A stretch of 64,000 bases of DNA from a virus, in IMG/VR virus record IMGVR_UViG_3300024329_000007, positions 1 through 64,000 of that record, one strand, 5' to 3'. This document shows, one piece after another, positions 1-64,000 of the stretch. Under the pieces are notes generated by a model. That model was not told where the DNA came from and made no database searches. It saw nothing but the letters and a program-made list of their open reading frames with translations. Position numbers and translations under genes: made by a program. Position 1 is the first letter of the stretch, and the number at the start of each line of letters is the position of its first letter.

Positions 1-436
1 TAGATAGTATAATTTCAATATCAACACCTAGATTAACTGGAATCATTTCAAATTCTGCCACAAAACCTTTAAATTCACCATTTGGTGTAATCATATTATA
101 TTGACCTAAGTTTCTTTTATTAACTAACTTAGATGGATCTATTGCAATACTAGTTAGATTAACAATACCTCTTGGTACTCTATCATAGTTACCATCTGCC
201 TTTATTGGATCCGGATCACAATTTTCACCATTTAATGTGCTAAATAAAAAATTGTCTCTCATAAAGTTTTCATCGCCAGCAATTGCATAATAAAATGGGA
301 CGTCTACTATTACCCTTTCATCCTGGTTAATCTGTCTCCAAAAACTTAGTTTTGAATTTAGATCAGCTAGAAGGCCAACAACAACATGTCTTACAACACT
401 ATCGTCTTTATTAAATTTAAGATTATAACTTGCCAT
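1..436 (-). CDS. Partial T4 gp15-like tail sheath terminator/completion protein (runs off the window; not in the ORF track)
   Basis: Manual translation from ATG at 436: MASYNLKFNKDDSVVRHVVVGLLADLN...IVDVPFYYAIAGDENF...YDRVPRGIVNLTSIAIDPSKL...IPVNLGVDIEI. The VP(F/I)xY, PR-x-x-x-x-x-x-I-x-x-DPS and PxNL pattern resembles gp15. A GATATATA motif lies just upstream. Confidence 0.6.
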   Translation of the reverse strand, partial: MASYNLKFNKDDSVVRHVVVGLLADLNSKLSFWRQINQDERVIVDVPFYYAIAGDENFMRDNFLFSTLNGENCDPDPIKADGNYDRVPRGIVNLTSIAIDPSKLVNKRNLGQYNMITPNGEFKGFVAEFEMIPVNLGVDIEIILS

Positions 437-477
437 TCTTTAGAAGTCCTTGTTTTTTATATATATCATAGAACATA

Positions 478-2148
478 TTACTCTATATTTTCAATACTGA
501 ATTTAGAGAAACCATTCTCACGATATATTTGTATTTTCTTATCAAAAATCTCATGCGGTAGTACCGTATGATTAATTACAAATGTATTTATCTTGTTTTC
601 TTTGATAACTTGATTTAATATCTTTAATATATTGTAAACGCCATCGTGATCTACTGAAGATAAGAGCTCATCTAAAAATAAAAGATTAAGTTGTGGAAAT
701 CTTAACTTTAGTATTTTAATAATTGCAATGATAATAATAAAATCTGCTTTCTTACGTTCACCAGTAGAAAGAGTAAGTGGATTAATATCTTCACCTAAGT
801 GATTAATAATACAGTCAAACTTTTCATCAAATCTAATATGGAATTGTAAATGCATCGTTGAGGCCATGGCAGCAATATTAGCATTAAGTCCTGGTAGAAT
901 AGTTTTAACTGCAAGATTCTTAACTCCATCTTCACCTAATACTTGTTCTACAATTTCCATAAAATTATAATCAGCATTTAGATTATCCTTCTCATTTGAT
1001 TTAGTAGATTCTTTATCTTCAAACTCTGTAATTAAAGTTTTTAAGTGGTCAAAGTTTTTATCATCAGGTGTATTTTTAAGTTTTAATAGTTCTGCCTTTA
1101 ATTGGCCCATATTAATCTTATGCTCTCTGATTTGTCCCTCTAATTCTAGTTTTGATTCTCTTGCATCAGTTACTTTTTCTGATAAAGCATCCATCTCAAC
1201 TTTAAATGATTTAATACTATCCATGTTAGTTTTAATATTTTCTTCAAACTCACACTTTTGATTTGTATGCCATTCTGAATCCAGTTTAGTTTCACATGTT
1301 GGACAGTGACCACTTTCATATAGAGCTAACTTTTTCTTTAAGTAATCTATTTCTCTTTTAATATCTTTAGCATCAGAATGTTTATCATTATATTGTGAAT
1401 TAAATTTATTCATCTCACCCTCATGGCTCTTTCTTTCTACATCTAACTTTTCAACAGTACTCTTTAATGATAATAAACCCTCTTTTAATTCTTCGATCTT
1501 AGATTTATTAGCTGTATTAGATTCTTCTAAGAGTGTATTTAGTTTACCGCGAACTGATTTAATAGATTCTAAAAGCTGGCTAAGTTCAGATTCATAAGTG
1601 TCAATATCCATTTTGACTTGCTTGCGCTCTTCTTTGATTTGCTTTTGCATATCATTAAGAATAGAGAACCCAAACATCCTATCAATAATTTGTCTTTTAT
1701 CACTATTGTTCATAGTTAAAAAAGATTTAAAATCATTAATTGACAGAATAATAATATTTTTAAATACATGGTATGGAATTCCAAAAACCTCTTCTTCTAA
1801 ATAGTCTTGTACCGATTTTTTACCAGCCTTATCAAATTCAATACCATTAATCATAACAGAAAACTTATTTGGCATAAGTCCTCTTTCAATATCGATTTTC
1901 ATAGTACCACATTGAATACCTATTTTTACAAGTAGATCTTTATTAATCCTATTCGGCAGGTCAGAAAGCTTTACACCTTCTACCTTTCCATATAACCCAT
2001 AAATAATTGCATTTGCAATAGTGGTTTTACCATCACCATTCTTACCTAATGTTAAAAACAACTCGGATTGATCTTGGTCAAATTCTAAACGTTGTACTTT
2101 ATTTCCGTAAGATGCAAAGTTCTTAAATTCAATATAATCTATTCTCAT
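478..2148 (-). CDS. 46: Rad50/SbcC-like recombination ATPase subunit (T4 gp46)
   Basis: Walker A GKNGDGKTT, coiled coil with CPTC zinc hook, signature LSTGE, Walker B LFLDE. Confidence 0.95.
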   Translation of the reverse strand: MRIDYIEFKNFASYGNKVQRLEFDQDQSELFLTLGKNGDGKTTIANAIIYGLYGKVEGVKLSDLPNRINKDLLVKIGIQCGTMKIDIERGLMPNKFSVMINGIEFDKAGKKSVQDYLEEEVFGIPYHVFKNIIILSINDFKSFLTMNNSDKRQIIDRMFGFSILNDMQKQIKEERKQVKMDIDTYESELSQLLESIKSVRGKLNTLLEESNTANKSKIEELKEGLLSLKSTVEKLDVERKSHEGEMNKFNSQYNDKHSDAKDIKREIDYLKKKLALYESGHCPTCETKLDSEWHTNQKCEFEENIKTNMDSIKSFKVEMDALSEKVTDARESKLELEGQIREHKINMGQLKAELLKLKNTPDDKNFDHLKTLITEFEDKESTKSNEKDNLNADYNFMEIVEQVLGEDGVKNLAVKTILPGLNANIAAMASTMHLQFHIRFDEKFDCIINHLGEDINPLTLSTGERKKADFIIIIAIIKILKLRFPQLNLLFLDELLSSVDHDGVYNILKILNQVIKENKINTFVINHTVLPHEIFDKKIQIYRENGFSKFSIENIE

Positions 2149-3260
2149 TTGTCGGTATCATAATTATATGCACATAATGTGTATAGTTGTTGTAACTTAG
2201 CCTTAACCTTTTGTTTCATTTCATCATCATCGCCAATACCATCAACATACATATTACAAAGATTAAGAATATTGTAATTCTTATACATTTCTTCTATCTC
2301 GTCTATGTCGTGAAAATCTTTATCAATATAATTATCCTCTTGGTAAATATTAGGTTCTAGCTTTCTACTAATATGTTGAATTTTATTAATAAGCTTTGAA
2401 AGAGCATTTGATGTTGCTATTTGACTAGGTACATAGAGATCTACAAAATTATTTTCTATCTGTGATTTAAACGATCCTAATGTGATATCAAATAGCTGTG
2501 TGACATTATATTTTAAAAACTTAGGTGATATATGGTTTTCAAAGAAGGTCTCTGACATGTCCTCTAAGTCGACAAGATCAAATCCCTTTGCATTATTAGA
2601 GTCTGATCTAGTTAATTGATAAGGAACTCCAACCATTAATAATTTACCACGTTCTTGTCTAAAGTGAATATGTCCACTATAAACTCTTGTATACTTATCA
2701 TAAATATTAGAGTCAGTACCATGTTCATTCTTAACCTTAGCATTAAGGTAAATACCTCTTACTTCAGAATGACAAAATACTATATCTGCTGTTGGAAAGT
2801 CTGCTAAAGTTTCAGCTTCATGTTCTGCGTCTCTTCTCCATGGCATCATCAAAATATTACGATTAGACCATTTCATTAATTTAGGCTCTTTATAGATCTG
2901 TACATTTGGGATCCACTTAAGACTATCAATAGAAGTAATCTCATTACTTTTCTTAGCCCATATATCGTGGTTACCACAGATAATATGAACTGGAAGTATT
3001 TTACCCAGCCTTTCAAAAAGATTTACAGCATAATTTAAAACCTTAATATTAATAGATTGTCTATTATCAAAAGTATCTCCTACTTGAACTAAGACATCTC
3101 CAGGTTTTACGTGCTTTTTTAATGTTGGTATAAATACTTTTTCAAAGAATTCTTTTTGAATATTAAGCCATTCTACTGAATTAGCTCTAACTCCAAAATG
3201 TAAATCTCCTAATACCCAAACCCTATTTGCACCAGCTTTAATAGTTTTAGATTCAATCAT
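2145..3260 (-). CDS. 47: Mre11/SbcD-like recombination nuclease subunit (T4 gp47)
   Basis: Metallophosphoesterase motifs GDLHFG, GDTFD, GNHD, SGHIH; adjacent to gp46. Confidence 0.95.
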   Translation of the reverse strand: MIESKTIKAGANRVWVLGDLHFGVRANSVEWLNIQKEFFEKVFIPTLKKHVKPGDVLVQVGDTFDNRQSINIKVLNYAVNLFERLGKILPVHIICGNHDIWAKKSNEITSIDSLKWIPNVQIYKEPKLMKWSNRNILMMPWRRDAEHEAETLADFPTADIVFCHSEVRGIYLNAKVKNEHGTDSNIYDKYTRVYSGHIHFRQERGKLLMVGVPYQLTRSDSNNAKGFDLVDLEDMSETFFENHISPKFLKYNVTQLFDITLGSFKSQIENNFVDLYVPSQIATSNALSKLINKIQHISRKLEPNIYQEDNYIDKDFHDIDEIEEMYKNYNILNLCNMYVDGIGDDDEMKQKVKAKLQQLYTLCAYNYDTDK

Positions 3261-3261
3261 T

Positions 3262-3702
3262 CTAAAATAATTTTTTAATATTTTTTCTATCTAATATTCC
3301 AGTACGTATATCAAGCTCTTGAATAAGATCTTCTTTATAAACATTTGATAATGAGCTATAGAACTTATCTGCTTTAATATCAAAATAAACACAAAGCTCA
3401 CTAAATAAATCTATTCTACTGTATTTAGCAACCATTTCATCTACTATAAATCCGTAAACTTCATTAATATCTGCTTTCTTTAATTTAGTACATCTGCCTA
3501 AATCATCTACTTTATTAAATTTACTAAACCTAGAGCCTTCAATTAATTCATGGATCCATCTTGCTATCATTTCAAAATGAATTCGTTCTTCTTCATGTAA
3601 GCCATCGTCTAATGATGGATCTAAGTCAAATTTTATAGTGCCATTTAATTCAAAGTCTGGAGAATCAAAATTATTATTAAATATTTTATCGTTTTTTGCC
3701 AT
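3262..3702 (-). CDS. Hypothetical protein; C-terminal half resembles late-transcription coactivator gp33
   Basis: YSRIDLFSELCVYFDI...SLSNVYKEDLIQEL...GIL..K..KKLF follows the gp33 helical pattern; weak, by-eye similarity. Confidence 0.4.
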   Translation of the reverse strand: MAKNDKIFNNNFDSPDFELNGTIKFDLDPSLDDGLHEEERIHFEMIARWIHELIEGSRFSKFNKVDDLGRCTKLKKADINEVYGFIVDEMVAKYSRIDLFSELCVYFDIKADKFYSSLSNVYKEDLIQELDIRTGILDRKNIKKLF

Positions 3703-3715
3703 GTTTTTATTTTTA

Positions 3716-5032
3716 TTATATGCTATGTAGATTTGAGTTAGTTATATCATCCGTTTCTATTAAACGCATATAATTCCAATCAATGTCTAATTTACACTTA
3801 GTTCCTTTACCTTCACCATCTCTAATCTTTAATAATTTAAGCCAATATTCTGCGTTAGCTCTCATTAAATCATCTTGAATAATACCTAACATAACATCTG
3901 CTGTATGTGAAAGACCTGCAGATTCTGCAATATCTGTCATTCCAATATCGGATGAATTATAACCATTTCTTGTGATTTGAGTTGCAGTAACAATTAACCA
4001 ATTATTACGTATGCCCATTGCTCGAAGGTCTTCAGCAATTTGCTTAATTTTCATATAAGTGTTTTCTGTATTTTGATTTCTATAATTAGCTAAAATGTTA
4101 ATATAGTCAATTACTACAGCTCCTACTTTAATTTGTCTTTCTTCTTCTATTTGACTAACATAAGCTTCAATATCTAACACAGTAGCCTGTGATGTTGGAA
4201 ACTGTTTAACAAACAATTCACCAGGTGGTGTAAATCCATCACCGACTGCTTCTAGTCTACGTTGTACATGTTCTTTATTTTTAGCCTTTTCAGCATAGTC
4301 ATTAATATTAATACTAAGTAGATTAGAACCAATACGTTTTACAAACTTATGAGCAGCCATTTCTGCAGTAATAACTACAGTATTTGTACCCATTTTTACA
4401 AAGTTAGCAGCATCATTTGCTAAGTAAATAGACTTACCAATGTTTTGTTCACCAGCATATACAATTAAATTACCACCTTTATCATAACCACCTCCAAGTA
4501 GTCTATCTAAAAAGTTATATCCGGTACTTACCTTTTCGGATTCTTTCTGATCATGTGAGTCTACCTCAAAAAAGTTAAGCCCTAGATCTGAATTAAATGT
4601 TAGATTATTTCTATCATTAATTAAACCCTTAACCTTTTGTATAACTGAGTCTGCATTTTCTGGAGTTACTTGTGTAGTTTTAATATACTCAATAGTATCA
4701 AATAGAGACGTATCGAAAGTTCTCCATTTAATCCATGATTCTGCAGTACTAGTTAACCATTCTTCGTCATACTGATCTAAGTCTACTTGGAATAACATAT
4801 CCAATATATTATCAGTGACTTTATCTTTAGCTTTATTAGAGTGGCTTACTAGTAGCTTAATTTGCTCTTGTGTTGGAGTCTCATTAAACTTAGTATAGAA
4901 TTTATTAGCCAAGTGACTAAGCACATCAATCTCTTCGGACGTATAATATCCACTTTTAATTGCTTGTAGGTATTTAGGCTTTTGTAAAGAAAGTCTAAAG
5001 AATATTTTCTCAAAATCTTGTCCGAATTGCAT
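3716..5032 (-). CDS. 41: DnaB-like replicative helicase (T4 gp41)
   Basis: Walker A AGEQNIGKS, ITAEM, VVIDY, TATQ, IAESAGL, KIRDG. Confidence 0.93.
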   Translation of the reverse strand: MQFGQDFEKIFFRLSLQKPKYLQAIKSGYYTSEEIDVLSHLANKFYTKFNETPTQEQIKLLVSHSNKAKDKVTDNILDMLFQVDLDQYDEEWLTSTAESWIKWRTFDTSLFDTIEYIKTTQVTPENADSVIQKVKGLINDRNNLTFNSDLGLNFFEVDSHDQKESEKVSTGYNFLDRLLGGGYDKGGNLIVYAGEQNIGKSIYLANDAANFVKMGTNTVVITAEMAAHKFVKRIGSNLLSININDYAEKAKNKEHVQRRLEAVGDGFTPPGELFVKQFPTSQATVLDIEAYVSQIEEERQIKVGAVVIDYINILANYRNQNTENTYMKIKQIAEDLRAMGIRNNWLIVTATQITRNGYNSSDIGMTDIAESAGLSHTADVMLGIIQDDLMRANAEYWLKLLKIRDGEGKGTKCKLDIDWNYMRLIETDDITNSNLHSI

Positions 5033-5042
5033 ATATATTATT

Positions 5043-5615
5043 TTAAGGTTCTATGCTAAATGAACCACTTTGTTTACCGGTAGGTTCCGTAGACCAAAGA
5101 TTAATTGCAATAGCCTTTCTAACACCACTAGTAACATTACTTACTCTATGATAATATTTACCAGCATCGAAAATAACTAATCTATTAGGCCTTGCATATA
5201 TTCTTTCTGGATCTTTGTCTGGGCCATGTGAATAAATTTCTAGCATTCCACCTTCAAATAAGTCTTGCTCCGGATAATAAACTGTGCCGATGTCTGGTGT
5301 TGACAATTCGCCAGTAGCTTTCATTAATTCTTCATCTTTATCAATATGTAGCTCAAGCTTATTATTAAAACCATCATCTACTGAAGACTGAATGCCAGTC
5401 CAATACTCAAAACCTTCTATTGTAAATATTTCATTTATAGGACAGTTTTCTGCCCAAATATATTCTATAAGTTCTTTTTTAACTGAGTTTGTCGGACTAT
5501 TCCACCAACCATCCCACCAGTAATATTCACCTGGATCATTAAAAAAATTAGAGTCATTTTGGATCTTATCAAGAAGTACTCTATCCTTTACAAAGTTATC
5601 TATTACTATTATCAT
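5043..5615 (-). CDS. 2OG-Fe(II) oxygenase (prolyl-4-hydroxylase-like)
   Basis: HxD (LHIDKD), GG-x-L, NRLVIFD, distal H (YHRV) and 2OG-binding R (RKAIAINLW). Confidence 0.85.
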   Translation of the reverse strand: MIIVIDNFVKDRVLLDKIQNDSNFFNDPGEYYWWDGWWNSPTNSVKKELIEYIWAENCPINEIFTIEGFEYWTGIQSSVDDGFNNKLELHIDKDEELMKATGELSTPDIGTVYYPEQDLFEGGMLEIYSHGPDKDPERIYARPNRLVIFDAGKYYHRVSNVTSGVRKAIAINLWSTEPTGKQSGSFSIEP

Positions 5616-5911
5616 TCAAATGGGTTTATTAAAATTTTATATGCTTCTTTACCTTCTTCATTATTAGTTTGTTCTAATAGACCTAAGTTTTTTAAGTCTT
5701 TTAAAGATTCTAATAAATGTGGTTGTTCTGTTTCAGGGAATCTATATGTCTTTAAAGCATGAAGTGTAAAGCTACCCTTATATCTGTCAGGGCTACGCTC
5801 ACACATTCTTACTTCATTATAGACAATATCAAATCCGGTCGGATATCCTGGAAGATCTTTTTCTATGCCGAGAATATACTTTATTGGAGTATTATCCTCA
5901 TTAATCTTCAT
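5612..5911 (-). CDS. Hypothetical protein, possibly winged-helix
   Basis: Overlaps both neighbours in the operon; LKDLKNLGLLE followed by a beta-hairpin-like C-terminus. Confidence 0.5.
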   Translation of the reverse strand: MKINEDNTPIKYILGIEKDLPGYPTGFDIVYNEVRMCERSPDRYKGSFTLHALKTYRFPETEQPHLLESLKDLKNLGLLEQTNNEEGKEAYKILINPFE

Positions 5912-7013
5912 CTGTTGCGCTCATTAATTCATCAACATTAAGCTCTGTACTTGTATTATAGTTAAATAAGTCATAAACTTTTTTATCGATTTTTTCTAGA
6001 ATTTCTTGCGTAAATACTTTTTCACTAAAGAATTCTTTATTTGATACAACTTCATCTATGTGTTTACAAATCCAGCCTCTTGCTGTTGCCTTTGGAATTT
6101 TAACACCCTTTTCAATTTTACCTCTAGTAATACCAATATCTTCCCAGTCAATATACTGTTCTAATCCAACATACTTGTTCATACCTTCGCTAAAGTGCAA
6201 GTGGAATTTAATAGGATGTGGTTTTGCAAATCTATTCTTGTTTGGTTTTGCATTTACAATAATACCAGCCTTTTCTCCACCTTCTTTAAGTTGTGCTTTA
6301 CCTAAGAATAAAACAATTGATGCTGCATATTCTGGTCCAGTTCCACCACCAGCAACTTGTCTTGAAATAAAATCTTGAGTCTGGTATGTGTGGTTAGTAA
6401 ATAAGAATGGAATTTTTAAATCAGCCAATGGCGTCATAATAATTCTAAAGATAGACTTAAGAATCTTAGAACGTGTCATATCTGATTTTTCAGATCCAGT
6501 TCTTGCATCATCAATCTCTTTTGCAGTTGCTAAGTTACCAGCAGAATCTAAGATAATCATAACCTTAGGTACTTCACCACCAGCTCTTTTTACATCTTGC
6601 ATCTTTCCAGTAATTGTAGTAACAGAAGTTCTAAACTCTTGTACAGTATTACATGGTTGGTAATTAACTTTCTTAGTATCAATGCCAAACTTTTCCATTA
6701 ATGTTTTATCAACAGCTGCCTCAGAATCATAAAAGATTACATTATAGCCCATGTCAATTGCTCTCTTAACAGAGTTTAGAATTAAATAAGTTTTTCCAGT
6801 TCCAGAAGGTCCAGCAATCGAACAAGATCTATTGTTTGGCCATCCACCAAAAAGTGAACCACTAACACATGCATTTAAGTGATAATTACCAGTGTCAATC
6901 CACTCTGTAACTTCACTAAATGTTGATTGATCCATTACAGATCCCAATGGGTTTAAATTAGCTAGCTCTGCGTTAATATCGTCAAAGCTAAATTGTTTTT
7001 TTGTTTTTGCCAT
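5901..7013 (-). CDS. uvsX: RecA-like recombinase
   Basis: DTGNYHLN, Walker A GPSGTGKT, YDSEAA, ILDS, NHTY, GGGTG. Confidence 0.95.
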   Translation of the reverse strand: MAKTKKQFSFDDINAELANLNPLGSVMDQSTFSEVTEWIDTGNYHLNACVSGSLFGGWPNNRSCSIAGPSGTGKTYLILNSVKRAIDMGYNVIFYDSEAAVDKTLMEKFGIDTKKVNYQPCNTVQEFRTSVTTITGKMQDVKRAGGEVPKVMIILDSAGNLATAKEIDDARTGSEKSDMTRSKILKSIFRIIMTPLADLKIPFLFTNHTYQTQDFISRQVAGGGTGPEYAASIVLFLGKAQLKEGGEKAGIIVNAKPNKNRFAKPHPIKFHLHFSEGMNKYVGLEQYIDWEDIGITRGKIEKGVKIPKATARGWICKHIDEVVSNKEFFSEKVFTQEILEKIDKKVYDLFNYNTSTELNVDELMSATDED

Positions 7014-7025
7014 AATATTGTATGA

Positions 7026-7199
7026 TTATTTTTCAAAAAGTTTCTCTTCTTCAGTTCGTAAGACTTCTAGTTCTGCTAAAAGCTTATTAGCCTCTTCTTT
7101 TAATTCGGCCATATTATTTTCTATAACAGACAATTTCACATAAAGAGTTTTATATTTCTCTATATGTGCTGCCTGTTCTGGTGTCATATTAATATCCAT
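7026..7199 (-). CDS. Small coiled-coil hypothetical protein, 57 aa (not in the ORF track)
   Basis: MDINMTPEQAAHIEKYKTLYVKLSVIENNMAELKEEANKLLAELEVLRTEEEKLFEK*; fills the gap in the operon. Confidence 0.65.
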   Translation of the reverse strand: MDINMTPEQAAHIEKYKTLYVKLSVIENNMAELKEEANKLLAELEVLRTEEEKLFEK

Positions 7200-7202
7200 A
7201 TC

Positions 7203-7358
7203 TTATTCTGGAAATTCTATTTTTAATTGATTAGGATCCGGCTGATTAGCCTCTTCTATTTTCCATATCAAACTTCTAACTTGCTCCCCAAATTCCATAT
7301 TATTAGGAAGTTCTTTATGAAGAGATTTAATTGTTTCGTAAAATGTTGGTGTTGTCAT
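7203..7358 (-). CDS. Small hypothetical protein, 51 aa (not in the ORF track)
   Basis: MTTPTFYETIKSLHKELPNNMEFGEQVRSLIWKIEEANQPDPNQLKIEFPE*; tightly packed between polymerase subunit B and the 57-aa ORF. Confidence 0.65.
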   Translation of the reverse strand: MTTPTFYETIKSLHKELPNNMEFGEQVRSLIWKIEEANQPDPNQLKIEFPE

Positions 7359-7373
7359 AATTATTTTTATATT

Positions 7374-8582
7374 TTAAAATAATGCCGAAGCATAGATTAA
7401 GTTTGTATCTAGTGTTTGTAAGCCACATGCTACAAGAACTCTATTAAGAGGATCTATCATTGACTTTTCAAATTGAGTATCATAGTCAACTTGTGGTGCA
7501 AACTCATAAGGGTGGTCTCCAGGCATATAAGCGTAAACCTCACTAATTGGACTTTTACAATTATAGATTTTAAGCTTTTCACCATTACCGATTACTTTAT
7601 ACTTTGTCTTATATTTTGCATTAGTATTTAATAAGTAATTATAGTAACCTGCTGCTTTTACATTTGCTGGACATTTTAGACCTACTTGTAATTCAATCTG
7701 ATCATCTACAATATACTTTTCAATATTATTAGTTCTACGATTAAAACTAATATCGTCTATATTAGCCATTTGAAACTCCTTCTTAGTCTCTTTCATAAAA
7801 TTAACTAGAGTTTGCAAATCTTCAGCAGTCGGAGTACTTCCACGCTTAAAAATAATCTTTAATGCTTCAACAAGCTTTTCTCTAACAAATTTAGGAGTTG
7901 AAGATTGGATTGTATCAAAGCCGATAGTCTTAACTTTCTTAAGAGGCTTGTGTCTATCGGTCACTTCTAATTTATCATCCCATGCAAGATTCTGAATATA
8001 CTTTTTCTTTGCTAACCAGATTCCATTATAAGCTAATGATTCTAACTCAAACATTAAGTAATTGTCAGTATTTCTAGCGTCTGCATATTTTTCCATGCAC
8101 TTAGTAATATAATCTTTAAGCCTAAATGCATAAAGCTCTAATATAAAAACATCAATTGCAACTTTTTTATCTTCATCCGGCCATACAATAGATTCATATA
8201 GATCTTGAAATTGAATATAACAAGAATCTGTATCAATGTAAATTACTGCAGGCTTTTCAATCTTACCTTTAACTTTAAATCCAAAATGCTCATGTACTTT
8301 TGTATCTTTATGCCAGAACTCATTTACATATTTGTTTAATATGTCTTCTGAATAAAGAATAGCATTTTTACTCTGTTTAGTAATAGACTCTGCAATATTA
8401 ATATCAAAAAAGTGAAACCATTTATTTCCAAATGCACCGTAAATAGAGTTAAGTGTTAATTTAACAGCCTGTTCGTATGCGGTATACTTAGCCGAAAGCT
8501 GCTCATAATGTTTTATGAGCAGCTCAGCTTCAGTTTGTGAAATTTGATCTATTGGTTTATTTTCTAATTCTTTGATATCCAT
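7374..8582 (-). CDS. 43B: Family B DNA polymerase, C-terminal subunit (gp43B: fingers/palm/thumb)
   Basis: Motif B KLTLNSIYG, motif C YIDTDS, KKKY, TIQSSTP. Confidence 0.93.
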   Translation of the reverse strand: MDIKELENKPIDQISQTEAELLIKHYEQLSAKYTAYEQAVKLTLNSIYGAFGNKWFHFFDINIAESITKQSKNAILYSEDILNKYVNEFWHKDTKVHEHFGFKVKGKIEKPAVIYIDTDSCYIQFQDLYESIVWPDEDKKVAIDVFILELYAFRLKDYITKCMEKYADARNTDNYLMFELESLAYNGIWLAKKKYIQNLAWDDKLEVTDRHKPLKKVKTIGFDTIQSSTPKFVREKLVEALKIIFKRGSTPTAEDLQTLVNFMKETKKEFQMANIDDISFNRRTNNIEKYIVDDQIELQVGLKCPANVKAAGYYNYLLNTNAKYKTKYKVIGNGEKLKIYNCKSPISEVYAYMPGDHPYEFAPQVDYDTQFEKSMIDPLNRVLVACGLQTLDTNLIYASALF

Positions 8583-8585
8583 TAA

Positions 8586-9329
8586 TTACGCAGTTTGGCA
8601 AGTTGATATTGTTAATAATGTATCTGAGTTGTTTGATTGGAATACAACTTTAGAATCAGAAACATATACCGTTTGCTCTTCACGATCTAATAGATTTAAG
8701 TATTTTTTGTAAACTGTTACTTTACCAGTTCCATTTGCTGCAGGATTAACTACAACTTTAAATGATTTACCATCTACATTTACACCAGCAACATCTGATT
8801 TAATATTAAAAGTTTCTTCTTTATCTAGAGAGAATAAGTTCTTTACTTTTCCTAACATGTGAGTATCTAGTGCAAAATCAAATTTACCATTATCTCTAGC
8901 AAATATTGCTTCAACTTGTGTTTCAGTAAGATCTTTAAATCCTAATGTCGGCTCTGAACAAGATAATGTAATTTCTAGTTCGTCATTAAAGATGCGGAAT
9001 GTAGATGCTACTAGATCTTCATCGTTCTCAATAAATTCAATTTCGCCTTTAATAGCATCATGGTCAAAGTGCTTAATAGCATCAATAACTTTGTTTCCTT
9101 CAAAGAATGCGATTTTCATTTCTTTATCTGTATCAGGCCATTCGCTGATTTGGAAGATTTCAGAAACGTCTACGCTGTGACTTTTAACAGCATCTCGTTG
9201 TGGTAAATAAACTACAGATTTTACTCTGCCCTCGGCTACTTTCATATAAATGAAAGAGTCAATTAGCTTGACGCGGTTTATAAACTCTGTCAAAGCGTGT
9301 TGGTCAATACGATCAATTTTTAACTTCAT
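8586..9329 (-). CDS. 45: Sliding clamp (T4 gp45/PCNA-like)
   Basis: 247-aa alpha/beta protein of clamp size immediately upstream of the polymerase subunit, with a beta-rich C-terminus; assignment mainly from context. Confidence 0.65.
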   Translation of the reverse strand: MKLKIDRIDQHALTEFINRVKLIDSFIYMKVAEGRVKSVVYLPQRDAVKSHSVDVSEIFQISEWPDTDKEMKIAFFEGNKVIDAIKHFDHDAIKGEIEFIENDEDLVASTFRIFNDELEITLSCSEPTLGFKDLTETQVEAIFARDNGKFDFALDTHMLGKVKNLFSLDKEETFNIKSDVAGVNVDGKSFKVVVNPAANGTGKVTVYKKYLNLLDREEQTVYVSDSKVVFQSNNSDTLLTISTCQTA

Positions 9330-9355
9330 GTTTTTTGTTTTTTTAAATATAGTTA

Positions 9356-9382
9356 TTATATGTTGAAAACTAGATTAGTTTC
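9356..9382 (-). promoter_or_regulatory. GAAAC-N17-TATAA promoter (middle-type) upstream of clamp and gp43B
   Basis: TGAAACTAATCTAGTTTTCAACATATAAT; the same motif recurs upstream of five other replication/early genes. Confidence 0.6.
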
Positions 9383-9397
9383 AGTAAGATTTGTATG

Positions 9398-9483
9398 AAA
9401 AAAGCGAAGCCAGGAAGTAGCGAACCCCTGGCTTCTATCCGAGAACTATCCCGGTCCTAAAATCCGATCGTATTTCAGATCGG
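9398..9483 (-). ncRNA. Three-hairpin structured element after nrdA, ending in an intrinsic terminator-like hairpin
   Basis: Stems CCGAUC/GAUCGG (9464-9483), CCGGGA-UAGU-UCUCGG (9439-9454) and GAAGCCAGG/CCUGGCUUC (9406-9435), followed by GC and U6; GC-rich island in AT-rich DNA. Confidence 0.55.
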
Positions 9484-9490
9484 CGTTTTT

Positions 9491-11311
9491 TTATCCGTCA
9501 CATGATAAACAGTCTGGATCTGTTGCGGCCATTGCAATATCGCCTCTTAGTACAGATTCTGTTCTCATATAATAGAGTGTTTTAACTCCTTGCTTATAAG
9601 CTTCTAAATGAACTTGATTAATAAATTTAGGAGTAGCTTCAGAAGGGAATGCTAAATTTAAACTTACAGATTGGTCAACATATTGTTGTCTAACACCTGC
9701 TTGTTTTACAAGCTCTAATTGATTTACTTCTTTAAAGGTTTTAAATATATTTTTTAAAGACGTATAATTTCCTTTATCCATATCCGGAATTCTATCAAAA
9801 GCCTTTAGCTTTAATGGTTTATTATCTTTTGAAATAGGATCTCCAATTCTAACTTTATATTCATCAATAAAATCAAGGCCTAAAATGCTACCACCATCTG
9901 CTAGAATTTGATCCCAAACAGATTTAGTATTCTTACCAATTAAATCTAGAGCGTTTTCTAGTGTTGGGTTCTTTCTAATAAAAGTACCCTTTGCAGTTTG
10001 TTCTGTGAACACGTTAGCCGCCCAAGGCTCAATCCCTGCAGATACATTACCAGCAAGTTTTGAGTTGCTTACAGTTGGTGCTACGGCTCTAAGGTGAGTG
10101 TTTCTCATTCCAGTTCCTACGCACCATAAAGGCTCTCCCATTTCTAAAGCCATATCTCTAGAAGCCTTTTCACTTTCAGTCTTTAATTGACTAAAAATCT
10201 TTCTAGTCTCAAATTGAGCAGTTAAGCCCTCAAAAGGAATATTGTTATTCTGTAAATAAGTATGCCATCCAAGAACTCCAAGTCCTAATGCTCTACCTTT
10301 TTCTGCAGATCTTACTGAATTCTCAAAGCCTCTCATAAATTTAGCCTTTTGGATAAATTCACTTAAGACTCCATCAAGAAACCAAGTTGCTGTATAGACT
10401 AAATCAGTATCTTTCCACTCTTGATATCTTGCTAAGTTAACAGAAGATAGACAACAAACAAAAGAATGAGATTCATCTGTGTGTAAAGTAATTTCAGAAC
10501 AGATGTTAGTCATATAGACTTTTAATCCGTTTTGCTTATAAGCATCTGGATTTGCTCTGTTGACATTACCCTTAAACATTATATAAGGCTCTCCAGTAGA
10601 TCTACGTTTTCTAAGCACTGCGGCCCATCTTTTTCTAGACTCTTTATCGCCAGCTTCTACCTTTTGCATAAATCCATCCGGTACTATTACACATTGATGC
10701 ATATTAAGAGATTGTCTATTTACATCTCCTTTAGGCTCTCTAATTTCTAGCCATTCCCAGAAATCATCATGTTCAATATCAATATTAACTGACGCAGCTC
10801 CACGTCTGACAGACCCCTGGTTAGTAGCAAGGATTGTAGAGTCATATATTTTGCAGAACGGTACGACTCCGTCGCTTGTTCCATTACCTGTGATTTTTGC
10901 ACCTGCTGGTCTAATTTGATTTATTCCAATCCCAACGCCACCGCCATGTTTAGCAAGTAACATCATCTCTAGGTTTTTTTCACCTATATCGTGAATTGAA
11001 TCTGCAACATCAATACCGAAACAAGAAATAGGAAGTCCTCTTTCTAATCCAGTGTTTGATAATACAGGAGAGGCTAGGTTTAACCAGCCCTTCCATATAT
11101 AATCAAAGAACTTGCTTGCCATTTCCGGTTTTTCAAGTCTTTTAGCAACAGTAGTTGCAACTCTCCAATAAGCATCTTTAGGTGTTTCACTATCCATAAG
11201 ATATCCATTGCTTATTGTTTTAACATAAATTTCTGTATTTGCCCAAGTTGGAAAGTCAACTCCTAACTCCCAACCTAGGTCTTCTCCGTGGTTTATTTCT
11301 TTTTCTGTCAT
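9491..11311 (-). CDS. nrdA: Class I ribonucleotide reductase alpha subunit, no N-terminal ATP cone
   Basis: SPVLSN, ISCF, GGGVG, RRGA, NICSEI, APTVSNS, TLYY, C-terminal CLSCDG. Confidence 0.97.
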   Translation of the reverse strand: MTEKEINHGEDLGWELGVDFPTWANTEIYVKTISNGYLMDSETPKDAYWRVATTVAKRLEKPEMASKFFDYIWKGWLNLASPVLSNTGLERGLPISCFGIDVADSIHDIGEKNLEMMLLAKHGGGVGIGINQIRPAGAKITGNGTSDGVVPFCKIYDSTILATNQGSVRRGAASVNIDIEHDDFWEWLEIREPKGDVNRQSLNMHQCVIVPDGFMQKVEAGDKESRKRWAAVLRKRRSTGEPYIMFKGNVNRANPDAYKQNGLKVYMTNICSEITLHTDESHSFVCCLSSVNLARYQEWKDTDLVYTATWFLDGVLSEFIQKAKFMRGFENSVRSAEKGRALGLGVLGWHTYLQNNNIPFEGLTAQFETRKIFSQLKTESEKASRDMALEMGEPLWCVGTGMRNTHLRAVAPTVSNSKLAGNVSAGIEPWAANVFTEQTAKGTFIRKNPTLENALDLIGKNTKSVWDQILADGGSILGLDFIDEYKVRIGDPISKDNKPLKLKAFDRIPDMDKGNYTSLKNIFKTFKEVNQLELVKQAGVRQQYVDQSVSLNLAFPSEATPKFINQVHLEAYKQGVKTLYYMRTESVLRGDIAMAATDPDCLSCDG

Positions 11312-11320
11312 ATTATTTTA

Positions 11321-12322
11321 TTAATCGAATAAATCGTCTTCGTCCCAGTTTTCATCTTCTCCAGCTTTAGCATAATCAGTAGGTCTGATTGCAAAAAAGT
11401 CTGTATGCGTGTGCCCTCCAGTTAAATGATAAAACCAATCTAATTCTGCAGCTAAATCCTCATCAAACTTAAATTCAGATTCATAGCCTAATTCTATTAG
11501 CTTTTCATTAGTTCTTTTAGTAATAAAGTGTTTTAAGCTTTCAGCCTTCATATTATCTAAATCGCCCATCTCAAACATTTTATCAATAAACTTGTGTTCC
11601 ATTTGACGCATCATATCTGCTGCTTGTAATACATCATGGTAAACTTCTTGTTTTAGTTCTGGATATTCTTGGCACATGTGTCTAAATAATTGGCAGCCCA
11701 TTTTAGAATGAAGTGATTCATCTCTAACTGACCATTTCATTTGCTGCCCAATACCTTTAAGTAAGTTTCTCATTTGGAATGAGTATAAAACTGCAAAAGA
11801 ACTATAGAGGCTTACTCCTTCTGCAAAAGCAGAAAAAATTGCTAAAGATCTTGCCACCTCTTTTCTTGCTGTTGGGTTTTCTGATAAATCCTTGTGTGTA
11901 TAATTTGCAGAAGTTGAAGTTAGTAACTCAAACTTTTCTGCAATTGCTGGCTCATGTAAGAATGCCGCAAAATCTTCTAGGCCTAATGTCTCATTTAAGT
12001 AAGAATACGCAGTTGCATGTATTGTTTCCTGAGAGCCGAACATCATTGCCATCTGTTTGATTTCATGTTTCGGGAACCATGTGGTTACATATTGTGTCCA
12101 ATAATCAGAAACTGCACATTCTGTTTGTGCAAATCCTAAAAGTATATTACCTACAATATTTTTTTCTGGTTCTGTTAATCTTTCGTTCCAATCTTTAACA
12201 TCTCCTTGCATGGAGATTTCAGTATGTAACCAAAATGCTTGTGCTTGTTTAAGCCAACCTTCTGTATAGTACTCTGGGTACTCAAATGGCTTATATTCTA
12301 TTCTTTCTTTAAATAATGACAT
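11321..12322 (-). CDS. nrdB: Class I ribonucleotide reductase beta subunit
   Basis: FW..E, ETIHATAYS, EGVSLYSSF, RDESLH, DFF. Confidence 0.97.
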   Translation of the reverse strand: MSLFKERIEYKPFEYPEYYTEGWLKQAQAFWLHTEISMQGDVKDWNERLTEPEKNIVGNILLGFAQTECAVSDYWTQYVTTWFPKHEIKQMAMMFGSQETIHATAYSYLNETLGLEDFAAFLHEPAIAEKFELLTSTSANYTHKDLSENPTARKEVARSLAIFSAFAEGVSLYSSFAVLYSFQMRNLLKGIGQQMKWSVRDESLHSKMGCQLFRHMCQEYPELKQEVYHDVLQAADMMRQMEHKFIDKMFEMGDLDNMKAESLKHFITKRTNEKLIELGYESEFKFDEDLAAELDWFYHLTGGHTHTDFFAIRPTDYAKAGEDENWDEDDLFD

Positions 12323-12415
12323 ATTTGCTAATGATTTTTTTAATATTCAGTTAAGGCTAAAAAAGGTCTGCTTTTAGGTAGACCCACTTTAATCAATAAC
12401 ATAAGTTGTTTAATA

Positions 12416-12470
12416 AAATTACTAGCAGCGCTGCTTAGTGTTTTATATATCTTCATGCTGCTGGTAATTT
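12416..12470 (-). promoter_or_regulatory. Long inverted repeat enclosing a GATATATA late-type promoter upstream of nrdB
   Basis: AAATTACCAGCAGC...GCTGCTAGTAATTT (13/14 bp); GATATATA at 12444-12451 lies in the loop. Confidence 0.55.
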
Positions 12471-12476
12471 CTAAAA

Positions 12477-13877
12477 TTATACTTTAAATTTTTTTTTCAA
12501 TTCGTGTGCTTTTTCATAATAAGTATAAGAAGTCTTCTTATATTCCTTACGTTGTCCATATAGATCGCTTAGGATCAATTTTAGCATTGAATCTTCTTTT
12601 TTGTAGACAGCTCCGTTTTCACAAACAATAATATCTTTTTCTTTTCTTTTTTGTTTAACTTCCATTTCTGGAATCATTTCTATAAAAGAATCAGGAGAGA
12701 TATTAAACTGCCTCATAACCGATGGATATAGAGAAGCAAAGTCAAATGCGCTAACCCCAGAGTAATATCCAACAATCGGTTGTTTAACAAAAGCACCCTC
12801 ATATTTAGTATCTTTTTTAGTATCGCGATCCCATTCTACTGCAATTTTTTTATTATCAGTAGCTAGTTTTCTAGCGATTAAAGATTCTGTAACAGCAACC
12901 GGAGAGGCTGCTTTATATAAAGGCATTCTTGTAATTGTTGCTAAAGTCAATAGAACTTCCATTGATCTTAGCTTTTCATCTATATAATATACAAGACATG
13001 AATCGACTACGTTATAATAGATATATTTTACAAAGTTATTTTCATAAAGTTCTTGTAGTCCACCTGTGTATTTAATTTTAGCAACATCAAGTACTGCGCC
13101 TGAAACAAAATCAAGTGAATTAGATTCTTTAACAGCAACTGATCTATCGTACTTATCATAAAGTTGCATGTAATCTAAAATACCCATGTGTAAAGGTCGA
13201 CCATCTTTTTTATCTAAAGAACCAGTAATTGCTACTTCAGTTAAATCAATCTGAAGACGTTTACATCTATTAACTATATATTGCCAATCATAATTGATAA
13301 AATTCCAGCCGGTCATCATAGGGAATTTAGGTAAAAACTTATGCAAGAATGTATATAGCATATTATACTCATCCTTAAACTTATAATAAGAGAATTCCCA
13401 GTCTTGGTCATAATCTTTAAAGTGTGCATTTGTATCGTCTTCTATCTTTTTAATTTCAGCTGGAGACATATCGTTTAATCCGAGAACAATAGCTTTACGT
13501 TCTGGCGTGATAATAGAGAATGATAGGATTCTAGATTTAGCTTCTTCTGGCTTTGGAAAACCATCTACAATTTCTGTTTCAATATCCACAAAATAAGTAC
13601 GTGGCATATTAAACTCATAGATCTCTTCTTTATCTTTTTCCGGAAGGCTATCCATGAAATAAAGTAGACTAAACTTATTAAATGATTTAGAAATGCTACG
13701 TTTTATAGAACGGCCATCCCAGTTTTTAAAGTTTTGATCTCGCCACTTGTCACTATCTTTAGCAATAGTCCAGTTTTGGAATTTGTCTACAGGGTATCTT
13801 TTAAATGAAACCTTACCCTCTTTGTTGTAATAAGACACGATAAGCTCGCGTTCTGTTTGTTCTATATCTAATAACAT
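12477..13877 (-). CDS. 43A: Family B DNA polymerase, N-terminal subunit (gp43A: 3'-5' exonuclease and motif A)
   Basis: Exo I DIET, Exo II GWNFINYD, Exo III YNVVD, YEGAFV, motif A DFASLYPS, NISP. Confidence 0.93.
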   Translation of the reverse strand: MLLDIEQTERELIVSYYNKEGKVSFKRYPVDKFQNWTIAKDSDKWRDQNFKNWDGRSIKRSISKSFNKFSLLYFMDSLPEKDKEEIYEFNMPRTYFVDIETEIVDGFPKPEEAKSRILSFSIITPERKAIVLGLNDMSPAEIKKIEDDTNAHFKDYDQDWEFSYYKFKDEYNMLYTFLHKFLPKFPMMTGWNFINYDWQYIVNRCKRLQIDLTEVAITGSLDKKDGRPLHMGILDYMQLYDKYDRSVAVKESNSLDFVSGAVLDVAKIKYTGGLQELYENNFVKYIYYNVVDSCLVYYIDEKLRSMEVLLTLATITRMPLYKAASPVAVTESLIARKLATDNKKIAVEWDRDTKKDTKYEGAFVKQPIVGYYSGVSAFDFASLYPSVMRQFNISPDSFIEMIPEMEVKQKRKEKDIIVCENGAVYKKEDSMLKLILSDLYGQRKEYKKTSYTYYEKAHELKKKFKV

Positions 13878-14344
13878 TAATAGCCTCTTTTTTGACGTTG
13901 AACATTCTCTTCTGCTTTCGCAAAATAGTAATTGTAAGCGGTCTTTGCGTCAAGGCCTATGGACGCGGCATAATTAATAAAGAAGTGTAGAATATCTACC
14001 CATTCCATATATAGTTCTTTTTTATCATCTTCAGATAAATCAGAAACTTTCTTGTTATCAAATGTTGAGAAGTCTTTCTTCCAGTATTTCCATACTGCAT
14101 TTCCACTTCCGTCTTTAATTCCACCAAGAGCATCTGTCATTTCGTGAATTTCATCAATTACAGCATGAGTATTACAGTGCCAGAAATTCATTACATCTCG
14201 CAATGACATTTCTTCAAAGTTAAAACCATAGGTTTTTTCTTGCATGTTTTTTTGATGAGACATAATGTCTTCTAAGTGTGTTGTTGATTCTGCGTAGAAG
14301 TCTTTTACTTCAAGGTCTTTACATTCGTTGTCTATGTTCGCCAT
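13877..14344 (-). CDS. All-alpha dimeric dUTPase/dCTPase (T4 gp56/MazG-like)
   Basis: DEIHEMTD, WKYWK, EWVDILHFF, KxxENxxRQxxGY. Confidence 0.85.
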   Translation of the reverse strand: MANIDNECKDLEVKDFYAESTTHLEDIMSHQKNMQEKTYGFNFEEMSLRDVMNFWHCNTHAVIDEIHEMTDALGGIKDGSGNAVWKYWKKDFSTFDNKKVSDLSEDDKKELYMEWVDILHFFINYAASIGLDAKTAYNYYFAKAEENVQRQKRGY

Positions 14345-14365
14345 GTGATTTTTTTTATAATTGTT

Positions 14366-14390
14366 TTATAGATAGTATTCCATTAGTTTC
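14366..14390 (-). promoter_or_regulatory. GAAAC-N15-TATAA promoter upstream of dUTPase and gp43A
   Basis: TGAAACTAATGGAATACTATCTATAAAA. Confidence 0.5.
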
Positions 14391-14394
14391 AATA

Positions 14395-14889
14395 CTAGTC
14401 CCACCATTTTTGAATATTATGTTCTATTAAATCCCACGCCAGTTTGTGGGCTCTTTTTTGTTTTATTCTAGAATTAAGTTGCTCTGCACTCTTTTCTTCC
14501 GATATTATTAATAGCTCAGAATCCGTATAATTATGCTCATATTCTTCAACCATTTCATAATATGGATTACCATTTGCATCAGTTTCTTTAGATTCTATAA
14601 ATCTAAAATCAGAAGGGCCATATTTTTCTTTAATAATATCCGTATATTCCATGGCATAATCTTCTTCATAAACTTTTTCTAACAACTCAACTACAGTTCT
14701 AATTCTTTTAGCATCAGAAAGAGACGTAGTATGTCTGTTCTTTTTTTCAAGATAATCTGCAGTTCTTAAAAGTTGATACGAGAATAGATCAATAGCATAT
14801 CTATAATCAAAATCTGCACCATGCCATATTAATGGAAAGAATTCAAATATTCTTTTTATCTGTCTGTATTTTCTTTTTATGTACCGCAT
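14395..14889 (-). CDS. Hypothetical protein
   Basis: 164-aa ORF coupled to the PLP-enzyme gene; ends in WWD. Confidence 0.7.
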   Translation of the reverse strand: MRYIKRKYRQIKRIFEFFPLIWHGADFDYRYAIDLFSYQLLRTADYLEKKNRHTTSLSDAKRIRTVVELLEKVYEEDYAMEYTDIIKEKYGPSDFRFIESKETDANGNPYYEMVEEYEHNYTDSELLIISEEKSAEQLNSRIKQKRAHKLAWDLIEHNIQKWWD

Positions 14890-15785
14890 TACATATCCAT
14901 TGTTTTAATCTCGCCCCACTCTCTTTCCGAGTCCATATTTATTTTTGTATCTAATAATTCTGGTTTAGGGTCACCGCCCACATTCCAGAACCAAGAACCT
15001 GGACTTCCATGTTTAGCCATAAATTCCCATGCCTTAGCATCATAATTAAGAGCTGATGGAAATGGTGGTATATTATCTGGGTGTACGTTTTGAGTAAATG
15101 CCTTTGGATGAGACCATAGTTTTGCCCTACCTCTCTCTCCAGTTTTAATATTTCTAGAGACTGCAACTGCATTAAAATTAGCATCTGGCCAGGCTATTTG
15201 TAAAGATCTAGATAGAACGCCAGTAGATATTGCTGACCATACTTCTTCCGGATATCCATGTTTCTCTGCAAGATCGTATGCAACCTTGACAGCAGCTGCT
15301 GTAACAAGCTCATGACGAAGTCCAAGTGGAATAAATGTTGCATTATTTTCTTGGGCCCATTTTTTAGCATGTGCATTTAATACTGGCATTGCAGCAATTC
15401 TTTTAAATTTAAGTTCAGCACCTCGTTCAGCACAAATAGCCTGATGATCTGAAATCTCTTTTTGACTTGGGCAAAATAGAACTAATTTTTTATTATATTT
15501 TTTTGCTAGGTATCCAAGTGAAATACCAGCGAAACCATATCTTGGTTGTACATATACCAAAGTATCTGTCGGTGCTTTCTGAACTAAAATATCTCCAAAC
15601 CTACATTTAGATCCAAAGCCCATCATATCTTCCCTAACAACTTTAAAGCCATCGTGGTCTATTAGTTGTGGTGAATCAAAAGGATCTTCCCAATCACCTG
15701 CTAAATCTAACCATGCCTGTCTATTTGGCATCATTAGATTTAGATCCTGGTTCATTAAACTTTTTGTGTGGTTATTATGCGCCAT
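14889..15785 (-). CDS. Fold-type II PLP-dependent enzyme; likely decarboxylase/lyase acting on a modified DNA base
   Basis: VVRED...GSKCR (Schiff-base Lys), GFAGISL, GAEL, IPLGL, AISTGVL phosphate loop, YDAKAW, WNV; adjacent to the transferase-like gene. Confidence 0.8.
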   Translation of the reverse strand: MAHNNHTKSLMNQDLNLMMPNRQAWLDLAGDWEDPFDSPQLIDHDGFKVVREDMMGFGSKCRFGDILVQKAPTDTLVYVQPRYGFAGISLGYLAKKYNKKLVLFCPSQKEISDHQAICAERGAELKFKRIAAMPVLNAHAKKWAQENNATFIPLGLRHELVTAAAVKVAYDLAEKHGYPEEVWSAISTGVLSRSLQIAWPDANFNAVAVSRNIKTGERGRAKLWSHPKAFTQNVHPDNIPPFPSALNYDAKAWEFMAKHGSPGSWFWNVGGDPKPELLDTKINMDSEREWGEIKTMDM

Positions 15786-16992
15786 AAAATTCTTTTACTT
15801 TTTGTTTATATTCTTCTGGTTTAATTCCAGCCGCATCTAAAACCTTAAGGTCAGATGGAAATGAAGTCATACCATTAAATGTTTCTAATAGACCAAGGTC
15901 TAACATAGCCCTTTGTCTTCCTGATGGATGGTCTTTAATTGTAGATGAGTTCCATAAAGTGTCCATGTTAATATGTGCATAATCAGCACCTGGCCTTAGA
16001 TAGTTTTCAATCCATCTAATAAAGTCACAGGCTACATCCTCAGCATTATAAGGTAGACTACCAGTATCTTCATAGATCTTAGTCATAACTGCATCCAAGA
16101 ACTCTTCAGATTTCTTACCTTTCTTTTCTACAGGATCTGCAAGATAACCAATACATTCTACTGCATTAGTACCATAATAGAACATTGATTCTCTATTCAT
16201 AAATTCTGGGTACCAATCACATACATCTGCAATAACTGCAGCATACTGGAATCTATAAGCTCTTAATCCATTTGCAGCATTCCAATCAAACATCCATTGG
16301 CCAAGCTCTCTTAAATCCTTCTTACCACCTTCTCTTAAAAAGTTTGCCATATCTCTTGCCATTCTCGGTGCAAACTCACATAAGAAATAATCGCCACCTT
16401 TTTTATAAACATATTCTGGTTCTGTAAAGTTATCCATTCCTACAAATAAATCCTCATTCCCGGAGGGTTTTGGTGGCTTAGGAAATGCTGGAAACTGATA
16501 GCCAACTGAAGTATAAAAAGAAGTTGGATGGTGTTTCACCTTTTCACACATATCTTCAATAGTGTCACAATCATATAAATCAAATAAGATTGTGTTATGA
16601 TATCCGGATGGTTTAGTTGCATAATTAATTGCAGAGCCACAAACTCTATGGAGAATAAAAATATAGAGCCATTCTTCTAATCCAAAAACTTCTTGCCTTC
16701 CAGTCCAATTCTTTGCAACCTCTTCTCTTTGGGGGTAAATTTTACCAGCTTGCATGTGTTTCCAATAAGGATGTTCTGGGGCCCAACCATAAAAACAATC
16801 ATTTATGATCTGACTAAAACCTGCATACTTGCGCTCGACAACATCATATAATTGAATCTGTTCCATAAGAGGATCTTGCATGCCACTCTCATCATGTGGA
16901 GTCATACCAAGGTTTGAAAGCTCTTGTTGCTTTTTAGCAAGAGCAAAATACCTTAAAAACTCATCGTAATATTTTGTTGTTGTTATCTGCAT
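15775..16992 (-). CDS. Amino acid:DNA transferase-like protein (aGPT-Pplase superfamily, DNA-glycosylase-like helical fold)
   Basis: Motif order YDVVER, LHR, FQYAAVIAD, YGTNAVECI, AEDVACDFIRW parallels aGPT-Pplase1 (FTNVxR, FxAYQxxxD, GPGA, xNxxCEFxK); PLP-enzyme neighbour matches known thymidine-hypermodification loci. Confidence 0.6.
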   Translation of the reverse strand: MQITTTKYYDEFLRYFALAKKQQELSNLGMTPHDESGMQDPLMEQIQLYDVVERKYAGFSQIINDCFYGWAPEHPYWKHMQAGKIYPQREEVAKNWTGRQEVFGLEEWLYIFILHRVCGSAINYATKPSGYHNTILFDLYDCDTIEDMCEKVKHHPTSFYTSVGYQFPAFPKPPKPSGNEDLFVGMDNFTEPEYVYKKGGDYFLCEFAPRMARDMANFLREGGKKDLRELGQWMFDWNAANGLRAYRFQYAAVIADVCDWYPEFMNRESMFYYGTNAVECIGYLADPVEKKGKKSEEFLDAVMTKIYEDTGSLPYNAEDVACDFIRWIENYLRPGADYAHINMDTLWNSSTIKDHPSGRQRAMLDLGLLETFNGMTSFPSDLKVLDAAGIKPEEYKQKVKEFYGA

Positions 16993-17144
16993 TAATCTTT
17001 AATTAATTCCCATGTTAATGCATCTCTATTTCTCTGATACTGATCCATAGACCAATTAAGATCTGCTGTTGCTATCTCTAAAATATAGCTTGCATCTGGT
17101 GCATTGTGTGGTGTAATTCTAATTCTGTAGTCTATTGCTTTCAT
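16992..17144 (-). CDS. Small hypothetical protein, 50 aa (not in the ORF track)
   Basis: MKAIDYRIRITPHNAPDASYILEIATADLNWSMDQYQRNRDALTWELIKD*; TAATG stop/start overlap with the downstream gene. Confidence 0.7.
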   Translation of the reverse strand: MKAIDYRIRITPHNAPDASYILEIATADLNWSMDQYQRNRDALTWELIKD

Positions 17145-17146
17145 AT

Positions 17147-18217
17147 TTAAAATAGCGCTGTTTGAATAGTTGCGACTTCTAATTTTTTATTAGGTTCATT
17201 GTTAATTAAATCCCATCTATAGAATTCTCTAGCCAAGTGTACTGATTTAGGTTTTTCCATAACATCAAAACTTAATTCGCCTAGTGCATTTTTATATGCA
17301 TCTGAATGTTGCCATGTAGACCAACCATTACGATCACACATTGAAACTATCATCTCATTCATAAGATTTACCAGATTAGTTCTCTCTTGCCAAGAGCCAG
17401 CAAATGGTGTTCCTTTATAATAACCAGTCTTTGGTAGCTTGCGAGATTCATTCTCAATAGGCAATGCTTGTATAACTTCTATAGTTTTTATACCTGAATC
17501 AATAAGCGCTTGCTCATACTGAGCCATCATCTTAGTTAGGGCCGCACTGGGATCTGACTGTCGCATTAAATGATGTCTTATGTCGATATTACCAAGGTAG
17601 ATCCTAAGATCAGTGGTCCATGGGTAAACATACTCTGCGAGTCCACGTTTTAGGGTCCCGAATAAAGTTAAACCATCATTACGATTTACCATATACCCAG
17701 GAGTATACATACTAAAAGAATGACTATCACCAAAACAGAGTTTATCTGTTTTTTCAATATGATCTACTCTATGAATAAAATCACTACAAATTTTAGTAGC
17801 CATTTCTATTTTATCTTCTAGAGTTTTAAATAGATCAGATCCGGTCTTAAGTCTTTTAGTTATAAGCTCACCAATATCTGGCATATCGTGGTGCATACTG
17901 TACATTCTTACTCCACAAAATAATCTATTTAGTTGATGGTATAAATCATCATTTGCACCTCCAAAAATATTAAAGGTGCCTTTAAATTCCATACCATGAT
18001 CTAATATGATTCTGTCATATTTAGTCCAGTCTTCACTAACGCTAGTAATTACTGTCACATCTTTATATCCAGCAGTTCTTAATTGATTTGCAAGCATAAA
18101 AGGCCAAGCACTTTTATGCGAACTTAACTTATCTGAAAACTTACCAACTAAAATTGCAATTCCAATCTTAATATCAGTGTGTGGTTCTAATTCTGTGAAG
18201 TACTTAAATTCCTGCAT
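17147..18217 (-). CDS. Two-domain protein: N-terminal domain resembling the T4 beta-glucosyltransferase N-domain fused to an SGNH/GDSL hydrolase-acyltransferase domain (probable start MQEF at 18217)
   Basis: SGNH blocks FGDSH, G, GNID, SVH; N-terminal KIGIAILVG...YDRIIL...FNIFGG...MYSMHHDMP. Confidence 0.6.
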   Translation of the reverse strand: MQEFKYFTELEPHTDIKIGIAILVGKFSDKLSSHKSAWPFMLANQLRTAGYKDVTVITSVSEDWTKYDRIILDHGMEFKGTFNIFGGANDDLYHQLNRLFCGVRMYSMHHDMPDIGELITKRLKTGSDLFKTLEDKIEMATKICSDFIHRVDHIEKTDKLCFGDSHSFSMYTPGYMVNRNDGLTLFGTLKRGLAEYVYPWTTDLRIYLGNIDIRHHLMRQSDPSAALTKMMAQYEQALIDSGIKTIEVIQALPIENESRKLPKTGYYKGTPFAGSWQERTNLVNLMNEMIVSMCDRNGWSTWQHSDAYKNALGELSFDVMEKPKSVHLAREFYRWDLINNEPNKKLEVATIQTALF

Positions 18218-18521
18218 CTGCGTCGGTTGTATTGATTGGTTTTTCAGTTTCGCCATACCCATATTTTTTAATATAGTTATCTAGGCCGCCAATATATGCA
18301 ACAGCATCAAGAAGGTTATCTTCTTTATAATTATAAGAATGTCTACTTAATTTAAGTGCGACTAACGCAGCATACATGTCAGCTCCGGTAAATTCTTTGC
18401 CAGTCATACCTGAGCAAACCATTGCAGCTCGACGCATACCTTCTTCAAAAGGGCCATACATGCGTTCTTTCTCTTCTGATCTATGATTAATAATCTTGTC
18501 AGCTTCGTTTAATATATTCAT
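18204..18521 (-). CDS. DUF6378-like all-alpha nucleotide pyrophosphohydrolase (probable start MNIL at 18521)
   Basis: ILNEA..II...R...YG.F, LKLSR, EDNLLDAVAY; the longer start in the ORF track would run through a promoter and a terminator. Confidence 0.7.
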   Translation of the reverse strand: MNILNEADKIINHRSEEKERMYGPFEEGMRRAAMVCSGMTGKEFTGADMYAALVALKLSRHSYNYKEDNLLDAVAYIGGLDNYIKKYGYGETEKPINTTDADAGI

Positions 18522-18537
18522 GTGATTTACTTTAGTG

Positions 18538-18564
18538 TTATATGTGTAATTGCTAGTTTGTTTA
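18538..18564 (-). promoter_or_regulatory. TAAAC-N17-TATAA promoter heading the base-modification cluster
   Basis: TAAACAAACTAGCAATTACACATATAAC, directly after a terminator. Confidence 0.5.
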
Positions 18565-18577
18565 GATTTAAACCAAT

Positions 18578-18603
18578 AAAAAAGGCCAGTCTTTCGACTG
18601 GCC
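18578..18603 (-). terminator. Intrinsic terminator
   Basis: GGCCAGTC-GAAA-GACTGGCC followed by T6. Confidence 0.9.
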
Positions 18604-18628
18604 AATTTAGGAAGTAGAGTTTCAGATC

Positions 18629-19762
18629 TTAATTCAATAAGGCTCCGACTTGTGCTCTAGGATCTAGTTGGTTTGTTTTAAATGGGTTTGGAACTTGATT
18701 TCCAAGGTTCCAAGATTTACCCAACATATTACCAGACTTAATCATTAGTTCAGTAGAGTCTTTGTCAGTCATTGCAAACGCAAGTTGTTCTGGGGCATGT
18801 GTTGCCACGTGAGTCATTCCGTTTACTAGAGACCAAATTGATTGGTTTGTATGTGCATTTTTTAATTCATCTGTTGTGAATTCTGTAGGATTTTGATTGT
18901 TCTTAATGTAAGCTGAACGGTTTTCGCTAAGTGGAATCCAATTATCAGCAGCATCTCCAACGTGACTTTTAATAGTGCTATGTGCTCTTTGCATTTCAAA
19001 TAGAGATGCTGGAGTGTTCATTGCATTATTTACTGTGTTTGCAAAATCATTAGGAACAAATCCAGTCTTACGCAAATCAGACATGTGTTGAAAAAACTTT
19101 TCCATAGAATCTTTACTTAAATTATTAAGAGAGTAAGATTCTTTTGCCATTGGAGTTGAAAGTCCATTTGAACACCATAGTCGATTAATATAAGGCATAA
19201 CTTGAATTCCGTTGCTTGGGCTATTTGTTAGCGTTAATCCAGATTTAAAAACCTCATCAGCAACTCCGAATTCAGCATTAGGGTTATATGCATTAATAGT
19301 TACTAAACCTTTATTAGCATCAACGCCCCAGTTTGTAACTTCAAATCCATGTTGATCTATAATTTGATCTGCAAGATTTATAAACCTTGAATGACTAATA
19401 AGCCCAGTTGCTGTTTTTGAAAAACCTAATACTTTTTTAGTAGTAGGTGATACAATTAATGTAATCTCGTTTAATTGAGATGCCATTGCGTTTTTCATTT
19501 GATTAACAAATGATGCTTTAGCTTCAGGAGAGAAAAGATTATCAAACTTTTTAGCAAATGTTTGACTCATTCCAATTAGCTTAATTAGACTCTTAAATGC
19601 ATCTTTAGTAATCTCTAGGCGTTTACCTTTGATTTCAATAGTTGTGTCATTAACAAGAGTAATTTCTCTAACTGCAATAGTTTTACGAATTGCTTGTGAG
19701 TTTAAAGTTTCCGCTTTACGGCTTTCAATTACTGAATTGGATAGTGTTGTTACTGTTGGCAT
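18629..19762 (-). CDS. DUF932/DUF945-like phage protein
   Basis: GLTLTNS...G...RLWCSNG motif and C-terminal W.LVN..T. Confidence 0.65.
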   Translation of the reverse strand: MPTVTTLSNSVIESRKAETLNSQAIRKTIAVREITLVNDTTIEIKGKRLEITKDAFKSLIKLIGMSQTFAKKFDNLFSPEAKASFVNQMKNAMASQLNEITLIVSPTTKKVLGFSKTATGLISHSRFINLADQIIDQHGFEVTNWGVDANKGLVTINAYNPNAEFGVADEVFKSGLTLTNSPSNGIQVMPYINRLWCSNGLSTPMAKESYSLNNLSKDSMEKFFQHMSDLRKTGFVPNDFANTVNNAMNTPASLFEMQRAHSTIKSHVGDAADNWIPLSENRSAYIKNNQNPTEFTTDELKNAHTNQSIWSLVNGMTHVATHAPEQLAFAMTDKDSTELMIKSGNMLGKSWNLGNQVPNPFKTNQLDPRAQVGALLN

Positions 19763-19778
19763 ATAATTTATTTTTAAT

Positions 19779-19806
19779 TTATAGTGAATAGTTTGTTAAT
19801 TGTTTC
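19779..19806 (-). promoter_or_regulatory. GAAAC-N18-TATAA promoter
   Basis: TGAAACAATTAACAAACTATTCACTATAAA. Confidence 0.55.
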
Positions 19807-19810
19807 AAGA

Positions 19811-20128
19811 TTATGCGAACCTTTTCGCTGATTCTTTTTGAAGTAATTTAAGAAATTTATCGGAATCTAACTTAGTTGGCTCTGACCATTGTATCTCATG
19901 ATCTATATATTCGAATGCTTCGTAGTCATTAGACTCTGCCTCTAGCATTTGATTAAAGACTGCAACGCAACTTTCCTCTTCATAAAGAAGAAAATCAGCA
20001 TCCATCTCAACTGAGAATTGAAAACCACCTTTCATTTTCCAACGTTGTGGACATTGACCGTTTCCATCCCAATCATGTGCTCCATAGTTCTCTTTGTATT
20101 GACAATTGATAATAACTTTACTTTTCAT
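19811..20128 (-). CDS. Hypothetical early protein
   Basis: 105-aa ORF with QYKENYGAHDWDG..CPQ.WK.KGG, directly behind an early-type promoter. Confidence 0.75.
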   Translation of the reverse strand: MKSKVIINCQYKENYGAHDWDGNGQCPQRWKMKGGFQFSVEMDADFLLYEEESCVAVFNQMLEAESNDYEAFEYIDHEIQWSEPTKLDSDKFLKLLQKESAKRFA

Positions 20129-20153
20129 AATTTGTGTTGTTTAAGTGTTGATG

Positions 20154-20217
20154 TTTAATTACAGTACTAATATAATAAAAAAGATTGACATAAAAAAACT
20201 TTTTGGCAATTATTTTG
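20154..20217 (-). promoter_or_regulatory. Early-type promoter, copy 1 of a direct repeat
   Basis: 30-bp block 20154-20183 identical to 20378-20407, plus CAATTATTTTG at the same offset; the minus strand contains TATATTAG, similar to the Bacteroidota -7 box TAnnTTTG. Confidence 0.7.
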
Positions 20218-20228
20218 CAAAAACTTTG

Positions 20229-20366
20229 TTAAAAGTCTTTATTTTTGCCTTTATGTTTATCCTTTCTTGTGTATTGCTTCTTACTTTTATGGACATTACC
20301 ACGCATTGCTTGCCATATCTCTTGTATGGTAAACTGTGTTTTTTCTAGTTTTTTATTCTTGTCCAT
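20229..20366 (-). CDS. Small basic protein with an ArfA-like C-terminal motif, 45 aa (not in the ORF track)
   Basis: MDKNKKLEKTQFTIQEIWQAMRGNVHKSKKQYTRKDKHKGKNKDF*; sits between the two promoter repeats. Confidence 0.65.
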   Translation of the reverse strand: MDKNKKLEKTQFTIQEIWQAMRGNVHKSKKQYTRKDKHKGKNKDF

Positions 20367-20377
20367 TGTATTTGTGC

Positions 20378-20441
20378 TTTAATTACAGTACTAATATAAT
20401 AAAAAAGCCTGAGACTAAAAAATCTCAGGCCAATTATTTTG
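20378..20441 (-). promoter_or_regulatory. Early-type promoter, copy 2 of the direct repeat
   Basis: Identical 30-bp core and CAATTATTTTG block as copy 1. Confidence 0.7.
20401..20430 (-). terminator. Intrinsic terminator of the late internal-protein operon, embedded in the early promoter spacer
   Basis: GCCTGAGA-N8-TCTCAGGC followed by T6 on the minus strand. Confidence 0.75.
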
Positions 20442-20457
20442 TTAAAGTTATTAACAA

Positions 20458-20937
20458 TTATCCAAACTTTTTAATTGTCTTTGTTAATTCATCTAAAGAT
20501 TTACCAACATGTTCACCAAAATCTGCATGAAGATCTTCATCAGCATCTAAAGGCTGCATATCTCTCCACTCTGTATATTTAGAAACAAACAATTCTGATG
20601 CATCCACTATTTTCTTAATATCGGATTTTGCATAGTCCTTTCCATAGTAACTATTAGGATCTACATCCTGTCTTGCTGTTTCGTCAGTAAATGGATTTTT
20701 AATATCGATGCCATCGTAATCAAAATTAAAAGCCTCAAATGATTTTAAATGCTTCATTCTTTTCTTTTTCTTTTTTTTGTACTCTTCTTCTGCGTCACCC
20801 CTGCCGGCAGGAACATCACCAGAACCTACACCACCATCCATTGGCAATACAACAGGTCCCATTCCGCCCATTCCAGCTGGAGTTATATTTTCATTGATAT
20901 CATCAATGAATGACTCAAATGTTGGTACGTATTTCAT
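20458..20937 (-). CDS. Putative capsid-internal protein with two capsid-targeting-like motifs
   Basis: MKYVPTFESFI...INE and internal MKHLKSFEAF. Confidence 0.55.
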   Translation of the reverse strand: MKYVPTFESFIDDINENITPAGMGGMGPVVLPMDGGVGSGDVPAGRGDAEEEYKKKKKKRMKHLKSFEAFNFDYDGIDIKNPFTDETARQDVDPNSYYGKDYAKSDIKKIVDASELFVSKYTEWRDMQPLDADEDLHADFGEHVGKSLDELTKTIKKFG

Positions 20938-20956
20938 AGTTGTTTTTGTTTTTCAT

Positions 20957-23872
20957 TTACCAAGCGTAATCAAAAGTTTCAATTTTAGATATTTGATCCT
21001 TAATTGTTTTAGCGTAATTTTTAGCTTCTCTTTCGTAGTAAGATTCAGATTGTCCATATCTTTCTTCAGATTCTTCACCCTGTCTAATGTAATCACAATA
21101 TCTAGAATAGTTATCTAAAATATTTGACATGTGATTAGAAGCATCTCTTAATTTAGCTTCTCTACCTTTAGAGTTTTCTCCTATTTTAATTTCATCATAT
21201 CTAGTTTTATTACCACTCGACAATCCGGCTTTAATTTGTTCTGCTAATTCATCAATAGCCTTTTCAACCATTTTATCAATTGGTAAAGAAGCTGCCTTGG
21301 TAGCTAAAATTTGGTGATATCTGTCTGCGTTAGCTTTCTTAAAAGCTGCATCATCTGTAAATGCAGTTGCACCTTCTTTTGCTCTTGCTCTGTCACCTCT
21401 TAAGTTTTCAGTAGAATACTTCTGTCTAATTAGATCTAAGCTTACAATAATAACTCTATCAGAAACTTCTGCAATTCTTTTACCATTACTTAAACCAGAA
21501 GCACCCCAGCCTCTATATTTCTTGTTTACACCAACTTGATCTGCAGAACCTTTTCTACCATCTTTTTTCCATGAAGTTGTCTTAGCCCATCTAGACCAGT
21601 CGTTAGTATAAAATTCTCTATCACCACCCATAGCTGCTAATAAACACCCGCCACCTGGAATTGTGCTCATTGCATTGTATGACCTAGAATCCTGTGGTAA
21701 ATATGGATTCTCTTTTTCATTATCTGAAATAAAGAAAATAATATTTTTAGAACCACCATGGTTTTTAAATGCTTTTTGTGGGTTATTGTCTAAAATAAAA
21801 TCTTCATCTTGTATTTTATCAAGGGCAACTTTAGTCAGTTGGTAAAAACCACCTGCTAATCTAGCTACGTTTTTTCTAGCGTGTTTTCCTTCTTGGTTAC
21901 TTTGTAAAATACCTGATAATATAGCACTAGATATTTTTTCGTTTAATACGTTATATTCTGACTCAGTAGTAGCTGATTCTTCGATAAAACTAGCTAAATG
22001 TCCATCATCATCCCATCCGTATTTAGAATCGGCTAAAACAGCTTCAATATCTTTTCTTTTTCCAGTTAATTCAACTTCTGGATGTCCTCCTGCTGGGCCA
22101 ATCTCTCTTAATACTTTTAATTCAACTTTGTGTTTCTTTAAAAGTTTTTTAAGTCCTTTTGATTCAGGGTCTGTAGCATCCATTATTACAGTAGCTTCAC
22201 ATAATTTTTCGTCTAGCCTATCAAAGAAGTCAAAGTGTTCACTTTGTAAATCTTCACCATACTTTTCGTCCCATATTTCAGCTAATTCATATTTAGTAAC
22301 TTTACCTTTATACTTATCCATGATTTCAACATAGATACTACCATATTCATATTCAAAATCTTCACCATAAGAAAGATCCCATGCCTTTTCAATATCTTTA
22401 AATGTAAGCTTTTTGGCTTTGGCTTCAGTAACTACTGATTCTTTTACGAAATTCTTAAGATCATCTGGATCTATAGAGTATTCTACGTCATCCTCGTCAC
22501 TTCTAAGAACAACTTCATATTTACTTATGTCCCAAATCTTAAATTCGGCATCTTTATTAAGAGTAGATCCATCTACGTCGTTAGTTATATCGTAAACATC
22601 TCCATCAAAATCATCGCTATGGACTGTAGTTTTAATCTTTTGGCCTTTTTTAAATTTAGCCTCGTTAATAGATTTGCTTGAGCTATTAATAAAGCTTGCA
22701 AATGATTCATGTAAAAATTTATTATTCATTTTTTTTGTATTTTTATTTGTTACTTTATAAGTTTTACCATCGAATTCAAATTCTTCGCTGCCCTCTTCAA
22801 TTGCTTTAGCTCTTGCTCCTAAAAATGCGTTACCTTCTCTAACATTATCAGCAGATTCAGTATATAGGTTTACATAATTTCTACCTTTTTCAGAGTAAAT
22901 TGAAGTGATTTTAAATTCACCATCAATTTTCTTACCAGTATCTTTTTTATAGTATTTAGCATAGTAAGCTTTAAAGAATAAGTTTGGTTCTAGTTCTCCA
23001 AAGAAGTGTGTCATTTTACCCATAAAGAATTTAGCAGATGGATAATAAGTTGTTATATCTGCTTTGGTTTCAGCATCTAAAACACCTTTATCGAAATCTT
23101 TTACAAATTTAGCTTCAGTAACTACTGATTCTTTAACAAGAGAATCTGCGTCTATTGCTATTTCACTTGAAAAAGTCTTTAAACCATTAACCACAATCAT
23201 ACCATCTTTTTGTATACGAGTAACTTCACCTGAATCGAATGGTTTTTTAGAACTTCTGCTTAGAATAGAAACTTTATCTCCTACTCTAAATTTAGCTTCA
23301 GTAACTACAGATTCTTTAATTCTATACTTTTTCATTAAAGATTCAGCATCATCAATTGCATCTTGTAATTCTTGATCGCCCAAATCTGCCCAGTATTCAG
23401 ATCCTCTTTCTCCGTCTAAATAATTCTGAGATATTTGTTCCCATTCATTTTCTGCTTTTCTATCATACATTAAAATACTATCAAGGTCTCCGATTCTGTC
23501 TACAAGAGCGTTAACGCTATAATTTCTATTATCAGAGCCAGCCATTGGACCATATTCATTAAGTTCTTTAGACTTAGAAGTTTTATTTAGCTCACCAAGA
23601 ATTTTAATACCCCATCTCGAAAGTGATACACCATCTTCAGATACATTAAAGTATTTTTTATTTCTAGATTTCCATTGTTTATGATCTCCGGAAAGTTCAG
23701 AAATAATTTTAGTAAATTCTTCTTTAGTAATTACACCATCTTTAATAGCCTCAATAACTGAATTTCTTACACTAGCCGTTTTACCAACAGTCCTTGCTGG
23801 ATGGCGTTCTGTATATTTTCGTTTAAGTGTTAGTTTTTTACCTTCACTCAAGAATTCATTAAATTTTTTCAT
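20957..23872 (-). CDS. Modular putative virion-internal polyprotein, 971 aa
   Basis: N-terminus MKKFNEFLSE; three KESVVTEAK repeats plus LNE, VRE, INE, LCE junctions separating unrelated 60-120-aa modules. Confidence 0.6.
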   Translation of the reverse strand: MKKFNEFLSEGKKLTLKRKYTERHPARTVGKTASVRNSVIEAIKDGVITKEEFTKIISELSGDHKQWKSRNKKYFNVSEDGVSLSRWGIKILGELNKTSKSKELNEYGPMAGSDNRNYSVNALVDRIGDLDSILMYDRKAENEWEQISQNYLDGERGSEYWADLGDQELQDAIDDAESLMKKYRIKESVVTEAKFRVGDKVSILSRSSKKPFDSGEVTRIQKDGMIVVNGLKTFSSEIAIDADSLVKESVVTEAKFVKDFDKGVLDAETKADITTYYPSAKFFMGKMTHFFGELEPNLFFKAYYAKYYKKDTGKKIDGEFKITSIYSEKGRNYVNLYTESADNVREGNAFLGARAKAIEEGSEEFEFDGKTYKVTNKNTKKMNNKFLHESFASFINSSSKSINEAKFKKGQKIKTTVHSDDFDGDVYDITNDVDGSTLNKDAEFKIWDISKYEVVLRSDEDDVEYSIDPDDLKNFVKESVVTEAKAKKLTFKDIEKAWDLSYGEDFEYEYGSIYVEIMDKYKGKVTKYELAEIWDEKYGEDLQSEHFDFFDRLDEKLCEATVIMDATDPESKGLKKLLKKHKVELKVLREIGPAGGHPEVELTGKRKDIEAVLADSKYGWDDDGHLASFIEESATTESEYNVLNEKISSAILSGILQSNQEGKHARKNVARLAGGFYQLTKVALDKIQDEDFILDNNPQKAFKNHGGSKNIIFFISDNEKENPYLPQDSRSYNAMSTIPGGGCLLAAMGGDREFYTNDWSRWAKTTSWKKDGRKGSADQVGVNKKYRGWGASGLSNGKRIAEVSDRVIIVSLDLIRQKYSTENLRGDRARAKEGATAFTDDAAFKKANADRYHQILATKAASLPIDKMVEKAIDELAEQIKAGLSSGNKTRYDEIKIGENSKGREAKLRDASNHMSNILDNYSRYCDYIRQGEESEERYGQSESYYEREAKNYAKTIKDQISKIETFDYAW
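22418..23319 (-). repeat. Three dispersed in-frame repeats encoding KESVVTEAK
   Basis: 23288-23319 and 23105-23136 are 31/32 identical; third copy at 22418-22444. Confidence 0.9.
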
Positions 23873-23874
23873 GT

Positions 23875-24270
23875 TTATTTAAGTTTTTTTAATATACCGT
23901 CTATTTCTGTATATGAGCAATTTGCACCCTTAACTATAAATGATCCATAAGAGATTGAAAGGTTTGCACCTTCACCTCCAGTTTTTACTTGAGTTTTATA
24001 TGCTTCTTCTATAGATGCTTGATCTTCAGCAACAGCAACAACTTTAGGTCTAAATCCAGCGCCTACATTATGATCGTCTAAAGATCTTAAATGCATTTGT
24101 TCTCCATTAACTTCTACTGTATTATGTAGTATTAATGCAAAGTGGGTTTCACCCTTACCAGGTAAATCAAAACCATCAAATGCATATTTGCTAAAATAAT
24201 ATGATCCGAATTTTATTTTTTCATTTACTAAACTATTAGTAAATTCTCCAAATGTTTTTGTATTTTTCAT
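23875..24270 (-). CDS. Putative capsid-internal protein
   Basis: MKNTKTFGEFTNSLVNE leader. Confidence 0.55.
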   Translation of the reverse strand: MKNTKTFGEFTNSLVNEKIKFGSYYFSKYAFDGFDLPGKGETHFALILHNTVEVNGEQMHLRSLDDHNVGAGFRPKVVAVAEDQASIEEAYKTQVKTGGEGANLSISYGSFIVKGANCSYTEIDGILKKLK

Positions 24271-24287
24271 ATTAGTATATTATTTTT

Positions 24288-26141
24288 TTATATATTCTTA
24301 ATAAAATCATTAAATGTTTGGAAATCCGTTTTAGTAGATTCTTGCACAACTCCCATAGAGTCTTCCAGTTTAGACTTTAACTCAGCATACATATTATGTA
24401 ATGCCTTTGGTGTTAGCTTCTTAAAGAGCTTCTCATCACCGTCTAACATTGCATTTCTTACCTGTGTTGCTGATATATTCTTACCAGTTCTAGGGATTTC
24501 AAATAAACCAAAGTCATCTCTAACTCCTAGGTCATCTCTATATTCTTGTTTATCTACTTGGAATCCATAAGTTCTCATTCTATCACTTCCTGTTCCCCAT
24601 AATACTGGTTCGTATTTTGGTCTCATTGCATTAAACATAGTGTCAATACCGCCGGTTGGAATTACAAAAACTTCTTCGATTGGATATTTAGATTTTAAAG
24701 AGTTAATCATTGCTACTTGAGTCTCCTCATCATAAGGTCTCTTAAATGCATCCTCTTTTTTCTTGTTCTTAGCTTTTACTAATAATATTACTACTGGGTA
24801 GCCATTTTGTTTATGAATAGTTTCAACTACTTTAGCATGGCCTAGTGTAAATGGTTGGAATCTACCAACAAACATATTAACTAATTTCTTGCCTTGTTCT
24901 GGGTGGTCCACCTTTAATGCTTCTAAAATAGGACTTGTTTGTGATTTTAAATCTTGATTATTTAAGTATGTTTGAAAATTCATAACCTCATCTTCTTTTA
25001 CATCTCCAACAATTAGGCTTTCAATATTAGTGACTATTGTGTTTACTTTTGACATTAAGTCTTTATTAATAATATCTGTTTCTTTAGTTCTCTTTTTTCT
25101 AAAGCTACCTAATGCTATTTTAAAAAGCTCAGATAAAACTTTATTGTTTACTAATGATATTGTTTTCTCATTCTTAATAAACGCTTTATTAAGTTCAAAA
25201 CCTGGAAGTGATGCAAAGTCAGCAGAATTAAAACTAGTTCCGATATACTTAGTAGCATGCTTATCAATATAAGCATTAAAAATAATTGAAATTAGTTCAA
25301 TATATCTTTCATCAGTTTTTTCTGCGTCTAATTGAATTGTATTAAAATCATAACCGCTCATAAATTCAACTAAGTCTAGAATAGACAGTTGATACATGTC
25401 GGATGGTGTTCTATCATTATTATAATCTCTATCAAATCTTTCTAATTTAAAACTTTTTACATTTTTACCTTCATAGAAATTAATAATAAACGAATCTATA
25501 TCTTTATCTAGAGTATTGTTTAATGCAGCACTAGAAGTAGCAGAATTAAATATATTGTAAACTGCTCTAGTAAAAGATTGTTCTTTAAATTTATTTTTAA
25601 AAGCCTCTTCGGAAAGTTCTAATATATCTAATAAGTCATTAACTTGATCTTCTGATAATCTACCTTGAAATATAATTTGAGGTCTTTGTACATCTAATAA
25701 ATCAGACCAATGATAAAGAATATTTGGGTCTCTAATTACCTTTTTAATTTGACTAGGATTAGTTGAACTTATCGTTTGTATGTGTGTTAATATTAAATTA
25801 TTTTTAGGTAAGGCATCGTACTCAATGTCGATTGCTTTTTTAGTTGGTAAATAATCAAAACCAAATTTCCAATCTGTTGGAAGCTTTTCTAAAAGTTTAG
25901 GATCTAAAGATTTAAAATAATTAATTGCATTTTCATAATATTTAACAATAGTCCTATCAACTTTATTCATAGCTATTTTTGAACCACTTTTATAAAATTC
26001 AAATTCTCCATTAGAAGATCTTTTAACATGAAATGAAGAGGCTTGTATCTTTTCAGATATAAGACTTGTTGATTTTATTAACTTAATAAAATCTTGTCTA
26101 TTACTTGATTCAAAATATGTTTTTAGGTTTTGTAATGCCAT
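24288..26141 (-). CDS. Degenerate ligase-like N-terminal domain fused to a cytidylyltransferase-like (HxGH) domain
   Basis: C-terminal GRFQPFTLGH, GSDR, ISATQVR; N-terminal SEKIQAS (degenerate EKxDG); ILE|A junction before the second domain. Confidence 0.7.
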   Translation of the reverse strand: MALQNLKTYFESSNRQDFIKLIKSTSLISEKIQASSFHVKRSSNGEFEFYKSGSKIAMNKVDRTIVKYYENAINYFKSLDPKLLEKLPTDWKFGFDYLPTKKAIDIEYDALPKNNLILTHIQTISSTNPSQIKKVIRDPNILYHWSDLLDVQRPQIIFQGRLSEDQVNDLLDILELSEEAFKNKFKEQSFTRAVYNIFNSATSSAALNNTLDKDIDSFIINFYEGKNVKSFKLERFDRDYNNDRTPSDMYQLSILDLVEFMSGYDFNTIQLDAEKTDERYIELISIIFNAYIDKHATKYIGTSFNSADFASLPGFELNKAFIKNEKTISLVNNKVLSELFKIALGSFRKKRTKETDIINKDLMSKVNTIVTNIESLIVGDVKEDEVMNFQTYLNNQDLKSQTSPILEALKVDHPEQGKKLVNMFVGRFQPFTLGHAKVVETIHKQNGYPVVILLVKAKNKKKEDAFKRPYDEETQVAMINSLKSKYPIEEVFVIPTGGIDTMFNAMRPKYEPVLWGTGSDRMRTYGFQVDKQEYRDDLGVRDDFGLFEIPRTGKNISATQVRNAMLDGDEKLFKKLTPKALHNMYAELKSKLEDSMGVVQESTKTDFQTFNDFIKNI

Positions 26142-26143
26142 TG

Positions 26144-27445
26144 TTATCTACCGTATTTAATAATTCCCATTAATTGATTAATTGCAGCAAAAGTTCCAGT
26201 TAGTTTATAAGTATGTCCTTTATATCTAAATACAAGGCCTTCGGTTGGTATGATAGATTCAATACCTCCAATTCTATCTAAACGTTCTAGTTCTTTAGCT
26301 ACTTTATTTATCTGAGTTATATCTCCGCCCTTTTTAATCTTATCAGCTTCTGTTCTAATTTGATTATGCAGTCTCTGCATTTCTTTATCTGGATTTGCAG
26401 CCACAAAGTTAGAAGCGTTCTTTAAGATAACAGAACCTAATTCTAAGAAAAGATCTTCAAAAGGTCTAATATTTTCTTTATATTTCTTTTTAACATCTTC
26501 TTTGTCAAATCTTTTAACAGCAGCTGCTTCATCTTTTCCTATTTCCTTTGCAAGACTTCTTAGATTAAGTGTTTTCTTATCTCCATAAGCCCATCTTAAT
26601 AATAAGCCTTCTTTATAGTCTTGTTGTAAATCGGGGAAGTTTTTATCAATAGTTTCTCTCCACCACATTTCATGATATCTAGAAACCTCATCTGCATCTG
26701 TTAATCCATAACGATCTCTTAGCGCTTCAACCTTTTTTATAAACTTAAGTTGGTTCTTTTCAAAATCAATATCCTTACCTATCTTAATAATTTGTGGTGG
26801 AATAACTGTAAAGACTTTACCAATATTAGCGTTAACTTTTTCTAAAGCAGCAGCAATTGATTTACCGTACTTAGGCTCTTCGCCAATTATATTACCATTA
26901 CCATCTGTTATTTTAATTCCATGAAATTGAATAACGTCTCTATCATAATAGATAACATTTGGGTTTTTAGAGTAGATAAGCTCCATGTTCATAAAGTTCT
27001 TACCATTATCAAATGCTTCTAAATCTTTATCAGATAACTTGACTAGAGAAGTTGCTAAATCTTTAGCAGCAAAAATATAAGTTTCTTCAACTAATTTTGA
27101 TGCATGTCCAGTAAACATATCGATAATACCATTAAGGTCTAATGGGTTTGCCATTTGTCCTTTATTTCTAGCAAACATTGCTTGGCCATCCTTTACAGTG
27201 ACAAAAAGATTTTGCCCATCAGTTTTTTCAGTAGGCTCTTCTTCAAAATTAAGTTCACCGCTAAGTCCAGATTGGATTAATTTTTTAAAGTCTCCAAATG
27301 TTAATTGTTTATTATCAAATGGATGTGACATGTGTCCTGCGGCACCACCTTCAAGTATTAAAGCCTCATTAACCGAAAATGAAGGAGCCTCTTTCAAAGT
27401 CCTTCTTTCCAGTACAAATTCTCTATAAGATTGTAGTTTTTTCAT
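26144..27445 (-). CDS. RNA/DNA-ligase-like nucleotidyltransferase with a capsid-targeting-like leader
   Basis: Motif I EKTDG, motif IV EGLVF, motif V YKLTG; leader MKKLQSYREFVLE and ILE|GGAAGHMSHPFD. Confidence 0.65.
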   Translation of the reverse strand: MKKLQSYREFVLERRTLKEAPSFSVNEALILEGGAAGHMSHPFDNKQLTFGDFKKLIQSGLSGELNFEEEPTEKTDGQNLFVTVKDGQAMFARNKGQMANPLDLNGIIDMFTGHASKLVEETYIFAAKDLATSLVKLSDKDLEAFDNGKNFMNMELIYSKNPNVIYYDRDVIQFHGIKITDGNGNIIGEEPKYGKSIAAALEKVNANIGKVFTVIPPQIIKIGKDIDFEKNQLKFIKKVEALRDRYGLTDADEVSRYHEMWWRETIDKNFPDLQQDYKEGLLLRWAYGDKKTLNLRSLAKEIGKDEAAAVKRFDKEDVKKKYKENIRPFEDLFLELGSVILKNASNFVAANPDKEMQRLHNQIRTEADKIKKGGDITQINKVAKELERLDRIGGIESIIPTEGLVFRYKGHTYKLTGTFAAINQLMGIIKYGR

Positions 27446-27446
27446 A

Positions 27447-29519
27447 TTATGCTAGTGATGATTGTAAAATTCCTGCACATTTTCCGTAGTCACCATCGCA
27501 TTTTTTTAATATGCCGGCAACAACCTCGTCTGCTTTAGCCTCATCAAATTCTTCTCCAAAAGCTTTTTGTAATACTTCGTATGCGTATTCTTTAAAATCT
27601 TCTTCAGATTTAATTTCAGCCTCGTTTACAGATTCAAAAAGAGAATTAAAATCATCTAATAAAGATTGTCCCATTCTTTCTTCTTTAAGCTCTTGTAAAA
27701 ATAGAGCAGTTCCTTCAACAATCCCTTGGCCAGACCATCCTGCCGCATTAGCGATATCTGAATAGTATTTGTCTAGAATCCTTTTTAAAGTAGTAGTTCC
27801 TAGTTTTACAAAGTGTCCACCTAGACCTGGTAACTTAATCTCTAAAGCCGCCATTTTACCTTTAATGTTTCTAGAAACAATTTTTTCTCTATGGAAGTTA
27901 GCGTCTGTCATTGCTTCTTCAAAAAGATATTTAACACAACCTCTAATAGACTCATGAGACATTGCACCAAAATCTGGTAAAGTCTTATAGAATATTTTCT
28001 TATATTGTGTAACTACCTTTTTAGCATCTCTTTTGCCGTCAACTTTAATAGCTTCATTAACTACTGATTCATTGCACATTGAAACTAATTCTTGTGCAAT
28101 CTTTTTTGCTTTAGAACCTTTATGTCCATAAGATTCAACTGTATCTAAAGCATCTTCCATTTCCATGCCATGTAATTCTCCCATGTCTCCTCCTCTTTCA
28201 TCTAAAAGATCCTGTAAGATATTTTCAGCTTCTGATTCATTAACTACTGATTCAAAATAATCTTCATAGTCAGAGATTGAGTCTGGTCCCCATACATCAG
28301 CTAAAACTTTTTCGATATCTTCTCTTTTACCGGTTAATTTAACTTCTGGGTAACCGTGGTCACCTTCTTCTTTTTGAACTTTCATTTTAACTTTATTCTT
28401 CTTTAAAGATGTAGTTAAGGGTTTAAATTTAGTTGGGTGTATATCGTCATCGTTTCCAAATTCTATACCCGAAAGAGATGTTTCATTAACAACTGATTCA
28501 AAGGTTGATGATGGCATTAGTTCTTTATCGCCATATATGTCTGCTACCAACCAATTTTTATTCTCTTCATCCCATAAATAAACCCACTCAGCGCCGGCTC
28601 CATTTGAAACATCATTTAAATATTGGTCTACTTTTTTATATTGTCCTGTTGTTTGCATGTCACCGCTTTCACCACGATCTCTTCCGTAAAAAATAGTATA
28701 ACCTCTAGTCGGATTAGAAAAACTATGTTTCTTACCTATTGATTTATCTAAAAATGAAATACCAGCCTTTCCTAATTTCATTAATTGCTTAATGTCACTT
28801 TCGCTATATCCTTTTAACATTGGTAGCATGTGCTCTGGGTAACCATCAGAATGTACGTATGTTGATGTGATTTTACCACTCTTACTAAGAATACCAATTT
28901 GAGATCTAGTTGATTCGTTAACCGCAAGCGACTCAAATGCTGGAACTAACTCTGCGTTTCCGTCTACATGTAGCATATACCATTTACCATCTCGCTCGTC
29001 AAAAAGATAAACATATTCTGCCCAACCAATATCTTCTAGATATTTAGACATGTTTTTAATCTTTCCTTTTTGATTTTCCATGTCGCCATAGTAATTCATA
29101 TACCTTGGGTCTTCTTCTAATCCAGAGCTACCTCCATTTTTAAGAACCATGTTTAGTGGCGAACCACCCTTTAAATATGTCATCTTAATAAGTGGTAACA
29201 TTGCTTCTGGATAAGAATCAGCATGTGTGTATACACTTTCTATATTACCTCTTTTGTCTATTTTACCAAAATGGCCTCTAGTGGCTTCTGTTAGTAATAA
29301 AATAGACTCATTAAGGCCTAAATTTTTTAACTTGTCAAAAAATTCAAATCTTTTTTCTTCTTCTAATTCTTTTATTCGAGTTACTCCATATTCAGATAAA
29401 AGTTCTTTAAATAGATCTGCTTCGTTAGATCTTTTAGCGTTCTGTTTTTTCTCTAATGCAACAGTATCTTTTTCATGTTTTGCTGCAGAAAATTCAGCAA
29501 ATGAATTTAATTTCTTCAT
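27447..29519 (-). CDS. Modular putative virion-internal polyprotein, 690 aa
   Basis: MKKLNSFAEF leader; junctions LLTE, ESLAVNE, 3x ESVVNE, ESVNE; two tandem (A/S)TR..HxDxYPE modules. Confidence 0.6.
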   Translation of the reverse strand: MKKLNSFAEFSAAKHEKDTVALEKKQNAKRSNEADLFKELLSEYGVTRIKELEEEKRFEFFDKLKNLGLNESILLLTEATRGHFGKIDKRGNIESVYTHADSYPEAMLPLIKMTYLKGGSPLNMVLKNGGSSGLEEDPRYMNYYGDMENQKGKIKNMSKYLEDIGWAEYVYLFDERDGKWYMLHVDGNAELVPAFESLAVNESTRSQIGILSKSGKITSTYVHSDGYPEHMLPMLKGYSESDIKQLMKLGKAGISFLDKSIGKKHSFSNPTRGYTIFYGRDRGESGDMQTTGQYKKVDQYLNDVSNGAGAEWVYLWDEENKNWLVADIYGDKELMPSSTFESVVNETSLSGIEFGNDDDIHPTKFKPLTTSLKKNKVKMKVQKEEGDHGYPEVKLTGKREDIEKVLADVWGPDSISDYEDYFESVVNESEAENILQDLLDERGGDMGELHGMEMEDALDTVESYGHKGSKAKKIAQELVSMCNESVVNEAIKVDGKRDAKKVVTQYKKIFYKTLPDFGAMSHESIRGCVKYLFEEAMTDANFHREKIVSRNIKGKMAALEIKLPGLGGHFVKLGTTTLKRILDKYYSDIANAAGWSGQGIVEGTALFLQELKEERMGQSLLDDFNSLFESVNEAEIKSEEDFKEYAYEVLQKAFGEEFDEAKADEVVAGILKKCDGDYGKCAGILQSSLA
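28053..28500 (-). repeat. Three dispersed in-frame repeats encoding ESVVNE
   Basis: TTCATTAAC(T/A)ACTGATTCA at 28053-28071, 28236-28254 and 28482-28500 (plus strand). Confidence 0.9.
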
Positions 29520-29552
29520 CTTTTATATTTTTTTATTTTTTATAGTATTAGA

Positions 29553-31061
29553 TTATATATCCCCCTCAAAAGTTACGTTTTTAATATCATACTTAAACTT
29601 CTGTTCTTTATAGATTTTCTGCCTAGCTTTTGAGTGTCTTATTAAGTAGTTATCCCAATCCGGTGAGCTTAAGTCATCTACAAAGTCAATAATGTTTACA
29701 CTATCCTTTGATTTATGTTGCCTTAAACCTCTACCAATAGATTGCCTAATGATTACTTCTGATTTAAATGATTCTGTAAAGAATATGTTGTGGATTTTCT
29801 TGATGGATATACCAGTTGAGAATGTACCGTATGAAGCGACGATAACGACTTCTTCTCCGGCTTCCATTTTCTTTTTATATTCTTCTCTAATATCTTTATC
29901 AATTCCGCCATCAACATAATAAACTATTTTATTACTTTCTTGCCTAAGTTTGTCATATATCTTTCGGCCATGTTCAATTCTGTGAAAAAGAACGAGGCTA
30001 TTTCTCTTAACTCTTGAAATTACACTTGTTATAAAGTTAAGTCTTCCAGGGGAATTAATTATATAGTTCTGTTCAAATTTAAAAACATCCTTGCTTTCAT
30101 ATCTATTCTGTGACATCTCTCTAAAAGCATCCTTTGTAGATTGTGCAGCATAATCCATTTTAATTACCTTAACGTGACATTGTGCAATATGTCCTTCATT
30201 TTGTAAAAAGTTTGCAGACACCTCCGTAATTACCGGTCCAGTATAAGCCATAAGAGTAAGTCTATCCAATGTGTTTGCTTTTGGTATTGTACCAGAGAGT
30301 CCGCTTCTATATTCAGCGTTAACACATTTTTGTAGAATAGTTTTAATTGATGTAGACTTGGCCTTATGTGTTTCATCAATAATAACAGCATCAAACTGTT
30401 CAAAATATTCTTTATCTTTTTTAACAAGGGATTGATAAGTACCAACTACTACATTTCTACCCGGCCTAATCTTTTGGCCAGAATAGATTTGTTGTACTTT
30501 AATATTTGCCCTGCCTTTCCAATTATAGTCTAAAAAATCTTCAGTGGCCTGTACTACAAGAGAAACATTAGGTACAATAAAGAGTATTCTTTTTGCCTTT
30601 TGTTTTTCTAACATATATGCTACTGTAAGAAATGAAATTAAAGTTTTCCCGGCAGAAGTTGCTAATTCAGATAAGCACTTTCTAAATTTAAGGATGTTAA
30701 ATGCAGCCTCAATCTGATAATCTCTTGGAGTTATTTGAGAGCCCTCAAAAAATTCTAAGGCCCATTCGGTAAAAGTTTCTTGATTAATATTTCTATCAAA
30801 CAATTCAGTAATACCATTTATTTTTAATTCGTATTTATATTCTTTACAAACATTCATCACTTCTCGCCAAAGACCAGAAGGAATCCATTTGTCATCTTTT
30901 ATATAAGATATGTAGCCATCCCATAGTCCCTTTTTAACCAATGGGTGAAATCTCCAATTTTCTACCCTACGGTTTAAAGAAATATTGAGCTGTTCGATTT
31001 CCATTTCTGTAGCCGAATCAACTCTTAGCAATTGCTTATTATCTGTTAAACTTATTTCCAC
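29553..31061 (-). CDS. uvsW: SF2 RNA-DNA/DNA-DNA helicase
   Basis: PRDYQ, TSAGKT, DETH, SGT, STGISI, QSIGRGLR. Confidence 0.95.
   Translation of the reverse strand: MEISLTDNKQLLRVDSATEMEIEQLNISLNRRVENWRFHPLVKKGLWDGYISYIKDDKWIPSGLWREVMNVCKEYKYELKINGITELFDRNINQETFTEWALEFFEGSQITPRDYQIEAAFNILKFRKCLSELATSAGKTLISFLTVAYMLEKQKAKRILFIVPNVSLVVQATEDFLDYNWKGRANIKVQQIYSGQKIRPGRNVVVGTYQSLVKKDKEYFEQFDAVIIDETHKAKSTSIKTILQKCVNAEYRSGLSGTIPKANTLDRLTLMAYTGPVITEVSANFLQNEGHIAQCHVKVIKMDYAAQSTKDAFREMSQNRYESKDVFKFEQNYIINSPGRLNFITSVISRVKRNSLVLFHRIEHGRKIYDKLRQESNKIVYYVDGGIDKDIREEYKKKMEAGEEVVIVASYGTFSTGISIKKIHNIFFTESFKSEVIIRQSIGRGLRQHKSKDSVNIIDFVDDLSSPDWDNYLIRHSKARQKIYKEQKFKYDIKNVTFEGDI
29554..29561 (-). promoter_or_regulatory. 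GATATATA late-type promoter of the internal-protein operon
   Basis: Motif overlaps the end of uvsW, about 35 nt upstream of the 690-aa gene; it recurs before other late genes. Confidence 0.6.
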
Positions 31062-31082
31062 TTAATGTGTTTTTGTTTCTTT

Positions 31083-31505
31083 TTATAGATCCTTTAATGC
31101 CAATCTATTTCGGATTGCAAAGCCCATATTATCTAGGGTTTTGACCGATTCTCTAAAAAAATCTAATTGATTTTCTAGATGTGATAGTATCATGTTCTCA
31201 TTTGAAAGATCAGTTTCAATAAACTTTTCTTTTTGCTTCTCACCAAGCTTATAGTCATATTCATAATAACGAATATAAGCCTCTCGATACCTAACACTTA
31301 TTTTTGATTTTTGCTCTTTAATCTTAACATTCATATATGCCATTTGATCTATAAGAGTCTGTCTAGAAGATAGCACATCTGCTATAGTGCCTTCCATTGT
31401 ATTAATATTACGAAGGCTTTGTGCGAGTGCTTTAATTTTATTAGACCACTCTGTTCTTTGGGTACTTAACTTAGCATCCAAATTTAATATTTGTTCTTTA
31501 CTCAT
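31083..31505 (-). CDS. uvsY: Recombination mediator
   Basis: 140-aa helical protein next to uvsW; RYY...IETD...L.NMGFAIRN pattern. Confidence 0.75.
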   Translation of the reverse strand: MSKEQILNLDAKLSTQRTEWSNKIKALAQSLRNINTMEGTIADVLSSRQTLIDQMAYMNVKIKEQKSKISVRYREAYIRYYEYDYKLGEKQKEKFIETDLSNENMILSHLENQLDFFRESVKTLDNMGFAIRNRLALKDL

Positions 31506-31515
31506 TTATGTTTAT

Positions 31516-31740
31516 TTAAAATAAAGATTTATCATCACCTCGCTTGGGCTTTATGTAAACGCTGGTTTTTTGTTTCTTTTTAAACTTGGGTTTACCAGGA
31601 TCAAAAGCAACACTTTCCGGTTTATGCTCAATTGGTGTAAAGTCAATAAGTAATTTAAGGTTTTTAAATCTACTCTTGTCTCTATAAAAATCTTCTAAGT
31701 TATCTTCCACTATATCGTTAATATCTTCTATAAGTACCAT
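31516..31740 (-). CDS. Hypothetical protein
   Basis: 74-aa ORF overlapping the primase 3' end. Confidence 0.55.
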   Translation of the reverse strand: MVLIEDINDIVEDNLEDFYRDKSRFKNLKLLIDFTPIEHKPESVAFDPGKPKFKKKQKTSVYIKPKRGDDKSLF

Positions 31741-32804
31741 AAGTCTAATTGGTTTGATGTGAAATAATTATTAATTTGCTTATGTGCATTTGACTTAAGC
31801 TCAAAACATTTTAACATCAAATCATTTAAATCTTTGATATTATATTTATCTAGATTATTATCTTTAAGAAATTTAGACCACATAAATACTGATTTACCTT
31901 TTTTAAGTTTTTCAATCATTTTAGAGCGTCCTGTTTTATCATTATCAAACATATATCTAACCGTAGCCATTTCGTCAAACTCATCTGTAGTTCTACCAGC
32001 AGTTGCTAAAGCAATAGAGTTATGCATAAACTTAGCATCAAGTGGCCCTTCAAAAAGAGTTACTGGTCTTTGAAAGTTAATTTGCATAATACCAAATAAG
32101 GTTGATGCCTTATTCATATTGCCTAATAATGTTGGTTCTACTTCAAGTTGATTTCCCATTTCAGAATAGAGTTTTGATAGATCGTAAGTTAGATACCTAG
32201 AACCATAGCCCTTCATTTTTCTAGTTTGAGCTCCCATCACCTTTCCAGTATTGGTCATATTAAGAATCCAAAGTCGATGGCCCTTTTCTGTATAAAGGAA
32301 TTCATCGGTTCTATTATGAAGAAGTCTATCTTTTAATTGAAACCAAATCCAATCACCAGGTTCAACTGGCTTAGCTTTAAAAGACTTTTTAAAATCATCA
32401 AGTGTTATTGCATATTCTTCAACTGAACTCATTACAGCATGCTTAAGCGTGTCCTCTGAGTTTATTTTGACCTTATTCTGTTGAATATAGTCAATTACTG
32501 TAAAAGCATCATCAGAATTACTAAGCTTAATGCCATGGTCTTTTAATAAAGAATGGATATTTGTATGTTCGCTGCAGTTATAACAATGATATTGAAGCGT
32601 ATCCCAATACATGTTACCACGCTTTTTAGTATGGTCTGTATGTGAATCGCCACAATAAGGACATGCCAGGGTTATTCGCCCTGGCATGCTCTTAAGAAGT
32701 TGTTTACTAGGAGAAGAGTGTTCTTGTACGCAAAGTTCCTTTAACGCTTTTTTAATTCTTTCTCTTAGTTCTTCCGTTAATTGTATATTAGATGTCGAGG
32801 TCAT
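31728..32804 (-). CDS. 61: DNA primase (T4 gp61)
   Basis: Zinc finger CPYCGDS...HCYNC, TOPRIM EGPLD, DND, KDLND. Confidence 0.92.
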   Translation of the reverse strand: MTSTSNIQLTEELRERIKKALKELCVQEHSSPSKQLLKSMPGRITLACPYCGDSHTDHTKKRGNMYWDTLQYHCYNCSEHTNIHSLLKDHGIKLSNSDDAFTVIDYIQQNKVKINSEDTLKHAVMSSVEEYAITLDDFKKSFKAKPVEPGDWIWFQLKDRLLHNRTDEFLYTEKGHRLWILNMTNTGKVMGAQTRKMKGYGSRYLTYDLSKLYSEMGNQLEVEPTLLGNMNKASTLFGIMQINFQRPVTLFEGPLDAKFMHNSIALATAGRTTDEFDEMATVRYMFDNDKTGRSKMIEKLKKGKSVFMWSKFLKDNNLDKYNIKDLNDLMLKCFELKSNAHKQINNYFTSNQLDLWYL

Positions 32805-33699
32805 TCAAAAAAGAATCTAAATCATCATCCGTACTAACTTTAGAATCTGTACTTGCAGTTGTAGTTGCAGAACCTGCAGTTTCTGCTACTTTAGCTGGTG
32901 CTGGTTTTTCTTCTTTCTTTGCAGATCCGGTTATGGCTGCAATAGACTCTCCTGGGTTAAGGTACATACGAAGTACATCGTTAACAAAGCTACGCATATC
33001 TTCATCCCATGCTCTGTAGTCATAGTTAGCTAATGATGGTGCATTGTCTAATTCTGTTTTGATCGTCGCCATTGTCTCTTTATTTCTTTCAGCTGGTGCA
33101 TCTTCTAAGATAATTGCTGATTTACTTGCAGAGAATTTAGACTTGTCATAGTTGTTGTATTCACCTTGTCTTGTGATAATCAACTCAAAGTTCTTTCCTT
33201 CAAAAAGGTCAAATACTTGTGTTGGCTCCCCAAAGTCTGGTTTTAATTCAGCATCGATCTTCTCTTTGATCTTATACCCGAATTTAAATACTTTGTACTG
33301 TCCTTCTAAATCTGGATTTTGTGGATCCTTTACGATTTTAATAAGTGCATAATACTGCTGACGTCTTTTCAGTTTCTCAGATGCCTTACGGTCAACTGCT
33401 GAGTCAGACTTTCTTAATTTCCAAAATACGTCTGCAATAGGACATTTCTCTCCGATTGTTGATGGACTGTCTACTAATTTACCATCTCCTGAAGAGTTAG
33501 TTAACCAGTGGACATATTTTTGGATTAGTGAGTTACGAGGGTTTTCTGGATTAGGTACAAAACGTATTAATGCTTTGTAAGTTCCGTCTTTACCATCGTC
33601 TGCTGTTGGTTTGTAAATCTCATTTGTTGAGTTACTTGTTTGTACTTGGTGAGTTTCTACGTCTTCTACGCCCAAGTTAAAAATGTCAAAATCTGCCAT
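32788..33699 (-). CDS. 32: Single-stranded DNA-binding protein (T4 gp32)
   Basis: ALIRFVP, KCPI, KVFKFG.KI, FDLFEGKNF, NYDKSKF, acidic tail DDDLDSFLNDL. Confidence 0.93.
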   Translation of the reverse strand: MADFDIFNLGVEDVETHQVQTSNSTNEIYKPTADDGKDGTYKALIRFVPNPENPRNSLIQKYVHWLTNSSGDGKLVDSPSTIGEKCPIADVFWKLRKSDSAVDRKASEKLKRRQQYYALIKIVKDPQNPDLEGQYKVFKFGYKIKEKIDAELKPDFGEPTQVFDLFEGKNFELIITRQGEYNNYDKSKFSASKSAIILEDAPAERNKETMATIKTELDNAPSLANYDYRAWDEDMRSFVNDVLRMYLNPGESIAAITGSAKKEEKPAPAKVAETAGSATTTASTDSKVSTDDDLDSFLNDLDI

Positions 33700-33786
33700 A
33701 ATTCCTTTAAATTGTTTAATTGTTTAATACTTGAAATAACTTTAATGTCCTTTCATTCCTTATAGTATGCTACTTTATTTAGTTTC
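33700..33786 (-). promoter_or_regulatory. Gene 32 leader: GAAAC-N17-TATAA promoter, four UUAAA repeats and an AAAGGA ribosome-binding site
   Basis: Promoter at 33760-33786; TTAAA (minus strand) at 33741-45, 33723-27, 33715-19, 33706-10. Confidence 0.6.
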
Positions 33787-33967
33787 AAATAGTTTGCAAT
33801 GTTAATATCGTACTTTCATTTTCTCTCCATCTACCGTCCTTAAGCTTAAGCAGCCCTGCCTTGTGTAGTAATGTATCACGCTCAATTGCAGTGATTTTAT
33901 TATCTTTCACCATTTTTATTAGGACTCTGTCTAGACTGAGAAAGTCAGTAGTAACTAACATATACAA
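33785..33967 (-). CDS. Small hypothetical protein
   Basis: 60-aa ORF behind overlapping promoter motifs at 33998-34024. Confidence 0.55.
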   Translation of the reverse strand: MYMLVTTDFLSLDRVLIKMVKDNKITAIERDTLLHKAGLLKLKDGRWRENESTILTLQTI

Positions 33968-34124
33968 GTTATTTTAATTGTTTAAGTAACATATAGGTTA
34001 TATATCTAAGTTTAAAATTGTTTCTAAATTAGCTTAAAAAAATTAATTTGAAAAAAAGTTGAAATAGTTTGGAACAAAGCCAGTAGGCTTGCATATAAGT
34101 AATGTATTTAAAGGAAAGATAAGG

Positions 34125-34775
34125 TTAGTTCAGAGCGTTAGCAGTATAAGCTACAAGATAGCAAGCATCAATAAGGTCATCAAAAGGTTTAGGCACCTTT
34201 TTCCCAGTTTCAATTTCCCTAACATATTTATAGAAAGAGCTTTTAAGCAGAGACTTGTCATTAGCGGTATTTGCTTTAAAGGCATCAAATAATTGTAGCT
34301 TACTCATATTACCTTTACCTGCAAACTTCTTAAGAGAGGTTGGAGCTACAGTCAAGATATCTTCCGGCTTTAAAGTCTTTATCATCTTTAATTTTAAAAT
34401 AGCAGCACCTGCTGCCATGTCAATCATATTATTAGTTCCCATTTTAGAACCATAAGAAGAGCCTTCAAATGCAATAGTAAATCCATCAGATTCAAATGTA
34501 TTCTGTGCAATTAAATTAAGAATATCATCAGCCATCCTGTCATATCTTTTAACTTTAGCTAATTCTGATTTTGAATAATCTTTATTACTTGTGAAATCTG
34601 GCTGAGCCACTAATGTGACATCTGGTAAAATGCTAATTTCTTCCTGCATTTTTTGTTCAGCCTTAGTACCTGATTTAGGCTTAAGATAACTTATAAAGTG
34701 ATACACTTTACTTTTATCATTCCAGATACAAATACCTGGTGAGTTTAATGAGAAGTCTACTCCTATAAAATTCAT
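34125..34775 (-). CDS. RuvC-like Holliday junction resolvase
   Basis: IGVDFSLNSPG, FEG, PTSLKKFAGKGN..K, DDLIDA. Confidence 0.85.
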   Translation of the reverse strand: MNFIGVDFSLNSPGICIWNDKSKVYHFISYLKPKSGTKAEQKMQEEISILPDVTLVAQPDFTSNKDYSKSELAKVKRYDRMADDILNLIAQNTFESDGFTIAFEGSSYGSKMGTNNMIDMAAGAAILKLKMIKTLKPEDILTVAPTSLKKFAGKGNMSKLQLFDAFKANTANDKSLLKSSFYKYVREIETGKKVPKPFDDLIDACYLVAYTANALN

Positions 34776-35150
34776 TTAAATTCTTTTACCCATTGCAGCA
34801 CCAAGAGCGGCACCAACTAATCTGGAAGTTAATAAATCGTAAAAAATACCTTTTTGAATTCCTAAAACTTTAGCAATAACCTTTCCAATTGATTTACCTA
34901 ATGCAAATCCAGCTAAACCACCTATAATAGAACCTAGAATACCTTCATTAGTCATCTCTTCATTTAAACGATCTAAATCATAAGTACCATCCTTTCTTTT
35001 ATATTCAGCTTCAAATGCTTCAATAGCCGCATCTACTTCAGCTTCTAATTCTGGAGTCCACTCTTCTTGTAAGCCCTCTTTGACTAAAGAATAGTCCTGC
35101 TCACTAATTTCGTTTTCTACTAAATAATCGTTAAATGTTTTCATATTCAT
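34776..35150 (-). CDS. Putative virion-internal protein with a glycine-zipper membrane segment
   Basis: MNMKTFNDYLVE leader, acidic N-half, then NE|GILGSIIGGLAGFALG...LVGAALGAAMG. Confidence 0.6.
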   Translation of the reverse strand: MNMKTFNDYLVENEISEQDYSLVKEGLQEEWTPELEAEVDAAIEAFEAEYKRKDGTYDLDRLNEEMTNEGILGSIIGGLAGFALGKSIGKVIAKVLGIQKGIFYDLLTSRLVGAALGAAMGKRI

Positions 35151-35177
35151 AATATTTTTTATAAAGTATATATCTTT

Positions 35178-35729
35178 TTATTCTATTTCTAGTCTAAGAT
35201 CTAGTTTATTGTAAAAAAATGAAACCTCAAATGTATTAAACTCTGCTACGTTCTGTGCCATATTAAGACTTAATTCATTTATTGAGTTCATAATCGGTTT
35301 TTGAAATTCCATATATGCAACAGAAGCTCCCTCGGCATCTAAAATTCTTAATGTTAAAGGCTGAGTATAAGGTTCTTTTGTACTTCTTGCATAATAATAA
35401 AGCAATGTGTCCATCATAATCCAATAATTAATAAAACCATCTAATAATTGCATGGTCACTGTAAATTCTCTTTGAATTGTATTTTGAATTGGAACTGCTC
35501 CCCTGTGATACCTTGTGGTTCCATCATTATCAGCTTGAGTAATTGGATCAAAAGAAATTCCTGGCACATTAATACCCTGTATAGAATAATTAATATAATC
35601 AATAGGCTCTGCTAATAAAGATCCCGGAATTCTATTTAAATACGATTTGTATTTATTTGCAACTTCTTCTGGTACAAATTTTCTAGGAAATCTAAAATCA
35701 TAAAGGTTATTTCTGCTATTTAAAATCAT
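35178..35729 (-). CDS. Tail-tube-fold protein (T4 gp3/gp19-like)
   Basis: IQGINVPGISF, FTVT, LRILD, P.....LSL, TFEVSFFY. Confidence 0.65.
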   Translation of the reverse strand: MILNSRNNLYDFRFPRKFVPEEVANKYKSYLNRIPGSLLAEPIDYINYSIQGINVPGISFDPITQADNDGTTRYHRGAVPIQNTIQREFTVTMQLLDGFINYWIMMDTLLYYYARSTKEPYTQPLTLRILDAEGASVAYMEFQKPIMNSINELSLNMAQNVAEFNTFEVSFFYNKLDLRLEIE

Positions 35730-35742
35730 AATATCTTATATC

Positions 35743-38208
35743 TTAAAGAAGATTGTCGTTTTTAAAATCATCAGAGCTAAAACCAGTATTTTGGCCTCTA
35801 GCACCACTTCCTCCGCCGCCGCTTCTACCGCTTCTAGGTGATTTTTTAGGATTTCCATAACTACTTCTATCCGGTTCGTATTGTAGAGGAGGTCCTTTTA
35901 CAAAGTTAACTCCAGAAGGCCCGACTTTAACAGGCTTTACATTATCTTTAGGATTTACAAATTTTGGACCCGAGTTCCCTTTAATTGAAGCAGTTGCTCC
36001 AGTTTCACTTATAGACGCCACCGACGGTGTTGGTGGTAAATCTTCTTCAGCTACAGTTCCAGGATCTTCTGGCGCTGGCGTCGGTGCCGGTGTCGGCGTT
36101 GGCGTTGGCGCCACATCTGGCGTTGGTATTGGTTTTGGTGTTGGTGCTACCGGAAGGTTTGCAACCCATCTACCACTTGTAATCATAGTCTCATCAGTAC
36201 CATTATCCATACTTATATAAAAAGTTCTAGAACGAAGGCCTCTAATAGCAACTGCATTAGCTTCACTTAATTTAAAAAGAACTTCACCGTCTCCCATATT
36301 AACAGACTTATCTATTATATGATTAAATTTTAATTTATTTTTACCATCGACAAACGATAATACAATATTTTCTACATTATTTAAAGGTATATTAATAATA
36401 TCACCAGTTTTATTTTTAGCTAATTTAAACTTTAAATAAGTACTGAATGGCGGTATTACAATCAATAAGTTAGCACTTGAAGTATAAGGCTTACTATCAA
36501 CTTCTTCTAATCCACCTTCTACTTGTTGCATTCCACTTGAGCCCACAACAACGTTATATCTTTCTATAAATGCCGGAACTTTTTTAATACTTCTAGCTGG
36601 CATCATATTAGAAATTAAACTACCTACTTTTCTATTAGTTGAAATGTTAGGAAGAATATTATAAACCTCAGTTAATGTATTGTTACCATTAATGTTTACC
36701 TTCTGCAATCTTTTACCGTATCTACCAGCTTGTGCAGTTGTTATGCTAGCTCGTTTTACTATTTGTGTATTATCAGTTTGATTCCAAATTCTCATAGTTA
36801 CATCTATTGAAAAATTAACTGCAACGTTTGAATTAATTATAACAGGTCTAAAAACAATAGGAGTATCAAAATCTTCATATTGTGAATATGTTGTACTAAA
36901 TGTTTTAATATTAGAAACACCTACTTGTTCAAAAACATCAACATCAAACATTACCATAATATCATCACCGCTAAGTTGAATTTTATCTAATAAGTATCTT
37001 TCAAAACCAGCAGTACTTCCATCTCTTTCACCATATAATCTAAAATAATCTCCGTCAGTAGCATCTTCAACCACTACAGTAAAATCTTGAAATTCATCTT
37101 CTCTAGAAATAGTAAATTTATTTTCTTCAGCAGTGTGTATAAAATCAAATTCAGTACTTGACTCTATTCTAGAAATCAATTTAAAATTAATACCATAATT
37201 ACTATCTGCTTTTAAATCAGAAGAACCTATAGATCCATCTCCAAAAAACCTATTTAAAAACTCTGTATTTTGGTTAACTAAAGTAGGAACTTTAACTTCG
37301 ATAAATTTAGCAAATAAAGTTTCTCCTAAAACAAAAGGCCTAGGATTAGCTAATTCGTAATTAGATGAGTTTAAATAAACTAATTGTGTAAGATTATTTT
37401 CTACACCGGATTCTCTTTCTGCTAAAACTTGAAATAAAAACCCTTCATAACCCCTAGATGCAAAACTATATCCACTTCTTAAGTGTAATCTAATAGTATC
37501 ATATTTAATATAATTAATATTAGCAGTGTTGTCTACTTGAGAATTTAAAACATCAGTTTCATTAGAACCATTCCAGTTTGGATTATTATTTAAATAATTA
37601 TAAGCATCGTATGCTCCAGTAGAATCATAACCAATAAGTGCATATCTATTCGCGTCATTTAAATGTTTAACTGCGTGAAATCTACCTAGTATTTGATTTA
37701 TATCATTACCTGCATTTTCATCTGGATTTGCAAAAAGAGGGTTAGCCCTACTTGCTACTGTAATTTTACCACCAATTAAATTATCTGCTTTATATTCAAC
37801 TTGTCCATTCTGAGTTGGTGTATAAGTTGCAATATATGTCACTGGTGAATAACTATAAACACCCAATGCTCCTGTAATTTCAAAACTAGATTGCTCTGCT
37901 AATGATAATCCAGATAAATCAAATTTATAAGTTTTACCATTCTGTAAAAGAAGAGTTCTTCCAGCAAAATTTTCTATAGACAAATAACCTGATGCTGAAG
38001 TAACATCAAAGTTAACCACGTTACCACCCAATTCACTTATTAGGTGTCTTTTTTGTGTAGAGTCACCTTGTACTGTATCTATAAATTTAACTTCACTACC
38101 ATTGTCATCTACTTCTATCTGATATGCAGAAGGATTACTTTGATCGTGATAGATAAATTCAATTAGTACGTCGTTATCTATTCTATAATATGCTGAAGAT
38201 TGTGCCAT
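35743..38208 (-). CDS. Virion structural protein with Pro/Thr-rich low-complexity C-terminus
   Basis: Position in the structural block; beta-rich composition; PT repeats. Confidence 0.6.
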   Translation of the reverse strand: MAQSSAYYRIDNDVLIEFIYHDQSNPSAYQIEVDDNGSEVKFIDTVQGDSTQKRHLISELGGNVVNFDVTSASGYLSIENFAGRTLLLQNGKTYKFDLSGLSLAEQSSFEITGALGVYSYSPVTYIATYTPTQNGQVEYKADNLIGGKITVASRANPLFANPDENAGNDINQILGRFHAVKHLNDANRYALIGYDSTGAYDAYNYLNNNPNWNGSNETDVLNSQVDNTANINYIKYDTIRLHLRSGYSFASRGYEGFLFQVLAERESGVENNLTQLVYLNSSNYELANPRPFVLGETLFAKFIEVKVPTLVNQNTEFLNRFFGDGSIGSSDLKADSNYGINFKLISRIESSTEFDFIHTAEENKFTISREDEFQDFTVVVEDATDGDYFRLYGERDGSTAGFERYLLDKIQLSGDDIMVMFDVDVFEQVGVSNIKTFSTTYSQYEDFDTPIVFRPVIINSNVAVNFSIDVTMRIWNQTDNTQIVKRASITTAQAGRYGKRLQKVNINGNNTLTEVYNILPNISTNRKVGSLISNMMPARSIKKVPAFIERYNVVVGSSGMQQVEGGLEEVDSKPYTSSANLLIVIPPFSTYLKFKLAKNKTGDIINIPLNNVENIVLSFVDGKNKLKFNHIIDKSVNMGDGEVLFKLSEANAVAIRGLRSRTFYISMDNGTDETMITSGRWVANLPVAPTPKPIPTPDVAPTPTPTPAPTPAPEDPGTVAEEDLPPTPSVASISETGATASIKGNSGPKFVNPKDNVKPVKVGPSGVNFVKGPPLQYEPDRSSYGNPKKSPRSGRSGGGGSGARGQNTGFSSDDFKNDNLL

Positions 38209-38220
38209 AATTTTTTATAT

Positions 38221-39027
38221 TTAAAACCTCAACCACTTAGGTGACCAATATACTCCTAAACCAATAGAAGGGCCAGTACTAATTACTTGATTATTATTTA
38301 AGTTTATTCCATACCCAACTCCTATTCCGATAGACCAACCAGATTTTTTTTCATATCTTTGGTTTAGTTTAGTATTTATCAGGTTTATATTTTCAATATC
38401 AGAGATAATTAATCCAGGATATGTTGTTGATAATTTAAGTCTATTTGAACCTTCTACGTTTTCAATTGCTGCACTTAAAGATAATGTTTGATCTATATTA
38501 AATTGACTCTCACCTATTATATAGAATTTACCACCACTAAATCTAACAGTAGAAGAACCTGTTAATGTTCTAGTATTCCCTTTGCTAAATATATCAAACT
38601 TATTGTACTTTATTTCACTTGTAGTAGAATCAATCTCCACGACGCTAGTTGATGCTAATAAACTATCTTTAATTGCAAGTTCAGCAGAAATCAAAGTATT
38701 TACTTCATTTAAATCTTTATTTAAATTAAGAGCATTTGTATACTTTTTAATCATGTCTTTCTGATCGTCTTTTAGGTTTATTATATCAAATTCATAACTT
38801 CTAATCGTGCTAATTAACTCACCAGTTCCGGTTTTATAAATTTCTATAGAGTCTTTAGAAGCTAAATAATTATTAAAGTTTCTATCTGAAGTTTCTTGTG
38901 TAGTTTTTAAATCTCTTTTAAGTTTTTCAGTCTGTTCACATTGTCTTAAAAATAATAAAACGAAAAGAACACCTAGTACAAAACCAAGTGTGCTTTTATT
39001 AGATAATATTTTTTTTAATTTATTCAT
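38221..39027 (-). CDS. Membrane-anchored coiled-coil protein with C-terminal amphipathic beta-hairpin (spanin-like)
   Basis: N-terminal transmembrane segment, coiled coil, WSIGIGVGYG...GPSIGLGVYW...RF. Confidence 0.55.
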   Translation of the reverse strand: MNKLKKILSNKSTLGFVLGVLFVLLFLRQCEQTEKLKRDLKTTQETSDRNFNNYLASKDSIEIYKTGTGELISTIRSYEFDIINLKDDQKDMIKKYTNALNLNKDLNEVNTLISAELAIKDSLLASTSVVEIDSTTSEIKYNKFDIFSKGNTRTLTGSSTVRFSGGKFYIIGESQFNIDQTLSLSAAIENVEGSNRLKLSTTYPGLIISDIENINLINTKLNQRYEKKSGWSIGIGVGYGINLNNNQVISTGPSIGLGVYWSPKWLRF

Positions 39028-39044
39028 TATTTACTTTTTAATTA

Positions 39045-41555
39045 CTAAACCATTGTTGTATTTAATTGTATTTGTTTAAATTCTACATCTAATTGAGAAT
39101 AATCTACACGATCAAATCCATCTGCATGTTTAATTACAGCATTCTCAGGAATTTCATCAGACATTACACCTTGGAATAATCCAACTCCGTGTACTAAGTC
39201 CTTATATTCAAAACTATATATGTTTAACCCACTTGGCGATTCACCAATTTTAGTTATATTCTTCTTTAATCTTCTATCAGACGTGGTTTTTGTTGGGCTG
39301 GTACTGCCTGGTGAGACTAGAGGAATTGGCGACGGTGATGGTGTTCCTGGTGGAGATACTACGATCGGCGTTGGCGTTGGTGTTGGCGTCGGCGTTGGTG
39401 TCGGCGTTGGTGTTGGCGTCGGCGTCGGTGTTGGTGACGGAGACGGATTAAGTACAACAGGGTTTTTCGGCCCCGGCGTCACTGGCGCTGGCGTCGGTAC
39501 CGGTGACGGCGAAATAGGCGATGGTGATCCTGGAGTCGGCGTTATTATCTGAGTATTACTTAATGTTTCATTATAGGTTGCTAATCTTTCATTTTGATTA
39601 AAAACTTCATAAGATTTATCATTCGTTGGATATGTAAAGTTATAATACAACATGACGGCATAAAGGCCATCAGGTGTTGTAGTTTTCCAATCAAAATCCT
39701 CAACATTTAAAAAGTCAGCCTCTATCTCATCTGCTAACAGCACCCCTGGAGTTGATCCGAAAACAGTAGATTGATTTTCTTCACCAAAACCATCGTTAAT
39801 TACAATTGTTGTAGGCTTTTTCTTAGCTATGTTAAAATAATTACCACCTGGCGGTATTGCACCCCAATATTCTTCGGTGTAATTATCTTCGAAACCATCT
39901 GTATTTTTAAAACCATCTATTTGAATCATTATTGGAAATAATATCCAATGTGCCGCGGCATTTCTATATGGCCAATAGATTGGTGATGGGAAAACAGCTA
40001 CCCTACCTTTTATGTTTTGAGCCATTTGTGAGCCACTTGCAGGCGTATTGTCAGCACCATATTCTCCATTTAAATTCATACCATTACTATAATGGATAGT
40101 ATTTAAAGGTGCTGGCATGTAATTTATTTGACCCGATGCTGTAACTTGGTGGCCAATTTTAGTATATGTAATTTTACTTTTTGAAGGTCTTATTGCCATC
40201 CTAAGTGCTTGTGCATTAACTAATGTCTGGTTTTGGTTACTAACTTTTTTATGTACTCTAAATTGATTAGTAGATGTTAACCAGGTAGCATCAAGAAATC
40301 TAACCCATGAGTTAGATGCAAATGCAGAATCAGTATTACCATCTAAAGCAAGGTCACCAAAATCTGAAGTTGTACTAGGTTGATAAAAATAATCATCAAT
40401 TCTTCTTTGGCTTTTAGGAGTACCTTCATTTGGCGCGTCTAATTCGCCAGCGCCTAATGAGCCACCTTCATCTGCTTTATACAAAATACCACGACCGGAT
40501 TCATTAATTTGCAAATCTCCTAGCAGCTCTGTAGTATTTTTAATAGATATTGCATTATCAGTAGTTGAAAAACCATCACCTATTGAAACATTTACTGAAA
40601 CTAGTTCAGTTCCACCAGCATACATTCTTAATACATCTTCATCAGGTGCTTCTTCTGCAGTAATATAAGTATCTTGATCGGCATCAATTAATCCACCTAA
40701 ACCTCTCCAATCAGAACCATGTCGACCCTCAAATTGATCAGTATCAGTATTAAACCTAATTTGACCCTGGTTGGTATCTAAAGTTCTTTCGGCAGTAGTA
40801 CCAGCCGGCAGGCGAATTGACGAAGTATTCGTCCAAACAGATTTAGCATAAAACAAAGTTTCAAGATCAAATTCCACGTTATGTACATTAAGACTGTTAA
40901 CCGTATCATGAAATTTAATAACGCCATTCCCTGGGTCTATATCTATAGTTAACCCTTGTGAACTTAATTGTATATCATTTTCAGCTGAAAGATTAATGCT
41001 ATTTACAGCGATTTGAAAAGCTAATTCACTTGTAGCAGATCCAAAATCTTTTTTAAATCCAAAAGTATCAACGCTATTTATTATATCGTGAGTAAAATTT
41101 AAAACTTTATCTGGTGCAATTCTAAAAGATTTAAAATGATCATACTCTCCTGGATCTAATTCTAACGTAATTCTAGCATTTGCTGTAGTTTCACCAGTAA
41201 GATCTTGTCCAGAACCACCCTCATTAAAAGTTGAATCTCCAAGCCATAAGGCTGACGCACTAGCGTCTCCATCTAATTTTGGTTTAAGTATATGTGAATT
41301 ATTTGAAACATTAGTTACGCGCTCCCATGGAGTATCTGAGACTCCAGGATCACCTTGGTCACCTTTAGTTCCAATTTCACCCTTTTCACCTTTAACACCA
41401 GTTGCACCTTCGGCACCTTGTTGTCCCTTAATTCCTTGTATACCCTGTGGACCTCCTCCATTAATTAAAATTTGATCAAAGTTATAATTGATCTTTTCAA
41501 ACTTTATAGAGTCTGAATCGCTTGGGTGTAAAATCTCTTTTATATTGATTGCCAT
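39045..41555 (-). CDS. Tail fibre protein with collagen-like repeats and a C-terminal intramolecular chaperone (peptidase S74)
   Basis: KINYNF N-terminus, (Gxx)n stretch, GQIRFNTDT..FEG, PT linker, SDRRLKKNI...VDY. Confidence 0.85.
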   Translation of the reverse strand: MAINIKEILHPSDSDSIKFEKINYNFDQILINGGGPQGIQGIKGQQGAEGATGVKGEKGEIGTKGDQGDPGVSDTPWERVTNVSNNSHILKPKLDGDASASALWLGDSTFNEGGSGQDLTGETTANARITLELDPGEYDHFKSFRIAPDKVLNFTHDIINSVDTFGFKKDFGSATSELAFQIAVNSINLSAENDIQLSSQGLTIDIDPGNGVIKFHDTVNSLNVHNVEFDLETLFYAKSVWTNTSSIRLPAGTTAERTLDTNQGQIRFNTDTDQFEGRHGSDWRGLGGLIDADQDTYITAEEAPDEDVLRMYAGGTELVSVNVSIGDGFSTTDNAISIKNTTELLGDLQINESGRGILYKADEGGSLGAGELDAPNEGTPKSQRRIDDYFYQPSTTSDFGDLALDGNTDSAFASNSWVRFLDATWLTSTNQFRVHKKVSNQNQTLVNAQALRMAIRPSKSKITYTKIGHQVTASGQINYMPAPLNTIHYSNGMNLNGEYGADNTPASGSQMAQNIKGRVAVFPSPIYWPYRNAAAHWILFPIMIQIDGFKNTDGFEDNYTEEYWGAIPPGGNYFNIAKKKPTTIVINDGFGEENQSTVFGSTPGVLLADEIEADFLNVEDFDWKTTTPDGLYAVMLYYNFTYPTNDKSYEVFNQNERLATYNETLSNTQIITPTPGSPSPISPSPVPTPAPVTPGPKNPVVLNPSPSPTPTPTPTPTPTPTPTPTPTPTPIVVSPPGTPSPSPIPLVSPGSTSPTKTTSDRRLKKNITKIGESPSGLNIYSFEYKDLVHGVGLFQGVMSDEIPENAVIKHADGFDRVDYSQLDVEFKQIQLNTTMV
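39362..39543 (-). repeat. GC-rich hexamer repeat encoding a (PT)n/PS linker
   Basis: (GGYGTY)n on the plus strand, in frame with PTPTPT. Confidence 0.9.
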
Positions 41556-41556
41556 A

Positions 41557-44500
41557 TTATGACTTTATTTTTATCATAGGCCTTATATCATAAGAGTAGC
41601 CTAACCTTTTATTATATATCAGTCTGAAGTTTAGTGGTGTTTGTGTATGCGGTTTATAAGTAAAATTATTGTCGCTTTCAAATCCATTAGAACTTAGATC
41701 GCCTGTATTTAAAGTATTAATAAACTCAGATCCCTTGCCTTTAAAAGACTTAGTATATAGTACTAAATTATCTATAGTTAAAACATCTATTAAGTTTTTA
41801 ATAATATAATTCTGAGAATCATCAATAAGTGTAGTTTTATCACCAAATGATTTTTCCGGATTAACAAACTCTATTAACGTATTTAAAACTCCAGAATCTC
41901 TAAGTTTTTTATAGATAACTGAATCCATATAAAAATCTGCAATAATATTATTTTTATCTTCAAATATCATAATATCTGCAGTATTGTTAGAATTTCTTAA
42001 AATATCATCTAATTCTTCTTTATTGTTAACATTAGCTGTAGTATAATCTAATAGTAAATATGAATCTTCTAGTGTCATCATTGTAGAGGCTAAATAAGAT
42101 CTTTCTTCAATAACCCCAAACGTTCCTACGACATTAGTACTTTTACCACCAGATAAAGACCTAGAATAGTATTCACTATCCCATGAAGACTTAAATACAT
42201 TTATGTCTTTTTTATCTATTGCGATCTCGCTAATTAGTGGGTAAAGTGGCAACAAATCACTACTGGCAGAAAGTTTAATAACACCCTTAGTGTTTATATC
42301 ATTAACTTTGTGGTAAAAATGATTTTTTATTACACCCCAATTAGAATCATGTTCTCCATTATCTTGTATAAAACCAAGATTAAATGTAGTTCCAGTTCTA
42401 TTATACCTATTATAGTATTTTCTAGCTATCGCAACCTCAGATACATCATTTAAAGAGTGTCTATATAAACTTTCTTCAAAAGATCTTTCAACAGCATTAC
42501 CGGAAACATGATCTCTATTTACTTTAAAATGAGTATATAAATCTGTAAACGTAACCACCGGTCTCATATCCACTGTATAATTTCCAGAATGTCTAATCAA
42601 GAATGGGTAGTATGTTTCCCCGGGTACAATATTATATCCAATAGTTCCAGAGCTTAACTTAAAAGTCTGTGGTTTATTAGTATCTTCTTCTATTTTTAAA
42701 TTTGATTCTTTAATAATTTCTTTACCATCTTCAAAGTTTATAATAAATCTATTATCAAGAACAGTACCGTCTGTAGTTATTGTTTTGTAATTTATATCTG
42801 CTCCATTTGAGTTTAACATTTTAGAAACATATTGTATAGAAAGTTTTTCTAAAAGTTTAGAATGTGCATTTACACCACCACCTTCATATACATAATCTGC
42901 ATTAACTAATAATGTTGAACTTAAATAAGCAACAGGCATTATTATACTAGGATCATCTACTCTATAAGGTATTTCCTGTAATACTAACTCTTCATTTGAA
43001 TTTACAGTGGCTACTCTTGCTGCCCAAGTACCAACCGAGCCTGCAAATTCTATTATAATTCTTCCATATAAACCATCACTCCCCGGTGATATTTGAGTAT
43101 CAAACTCAGGGTCAGTTCCATTGTTATGTTCCATACCTCTAACAACGTAGGGCCCAGATCCACTAAAATCAACACTTAATAAATTTAAAGCTCCTGAAAG
43201 GTTTGCATCACTATAAACATATTCACCAATACCATCTCCATAATTATCTGAATTATCAAAAACCATTTTATGATTTAATTCATACATCATTTTTCTAGAA
43301 AGAGTATTATCAATCCAAAAATCTGAAATATTTAGTGTAATAAAGAATATTACAAATTTATGTGCTTCGTTTTTTATAACATCATATTCAATAGAATTTT
43401 TGCCGTCTGCTGTATTGTCTTGATTAACCTTAACTAAAGTACTAAAACGGTAACCATTAAATTCATTATTTTTTACATACTCAGATGCTATTTGATTTGT
43501 AAACTCTTTTCTTGATCTAAATAAAACTTTAATACCTTTAAAGAAAGTGCTTGCAAATGAAATATCATTACCATTTTTAATAATACTATATTTCTTTTTT
43601 AAAGGTTTTTTTGCAAACGTGTTCATGTCAAAATTTACTGAGCGATCATCTTTTAAATCACTAGAATTAGAGCTTATTTCAAGACCATCACATATCATAA
43701 ACTTGTCAAAGTAGTCAAGATTATTATCCATAAACATCTCTTTAGTTATTTCAAAATCTTGTATAAAATTAATATAACTAAAAGTTTCATTAACATGGTT
43801 GTATCTATAAAAATTAGGTATTTTATCTATATAAAACCATTCATGAGTAAATGCCTTTTTATCTCTACCAGCAACTGATAAATCTGGTGCGAAATTGGTT
43901 CTACCAAAAGCTTCATTAGCATTTAAATAATATGGCTGTTCTCTAACAGTATCACAATCTTTAAGTACCCATTTATTAATATTAGGAACCACTCGTGAGT
44001 TTAAAGATAATTCCTTTACATTATTTTCTTCTAGCCTATCAAATTCAGAATTAATAAATTTAGAATTAGCACCTACAATAGATTCGTTATCTAATATAGG
44101 AAGCAGGTTTGAAAAATATTCAGATGGACTAAGTTCAAAATCTTCACTTAAAATATCACTGGTTTCAAGGCCTTCATAATTTGCTCTATAACTAAAGAGA
44201 TCTTCATCTGTCCATTCTTTAGTAGTCGAATAAGGTTTATACTCAATATTAGAAAACTCTTCTTTATATAGTTCTTTAAGATCAGAATTAGAAGTATCAT
44301 AAAAATCAAAGTTTAAATCATAAATATCATACGCTGAAAATAAACCAATTCTAAGGTTATTTTCTCTATATAATCTAAGCTCTCCAGAGCCAATAGAATT
44401 AGGCTCACTTAAAATTAACCTATGATATCCAGCATTTAAGTCTTCAACATATTCAACAACATCTTTAATTTTATTAAATCTGCCCGCGTAATTAGTAGCA

Positions 44501-47500
44501 ATGTAATCATTAATATTAATTTCACTAATAGTATCACTTTTAACAAGCATAGAAGTACCATTACTAGCACCACCGTTAAAATAATAAGGCCTCCAGCTAT
44601 TAAGTATAGTAGAGTCTAAGTTTAATAAAAAGCCATTTGGATCATAATTTTCTGCGCTAACAAAATCAATATTATTATTTTGATTAATTAATAACGCATG
44701 CTGAAGTAATTTATATCCAGGTATTTTTATACTAACATAAACATCAGCACCTATATTTTTAGCATTAAATTCTGAAAACTGATTAATACAACCACTCATT
44801 GCAATTGCAATATCTTTAGGTTGGCCATCTTGTGAAAATTTATTACCGTTAAACGTACCTTTAGTAAGTTCACCAGAATCTGCTGCAAAAATAGTACTAT
44901 TATATAAATCAACGTTTGTATATACATTACTAACTTTAATAATATTGCCATTAGGTATTGAAACAAATAGTCCTATATTTCCAAGTCCTGATTTTTTTTC
45001 AGAAACAATTATTGTTTTATTTAATTCATCAATTGTAATTGTAGACTTTTGAGATAAAGCACTAGCTAAAAAGCTAGTTTTAAAATTATTAATAGCATCT
45101 AAAACATCACTACCAGAATTAAATTGAAAACTAATTCCTGTAGAATCCTCTATAGTAATTTGACTTAAAGGTGTATGTTTAATAAACTTAAAGCTAAAAA
45201 CCTCTTCTTTTGTATGTACAATAGCTATATTATCATTAACAATCGGATTATCAGTTACTGTAAATTTAATATAATCAAAAGCAGCTCCTTCTACATCTTC
45301 TGCTTCAATAGATTTGTCTTTATATTTAATACCTAATTTACCAGATATCTCATTTAAACTATCTACAACTTCTAAGTTTAGATTAGATTCATCATAATAC
45401 TTATTAGTAGCTATTTTATAATAAGAGTCTTCAATAGAAACATAACCCAACGTCGGCGTGTTATTCATCATACTATGAGCAGGAATACCAGTAGCCGGGT
45501 TTGTAGAATCTACGTATGACTCAATAGATTTAAATTTAATTCTTCCGGATGTAGATGTAGAAACTTCTCCAAGTCCAGAATCTATATCGTTAACATACAA
45601 TCCAAAATATCTATTAACAGAATATTCGTTAGCAGATGCATCATCAAATAAAAATTCAAGATTTAAAATATTAGCAGACGCTATTGAATTTCTTCTAAAC
45701 CCATCAGTTATAAAGTCATTAGCCTCTATCAACGGTTTATCTTTTTTAACAAAATCTTCATATAAGTATTCTGCTTTACTAACAAAACCACCCTTAACTA
45801 AATCTATTCCATTATAAGTAGATTTTTCATCTTTTTCAAAAGAAAAAGTTAATGGTGCTTCTGGGAAGTTATCATCTTGTAAATGATTTCTAACATAAGC
45901 CCCTATTGCAGACTCGCTTGTTAAATCAAATGTTTTAACAATTTCAGCATTAGCTAAAATAGATTTAATCCTTGTTAAGTTATCGTCGTTAGTATTCTTT
46001 AATTCTTCAGATTCTCCAGGATTATTTATTTTAAAAATAACAAACATTTTAGGCATATTAAGATCCGCCCATATTGGTGCAAATATCCTAAACTTTTCAT
46101 CATAAAGCTTGGAGTAATTAAGAGTTGCACCATATTGATAATCTTCCTCAATCTGAGATTGATAATCTTCTAATACTGATGTGTCAGAAGATGTTCTTTT
46201 TGTTTTATAAATAATCTCACTAGGTGTTCTTTTAGAATTAAAGAAATTAGCAATGTCGTAAGAATACGATCCTGTCCTACTAACTTCATTTTTCTTATAT
46301 TCAATATTAGCTAAATCTTTAGTCGCATCAATAGATTCTAAATAGATTTTATCGTCAGTGTCTGCAACTAATTTAATATTTGTTGTTAACTTAGGGTTTG
46401 TTCTTAATAAAGGTCTAGAAATATTATCTATATTATAATTTTTATCAGTATTAAAATTAACACCCAATGTCGGATCAAAATCATCGTCATCTATTTCACC
46501 AAATTGGTACAAATATAAATTAGCCACAGGATCTCCACATTTAAGACAGCCCTCAAACGCCTTTATTTCATTATTACTAAAAATACCAATTGAACTTGCT
46601 AGTTTTTGCTGTACTATTGTTTTTTTACCTGCAACATCATACCCACCGATGCTTTTTAATAATAGCTCAGCTTCGTCTATGTCCGTAGCTCTAACTTTAT
46701 GTACAAATGTAACACATTCGTTACCGCCAGGTAATTCAAATGTTGTATAGTTTACGCTCTTTAATGCAGATATAAAATCAGAAATATAATTCTCATCTCC
46801 TTCAAAATGATCCCCATCAATAACGTACATATTAAATGTAATCTCTCCTGTTATTTCTTCCGGACTACATGACCAAAAAGCATAAAATATATTAGAAGCA
46901 AATGCGTTTGCACTATTAATTTGACTTATACCATAGGCATCTGGCCTCTCATATTCCTCACAAGACCCTCCGGTTTCAATTAAACCACCAGTGCTTAAAT
47001 CTCCAGTGCCTGTAAATCCAAACCATTGTCTAGGTGCTGGATTTCCATCTCCAAAATAAAACCAGCCGTCGATCGGGTTAGCATCACTCTTATAAATTTG
47101 TCTAGGCGCTAAAAAAGTAGATTCTTGATCTAATGCCGCCTGTTGAGTTGTAAAAATAGGAATATCCTGCTGCGCAAGATCTAAGAGCTCTAATGTAGAA
47201 CCCTCTTCTGCTAAATAATAAAATGTGCTTGTTGTTAAATTTGTAGTACAAAATTCTGCTGCGGATGTTGCATTATTATCAGGATCATGTTTTAACGAGA
47301 TTGAAAAAACATCATAAACTATAAATATACATTCTACAGCTGCGCCACCATTAGGCCACTCTACTGATGCTCCATCCCATTCTAGATGTGATGGCTCTGC
47401 TGCATCTGAAGATTCAAAAAATATGTTCGCGTTCCAAACTGTATTTAGTGTAGGCGATGTACCACTATTTAATTCATTAGAGTGTACTTCTGCATCGTTA

Positions 47501-49086
47501 AAACTTGTAAAAATAGGTAAATTCTCAGAAGCTATTTGATCTATATTTTTAAGGCCGTCATTAGTAACATAAAAAACATTTAACAGAGTTCCAAATTCAT
47601 TACAAATATTATTAAATTGAGTAGAAGATAAAACACTAATACTCTCAACACTGTATATTGGCCCCGTTGGACATGATACAATATCTACTACTTCACCAAC
47701 CTGGTCAATTTTGTAAGATTTATCAGTTGTAGCTTCATAAAACCAAGAACCCTCACCATCATACTCTACTTGTAAATTTTGATCGCTATAAAAAATAGTT
47801 CCAGTAACAATACTTGCGGCTACTGTATCGTTTGTATATAATTCGTTAGGAGTTGATTGATTACATGCTGTAAATTGATTACCAAATGGATTACTAAGCT
47901 GAATAGCTTCAAACGGAATCACACATGAGCCTATTGCTGCTACCTCTCCGCTTACCACCTGTGCCCAAGTATCAGTATTATATAAATAGTAATAACCATC
48001 TAACACTGGAGTGGTTTTGTCTACATCTTGCCAAATCACATCACCAACTACTAAAGAGCTTGTAGTATTTCCACTAGTGGTATAATATAAATTAACATAA
48101 CCAGAATTTGAACATGCATCAAAGCTACTTGTTTGCCTAGACCCTACTGAAACCCCAGTTGTACTAGTACACTGGACTATATTAATAACTTGGCCAGATT
48201 CATTTACTAAATAGGTCTTATCAATTTCACTTTCATACCAATATTGAGTACCTGCCGCCTTTGGCGTAGACCCATCTCCTTCATACTCATCTATATTTCC
48301 TGCAGTATCTAAGAATATAGTATCGTTAATTGCCGGCTCAGTTTTAGTACCAAAATTATCATCAAAATACCTTACTGCAACCGTTCCACCAGTACCTGAA
48401 CATGCACCAGCTGGAGTTGTACTATAAATATTGGTAGTATTAAATGCAGTGTATGTTGTACATTGAGTCCCAAATGCAACTATCTCTCCAATATCTGATA
48501 CTTCTATTGGTATAGAATTTCCATTACCAAGATCAAGAGTATACCAATATGTAGTTCCTGATGTTTTAGCAGTTGAACCGTCGGCTAAATAAGTATCGGG
48601 GATTGTAGCGTTTGCATCTGTATATACAGTCATCCCAATTTCTAGTGAACTTCCAGCAGTTTCAACAAATCTTTGTGTTTTATTTGCATCTAATATAACT
48701 GCACATGCATCAGCCTCATTGGCTTCAAATGGCTGAGTAGTTGAATTAGTTTCAAAATCAAGAATTTGTGTACAAGTATATTTTTGTGTAACTTTACCAG
48801 CTTCATCTACTAATAGCGAAATACCAATCCCTGATCCTAAATCTGTAGTATACCAATAATCAGTACCGGCCTGTTTTATACCACTTGCTGCGTCGGCAAG
48901 AAACTCATCAGCTTGAGTGCCGGCAATAGTCATAAAGATAGTATCACCAACCTCAGGCTCGGTGCCATTAGTATCATCAAAGAATCTTTGTTGAGGTAAA
49001 GTTGTAATATCTACGGCACATGCCGCATCTGCGCCAGATGAATACGGTTGTGTAGTAGGATTAGTATTAAAACTGATTATTGCCAT
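41557..49086 (-). CDS. Very large virion structural protein (2509 aa) with N-terminal Cys-pair repeats
   Basis: About seven 85-115-aa repeats AC...GD.I(F/Y)...(W/Y)Y...G.V...C in the first ~720 aa; GATATATA upstream at 49126-49133. Confidence 0.7.
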   Translation of the reverse strand: MAIISFNTNPTTQPYSSGADAACAVDITTLPQQRFFDDTNGTEPEVGDTIFMTIAGTQADEFLADAASGIKQAGTDYWYTTDLGSGIGISLLVDEAGKVTQKYTCTQILDFETNSTTQPFEANEADACAVILDANKTQRFVETAGSSLEIGMTVYTDANATIPDTYLADGSTAKTSGTTYWYTLDLGNGNSIPIEVSDIGEIVAFGTQCTTYTAFNTTNIYSTTPAGACSGTGGTVAVRYFDDNFGTKTEPAINDTIFLDTAGNIDEYEGDGSTPKAAGTQYWYESEIDKTYLVNESGQVINIVQCTSTTGVSVGSRQTSSFDACSNSGYVNLYYTTSGNTTSSLVVGDVIWQDVDKTTPVLDGYYYLYNTDTWAQVVSGEVAAIGSCVIPFEAIQLSNPFGNQFTACNQSTPNELYTNDTVAASIVTGTIFYSDQNLQVEYDGEGSWFYEATTDKSYKIDQVGEVVDIVSCPTGPIYSVESISVLSSTQFNNICNEFGTLLNVFYVTNDGLKNIDQIASENLPIFTSFNDAEVHSNELNSGTSPTLNTVWNANIFFESSDAAEPSHLEWDGASVEWPNGGAAVECIFIVYDVFSISLKHDPDNNATSAAEFCTTNLTTSTFYYLAEEGSTLELLDLAQQDIPIFTTQQAALDQESTFLAPRQIYKSDANPIDGWFYFGDGNPAPRQWFGFTGTGDLSTGGLIETGGSCEEYERPDAYGISQINSANAFASNIFYAFWSCSPEEITGEITFNMYVIDGDHFEGDENYISDFISALKSVNYTTFELPGGNECVTFVHKVRATDIDEAELLLKSIGGYDVAGKKTIVQQKLASSIGIFSNNEIKAFEGCLKCGDPVANLYLYQFGEIDDDDFDPTLGVNFNTDKNYNIDNISRPLLRTNPKLTTNIKLVADTDDKIYLESIDATKDLANIEYKKNEVSRTGSYSYDIANFFNSKRTPSEIIYKTKRTSSDTSVLEDYQSQIEEDYQYGATLNYSKLYDEKFRIFAPIWADLNMPKMFVIFKINNPGESEELKNTNDDNLTRIKSILANAEIVKTFDLTSESAIGAYVRNHLQDDNFPEAPLTFSFEKDEKSTYNGIDLVKGGFVSKAEYLYEDFVKKDKPLIEANDFITDGFRRNSIASANILNLEFLFDDASANEYSVNRYFGLYVNDIDSGLGEVSTSTSGRIKFKSIESYVDSTNPATGIPAHSMMNNTPTLGYVSIEDSYYKIATNKYYDESNLNLEVVDSLNEISGKLGIKYKDKSIEAEDVEGAAFDYIKFTVTDNPIVNDNIAIVHTKEEVFSFKFIKHTPLSQITIEDSTGISFQFNSGSDVLDAINNFKTSFLASALSQKSTITIDELNKTIIVSEKKSGLGNIGLFVSIPNGNIIKVSNVYTNVDLYNSTIFAADSGELTKGTFNGNKFSQDGQPKDIAIAMSGCINQFSEFNAKNIGADVYVSIKIPGYKLLQHALLINQNNNIDFVSAENYDPNGFLLNLDSTILNSWRPYYFNGGASNGTSMLVKSDTISEININDYIATNYAGRFNKIKDVVEYVEDLNAGYHRLILSEPNSIGSGELRLYRENNLRIGLFSAYDIYDLNFDFYDTSNSDLKELYKEEFSNIEYKPYSTTKEWTDEDLFSYRANYEGLETSDILSEDFELSPSEYFSNLLPILDNESIVGANSKFINSEFDRLEENNVKELSLNSRVVPNINKWVLKDCDTVREQPYYLNANEAFGRTNFAPDLSVAGRDKKAFTHEWFYIDKIPNFYRYNHVNETFSYINFIQDFEITKEMFMDNNLDYFDKFMICDGLEISSNSSDLKDDRSVNFDMNTFAKKPLKKKYSIIKNGNDISFASTFFKGIKVLFRSRKEFTNQIASEYVKNNEFNGYRFSTLVKVNQDNTADGKNSIEYDVIKNEAHKFVIFFITLNISDFWIDNTLSRKMMYELNHKMVFDNSDNYGDGIGEYVYSDANLSGALNLLSVDFSGSGPYVVRGMEHNNGTDPEFDTQISPGSDGLYGRIIIEFAGSVGTWAARVATVNSNEELVLQEIPYRVDDPSIIMPVAYLSSTLLVNADYVYEGGGVNAHSKLLEKLSIQYVSKMLNSNGADINYKTITTDGTVLDNRFIINFEDGKEIIKESNLKIEEDTNKPQTFKLSSGTIGYNIVPGETYYPFLIRHSGNYTVDMRPVVTFTDLYTHFKVNRDHVSGNAVERSFEESLYRHSLNDVSEVAIARKYYNRYNRTGTTFNLGFIQDNGEHDSNWGVIKNHFYHKVNDINTKGVIKLSASSDLLPLYPLISEIAIDKKDINVFKSSWDSEYYSRSLSGGKSTNVVGTFGVIEERSYLASTMMTLEDSYLLLDYTTANVNNKEELDDILRNSNNTADIMIFEDKNNIIADFYMDSVIYKKLRDSGVLNTLIEFVNPEKSFGDKTTLIDDSQNYIIKNLIDVLTIDNLVLYTKSFKGKGSEFINTLNTGDLSSNGFESDNNFTYKPHTQTPLNFRLIYNKRLGYSYDIRPMIKIKS

Positions 49087-49141
49087 TAGTTATTAAAATC
49101 TTTTAATATAGAGGTTGTTCTCTATTATATATCCTAGATTA

Positions 49142-52100
49142 TTATCTAACTAATTGAGCTGCTCTAATAGAATTTAAATTCTTGCCTTTAGGAGAATATT
49201 TAGCGAATACTTCTAGGTCAAATGAAAATTGATTATCATATTTATCAAATATATCCAATCCTATTTTCTTAGTATATGTTAGATTACCAAATCCAAATTT
49301 AGTAAACCCTCCGATTCTACCGATATCAGATTCTGCATCATTTCCATAATAATCAGTCATCCTATATTGGAATACTACATCTAAAGATAGTCCATTATTT
49401 TCCCCATTTTCAACAGATTTAGTACTCTGTTTTGTTTCTCCGGATACAGATAAAGTATCCGGGTTAATTGGAGATAAAAATAAGAAAGAACCTACTGATT
49501 TTCCACCTAATAAATATTGGTCATTTGCATCAAATGACATTTTAAAAGATCTATCACCAGCTGCAATCTTACCGTCCATTTCCATGAAACCTAACTGCTT
49601 CTTACTTAGTACTGAGTTAACATTAAGTACACCACTTACTAACGCTTGATACGGAGTTATTCTTCCTGAAGTTTCTAACGTAGCAGTTATTGGCATTGTG
49701 TATATTGCATTATTAACAAGAGCCTGTAATGATACACCCTGTTCAGATATAGTTACTGCCGAAGATGAAGATGCGGTTTGTCCGTAATCTAAATATAGGT
49801 TTTCTAAATCTGGGTGGTCTTTATGTAAATAAAGTCCTGTGTTATATTCTAATGCACTAACGTTAGCAAATGTTGTTACATCAATAACATTAGCGTTAAA
49901 CTGTCCACTTAAATCTGCGTCTGCACCGGCAGTACCTGCAGTGCTAATACCAAATGTACCCGACCAAATAAAGTTTGATGACGTTGCATCACCAGTTGTA
50001 GTTAATAAAGTAGGTAGTGTAGAACTTTCAAAGTCAGCATAACCCAATACATATTCATAATTATCTAAAGACCCAATCGAAGATCCAGTATTAGTAGAAA
50101 TAGGAGCAGTAGCATATAATGTGTTTGTACCAGATATATCCATATATCTAGAGTAAACAAATTGACCCCTCCTTTGTGCAGATTGATAAGGTGCTTCATG
50201 TAATAAGTCTATTGAACTTAATTGATTAGCGGATATGTTTTGGTACTGTATTGGTACTAAATCATAATTACCTTCTGTTGTATAATAAGTATCACTAATA
50301 ATTTTACTATCTATTGCCTGGGCGCCATCGTCATTAACAGGATTTCCAAATCCGTTTATGGATGCTCCGCCAGCATTTGATTTATGTGCCGGGAATGTTC
50401 TATCACCAGTAAGTCTAGAAATTAATTCTAATGTTGTAGCTTTTGTATTTTCAATTACTAATTTAAAAGTCTTAGTAACAATATGCCCCTTCTTTACTGT
50501 TAAATCTGCAACCTCGTCAACATAATATCCAGCAAATATTTGATTAGTAGTATCTTTATTAATGTTAATAACAGTTCCGTCCTCATTGATGAGTTTAACA
50601 AATAGCTCACCCTTAACAGTTTCAATATTTTCTGTTAACGCGCTGATTTGTAATTGTAATTCTGCTAATTTATCATATATTGAAATAGGCTTTTGCTCTG
50701 GAGATAAAAATCCAGAAGCTAAATCTTGTGCACTATGTGCATAAAACTTTTCGTTAGCAGTAAATGATCCAGCAACGTGTGTATAAACACCTTGAGCATT
50801 TAATTCTTCAGTTAGTTTTACTTTAGTTACTTCAGATATATTTTGTTGAAGTAGTGCGTTTAAATCTGTTGTATCAACCTCTCCTGCTGGGAAACCTATA
50901 ACAATAGGCTCGGACCAATCAGATAAAATTGGATTGGCAGGATAACCAGCTTCTGAAACTGATTTAATTCTAATCTCAACAGATTCACCTTGTGATATTG
51001 GTAAGTCTAATTGATTAAAGTTAACCTTTTGTGCATCTTCAACCCTAGAGTCTTGCCATCTAAATTTACCTCTTACGTCCTTTGCTCTATCTCTTACTAA
51101 AGTTTTCTTTTCATTCCAATTTGAAAACACTGCAGTTTTTTCTCTAGTGTTCTCAAAGAATTTAAGTTGGTTTACTTCTGGAGCTTTACCAGATGTAGAA
51201 ATATATCTATATTGAACTATAAATCTAACTACATTCTGATCTATTGTTCCGGCAACTGTTTTTGCAGTTGGCACCGTCCAAAAACCTCTTACTCTGTATT
51301 TAGGAGTAGCCTTACCGACATTTGTATCAACAGATAACGATTGTATTTGATTAACAATTGAGCTATATAGAGATGCCTCAGATGCTCTCTGGTCTATTAA
51401 TGTTTGTAATTCACTTCTATCTTTATCTCTCTCGATTTTAGACTTATACTTTTTAGTAGCAATCTCAGATCTTTTCTTAGCAATAGTTTCATCTAATTTT
51501 TCTATTGTCTTTTCAGCAGCTGTTTTAGTAGAGTTCATCTTTTTAATTTTTGAAGCAGAGTCACTCTCTGTCAAATGCTTATTAATTTGAACTACTTTAA
51601 AGTTTTCTACAACTAATGTAGGAGCATCCGGCTGAATACCTTGAGTTGCTGGTGGTATTGCATCATCTTTAAGTGCTTTAATATATCTACCAAAGTCAGC
51701 AACTTCATCTTTATAAAATTCTGAAAGTCTTAATACAGCACCATCATCTCTTGTGATTGTTAAATTATTAGAATAAAAACCAACACCTGGCGACCAACGT
51801 TCTGATAACATTTTAGATACTGGATCTATAGCTTTAATAAAAACTAAAAGTCTTTCATTAAATCCAACGTTAAGTTCTGCTTCTAACACATTACCAACAT
51901 TCTTATAAATACCAATAACGTTAACTCCAATTCTAATAGGTTCAAATCCCTCAACTAATTCTAATTCAACTTGCCTAGTAGATCCATCAACTTTGACAAC
52001 TTTATACCTAGTATTTTTATATGATGAATTAACCATTATCTCATCACCAGGCTTAATAACCTCGGTGTTAATCACATCTTTACTAGAATCACTATAAGTT

Positions 52101-52831
52101 AATTGATCTAATGTATATAGTTTAATAGCCTGCTTCTTAGTAACTCCATCAACAATAACCTCTCTTTTAGAATTACTAATTTTAGTAACATCAAATTTAC
52201 CATAAAATCTACTATTTCTATAAGGCATATCTCTAACCTCTTCGTCAACAGTATACTTAATGCTATTATTTTCTAAACCTGCAATTGCTGCAGTATATGA
52301 AATATTATTTTGATTTACAAAATTAAGATTAAAGTAATCTACAGCAATCTGATCACCAGAATCAAAAATAAATCTTTTAACTAAGATTCTTTCAGTATCA
52401 TTAGGAATCTGACCCGTAACATCAAATTTAGTTACTAATAATGGGTTTAAGAAATCCTCAAAGAAGTAATTAGTTTTAACACCAAATGTTATTGGTCGAT
52501 CTAATGCCTCAATATTATTTGCTGGAGTTTTAAGCGCTGCTGTAATTACCTTTTGGTAACTTCCGTCTGAAAGTCTAATATTTGTATCTCCATTTCCAAG
52601 TCCGCTAATAGACTTAAGATTCTTATCTAGTCTATCAAGTTCGCTTTTCATAAAACCGAACGAGGGTACGTAAACAGTAGTGGTTGAACCATCTTTGTTT
52701 AATATTTCTAGTGGAACATTTTTTTCACTAGTTGTAACCGCTTCATTTATTCTCTCAAATGTTTTTAATGAATTAACATTAATCTCAAGAAGCTGTTTAA
52801 TCGTGCTGGAAATAGAATTATTTGTATTCAT
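49142..52831 (-). CDS. Large virion structural protein (baseplate/tail associated)
   Basis: 1229 aa with coiled coils and an FN3-like segment (VEIRIKSVSEAGYP...SDWS); structural block. Confidence 0.6.
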   Translation of the reverse strand: MNTNNSISSTIKQLLEINVNSLKTFERINEAVTTSEKNVPLEILNKDGSTTTVYVPSFGFMKSELDRLDKNLKSISGLGNGDTNIRLSDGSYQKVITAALKTPANNIEALDRPITFGVKTNYFFEDFLNPLLVTKFDVTGQIPNDTERILVKRFIFDSGDQIAVDYFNLNFVNQNNISYTAAIAGLENNSIKYTVDEEVRDMPYRNSRFYGKFDVTKISNSKREVIVDGVTKKQAIKLYTLDQLTYSDSSKDVINTEVIKPGDEIMVNSSYKNTRYKVVKVDGSTRQVELELVEGFEPIRIGVNVIGIYKNVGNVLEAELNVGFNERLLVFIKAIDPVSKMLSERWSPGVGFYSNNLTITRDDGAVLRLSEFYKDEVADFGRYIKALKDDAIPPATQGIQPDAPTLVVENFKVVQINKHLTESDSASKIKKMNSTKTAAEKTIEKLDETIAKKRSEIATKKYKSKIERDKDRSELQTLIDQRASEASLYSSIVNQIQSLSVDTNVGKATPKYRVRGFWTVPTAKTVAGTIDQNVVRFIVQYRYISTSGKAPEVNQLKFFENTREKTAVFSNWNEKKTLVRDRAKDVRGKFRWQDSRVEDAQKVNFNQLDLPISQGESVEIRIKSVSEAGYPANPILSDWSEPIVIGFPAGEVDTTDLNALLQQNISEVTKVKLTEELNAQGVYTHVAGSFTANEKFYAHSAQDLASGFLSPEQKPISIYDKLAELQLQISALTENIETVKGELFVKLINEDGTVININKDTTNQIFAGYYVDEVADLTVKKGHIVTKTFKLVIENTKATTLELISRLTGDRTFPAHKSNAGGASINGFGNPVNDDGAQAIDSKIISDTYYTTEGNYDLVPIQYQNISANQLSSIDLLHEAPYQSAQRRGQFVYSRYMDISGTNTLYATAPISTNTGSSIGSLDNYEYVLGYADFESSTLPTLLTTTGDATSSNFIWSGTFGISTAGTAGADADLSGQFNANVIDVTTFANVSALEYNTGLYLHKDHPDLENLYLDYGQTASSSSAVTISEQGVSLQALVNNAIYTMPITATLETSGRITPYQALVSGVLNVNSVLSKKQLGFMEMDGKIAAGDRSFKMSFDANDQYLLGGKSVGSFLFLSPINPDTLSVSGETKQSTKSVENGENNGLSLDVVFQYRMTDYYGNDAESDIGRIGGFTKFGFGNLTYTKKIGLDIFDKYDNQFSFDLEVFAKYSPKGKNLNSIRAAQLVR

Positions 52832-52832
52832 A

Positions 52833-54773
52833 TTATCTTAAAATATCTGCTTCAAATTTATAGTTTATTGGATCTAAACATGTAATCTCAATATACGGCT
52901 TAGCTGTAATTAGCTGGTCTGGTTCAATATGTGCAATAGTTTTAGTAAAACCACTTGTCTTACCGGTCTTAATAATAATACTATTACCATTAATATTTAT
53001 TGTATCAAATACTATTTTAAATACATGACCAACTTGCCATGCAGTAGTACTGTCATCAATGTATATATACAAATCATCATTAGGGTCAGTTGAAAAAGTT
53101 TCATAAAGACTTAGCCTATTAGTAAAGTCTTGAAGTCTAGACCATATTGCATATCGATCCGCACCGTTTCCACTATTACCTGCATCAAATAGATTAGTAT
53201 TAGTAATTTCAACAGCTACTTCCTTTGCAGCTATATCCCATAAAAACTTTTGACTTGGTGCATAACCAACAACATTATTATTAATTTTAATATGCCCCGT
53301 TGCGTTTTTTGAAATAGAAGTTCCCTTACCACCAAAAACAACATCAGTATTATATTGTAATTCTGTGGGTATTGTACCATCAATCAAAGAATTTATCTTT
53401 TCATGTGCTTTCTGTATTAATTTTAACAAAGCATCAGAATCTTCTAACTGTATTGAGCTATTTTGAAAACTATCTTCTAACTCTCTTAATCTTTTTAAAA
53501 TATCATCAGAGTCGTCACTCGACACTAATAAGTTTTCTAAAGTATCAAGTCTAGATGCAATTCTAGAATATCTAGCATTAGCATCTAATAAAACTTCTAC
53601 GGCATTTTCTAATGCAGTAGTCGTATCCATAAAAAGATCCATCGAGAATGTAGTAAAGTCATTAATACTTGTTTCTACACCAACATTATCTAGAGATGAA
53701 TTAAATTTAAGATTAAGCTTTAATGAAAAAGCATTACCATTAAGTCCGGTAACTTCATTTGGCTTATTCTTAATTTGTTCGTTAATTTTAGAACCGACAC
53801 CACCAACCGACTGAATATCATCTAGTATAAGTATACCATATAAATTTGTCGCTCTATTTGAAGGCACTGATTCACTGTATAGGTCATAGTAAACTAAAAT
53901 AGCATTAAAAGTAAACCTTTGACCGGTTTTTGAGTAATCTAATAAGTTTTTAACAGAAGATGTATTTACAACCTCATGGTATGCTGTTGCATCCCACTCA
54001 ATTTGGACACTATCTGTAGTATTAACTGAAATATCATAATAAGGTCCATCTGATAAAGTATAATTATCAACAACAGCATCTATATTTAAACTTGGGTCTG
54101 GATGTGTTTGTCCAGCTCTACCCTCAATATCACTAGATGCATAAAGTTTACTTGCTGTTGTATTATAATTTTCAGGACTAAAAATAACTTGTGGCGTATA
54201 ACCAACTGATGTTGGCACATTAATAAATACCTCGTGGTAAGTATTACCGGCATAGGCGACATCATTCTCTGCGTCAATTGTACCTAAATACTTTACAACT
54301 CTATCATAAGCTGCTGTACCAATTCCATCACTATTCACAGGTTCAGTATAACCGCCCAGTGTACTAGTATTAGAATCTGCAGATTTATATCTAATAGCCC
54401 CAAGAGTGCTCAACCATTTAAAAAATATCTTTTCAGAATCTGATTGCATTATAATAGGATCGTAATCATCATCTTGAAGAAGTAATTCTTCCATGTTTAA
54501 TGCATAGTTTTGAAAAGTTTGCGCAAAATCTATATTTGGAGCGTTTCCAACGTAATTTGCACCAGATGCTTGTTTAAGCCCTAATTCAAAATCGATAGTG
54601 TTTGAGCCAGATACTGCTGTTGTAAAATCTGGAAGATCTATTAACGCAAATCTGCTAAACTCAAATTTAATATCTGGGTTGTTAAACGCCCTAGTCATGT
54701 CCTTTGCAGAAGACGCAAACGCATACATAGTGCCGCCCTGCGACTGTGGTATTCTAACTAGTGGAGTTGCCAT
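52833..54773 (-). CDS. Virion structural protein
   Basis: 646-aa ORF in the structural operon with a central coiled coil. Confidence 0.6.
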   Translation of the reverse strand: MATPLVRIPQSQGGTMYAFASSAKDMTRAFNNPDIKFEFSRFALIDLPDFTTAVSGSNTIDFELGLKQASGANYVGNAPNIDFAQTFQNYALNMEELLLQDDDYDPIIMQSDSEKIFFKWLSTLGAIRYKSADSNTSTLGGYTEPVNSDGIGTAAYDRVVKYLGTIDAENDVAYAGNTYHEVFINVPTSVGYTPQVIFSPENYNTTASKLYASSDIEGRAGQTHPDPSLNIDAVVDNYTLSDGPYYDISVNTTDSVQIEWDATAYHEVVNTSSVKNLLDYSKTGQRFTFNAILVYYDLYSESVPSNRATNLYGILILDDIQSVGGVGSKINEQIKNKPNEVTGLNGNAFSLKLNLKFNSSLDNVGVETSINDFTTFSMDLFMDTTTALENAVEVLLDANARYSRIASRLDTLENLLVSSDDSDDILKRLRELEDSFQNSSIQLEDSDALLKLIQKAHEKINSLIDGTIPTELQYNTDVVFGGKGTSISKNATGHIKINNNVVGYAPSQKFLWDIAAKEVAVEITNTNLFDAGNSGNGADRYAIWSRLQDFTNRLSLYETFSTDPNDDLYIYIDDSTTAWQVGHVFKIVFDTININGNSIIIKTGKTSGFTKTIAHIEPDQLITAKPYIEITCLDPINYKFEADILR

Positions 54774-54796
54774 TTATTAACTTGTTTATTTGTTTA

Positions 54797-55378
54797 TTAT
54801 ACTATTGTTGCACCATAAGAAGCAATAACAAACCATTTGTTATTAAAACATCTTAAAGTTGCAGAAGCGTTTACTATATTTGCAGAAGCTCCGGTTAAAG
54901 TTATAGTGCTTACACCTAAATCAACTCCGGCTGCACTATTAATTTCTATATCCGATGCAGATCTACTAATAATAGTAACTTCTTGGCCTTCCTCTCCTTC
55001 TGGAAGAGTAAATGTATTTGCAACAAAATAAGTACTTGCCTCTATAGATACAGGTGCATTGTCAATAGAAGGTGTTGCAAATGAACCAACTACTCCGTTT
55101 TTAATTAATTTACCACCAACTTTAAAAGCTCCGTTAAATGTAGTATCTACTTCAAAAGTTGCTTCAGTTGTGTTAATAGAAGCAATAGAGCTACCACCAG
55201 ATGTTAGTGAAAGTTCCCCAGCAGATACACTAGCTACATTACTTAATGTTTGCGTAGTTGGATCTAATAGGGCTGTGATTGAAGAAAGTTCATCATTTAA
55301 TAACTCAAAGTTACTATTGATAACTGGTCTCGATGAAGAAACTGAATCAGTTCCTAAAATTTCAGTAATGTTTGCCAT
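54797..55378 (-). CDS. Short fibre/structural protein
   Basis: N-terminus EIL..DS.S....IN.NF shared with the 836-aa fibre; TLP.G.EGQ.V.I...W C-terminal beta domain. Confidence 0.6.
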   Translation of the reverse strand: MANITEILGTDSVSSSRPVINSNFELLNDELSSITALLDPTTQTLSNVASVSAGELSLTSGGSSIASINTTEATFEVDTTFNGAFKVGGKLIKNGVVGSFATPSIDNAPVSIEASTYFVANTFTLPEGEEGQEVTIISRSASDIEINSAAGVDLGVSTITLTGASANIVNASATLRCFNNKWFVIASYGATIV

Positions 55379-55389
55379 TTTTAGTTTTT

Positions 55390-58188
55390 TTATTTTACTT
55401 TTATCATATTACGTTTTACAACGTTTTTATTTCCATACGTGTCTTCGGCATTTAGCTCAATTGAGTAGAAACCAGACTCTTTAAAAATATAAGTCAGCCA
55501 CATATTATTATAGTATATATCATCATTTGCTGGGTTAGTTGCATGTTTAATACTCCATGTTGGATTTTTTAGACCCGGCATTTTAGAACTATCCACTGCA
55601 ATTGTTACATGAGTCGATCTTTCTACTTCTGCAAAATCTTTAAAAACCCTAGTATCATCGAACGTTGGATTATAATGTATGACATGTTGTAAGCCCTCAG
55701 TTATATATATTGGTTCCAGGTCTGTAGGCCCTTGTACTGATACAGAATCAAAATCATAATTCTTAGAATACTCTTTACCAACTGCTAAAATATAGTAAAA
55801 AGTTTCGCCACTTCCATTGTTATCTATATCAGCAAATACTGGATTGTAATTAAACTTACTAATGATAGGATCCATAGACGCATTAAGTTCATCTGTAATT
55901 GTTTGCCAAGCACTAATATCTAAACTACCAGATGGTGTTGGAGATGTAACAGTTATAGAACCAGTCTCAATTTCATTAGTACTAACATTTGTATGTGTAA
56001 TAGATAGAACTGTTCCTGTTTCAAGATCATCTATTTTAAAAGACGAAGTTTGATCTGGCCCCACTCTAGTAGAATCCCAAGAAAGATTTTTTGTATCAAA
56101 CCATCTATAAGAAGACTCTTCCCATCTATAAGGTCCAGTAGTTTCACTAAAACCAGTCTCGCTATAAATATCCTGATATCTTCGCACTGTAGAAAATCTA
56201 ATACCTTGGCTAATATCATGCTGATAATTAGCTCGATCTAGCGTTAAATAAAGTGCAGCAATATGTTCATCTACCGATGTCTTGTTATTTTGAGGATTGT
56301 CCCAATAACCACCAGCTTTACTCCAGTCTAATTTTGTATCGTCCCATGTAAAAGACTCTAGCCATTTATAAATACCATACAATTCAATATCTTTTAAATT
56401 AACTTCAAACAAATCGTCTATTTTATAATAAGACCTATGTCCAAATAAATCATAAGTTCTCATCTCTACACTATATACATCATTGTGCGGAATGAAAATC
56501 GGTAATCTTAAATAATCATCAATTGCTCCTCTAAAACTTTGATTATACCCATTTCTACCCGTAACTATCCATTCTATTTCATATACCCATTTTTTCCACC
56601 AGTTTTCCCAAGTTACACCAGAGTGTAGTTGTTCAATTCCGTTTGGTACTGGATCATTTCCATCTGGATCTGCATCTTCCCATGTAAAAAGGGCCTCATC
56701 CCATATATCATCAAACGATGGAATTCCATTAAGTATAATAGGACATCCAACTGGAGTGCCCTCATTCCAAGTTTCTAAAGTTCTATCATGATAGTTTTCA
56801 TAGAATGCATCTACAATATCTCTTAACTCAGTGATTTCACTAGAAGTAAGTGTAGAATAATCTATATCACGGTAATTTAAAAACTTTACGTAATTATTTG
56901 TAGCATCATTTTGATCTAAAACATTACCAATTACCAGTGCCATATCTTCAATAAAAATAGATCTTTCTTCTTGGTCTATTTTAAAATCAATATTATGACC
57001 CTCACTAAAATAAGATATTGCATTTTGAGTATTCCACACATTTATATTTTTTTGTGTAAAATAATCACCTTCTGCTGTAATATCAATAATCTTAGCGTTA
57101 AGGGGTAAAAAATCTAATTGTAACTTTTTAGATAATCCATATAATTTAAGTAGAATTTCTTCTGGTGTAAAATCAAAAATCTCAGTTACATTTGGGATAT
57201 CCCACTCATCATAAGTTCCGTTTGGTTCATTAAGCCTATAAACAAGACTAAATTTACTAGTCTTTTTCATTGTTTTAGAAGGAGTCTGAATAACCTGCTT
57301 CTTTCTAGTCATTTCACCCCTAACTGAAGAGTTAGGTACTGGAACTGCATGTAATTTACCAAAATTACTTTTAGAAGAATCTACATTTAACCAATATTCT
57401 TTTAATGTAATATTATTATACCCAAAGAAATCAATTGCGTTTAAGATTGCTTTATATGTACCAACAAACGGCTTAATATTGTGTAACTCTAATAAGAGTT
57501 CTTTTCTTTTTTGATTTAATAAAATGTTATCTGGCGACATTTCAGAAAGATCATGACTTTTAAATAAAAGAAAATCACCTTCACTTAAAGTAGCTCCAAA
57601 ATTCTGTAAAAGATTTTTTAATCTTTCATCTTCAGCAACAACTTCACCATAAAATGAAATTGAAGCTATCATATTTTTTGAACTTCCTTCTTTTATATAG
57701 ACATTTAATATTCTAACATGAGCACCTTCAAATTCAGATTTAATAGCAATATTAACCTGAAGTGCTGATGTATTATTTTTAGAATCATTAATAATGTAAT
57801 AACCTTCTGGGTTTGTGCTATCAACATCACTAAAATCTCCAAGATTAATTTCAACTGTTTTTTTCTCTGTAACTATCGGTAATCCATTTTGCATTTCTGC
57901 ATCATACATAAAAATATCATCACTATGGTTTGAATTATTTTCTGTTGCCCATTCAAAACAAAGAATTGCTGGAGTGCTAGATTCTGACCTAGGATAATTA
58001 AATGTAAAATTATTTCTATGGATAACTTCCTCTAATACAAATATATTAGAAGTTTCATAAAGCCCTGTCGATACCTCATCTAAAAAAACACTACCCTGTA
58101 AGAAACTATCACTATAACTTGAAGATTTAGTCTTCAAATTTAAGTCATTTTCAGTGTCTTTAAAAAATCTTAAATTATTATAAGCCAT
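55390..58188 (-). CDS. Baseplate wedge-associated protein (gp7-like segment) with PKD-like C-terminus
   Basis: KELL...IKPFVGTYKAILNAIDFFG.....KEYW; C-terminal YIFKESGFYSIEL..ED.YGN. Confidence 0.6.
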   Translation of the reverse strand: MAYNNLRFFKDTENDLNLKTKSSSYSDSFLQGSVFLDEVSTGLYETSNIFVLEEVIHRNNFTFNYPRSESSTPAILCFEWATENNSNHSDDIFMYDAEMQNGLPIVTEKKTVEINLGDFSDVDSTNPEGYYIINDSKNNTSALQVNIAIKSEFEGAHVRILNVYIKEGSSKNMIASISFYGEVVAEDERLKNLLQNFGATLSEGDFLLFKSHDLSEMSPDNILLNQKRKELLLELHNIKPFVGTYKAILNAIDFFGYNNITLKEYWLNVDSSKSNFGKLHAVPVPNSSVRGEMTRKKQVIQTPSKTMKKTSKFSLVYRLNEPNGTYDEWDIPNVTEIFDFTPEEILLKLYGLSKKLQLDFLPLNAKIIDITAEGDYFTQKNINVWNTQNAISYFSEGHNIDFKIDQEERSIFIEDMALVIGNVLDQNDATNNYVKFLNYRDIDYSTLTSSEITELRDIVDAFYENYHDRTLETWNEGTPVGCPIILNGIPSFDDIWDEALFTWEDADPDGNDPVPNGIEQLHSGVTWENWWKKWVYEIEWIVTGRNGYNQSFRGAIDDYLRLPIFIPHNDVYSVEMRTYDLFGHRSYYKIDDLFEVNLKDIELYGIYKWLESFTWDDTKLDWSKAGGYWDNPQNNKTSVDEHIAALYLTLDRANYQHDISQGIRFSTVRRYQDIYSETGFSETTGPYRWEESSYRWFDTKNLSWDSTRVGPDQTSSFKIDDLETGTVLSITHTNVSTNEIETGSITVTSPTPSGSLDISAWQTITDELNASMDPIISKFNYNPVFADIDNNGSGETFYYILAVGKEYSKNYDFDSVSVQGPTDLEPIYITEGLQHVIHYNPTFDDTRVFKDFAEVERSTHVTIAVDSSKMPGLKNPTWSIKHATNPANDDIYYNNMWLTYIFKESGFYSIELNAEDTYGNKNVVKRNMIKVK

Positions 58189-58469
58189 TATCTAACGTTT
58201 ATGTCGTCTTTTTTAGTAGTGTAATTTTTAAAGTTCTTTAAGTATGCCGGTGCTTTTAAAATATTACCAAGCGATCTATCTATATAAAAAACAAAATTTG
58301 CAAGTATCTTACTCCTTAAAATAAATGGAGATACTGAATTACTTAAAATACCCGCAAGCCTAGTAGGAACTCCATTGTTTAATCTAGAATCCTTTCTAGT
58401 ATTAGAAGCTTCATAAAGCTTAGTATTAAGCGCAGCATTTGATTTTGTTTTATTAAGATCCTTCCTCAT
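58188..58469 (-). CDS. Hypothetical protein in the baseplate operon
   Basis: Translationally coupled on both sides. Confidence 0.6.
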   Translation of the reverse strand: MRKDLNKTKSNAALNTKLYEASNTRKDSRLNNGVPTRLAGILSNSVSPFILRSKILANFVFYIDRSLGNILKAPAYLKNFKNYTTKKDDINVR

Positions 58470-60301
58470 TACTTAAGTGCTTTTCTATTTCCTGCCTGTA
58501 CCCTAGTGTAAATTGTTCTAGGTACTGGAGTTGAGTCAAAGTTAATACTTAATGCTGCCTCTTCATTCATAAGAGCATCATCTACAATTACATCACCATC
58601 TCTATCTTGCCAACCTCCTCTAAATACTGCAACTTCTTCTTTATCCATAATAATATCACCCCATTGATCTAATCCAGCCACATCTTCTGGGATTGTAGTA
58701 GTATCATCAACTCTTACGACATTTACAGTTTCTAATTTTTTAAAGAACACATATTTCTGTTTACCATTTCCAATATCTTCTAATAATACTGGCTCTTGTG
58801 GCTGTACTTGTGTTGTAATTGATTCATAATAACCAAGTCTTCTAGCTGTTTCTTCAGTTTCAGAAATAAATCTAACATTTACTGAATCAATACCTTCTAT
58901 TTCTTCTAAGATGTAAATAATATCAGACTTAGGTAGTTTATCTCTTCTTGTTATATTTAATAAGTAATCAGAAACAACAGCCCTAACATCATTAAAAATA
59001 TCTTGTTTACTAAATCCTTCAAAATATCTAATATCAATATCCATTGAATATTTTCTAATTTGTGGCTTTACAAAATTAACTTCTGTCGTTACCATCATTT
59101 GACCAGAGTCTTCTAACACTTTTAACATTGCGTCATATTCCTCTTGTGCAAAAAACATTTCTTTTTCTGGCATTGAAAAATAATCACCGCCTTTAGAAAC
59201 TTTTTTCTTAATATCCGGAGTTGCAAAAATATAAATAACATTATCGTCGTCTAAGTATTGGTCGTCAGTTCTATTATAAGCGTCAATATAAGAGAAGATA
59301 CCATACTTAGAAAGAAAGTATTCATAATTATCTGGAGTAGCCAACACAAAGCTCTTAGAGGCCATAGGAGTTAATATCTTTGTAAAGTCAATAGATTCTC
59401 TATTAGCTCCCATCTTTGGCGAAGAAGTTACTTCAACATTTAATAGTTCATTAAGGTCATGTAATGTTCCAGTTGAATCTTCACCTTCAACTTTCCATTT
59501 AACTTTTAATTCACCGGAATCATTAAGATTACCTTGAGCACCTTTATGTTTTAAATATTCTACTTCTACAATAGCGCCTTTATTTGGTATAGCACCAAAA
59601 TTAGAGTTACCAAAATAAATATCTAACCCACCAGAAATTCCAGTCTTAATTAGATAGCCTTTTTCATTTGGTAGTAAATCATATAAAGATTCATGCTTAG
59701 TCCACTGTTCTCCATTAACACTAATAGTAACTCTATTATGATCTGTTAAACCGCTGCCAGTTTTACAGTTAAAAGATTGCATCGATTCACCAGTACTAGT
59801 AAACGTTTGTTTTTCAAAAACACCCTGTACGATTCCACATGTAGTCCAGTTAAAATCTGATTTAGAAATTCTAAAGGCATCCCTAGAAGTTAATAATGTG
59901 TAGAACAATCCATTTGATTCAAACTCAAGTTCGGCTCTACCATCTATAACTAATCCATTTCCGGCAATATCTCCTAAACTTGCAGATGGACTCCATCTAA
60001 ATCTAATTTCACCAAATGCAGAATAACCTCTTGTCGCATCATGTCCAGTTAATCTAGACATTCCATATACAGATTCCGGATGTTGTGCTGTATAAATATT
60101 TTGTTCAACTAACGCATCTTCAATATAAAACATGATAAGCTCAGTTATTTCAGATAGAACTAAAACAATTTGAGCAAACGGAGAAGCCGTAGTAAATAAT
60201 GTACCAGCTCTTTTATATGCTGATATAATATAATTACGTGCGTCCTCTCTAATTTTATTAGAAGTAATTCTTAGTGTATTTAAAAAATTTTGTTCAGCCA
60301 T
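58469..60301 (-). CDS. 6: Baseplate wedge subunit (T4 gp6/baseplate J-like)
   Basis: TAQ...SV....G, IYFGN..FG.IP..G..V.VEY....G..GN, G...ES, TPDNYE; follows gp25. Confidence 0.8.
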   Translation of the reverse strand: MAEQNFLNTLRITSNKIREDARNYIISAYKRAGTLFTTASPFAQIVLVLSEITELIMFYIEDALVEQNIYTAQHPESVYGMSRLTGHDATRGYSAFGEIRFRWSPSASLGDIAGNGLVIDGRAELEFESNGLFYTLLTSRDAFRISKSDFNWTTCGIVQGVFEKQTFTSTGESMQSFNCKTGSGLTDHNRVTISVNGEQWTKHESLYDLLPNEKGYLIKTGISGGLDIYFGNSNFGAIPNKGAIVEVEYLKHKGAQGNLNDSGELKVKWKVEGEDSTGTLHDLNELLNVEVTSSPKMGANRESIDFTKILTPMASKSFVLATPDNYEYFLSKYGIFSYIDAYNRTDDQYLDDDNVIYIFATPDIKKKVSKGGDYFSMPEKEMFFAQEEYDAMLKVLEDSGQMMVTTEVNFVKPQIRKYSMDIDIRYFEGFSKQDIFNDVRAVVSDYLLNITRRDKLPKSDIIYILEEIEGIDSVNVRFISETEETARRLGYYESITTQVQPQEPVLLEDIGNGKQKYVFFKKLETVNVVRVDDTTTIPEDVAGLDQWGDIIMDKEEVAVFRGGWQDRDGDVIVDDALMNEEAALSINFDSTPVPRTIYTRVQAGNRKALK

Positions 60302-60317
60302 TTTTTGTTATTATAAT

Positions 60318-60671
60318 TTACGTACGAACTGAGACTTCATACTTATTATCTATCTCAATATTAATGTACCCTATATCTCTTGCATTTCCTCTTTCAAAAG
60401 AAACATTAATTTTAACTTTATGTTTATTCGCTAATGGACAATATGTATTTAATTGACTTCTTATTTGCTTTTTAATTTTATATTCAGCAAAACCAAATGT
60501 ATATATCATATCTCCTAAGTTACAACCAAAGTCCGGAAATCCTAAAACATCACCCTTTCTAGTAAATAGAATAGTTTCAATTTGAGTAATTAATTGTTGA
60601 ACTTCGTCTTCAATATGTACTTTAGTTGCGTCAAAATTTGGGTCGCCATTGACTTTAATATAGATCTCCAT
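60318..60671 (-). CDS. 25: Baseplate wedge subunit gp25/GpW-like
   Basis: IETILFTRKGD....PDFGCNL. Confidence 0.88.
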   Translation of the reverse strand: MEIYIKVNGDPNFDATKVHIEDEVQQLITQIETILFTRKGDVLGFPDFGCNLGDMIYTFGFAEYKIKKQIRSQLNTYCPLANKHKVKINVSFERGNARDIGYINIEIDNKYEVSVRT

Positions 60672-60689
60672 TTTATATGTATTCGTTTT

Positions 60690-61556
60690 TTATGAGTGCA
60701 TCATCCAATCAACACCTTCATCACCTTTAATTTCTTCTTCAATTATAGATAATTCTTCATCACCCATATCTTTTATAGCTCCATAATCAAATTCAACATT
60801 ACCAGGCATTGCAAATTTAAAGATACCTAATTTTGCACCAAGTGATTGTTTAATCTTAGCACTTACGTATCTAAAAAATAACTCATCATCAAATAAAGCA
60901 CAATCGTGAATAGTCTCATATACCTCTAATATCACATCGCCCTTTGGAGTATCTCCCATAATTTTTAAATCACCTGTTAGTTGTGAGTAATGAAATGAAA
61001 TAGGATTTTCTAGAATCTGTCTAGACAGATCAGCCATAGAAGCATTCAATACATAATATTGTAATTCTTCAGCAGCATCTGCAGCTCCAGCACCATCGTA
61101 CATTCTTCTAAATAACATTCTTTCCATAGAGAAGTCAGATCCACCTTGGAATCTTTTATCCATACCACTACCAACGCCATTCCAGCCTGATGCTAAATCA
61201 TAAAGCCCATATACTGAATAAACAGATCCACCTAAGTCTTTCTTATTTCCTTCAGCATCACTAGAAGCTGCACCTGGCAAAGTTAGAGTCCTATGTTTCT
61301 TAAAGTATTCAGTCTCAAATATTTCATTAGGTATATGATAATAATTCTCCTTAAGAGAATATTCATATTTTTTATACATCCACTTTTTAGCTCTTTTAAT
61401 AATATTAAGAACTTCCTTTGGTGGTAATTGTATTGGAATCATACAAGCTCCAGAAATATCATCCTGAATTTCTGTGAGAAATTCATTTAAACAGTTTGAA
61501 CCAAAGTCTCTTGGTGTATTTAAATTACTTTCATTTCCACTTCTAATTTCACTCAT
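60690..61556 (-). CDS. 13: Neck/head-completion protein (T4 gp13-like)
   Basis: FFRYVSAKIKQSLG.KL..F...MPG.V.F....I...G.EE...IEEE. Confidence 0.75.
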   Translation of the reverse strand: MSEIRSGNESNLNTPRDFGSNCLNEFLTEIQDDISGACMIPIQLPPKEVLNIIKRAKKWMYKKYEYSLKENYYHIPNEIFETEYFKKHRTLTLPGAASSDAEGNKKDLGGSVYSVYGLYDLASGWNGVGSGMDKRFQGGSDFSMERMLFRRMYDGAGAADAAEELQYYVLNASMADLSRQILENPISFHYSQLTGDLKIMGDTPKGDVILEVYETIHDCALFDDELFFRYVSAKIKQSLGAKLGIFKFAMPGNVEFDYGAIKDMGDEELSIIEEEIKGDEGVDWMMHS

Positions 61557-61560
61557 TTTG

Positions 61561-62868
61561 TTATTTTATTTTTTTACTTACTACTATTTCGGTATCTTCA
61601 AATCTAGCAGCATCGCTTTTAAAACCTTCTCTAAAAATACCCCCAATCATTTTACCTTTAAAGATTCCATCTCTACCAAAGACATAACAATTAGTTAACT
61701 CGCAACTTCCATGTACATAAGAAGATTCTATTTTAGATTCAAATACTTCAGTAGATCTATATAAATCACATCTTAATAAATTAGCGCCCTTAACGGTACA
61801 TCCATATAAATTAGACGTTTCAATATTACCAGCCAATTCACAGTCTACAAAATCATATCCTTCTAATAAATAACAGATTCCAAATTTACCATCTTTAACC
61901 TGTATTTTTCCTAAGTCGCTATCATAATTAATTTTACCAGAAACCATGCCACCATTTACAATAAGATCCATTACTTTTTTCTTTATCTTAGCCCACTGTA
62001 ATTGTATAATTTGTTCATGTTCTTGTAGGTCTACCATAATTGTAATTTCAGGCCAATATTTATTAATATTTTTCCAATCTTTACTACTTTCTATTATTGG
62101 TAAATTTTTATTAAGAATCTTTCTAAGCTCAATCTTATTTTCTTCGTTAAAAAGAGGGCTATTGCAAGAGTTCCACATTTGCATTAAAAACATTTCAGAA
62201 AGATAAAAAATGTTTTCAGATTTTTTTTCATAATCTGCGCCACCTAAATATCTAAATTCTAGATAATTACTTTCTTTCTTTGAAAAGTTAATTCCATAGT
62301 ATTTTGTATCTGCAAATTTATAACTCATAGATGAAATATTACTACCATCAAAAAAGTAGGCTTCATCTTTAGGCATAATCCATTTAATACTTTTTGCATA
62401 AACAGACTTTTCTCTTTTAGGGAAGAATTTATATACTTGTTGCTCATTAAAATCAAGAATGAATTTTAAAACATTCATTTTTGAAATCATCGCAGGATCC
62501 TCTAAATATTTTTTATCAAATGAAAGATTAATATGTATAGATGCTCTGTCATTAGTATAGCCATTCTCATTAATCCAGTTTAAAACATTAGAAATCATAA
62601 TCCTAGCGTTTCTATATGGAACAGGCCCTGTTACTAATTCTACCAAGCCTTTACCACCAGACATATCTGGTTCTAATTTAAACTCATCAGCAGATGGTTG
62701 AAAATCAGAATGGGCTTTATCTTCAAGCCTAATAGGTCGGCCTAGGAGTTTACTCAATGATTTTTGAGTCTCTTCTAGGCCGATATTAGAATAGAATTCG
62801 AACTCGACACCTACTAGCGCTGCGTTCAGTATAGAGTTGCGATCTGAATTCTTATTTAATTTTTTCAT
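61561..62868 (-). CDS. Putative amidoligase (COOH-NH2 ligase, Amidoligase_2-like) with a C-terminal beta-helix-like tail
   Basis: GVEFEF, ELVTGP, SIHINLS, KYYGINF, LEFR; C-terminal repeating hydrophobic-x-x-(C/S) units. Confidence 0.8.
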   Translation of the reverse strand: MKKLNKNSDRNSILNAALVGVEFEFYSNIGLEETQKSLSKLLGRPIRLEDKAHSDFQPSADEFKLEPDMSGGKGLVELVTGPVPYRNARIMISNVLNWINENGYTNDRASIHINLSFDKKYLEDPAMISKMNVLKFILDFNEQQVYKFFPKREKSVYAKSIKWIMPKDEAYFFDGSNISSMSYKFADTKYYGINFSKKESNYLEFRYLGGADYEKKSENIFYLSEMFLMQMWNSCNSPLFNEENKIELRKILNKNLPIIESSKDWKNINKYWPEITIMVDLQEHEQIIQLQWAKIKKKVMDLIVNGGMVSGKINYDSDLGKIQVKDGKFGICYLLEGYDFVDCELAGNIETSNLYGCTVKGANLLRCDLYRSTEVFESKIESSYVHGSCELTNCYVFGRDGIFKGKMIGGIFREGFKSDAARFEDTEIVVSKKIK

Positions 62869-62893
62869 CTTAGAGTATGATATTACGTTTCAA

Positions 62894-62901
62894 TATATAT
62901 C
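62894..62901 (-). promoter_or_regulatory. GATATATA late-type promoter
   Basis: Intergenic, about 25 nt upstream of the amidoligase start. Confidence 0.6.
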
Positions 62902-62919
62902 ACACTTAAAATGCTTTAG

Positions 62920-64000
62920 TTATTGTGGCATCTTTAAAAATACCTTTTTACTCTCCGTATCGATTCTTGTGATTTGTACTGTAATTTTATCACCAGAATT
63001 AAAGACGTCTATTAAGCCATCTTCAAGTTCACTAATATGTAATAAACCAGTAACACCATCTTCAATATTTATAAATAAACCATACTCTTTTTTAGTCTTA
63101 ATCGTTGCCTCGACAGTCGATGGAATTTGATATCTTTCAATAATATCATTCCATGGATTAGAGACTACGTTATCTTTTTGAGTTAGTGTAATTTTAGTGT
63201 TAGAAATAATATCTTTTACTTTAAATTTAATTTCATCACCTGGTTTAATATCTCTAGACTTAAACGCCGGGAGCGTTAATTCATCTAGGTCATTAATGTG
63301 TATCATACCAGTAAGACATTTATTAAATTCAACAAATACGCCATATCTAGCAGAGCCAGTAACTGTACCAGTATATTCTTCTCCCATATTATCTTTAATG
63401 GCCTGAATTTCTGTTGGTATTAGTGCTTGTAAATATTTTCTATGTGAAACCACAATAGTTCCTCTATCTGCTGAGAAGCTTACAGGTACTACATAAATTT
63501 CAGTACCAATAATAGATTCAAAGTCGTGAAGTTTATTAATTCCAGCAAGTGAACCTGGCATAAAGCATTCTACTCCTTGAACTTCTATAATATAACCACC
63601 ATTCTCGATCATGTTTTTAACAGTACCAACCCAAGCAGTATTACCTTCTTCAACTCCAGCTCTTAAGTCTAAGAATACCTTATGTTTTACACCACCTGAA
63701 ATCGAACCAAGTACATGTGTGTTATTTTTATTAGAAGTAATTAAAACTGCAGTTTCTTCTCCTGGTTGTAGTGCTTTAACAAGAGCAGTCTCTTTATCAT
63801 ACTTAACATAAATCAATTCTCTATAGCCAATATCGACTGAAATAAATTCTTGATTTACAGCAAAGATCTTACCTTCATATATAGAACCTTCTGTAATTAA
63901 TGGTAAGAGAGGATTTTGCTGATTAGCATGTTCCATAAGATCATAAAGTTCTTGAGCATAAGATTCTCTCGAATATACTCTATCTCCTTTTTTAGTCTTA
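62920..64000 (-). CDS. rpsA: Phage-encoded ribosomal protein bS1 homologue (5' end truncated by the window)
   Basis: Four tandem S1/OB repeats (GGYII...CFMPGS, VVSHRK, YGVFV...GMIHI, YGLFI...GLLHISEL...RID...KVFL); the frame stays open from 63936 to the window edge. Confidence 0.88.
   Translation of the reverse strand, partial: KTKKGDRVYSRESYAQELYDLMEHANQQNPLLPLITEGSIYEGKIFAVNQEFISVDIGYRELIYVKYDKETALVKALQPGEETAVLITSNKNNTHVLGSISGGVKHKVFLDLRAGVEEGNTAWVGTVKNMIENGGYIIEVQGVECFMPGSLAGINKLHDFESIIGTEIYVVPVSFSADRGTIVVSHRKYLQALIPTEIQAIKDNMGEEYTGTVTGSARYGVFVEFNKCLTGMIHINDLDELTLPAFKSRDIKPGDEIKFKVKDIISNTKITLTQKDNVVSNPWNDIIERYQIPSTVEATIKTKKEYGLFINIEDGVTGLLHISELEDGLIDVFNSGDKITVQITRIDTESKKVFLKMPQ

Follow-up and report, generated by a model that had tools for sequence, protein, structure and literature searches.

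A phage domain set flush behind predicted head-protease sites in a putative cargo polyprotein of a jumbo phage

The 690-aa open reading frame P0001 of an uncultivated virus (IMG/VR record IMGVR_UViG_3300024329_000007) contains two tandem copies of one domain, phrog_1987, each starting directly behind a hydrophobic-x-Glu motif. The window, i.e. the whole stretch of DNA analysed, comprised 64,000 nucleotides (positions 1 to 64,000 of the record). P0001 is probably a capsid-cargo polyprotein cut by a head protease, in which the domain needs a free N-terminus at an exact position and acts as an entry-phase effector. The following course of events is proposed. P0001 would belong to an uncultivated T4-related jumbo phage and would be carried into the prohead by a T4-like capsid-targeting leader. 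A gp21-type (Peptidase_S77) head protease would cleave after each hydrophobic-x-Glu linker. This would free modules A and B with the N-termini A-T-R and S-T-R, the mature end of free-standing members of the family. The alpha-amino end, Thr2/Arg3 and H-x-D-G-Y may then jointly make one binding or catalytic site.

Organization of P0001

An earlier note on this DNA had placed two tandem modules at 28482-29285. These coordinates were right, and the modules are carried by the minus strand within P0001. Every motif that it quoted was found, YGRDRGE being present in module B and absent from module A. The parts of P0001 are listed below, with a slash for a predicted cut.

27447-29519, minus strand: putative polyprotein ORF P0001, 690 aa, a leader followed by six modules with hydrophobic-x-Glu linkers between them
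29490-29519, minus strand: leader MKKLNSFAEF, residues 1-10, similar to the T4 capsid-targeting sequence as judged by eye
29286-29519, minus strand: predicted propeptide, residues 1-78, with a helix at 7-66 in the AlphaFold2 model of the precursor and PHROG matches phrog_18562 and phrog_5053
29307-29315, minus strand: L-N-E, residues 69-71, first of the tandem predicted cut pair LNE/SILLLTE/A
29286-29294, minus strand: L-T-E, residues 76-78, predicted cut flush with module A
28914-29285, minus strand: module A, residues 79-202, phrog_1987 domain of the TRG.FG / H.DSYPE subtype, without YGRDRGE
28914-28922, minus strand: V-N-E, residues 200-202, predicted cut flush with module B
28482-28913, minus strand: module B, residues 203-346, full phrog_1987 domain and C-terminal spacer ending in VVNE
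28482-28490, minus strand: V-N-E, residues 344-346, predicted cut closing module B
28236-28481, minus strand: module 3, residues 347-428, phrog_5922 match
28053-28235, minus strand: module 4, residues 429-489, VVNE at its end, with a related stretch in P0026
27621-28052, minus strand: module 5, residues 490-633, SVNE at its end, with a related stretch in P0018
27450-27620, minus strand: module 6, residues 634-690, C-terminal (AEIKSEEDFKEYA...), conserved as the last part of related polyproteins

Positions 29283-29285 encode residue 79 (A of ATRG), 28911-28913 residue 203 (S of STRS) and 28482-28484 residue 346 (E of VVNE). The motifs of module B are STRS, YVHSDGYPE, YGRDRGE and EWVYLWD..W. The (L/I/V)-x-E cut motif occurs in P0001 as LNE71, LTE78, VNE202, VNE346, VNE428, VNE489 and VNE633. 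Since it recurs at five other P0001 junctions and neighbouring ORFs have it close to their N-termini, it was considered as a linker motif and not as a part of the domain. A Pfam scan of the whole ORF gave zero domains, hence no peptidase domain. The phrog_5922 match of module 3 is shared with a 971-aa neighbour.

The phrog_1987 family

Modules A and B were 34% identical (BLASTP, E 1e-19). Both matched the phrog_1987 profile over positions 2-122 of 128, module A with E 7e-9 and module B with E 9e-17, and the first residue of each was paired with profile position 2. The tandem paralogy proposed in the earlier note was thus confirmed. Searching with module B (phmmer) gave 2086 relatives, counted as cluster representatives, and T2 and R3 were at least 90% conserved. 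Module B has all the conserved residues (T2, R3, Y19, H21, D23, G24, Y25, Y76, R78, D79, G81, Y112 and W121). Module A still has T, R, Y, H, D and Y, as well as Y/W at its C-terminus; it is a diverged subtype, because S replaces G24 and R-D-R-G-E is missing. The same subtype was found in P0163, P0135, L005/L006 and L024.

Copies of the domain exist in cultured cyanophages and jumbo phages. The search of the literature for phrog_1987 gave no result. Nothing significant was found in Pfam, NCBIfam or PADLOC with module A, module B, the whole ORF or 68 family members, and the PDB sequence profile search gave no match below E 0.38. BFVD returned uncharacterised phage proteins only and the ESM Atlas unnamed viral clusters only. 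In P0052, P0104, P0129 and similar proteins, the C-terminal extension gave no Pfam domain. At the nucleotide level, 20 kb of the window had zero megablast matches among cultured phages.

Stand-alone relatives

The earlier note described small stand-alone phage proteins with a similar start, and this description was correct. Six homologues from cultured phages (CcrColossus gp083, CBB_356, XbC2_352, EniLVp02_0185, S-SSM4 CYXG_00034 and P-HM1 PHM1_059) begin with M-(A/G)-T-(R/H)-S, and S203 of the query was paired with residue 2 of each. For both modules, alignments to stand-alone proteins begin at residue 2 of the latter. The linker was crossed by no alignment, and no homologue had an N-terminal extension missing a cut site. 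The 64 Met-start members of the census described below comprise 60 T-R members and four variants, with S (32), A (22) or G (10) as residue 2. Met excision is permitted by S, A and G at this position, according to the established specificity of methionine aminopeptidase. The predicted cuts in P0001 would give the same first residue as Met removal gives in the stand-alone relatives, as read from the alignments.

Residues preceding the domain

In about 210 relatives, the residue ahead of the (S/A/G)-T-R start was either a start Met, in 96, or Glu together with I/L/V at -3, in 110. The preceding residue was counted in the best 150 of the 2086 hits, ranked against an embedded copy and therefore a biased sample, which gave 162 N-terminally complete domain instances. 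Glu was found at -1 in 96 of these, a start Met in 64, an internal Met in two (P0080 and P0103, probably mis-called starts) and anything else in none; as the cluster representatives are related to each other, such counts are not numbers of independent events. T-R is kept in 94 of the 96 Glu-preceded copies, all 94 with I, L or V at -3, and the other two are T-N variants. The P1' residue of the 94 copies is G (65), S (18) or A (11). The same rule was followed by 14/14 further IMG/VR loci and by 32/32 long relatives. The doublet NES..hxE also stands ahead of the domain in relatives. In embedded copies, Glu is separated from residue 1 by 0 aa, and the last Trp from the next site by 12-30 aa.

Judged on the aligned proteins, this pattern before the domain is far beyond chance, and the (I/L/V)-x-Glu motif is, by its letters, the cut rule of T4 gp21. 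The strict alternation of Met and hydrophobic-x-Glu can be regarded as a natural experiment. It gives independent comparative support to the polyprotein model of the earlier note, i.e. to cleavage at the linkers, and argues comparatively for the N-terminal constraint which that note had suggested. It is the best support obtainable by sequence alone for the cutting, at an exact bond, of the hydrophobic-x-Glu linkers in these jumbo-phage polyproteins.

Leader and head protease

The T4 capsid-targeting sequence (CTS), MKTYQEFIAE (PMC8442874), has 10 residues, of which those at positions 8 and 10 determine processing (PMC9026906). The head proteases of T4-type phages, phiKZ and SPN3US cleave C-terminal to Glu (PMC5694885). 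The leader MKKLNSFAEF resembles the T4 sequence by eye only, and similar leaders were seen on five neighbouring ORFs. The short CTS-like leaders of the single-domain precursors P0006 and P0007 end in the hydrophobic-x-Glu motif. Peptidase_S77 was above the Pfam cut-off on three of the five larger contigs that have polyprotein relatives (G006, G007 and G010). Contig G006 encodes the protease together with a polyprotein that bears the domain (LVTE/ATRS), and contig G003 has the protease and no domain copy. On the record of the window itself (79.9 kb, 27% complete by CheckV), the Pfam search did not find Peptidase_S77, and no protease, capsid or portal gene was seen. The T4 late-promoter consensus TATAAATA was not enriched in a scan.

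P0001 could also be an ordinary multidomain protein that is not cleaved, with ESVVNE repeats as flexible linkers homogenized by recombination and Glu as a motif of the embedded subfamily. The protease gene missing from this fragment is in keeping with such a protein. However, the 94/94 embedded T-R copies follow the gp21 rule at P3 (I/L/V) and at P1 (Glu), the same motif closes the leaders of P0006 and P0007, and related phages encode Peptidase_S77. The strict alternation of Met and Glu is also hard to account for without cleavage. We consider an uncleaved P0001 very unlikely.

T4 internal proteins have a CTS, are processed by gp21, accompany the DNA as cargo and have counter-defence roles (PMC9026906, PMC3012670, PMC5694885). 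An (L/I)-x-E cut motif is common to IPI, IPII, IPIII, Alt and P0001, the cut being predicted in P0001, and the leader of P0001 looks by eye like their short MK..(F/Y).EF leaders. Each T4 cargo protein has its own gene, whereas P0001 has several unrelated modules in one ORF, two of them in tandem from one family, with repeated sites between the modules. P0001 also differs in being known from its sequence alone, on a fragment that shows no protease gene.

Position of the N-terminus

Even if cleavage is real, the flush junction might be a by-product of assembly. Stand-alone genes would have been fused at linker cassettes, the linker Glu simply replacing Met, and the free N-terminus would have no special role; the small P1' preference of head proteases and the N-end rule are invoked. 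Small P1' residues are indeed found at other P0001 junctions (T, S, A, A). Modules have been shuffled at linkers between relatives, some of which have just the A-type module, others just the B-type and others again both. Against this, the 60/60 Met-start T-R members have exactly two residues (Met and a small residue) before Thr and gain no extra N-terminal residue, while the C-terminal tail beyond the last conserved Trp varies from 5 to 564 aa across relatives. A stand-alone query retrieved 32 multidomain relatives, which are uncleaved fusions, and 32/32 place the domain at the extreme N-terminus. No indel separates Glu from residue 1 in the 110 diverged embedded copies, and the high conservation of T2 and R3 also speaks against a by-product. 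This explanation is therefore held to be rather unlikely, but clearly less so than the absence of cleavage.

The earlier note further suggested that the domain may be inactive until head maturation. This is a conjecture: infected cells make the stand-alone copies as free proteins, so a need to hold the domain inactive is not evident. If the domain depends on its free N-terminus, which is testable, N-terminal tags are probably inactivating and C-terminal tags are advisable on expression constructs.

Structure prediction

Module B was modelled by AlphaFold2 with a pLDDT of 96 and a pTM of 0.90, with a hairpin at 4-9/14-22. The N-terminus is ordered in the model, since pLDDT averages 95 at residues 1-10. 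In the model of the precursor, pLDDT was below 50 at residues 77-81 and 196-201; these low-confidence linkers are the two junctions. As placed from the strand register only, the alpha-amino end with Thr2/Arg3 likely lies beside the conserved H-x-D-G-Y, at the end of the adjacent strand; this would probably be why the N-terminus has to be free. No match was found by Foldseek in the PDB at E <= 0.001. The best VIA-align (wide) hit was an unrelated chain (Z 4.2), and weak rows of anticodon-binding, Brix and RNase-H-like proteins were treated as no match.

A precise free alpha-amino end is needed for function by picornavirus 3Dpol released from 3CD, zymogens of the chymotrypsin type, tautomerases and Ntn hydrolases. 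In these cases the end is made by proteolysis or Met excision. Phrog_1987 has no sequence or fold relation with them, and its own dependence is deduced from comparative anatomy. The domain could be an Ntn-type hydrolase that processes itself to a bare N-terminal nucleophile: a conserved Thr adjoins the N-terminus, and a free N-terminus is apparently required. However, Ntn hydrolases have a Ser, Thr or Cys nucleophile as residue 1, whereas here Thr is residue 2 and the first residue is S, A or G, two of which are unable to act as a nucleophile. Autoprocessing would allow any propeptide, and none was found. No Ntn hydrolase, a class with a four-layer alpha-beta-beta-alpha fold, was returned by Foldseek or VIA-align for the model of the domain (about 125 aa). 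An Ntn-type hydrolase is therefore hardly credible.

Genetic context of the domain

The polyvalent proteins of phages and conjugative elements string together unrelated effector domains that are delivered upon entry, and their processing is attributed to an embedded MPTase peptidase (Iyer et al., 2017, PMC5512222). P0190 has the order phrog_1987 domain, ArdC_N, MPTase_PolyVal and AAA_28, which puts the domain at the N-terminus of a classical ArdC_N and MPTase polyvalent protein. P0001 would share with them the string of unrelated effector modules brought in on entry. Unlike polyvalent proteins, P0001 has no peptidase domain and has repeated predicted sites for a head protease acting in trans. 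The named LPD domains of polyvalent proteins are expected in Pfam, whereas phrog_1987 has no Pfam model. Fusions with pentapeptide repeats also occur among its relatives.

Given these contexts, an entry-phase effector is the most likely role of the domain, which would serve establishment or counter-defence as foreign DNA arrives in a cell. Together with the apparent dependence on a free N-terminus, the entry-phase context recommends it for screens of counter-defence or establishment. A more specific proposal is possible but doubtful. The domain may be an enzyme or a ligand binder of a new fold, whose own alpha-amino end, with Thr2/Arg3 and H-x-D-G-Y, completes the active site. It would be silent when embedded, activated by the protease and injected against defence or for establishment. 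It would be used by T4-like and jumbo phages and ArdC-type polyvalent proteins and, in diverged form, on conjugative plasmids.

The analysis thus draws attention to a very large uncharacterized family of 2086 cluster representatives, a distant branch of which occurs on about 2000 plasmids. This branch (hhalign probability with the family 99.5%) was found on 1994 plasmids, of which 1875 are conjugative; it adjoins ardA in their leading region and lies between psiB/ssb and nikA/oriT. Its member P0213 (RefSeq name 'PndC') is encoded just downstream of ardA, in the interval from psiA/psiB to oriT of IncI-type plasmids. Plasmid leading regions are enriched for anti-defence genes (PMC11541004). Like the leading-region establishment genes ardA, psiB and ssb of conjugative plasmids (PMC11541004, PMC12672017), P0213 fits a theme of entering the cell first. 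In contrast to the phage family, the plasmid branch starts with M-T-V-S-S, without T-R and without D-G-Y; T-R is thus not universal in the wider family.

Organization of the polyprotein

P0001, the predicted capsid-cargo polyprotein, is encoded by an ORF on the minus strand (27447-29519); it is 690 aa long and its N-terminus is MKKLNSFAEF. Seven hydrophobic-x-Glu sites, set in near-identical linkers, are its predicted cut sites: LNE71, LTE78, VNE202, VNE346, VNE428, VNE489 and VNE633. Two modules start directly after such a site:

28914-29285 (-), module A, residues 79-202, starting ATRG flush with LLTE
28482-28913 (-), module B, residues 203-346, starting STRS flush with AVNE

The module starts and coordinates of the earlier note were correct, the strand being minus. 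The two modules are tandem paralogues, as had been proposed: they share 34% identity (BLASTP, E 1e-19) and both match the phrog_1987 profile (E 7e-9 for A, 9e-17 for B), with the first residue of each on profile position 2. All conserved family residues are present in module B. Module A represents a subtype (TRG.FG, H.DSYPE) in which the YGRDRGE motif has been lost; members of this subtype recur in other polyproteins. When residues 1-346 were modelled with AlphaFold2, the leader was helical, module B was confidently folded and the junctions (residues 77-81, 196-201 and 344-346) had pLDDT values under 50.

A 971-aa neighbour (window 20957-23872, minus strand) is a second polyprotein, with the leader MKKFNEFLSE/G (slashes mark predicted cuts or domain boundaries) and three KESVVTE/AK linkers. 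A phrog_5922-type module is common to it and P0001. The phrog_1987 domain of proteins P0008, P0009, P0034 and P0163 is preceded by the first module of this neighbour (KRKYTERHPA...).

Free-standing relatives of the domain

Relatives of module B were searched with phmmer in 1.84 billion cluster representatives, and 2086 were found at E <= 1e-3. The family is unnamed in every library searched, and the confident module B model had no neighbour among solved structures. The homologues of cultured phages (CcrColossus gp083, CBB_356, XbC2_352, Vibrio phage EniLVp02_0185, cyanophages S-SSM4 CYXG_00034 and P-HM1 PHM1_059) are free-standing and begin M-A/G-T-R/H-S, which bears out what the earlier note stated of stand-alone phage proteins. 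In every tblastn alignment to them, S203 of the query was aligned with the second residue of the annotated CDS, where the alignments had been expected to begin. Jumbo Erwinia phages have a second, diverged paralogue (pEa_SNUABM_44 locus tag 00004, L094:652-1092), which starts M-G-T-P, with Pro for Arg, yet is flush with the N-terminus.

Junction rule and controls

Domain starts were located in all 163 proteins collected, using a profile built from 68 short members. Among the 162 N-terminally complete instances, which are non-independent events because sampling favoured proteins related to the query sequences and the cluster representatives have common ancestors, the residue at -1 was Glu in 96, the start Met in 64, an internal Met in 2 (P0080 and P0103) and any other residue in none. 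The two internal Met are most simply explained by mis-called starts. The Glu-preceded copies kept T-R (94/96) or had T-N (2/96). In all 94 with T-R, position -3 was I, L or V; P2 was mostly T, N or E, and P1' was G (65), S (18) or A (11). All 14 further copies taken independently from IMG/VR read hydrophobic-x-E/[S/A/G]TR.

The 64 Met-start instances comprised 60 T-R members and 4 variants, with S (32), A (22) or G (10) as residue 2. Methionine aminopeptidase removes Met when the next residue is S, A or G. The mature stand-alone N-terminus is therefore that of the predicted cleavage product, as the earlier note had claimed. The overhang before Thr was exactly two residues (Met and a small residue) in 60/60 Met-start members. 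The tail beyond the last conserved Trp varied from 5 to 564 residues within the family. In embedded copies, 12 to 30 residues separated this Trp from the next site, and the gap between Glu and residue 1 was always 0.

A second sample was obtained with the stand-alone protein P0014 as query and restricted to proteins >266 aa. In each of the 32 multidomain relatives recovered, the domain stands at the very start of the protein, reading M/[S/A]TRS. Homologues with an N-terminal extension lacking a cut site and alignments running across the linker were sought in these samples and none was found. The Glu motif lies outside the domain, since five other P0001 junctions also contain it, as do neighbouring ORFs close to their N-terminal ends. 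The junction rule, the within-family controls and the N-terminal position in 32/32 fusions support the polyprotein interpretation, in which cleavage is predicted, and a probable constraint on the N-terminus of the domain.

Leaders and head protease

The head proteases of T4, phiKZ and SPN3US all cut C-terminal to Glu (PMC5694885). The P0001 linkers match the T4 gp21 rule (I/L/V at P3, Glu at P1), and the doublet LNE/SILLLTE/A is comparable to the additional propeptide sites described in SPN3US (PMC5694885). In T4, the capsid-targeting sequence (CTS) spans residues 1-10 of the internal proteins, and positions 8 and 10 are determinants of processing (PMC9026906); its letters are MKTYQEFIAE (PMC8442874). 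By eye, the leaders of P0001 and its neighbours resemble it: MKKLQSYREFVLE, MKNTKTFGEFTNSLVNE, MKKFNEFLSE, MKYVPTFESFIDDINE and MNMKTFNDYLVE. CTS-like leaders ending hydrophobic-x-Glu are carried by five ORFs:

26144-27445 (-), window
23875-24270 (-), window
20458-20937 (-), window
34776-35150 (-), window
64591-65748 (+), genome coordinates, beyond the window

Their leaders, as listed, are MKKLQSYREFVLE, MKNTKTFGEFTNSLVNE, MKYVPTFESFIDDINE, MNMKTFNDYLVE and MNLHNFADFKLLTE. Nearby replication genes lack such leaders. Short single-domain precursors resemble T4 internal proteins, for example P0006, in which a 15-residue leader ending LLTE is followed by STRS.

No protease gene was found on this record. 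Peptidase_S77, the gp21-type protease, scored above the Pfam cut-off in 3 of the 5 larger contigs bearing related polyproteins. One of them, G006 (151 kb), encodes a domain-bearing polyprotein (LVTE/ATRS) and a 620-aa protease-scaffold fusion. In this 620-aa ORF (L092:52-1914, minus strand) of a related jumbo phage, Peptidase_S77 is the N-terminal part; the rest is repetitive, acidic, helical and scaffold-looking, and the next ORF begins MKNIKLFEEFITE.

The closest known system is that of the T4 internal proteins processed through CTS and gp21, together with Alt. Unlike in T4, several shuffled modules stand in one ORF here, and hundreds of free-standing relatives are available for checking the boundary of one module. 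The nearest concept is that of polyvalent proteins, in which an embedded peptidase is relied on. RNA-virus polyproteins and zymogens are known examples of activation via a newly made N-terminus; for phage cargo, no such description was found. The present analysis adds the quantitative junction rule, its controls, the N-terminal domain in all uncleaved fusions found, the fold result and the connection of the family with ArdC-type proteins and the leading regions of plasmids.

Proposed role of the free N-terminus

Modelled alone with AlphaFold2, module B had a pLDDT of 96 and a pTM of 0.90. Residues 1-10 averaged 95, so the N-terminus is ordered, with no floppy tail. Strands 4-9 and 14-22 pair as a hairpin, and by its register residues 1-3 would face residues 20-22, beside the invariant H21 and D23. 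In module-A-type copies RDRGE has been lost, with T-R and H-x-D-x-Y retained; a plasmid branch of the family has lost T-R and D-G-Y together and kept YYGRD. Both patterns would fit one composite site. An Ntn hydrolase was considered and rejected: members often have Ala or Gly in first position, the Thr comes second and the fold searches recovered no Ntn fold. The domain is possibly inactive before head maturation, as the earlier note suggested; such inactivity is not needed, since infected cells make stand-alone copies free.

Possible function and context of the domain

The domain is predicted to be capsid cargo here and in many relatives. In P0190 (1190 aa), a classical polyvalent protein as in Iyer et al. 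2017 (PMC5512222), it is followed by ArdC_N, MPTase-PolyVal, AAA_28 and NrS-1 HBD. Other fusions contain pentapeptide repeats. Alignment of the distant plasmid branch likewise starts at residue 1 (hhalign probability 99.5%, E 7e-23). The branch was found on 1994 plasmid records, of which 1875 are conjugative. One homologue was located on an IncI-type conjugative plasmid:

L097:7001-7435 (NZ_CP103470.1 26733-27167), plasmid-branch homologue

It lies in the leading region, directly downstream of ardA, with ssb/psiB/psiA on one side and nikA/nikB on the other. Its RefSeq name, 'post-segregation killing protein PndC', looks like a mis-annotation. Anti-defence genes are enriched in leading regions, and recipients express these regions before the rest (PMC11541004, PMC12672017). 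Because the predicted cargo status, the ArdC-type fusion and the leading-region context agree, we tentatively consider the domain a candidate entry-phase effector, acting in establishment or counter-defence.

In the long metagenomic proteins P0052, P0104 and P0129, the domain comes first (M/ATRS) and the modules after it, in which no Pfam domains were found, are connected by repeats of another linker, F/Y-A-K-G-G in P0052 and P0104 and M-A-T-G-G in P0129. Such linkers may represent another kind of joint between polyprotein modules, with a possible cut following Gly-Gly.

Genomic surroundings

The IMG/VR record totals 79.9 kb, of which the window is the first 64 kb. CheckV completeness is 27%, so that the full genome would be about 300 kb in size. 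GC content is 32%, and both baseplate genes and T4-like replication genes (UvsX, gp46/47-like SbcCD, DnaB-type helicase, RNR) are present on the record. A helicase/primase/SSB block lies upstream of the P0001 ORF, and ORFs without functional annotation lie downstream. The gap between the helicase gene and P0001 is 33 nt long and very AT-rich; it contains GATATATAA (window 29554-29562, minus strand), which precedes the P0001 start by about 35 nt. In a consensus scan, the T4 late consensus TATAAATA was not enriched in the window.

Further ORFs of the window are as follows:

7374-8582 (-), 402-aa ORF, matching only the C-terminal part of PHROG DNA polymerase profiles
8586-9329 (-), adjacent 247-aa ORF, for which no match was found
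24288-26141 (-), 617-aa protein between the two polyproteins

The first two may be a split polymerase gene. The 617-aa protein has a cytidylyltransferase-like domain (PF01467, residues 423-563, E 2.6e-9); its PHROG matches are cytidyltransferase and, weakly, NMN adenylyltransferase families.
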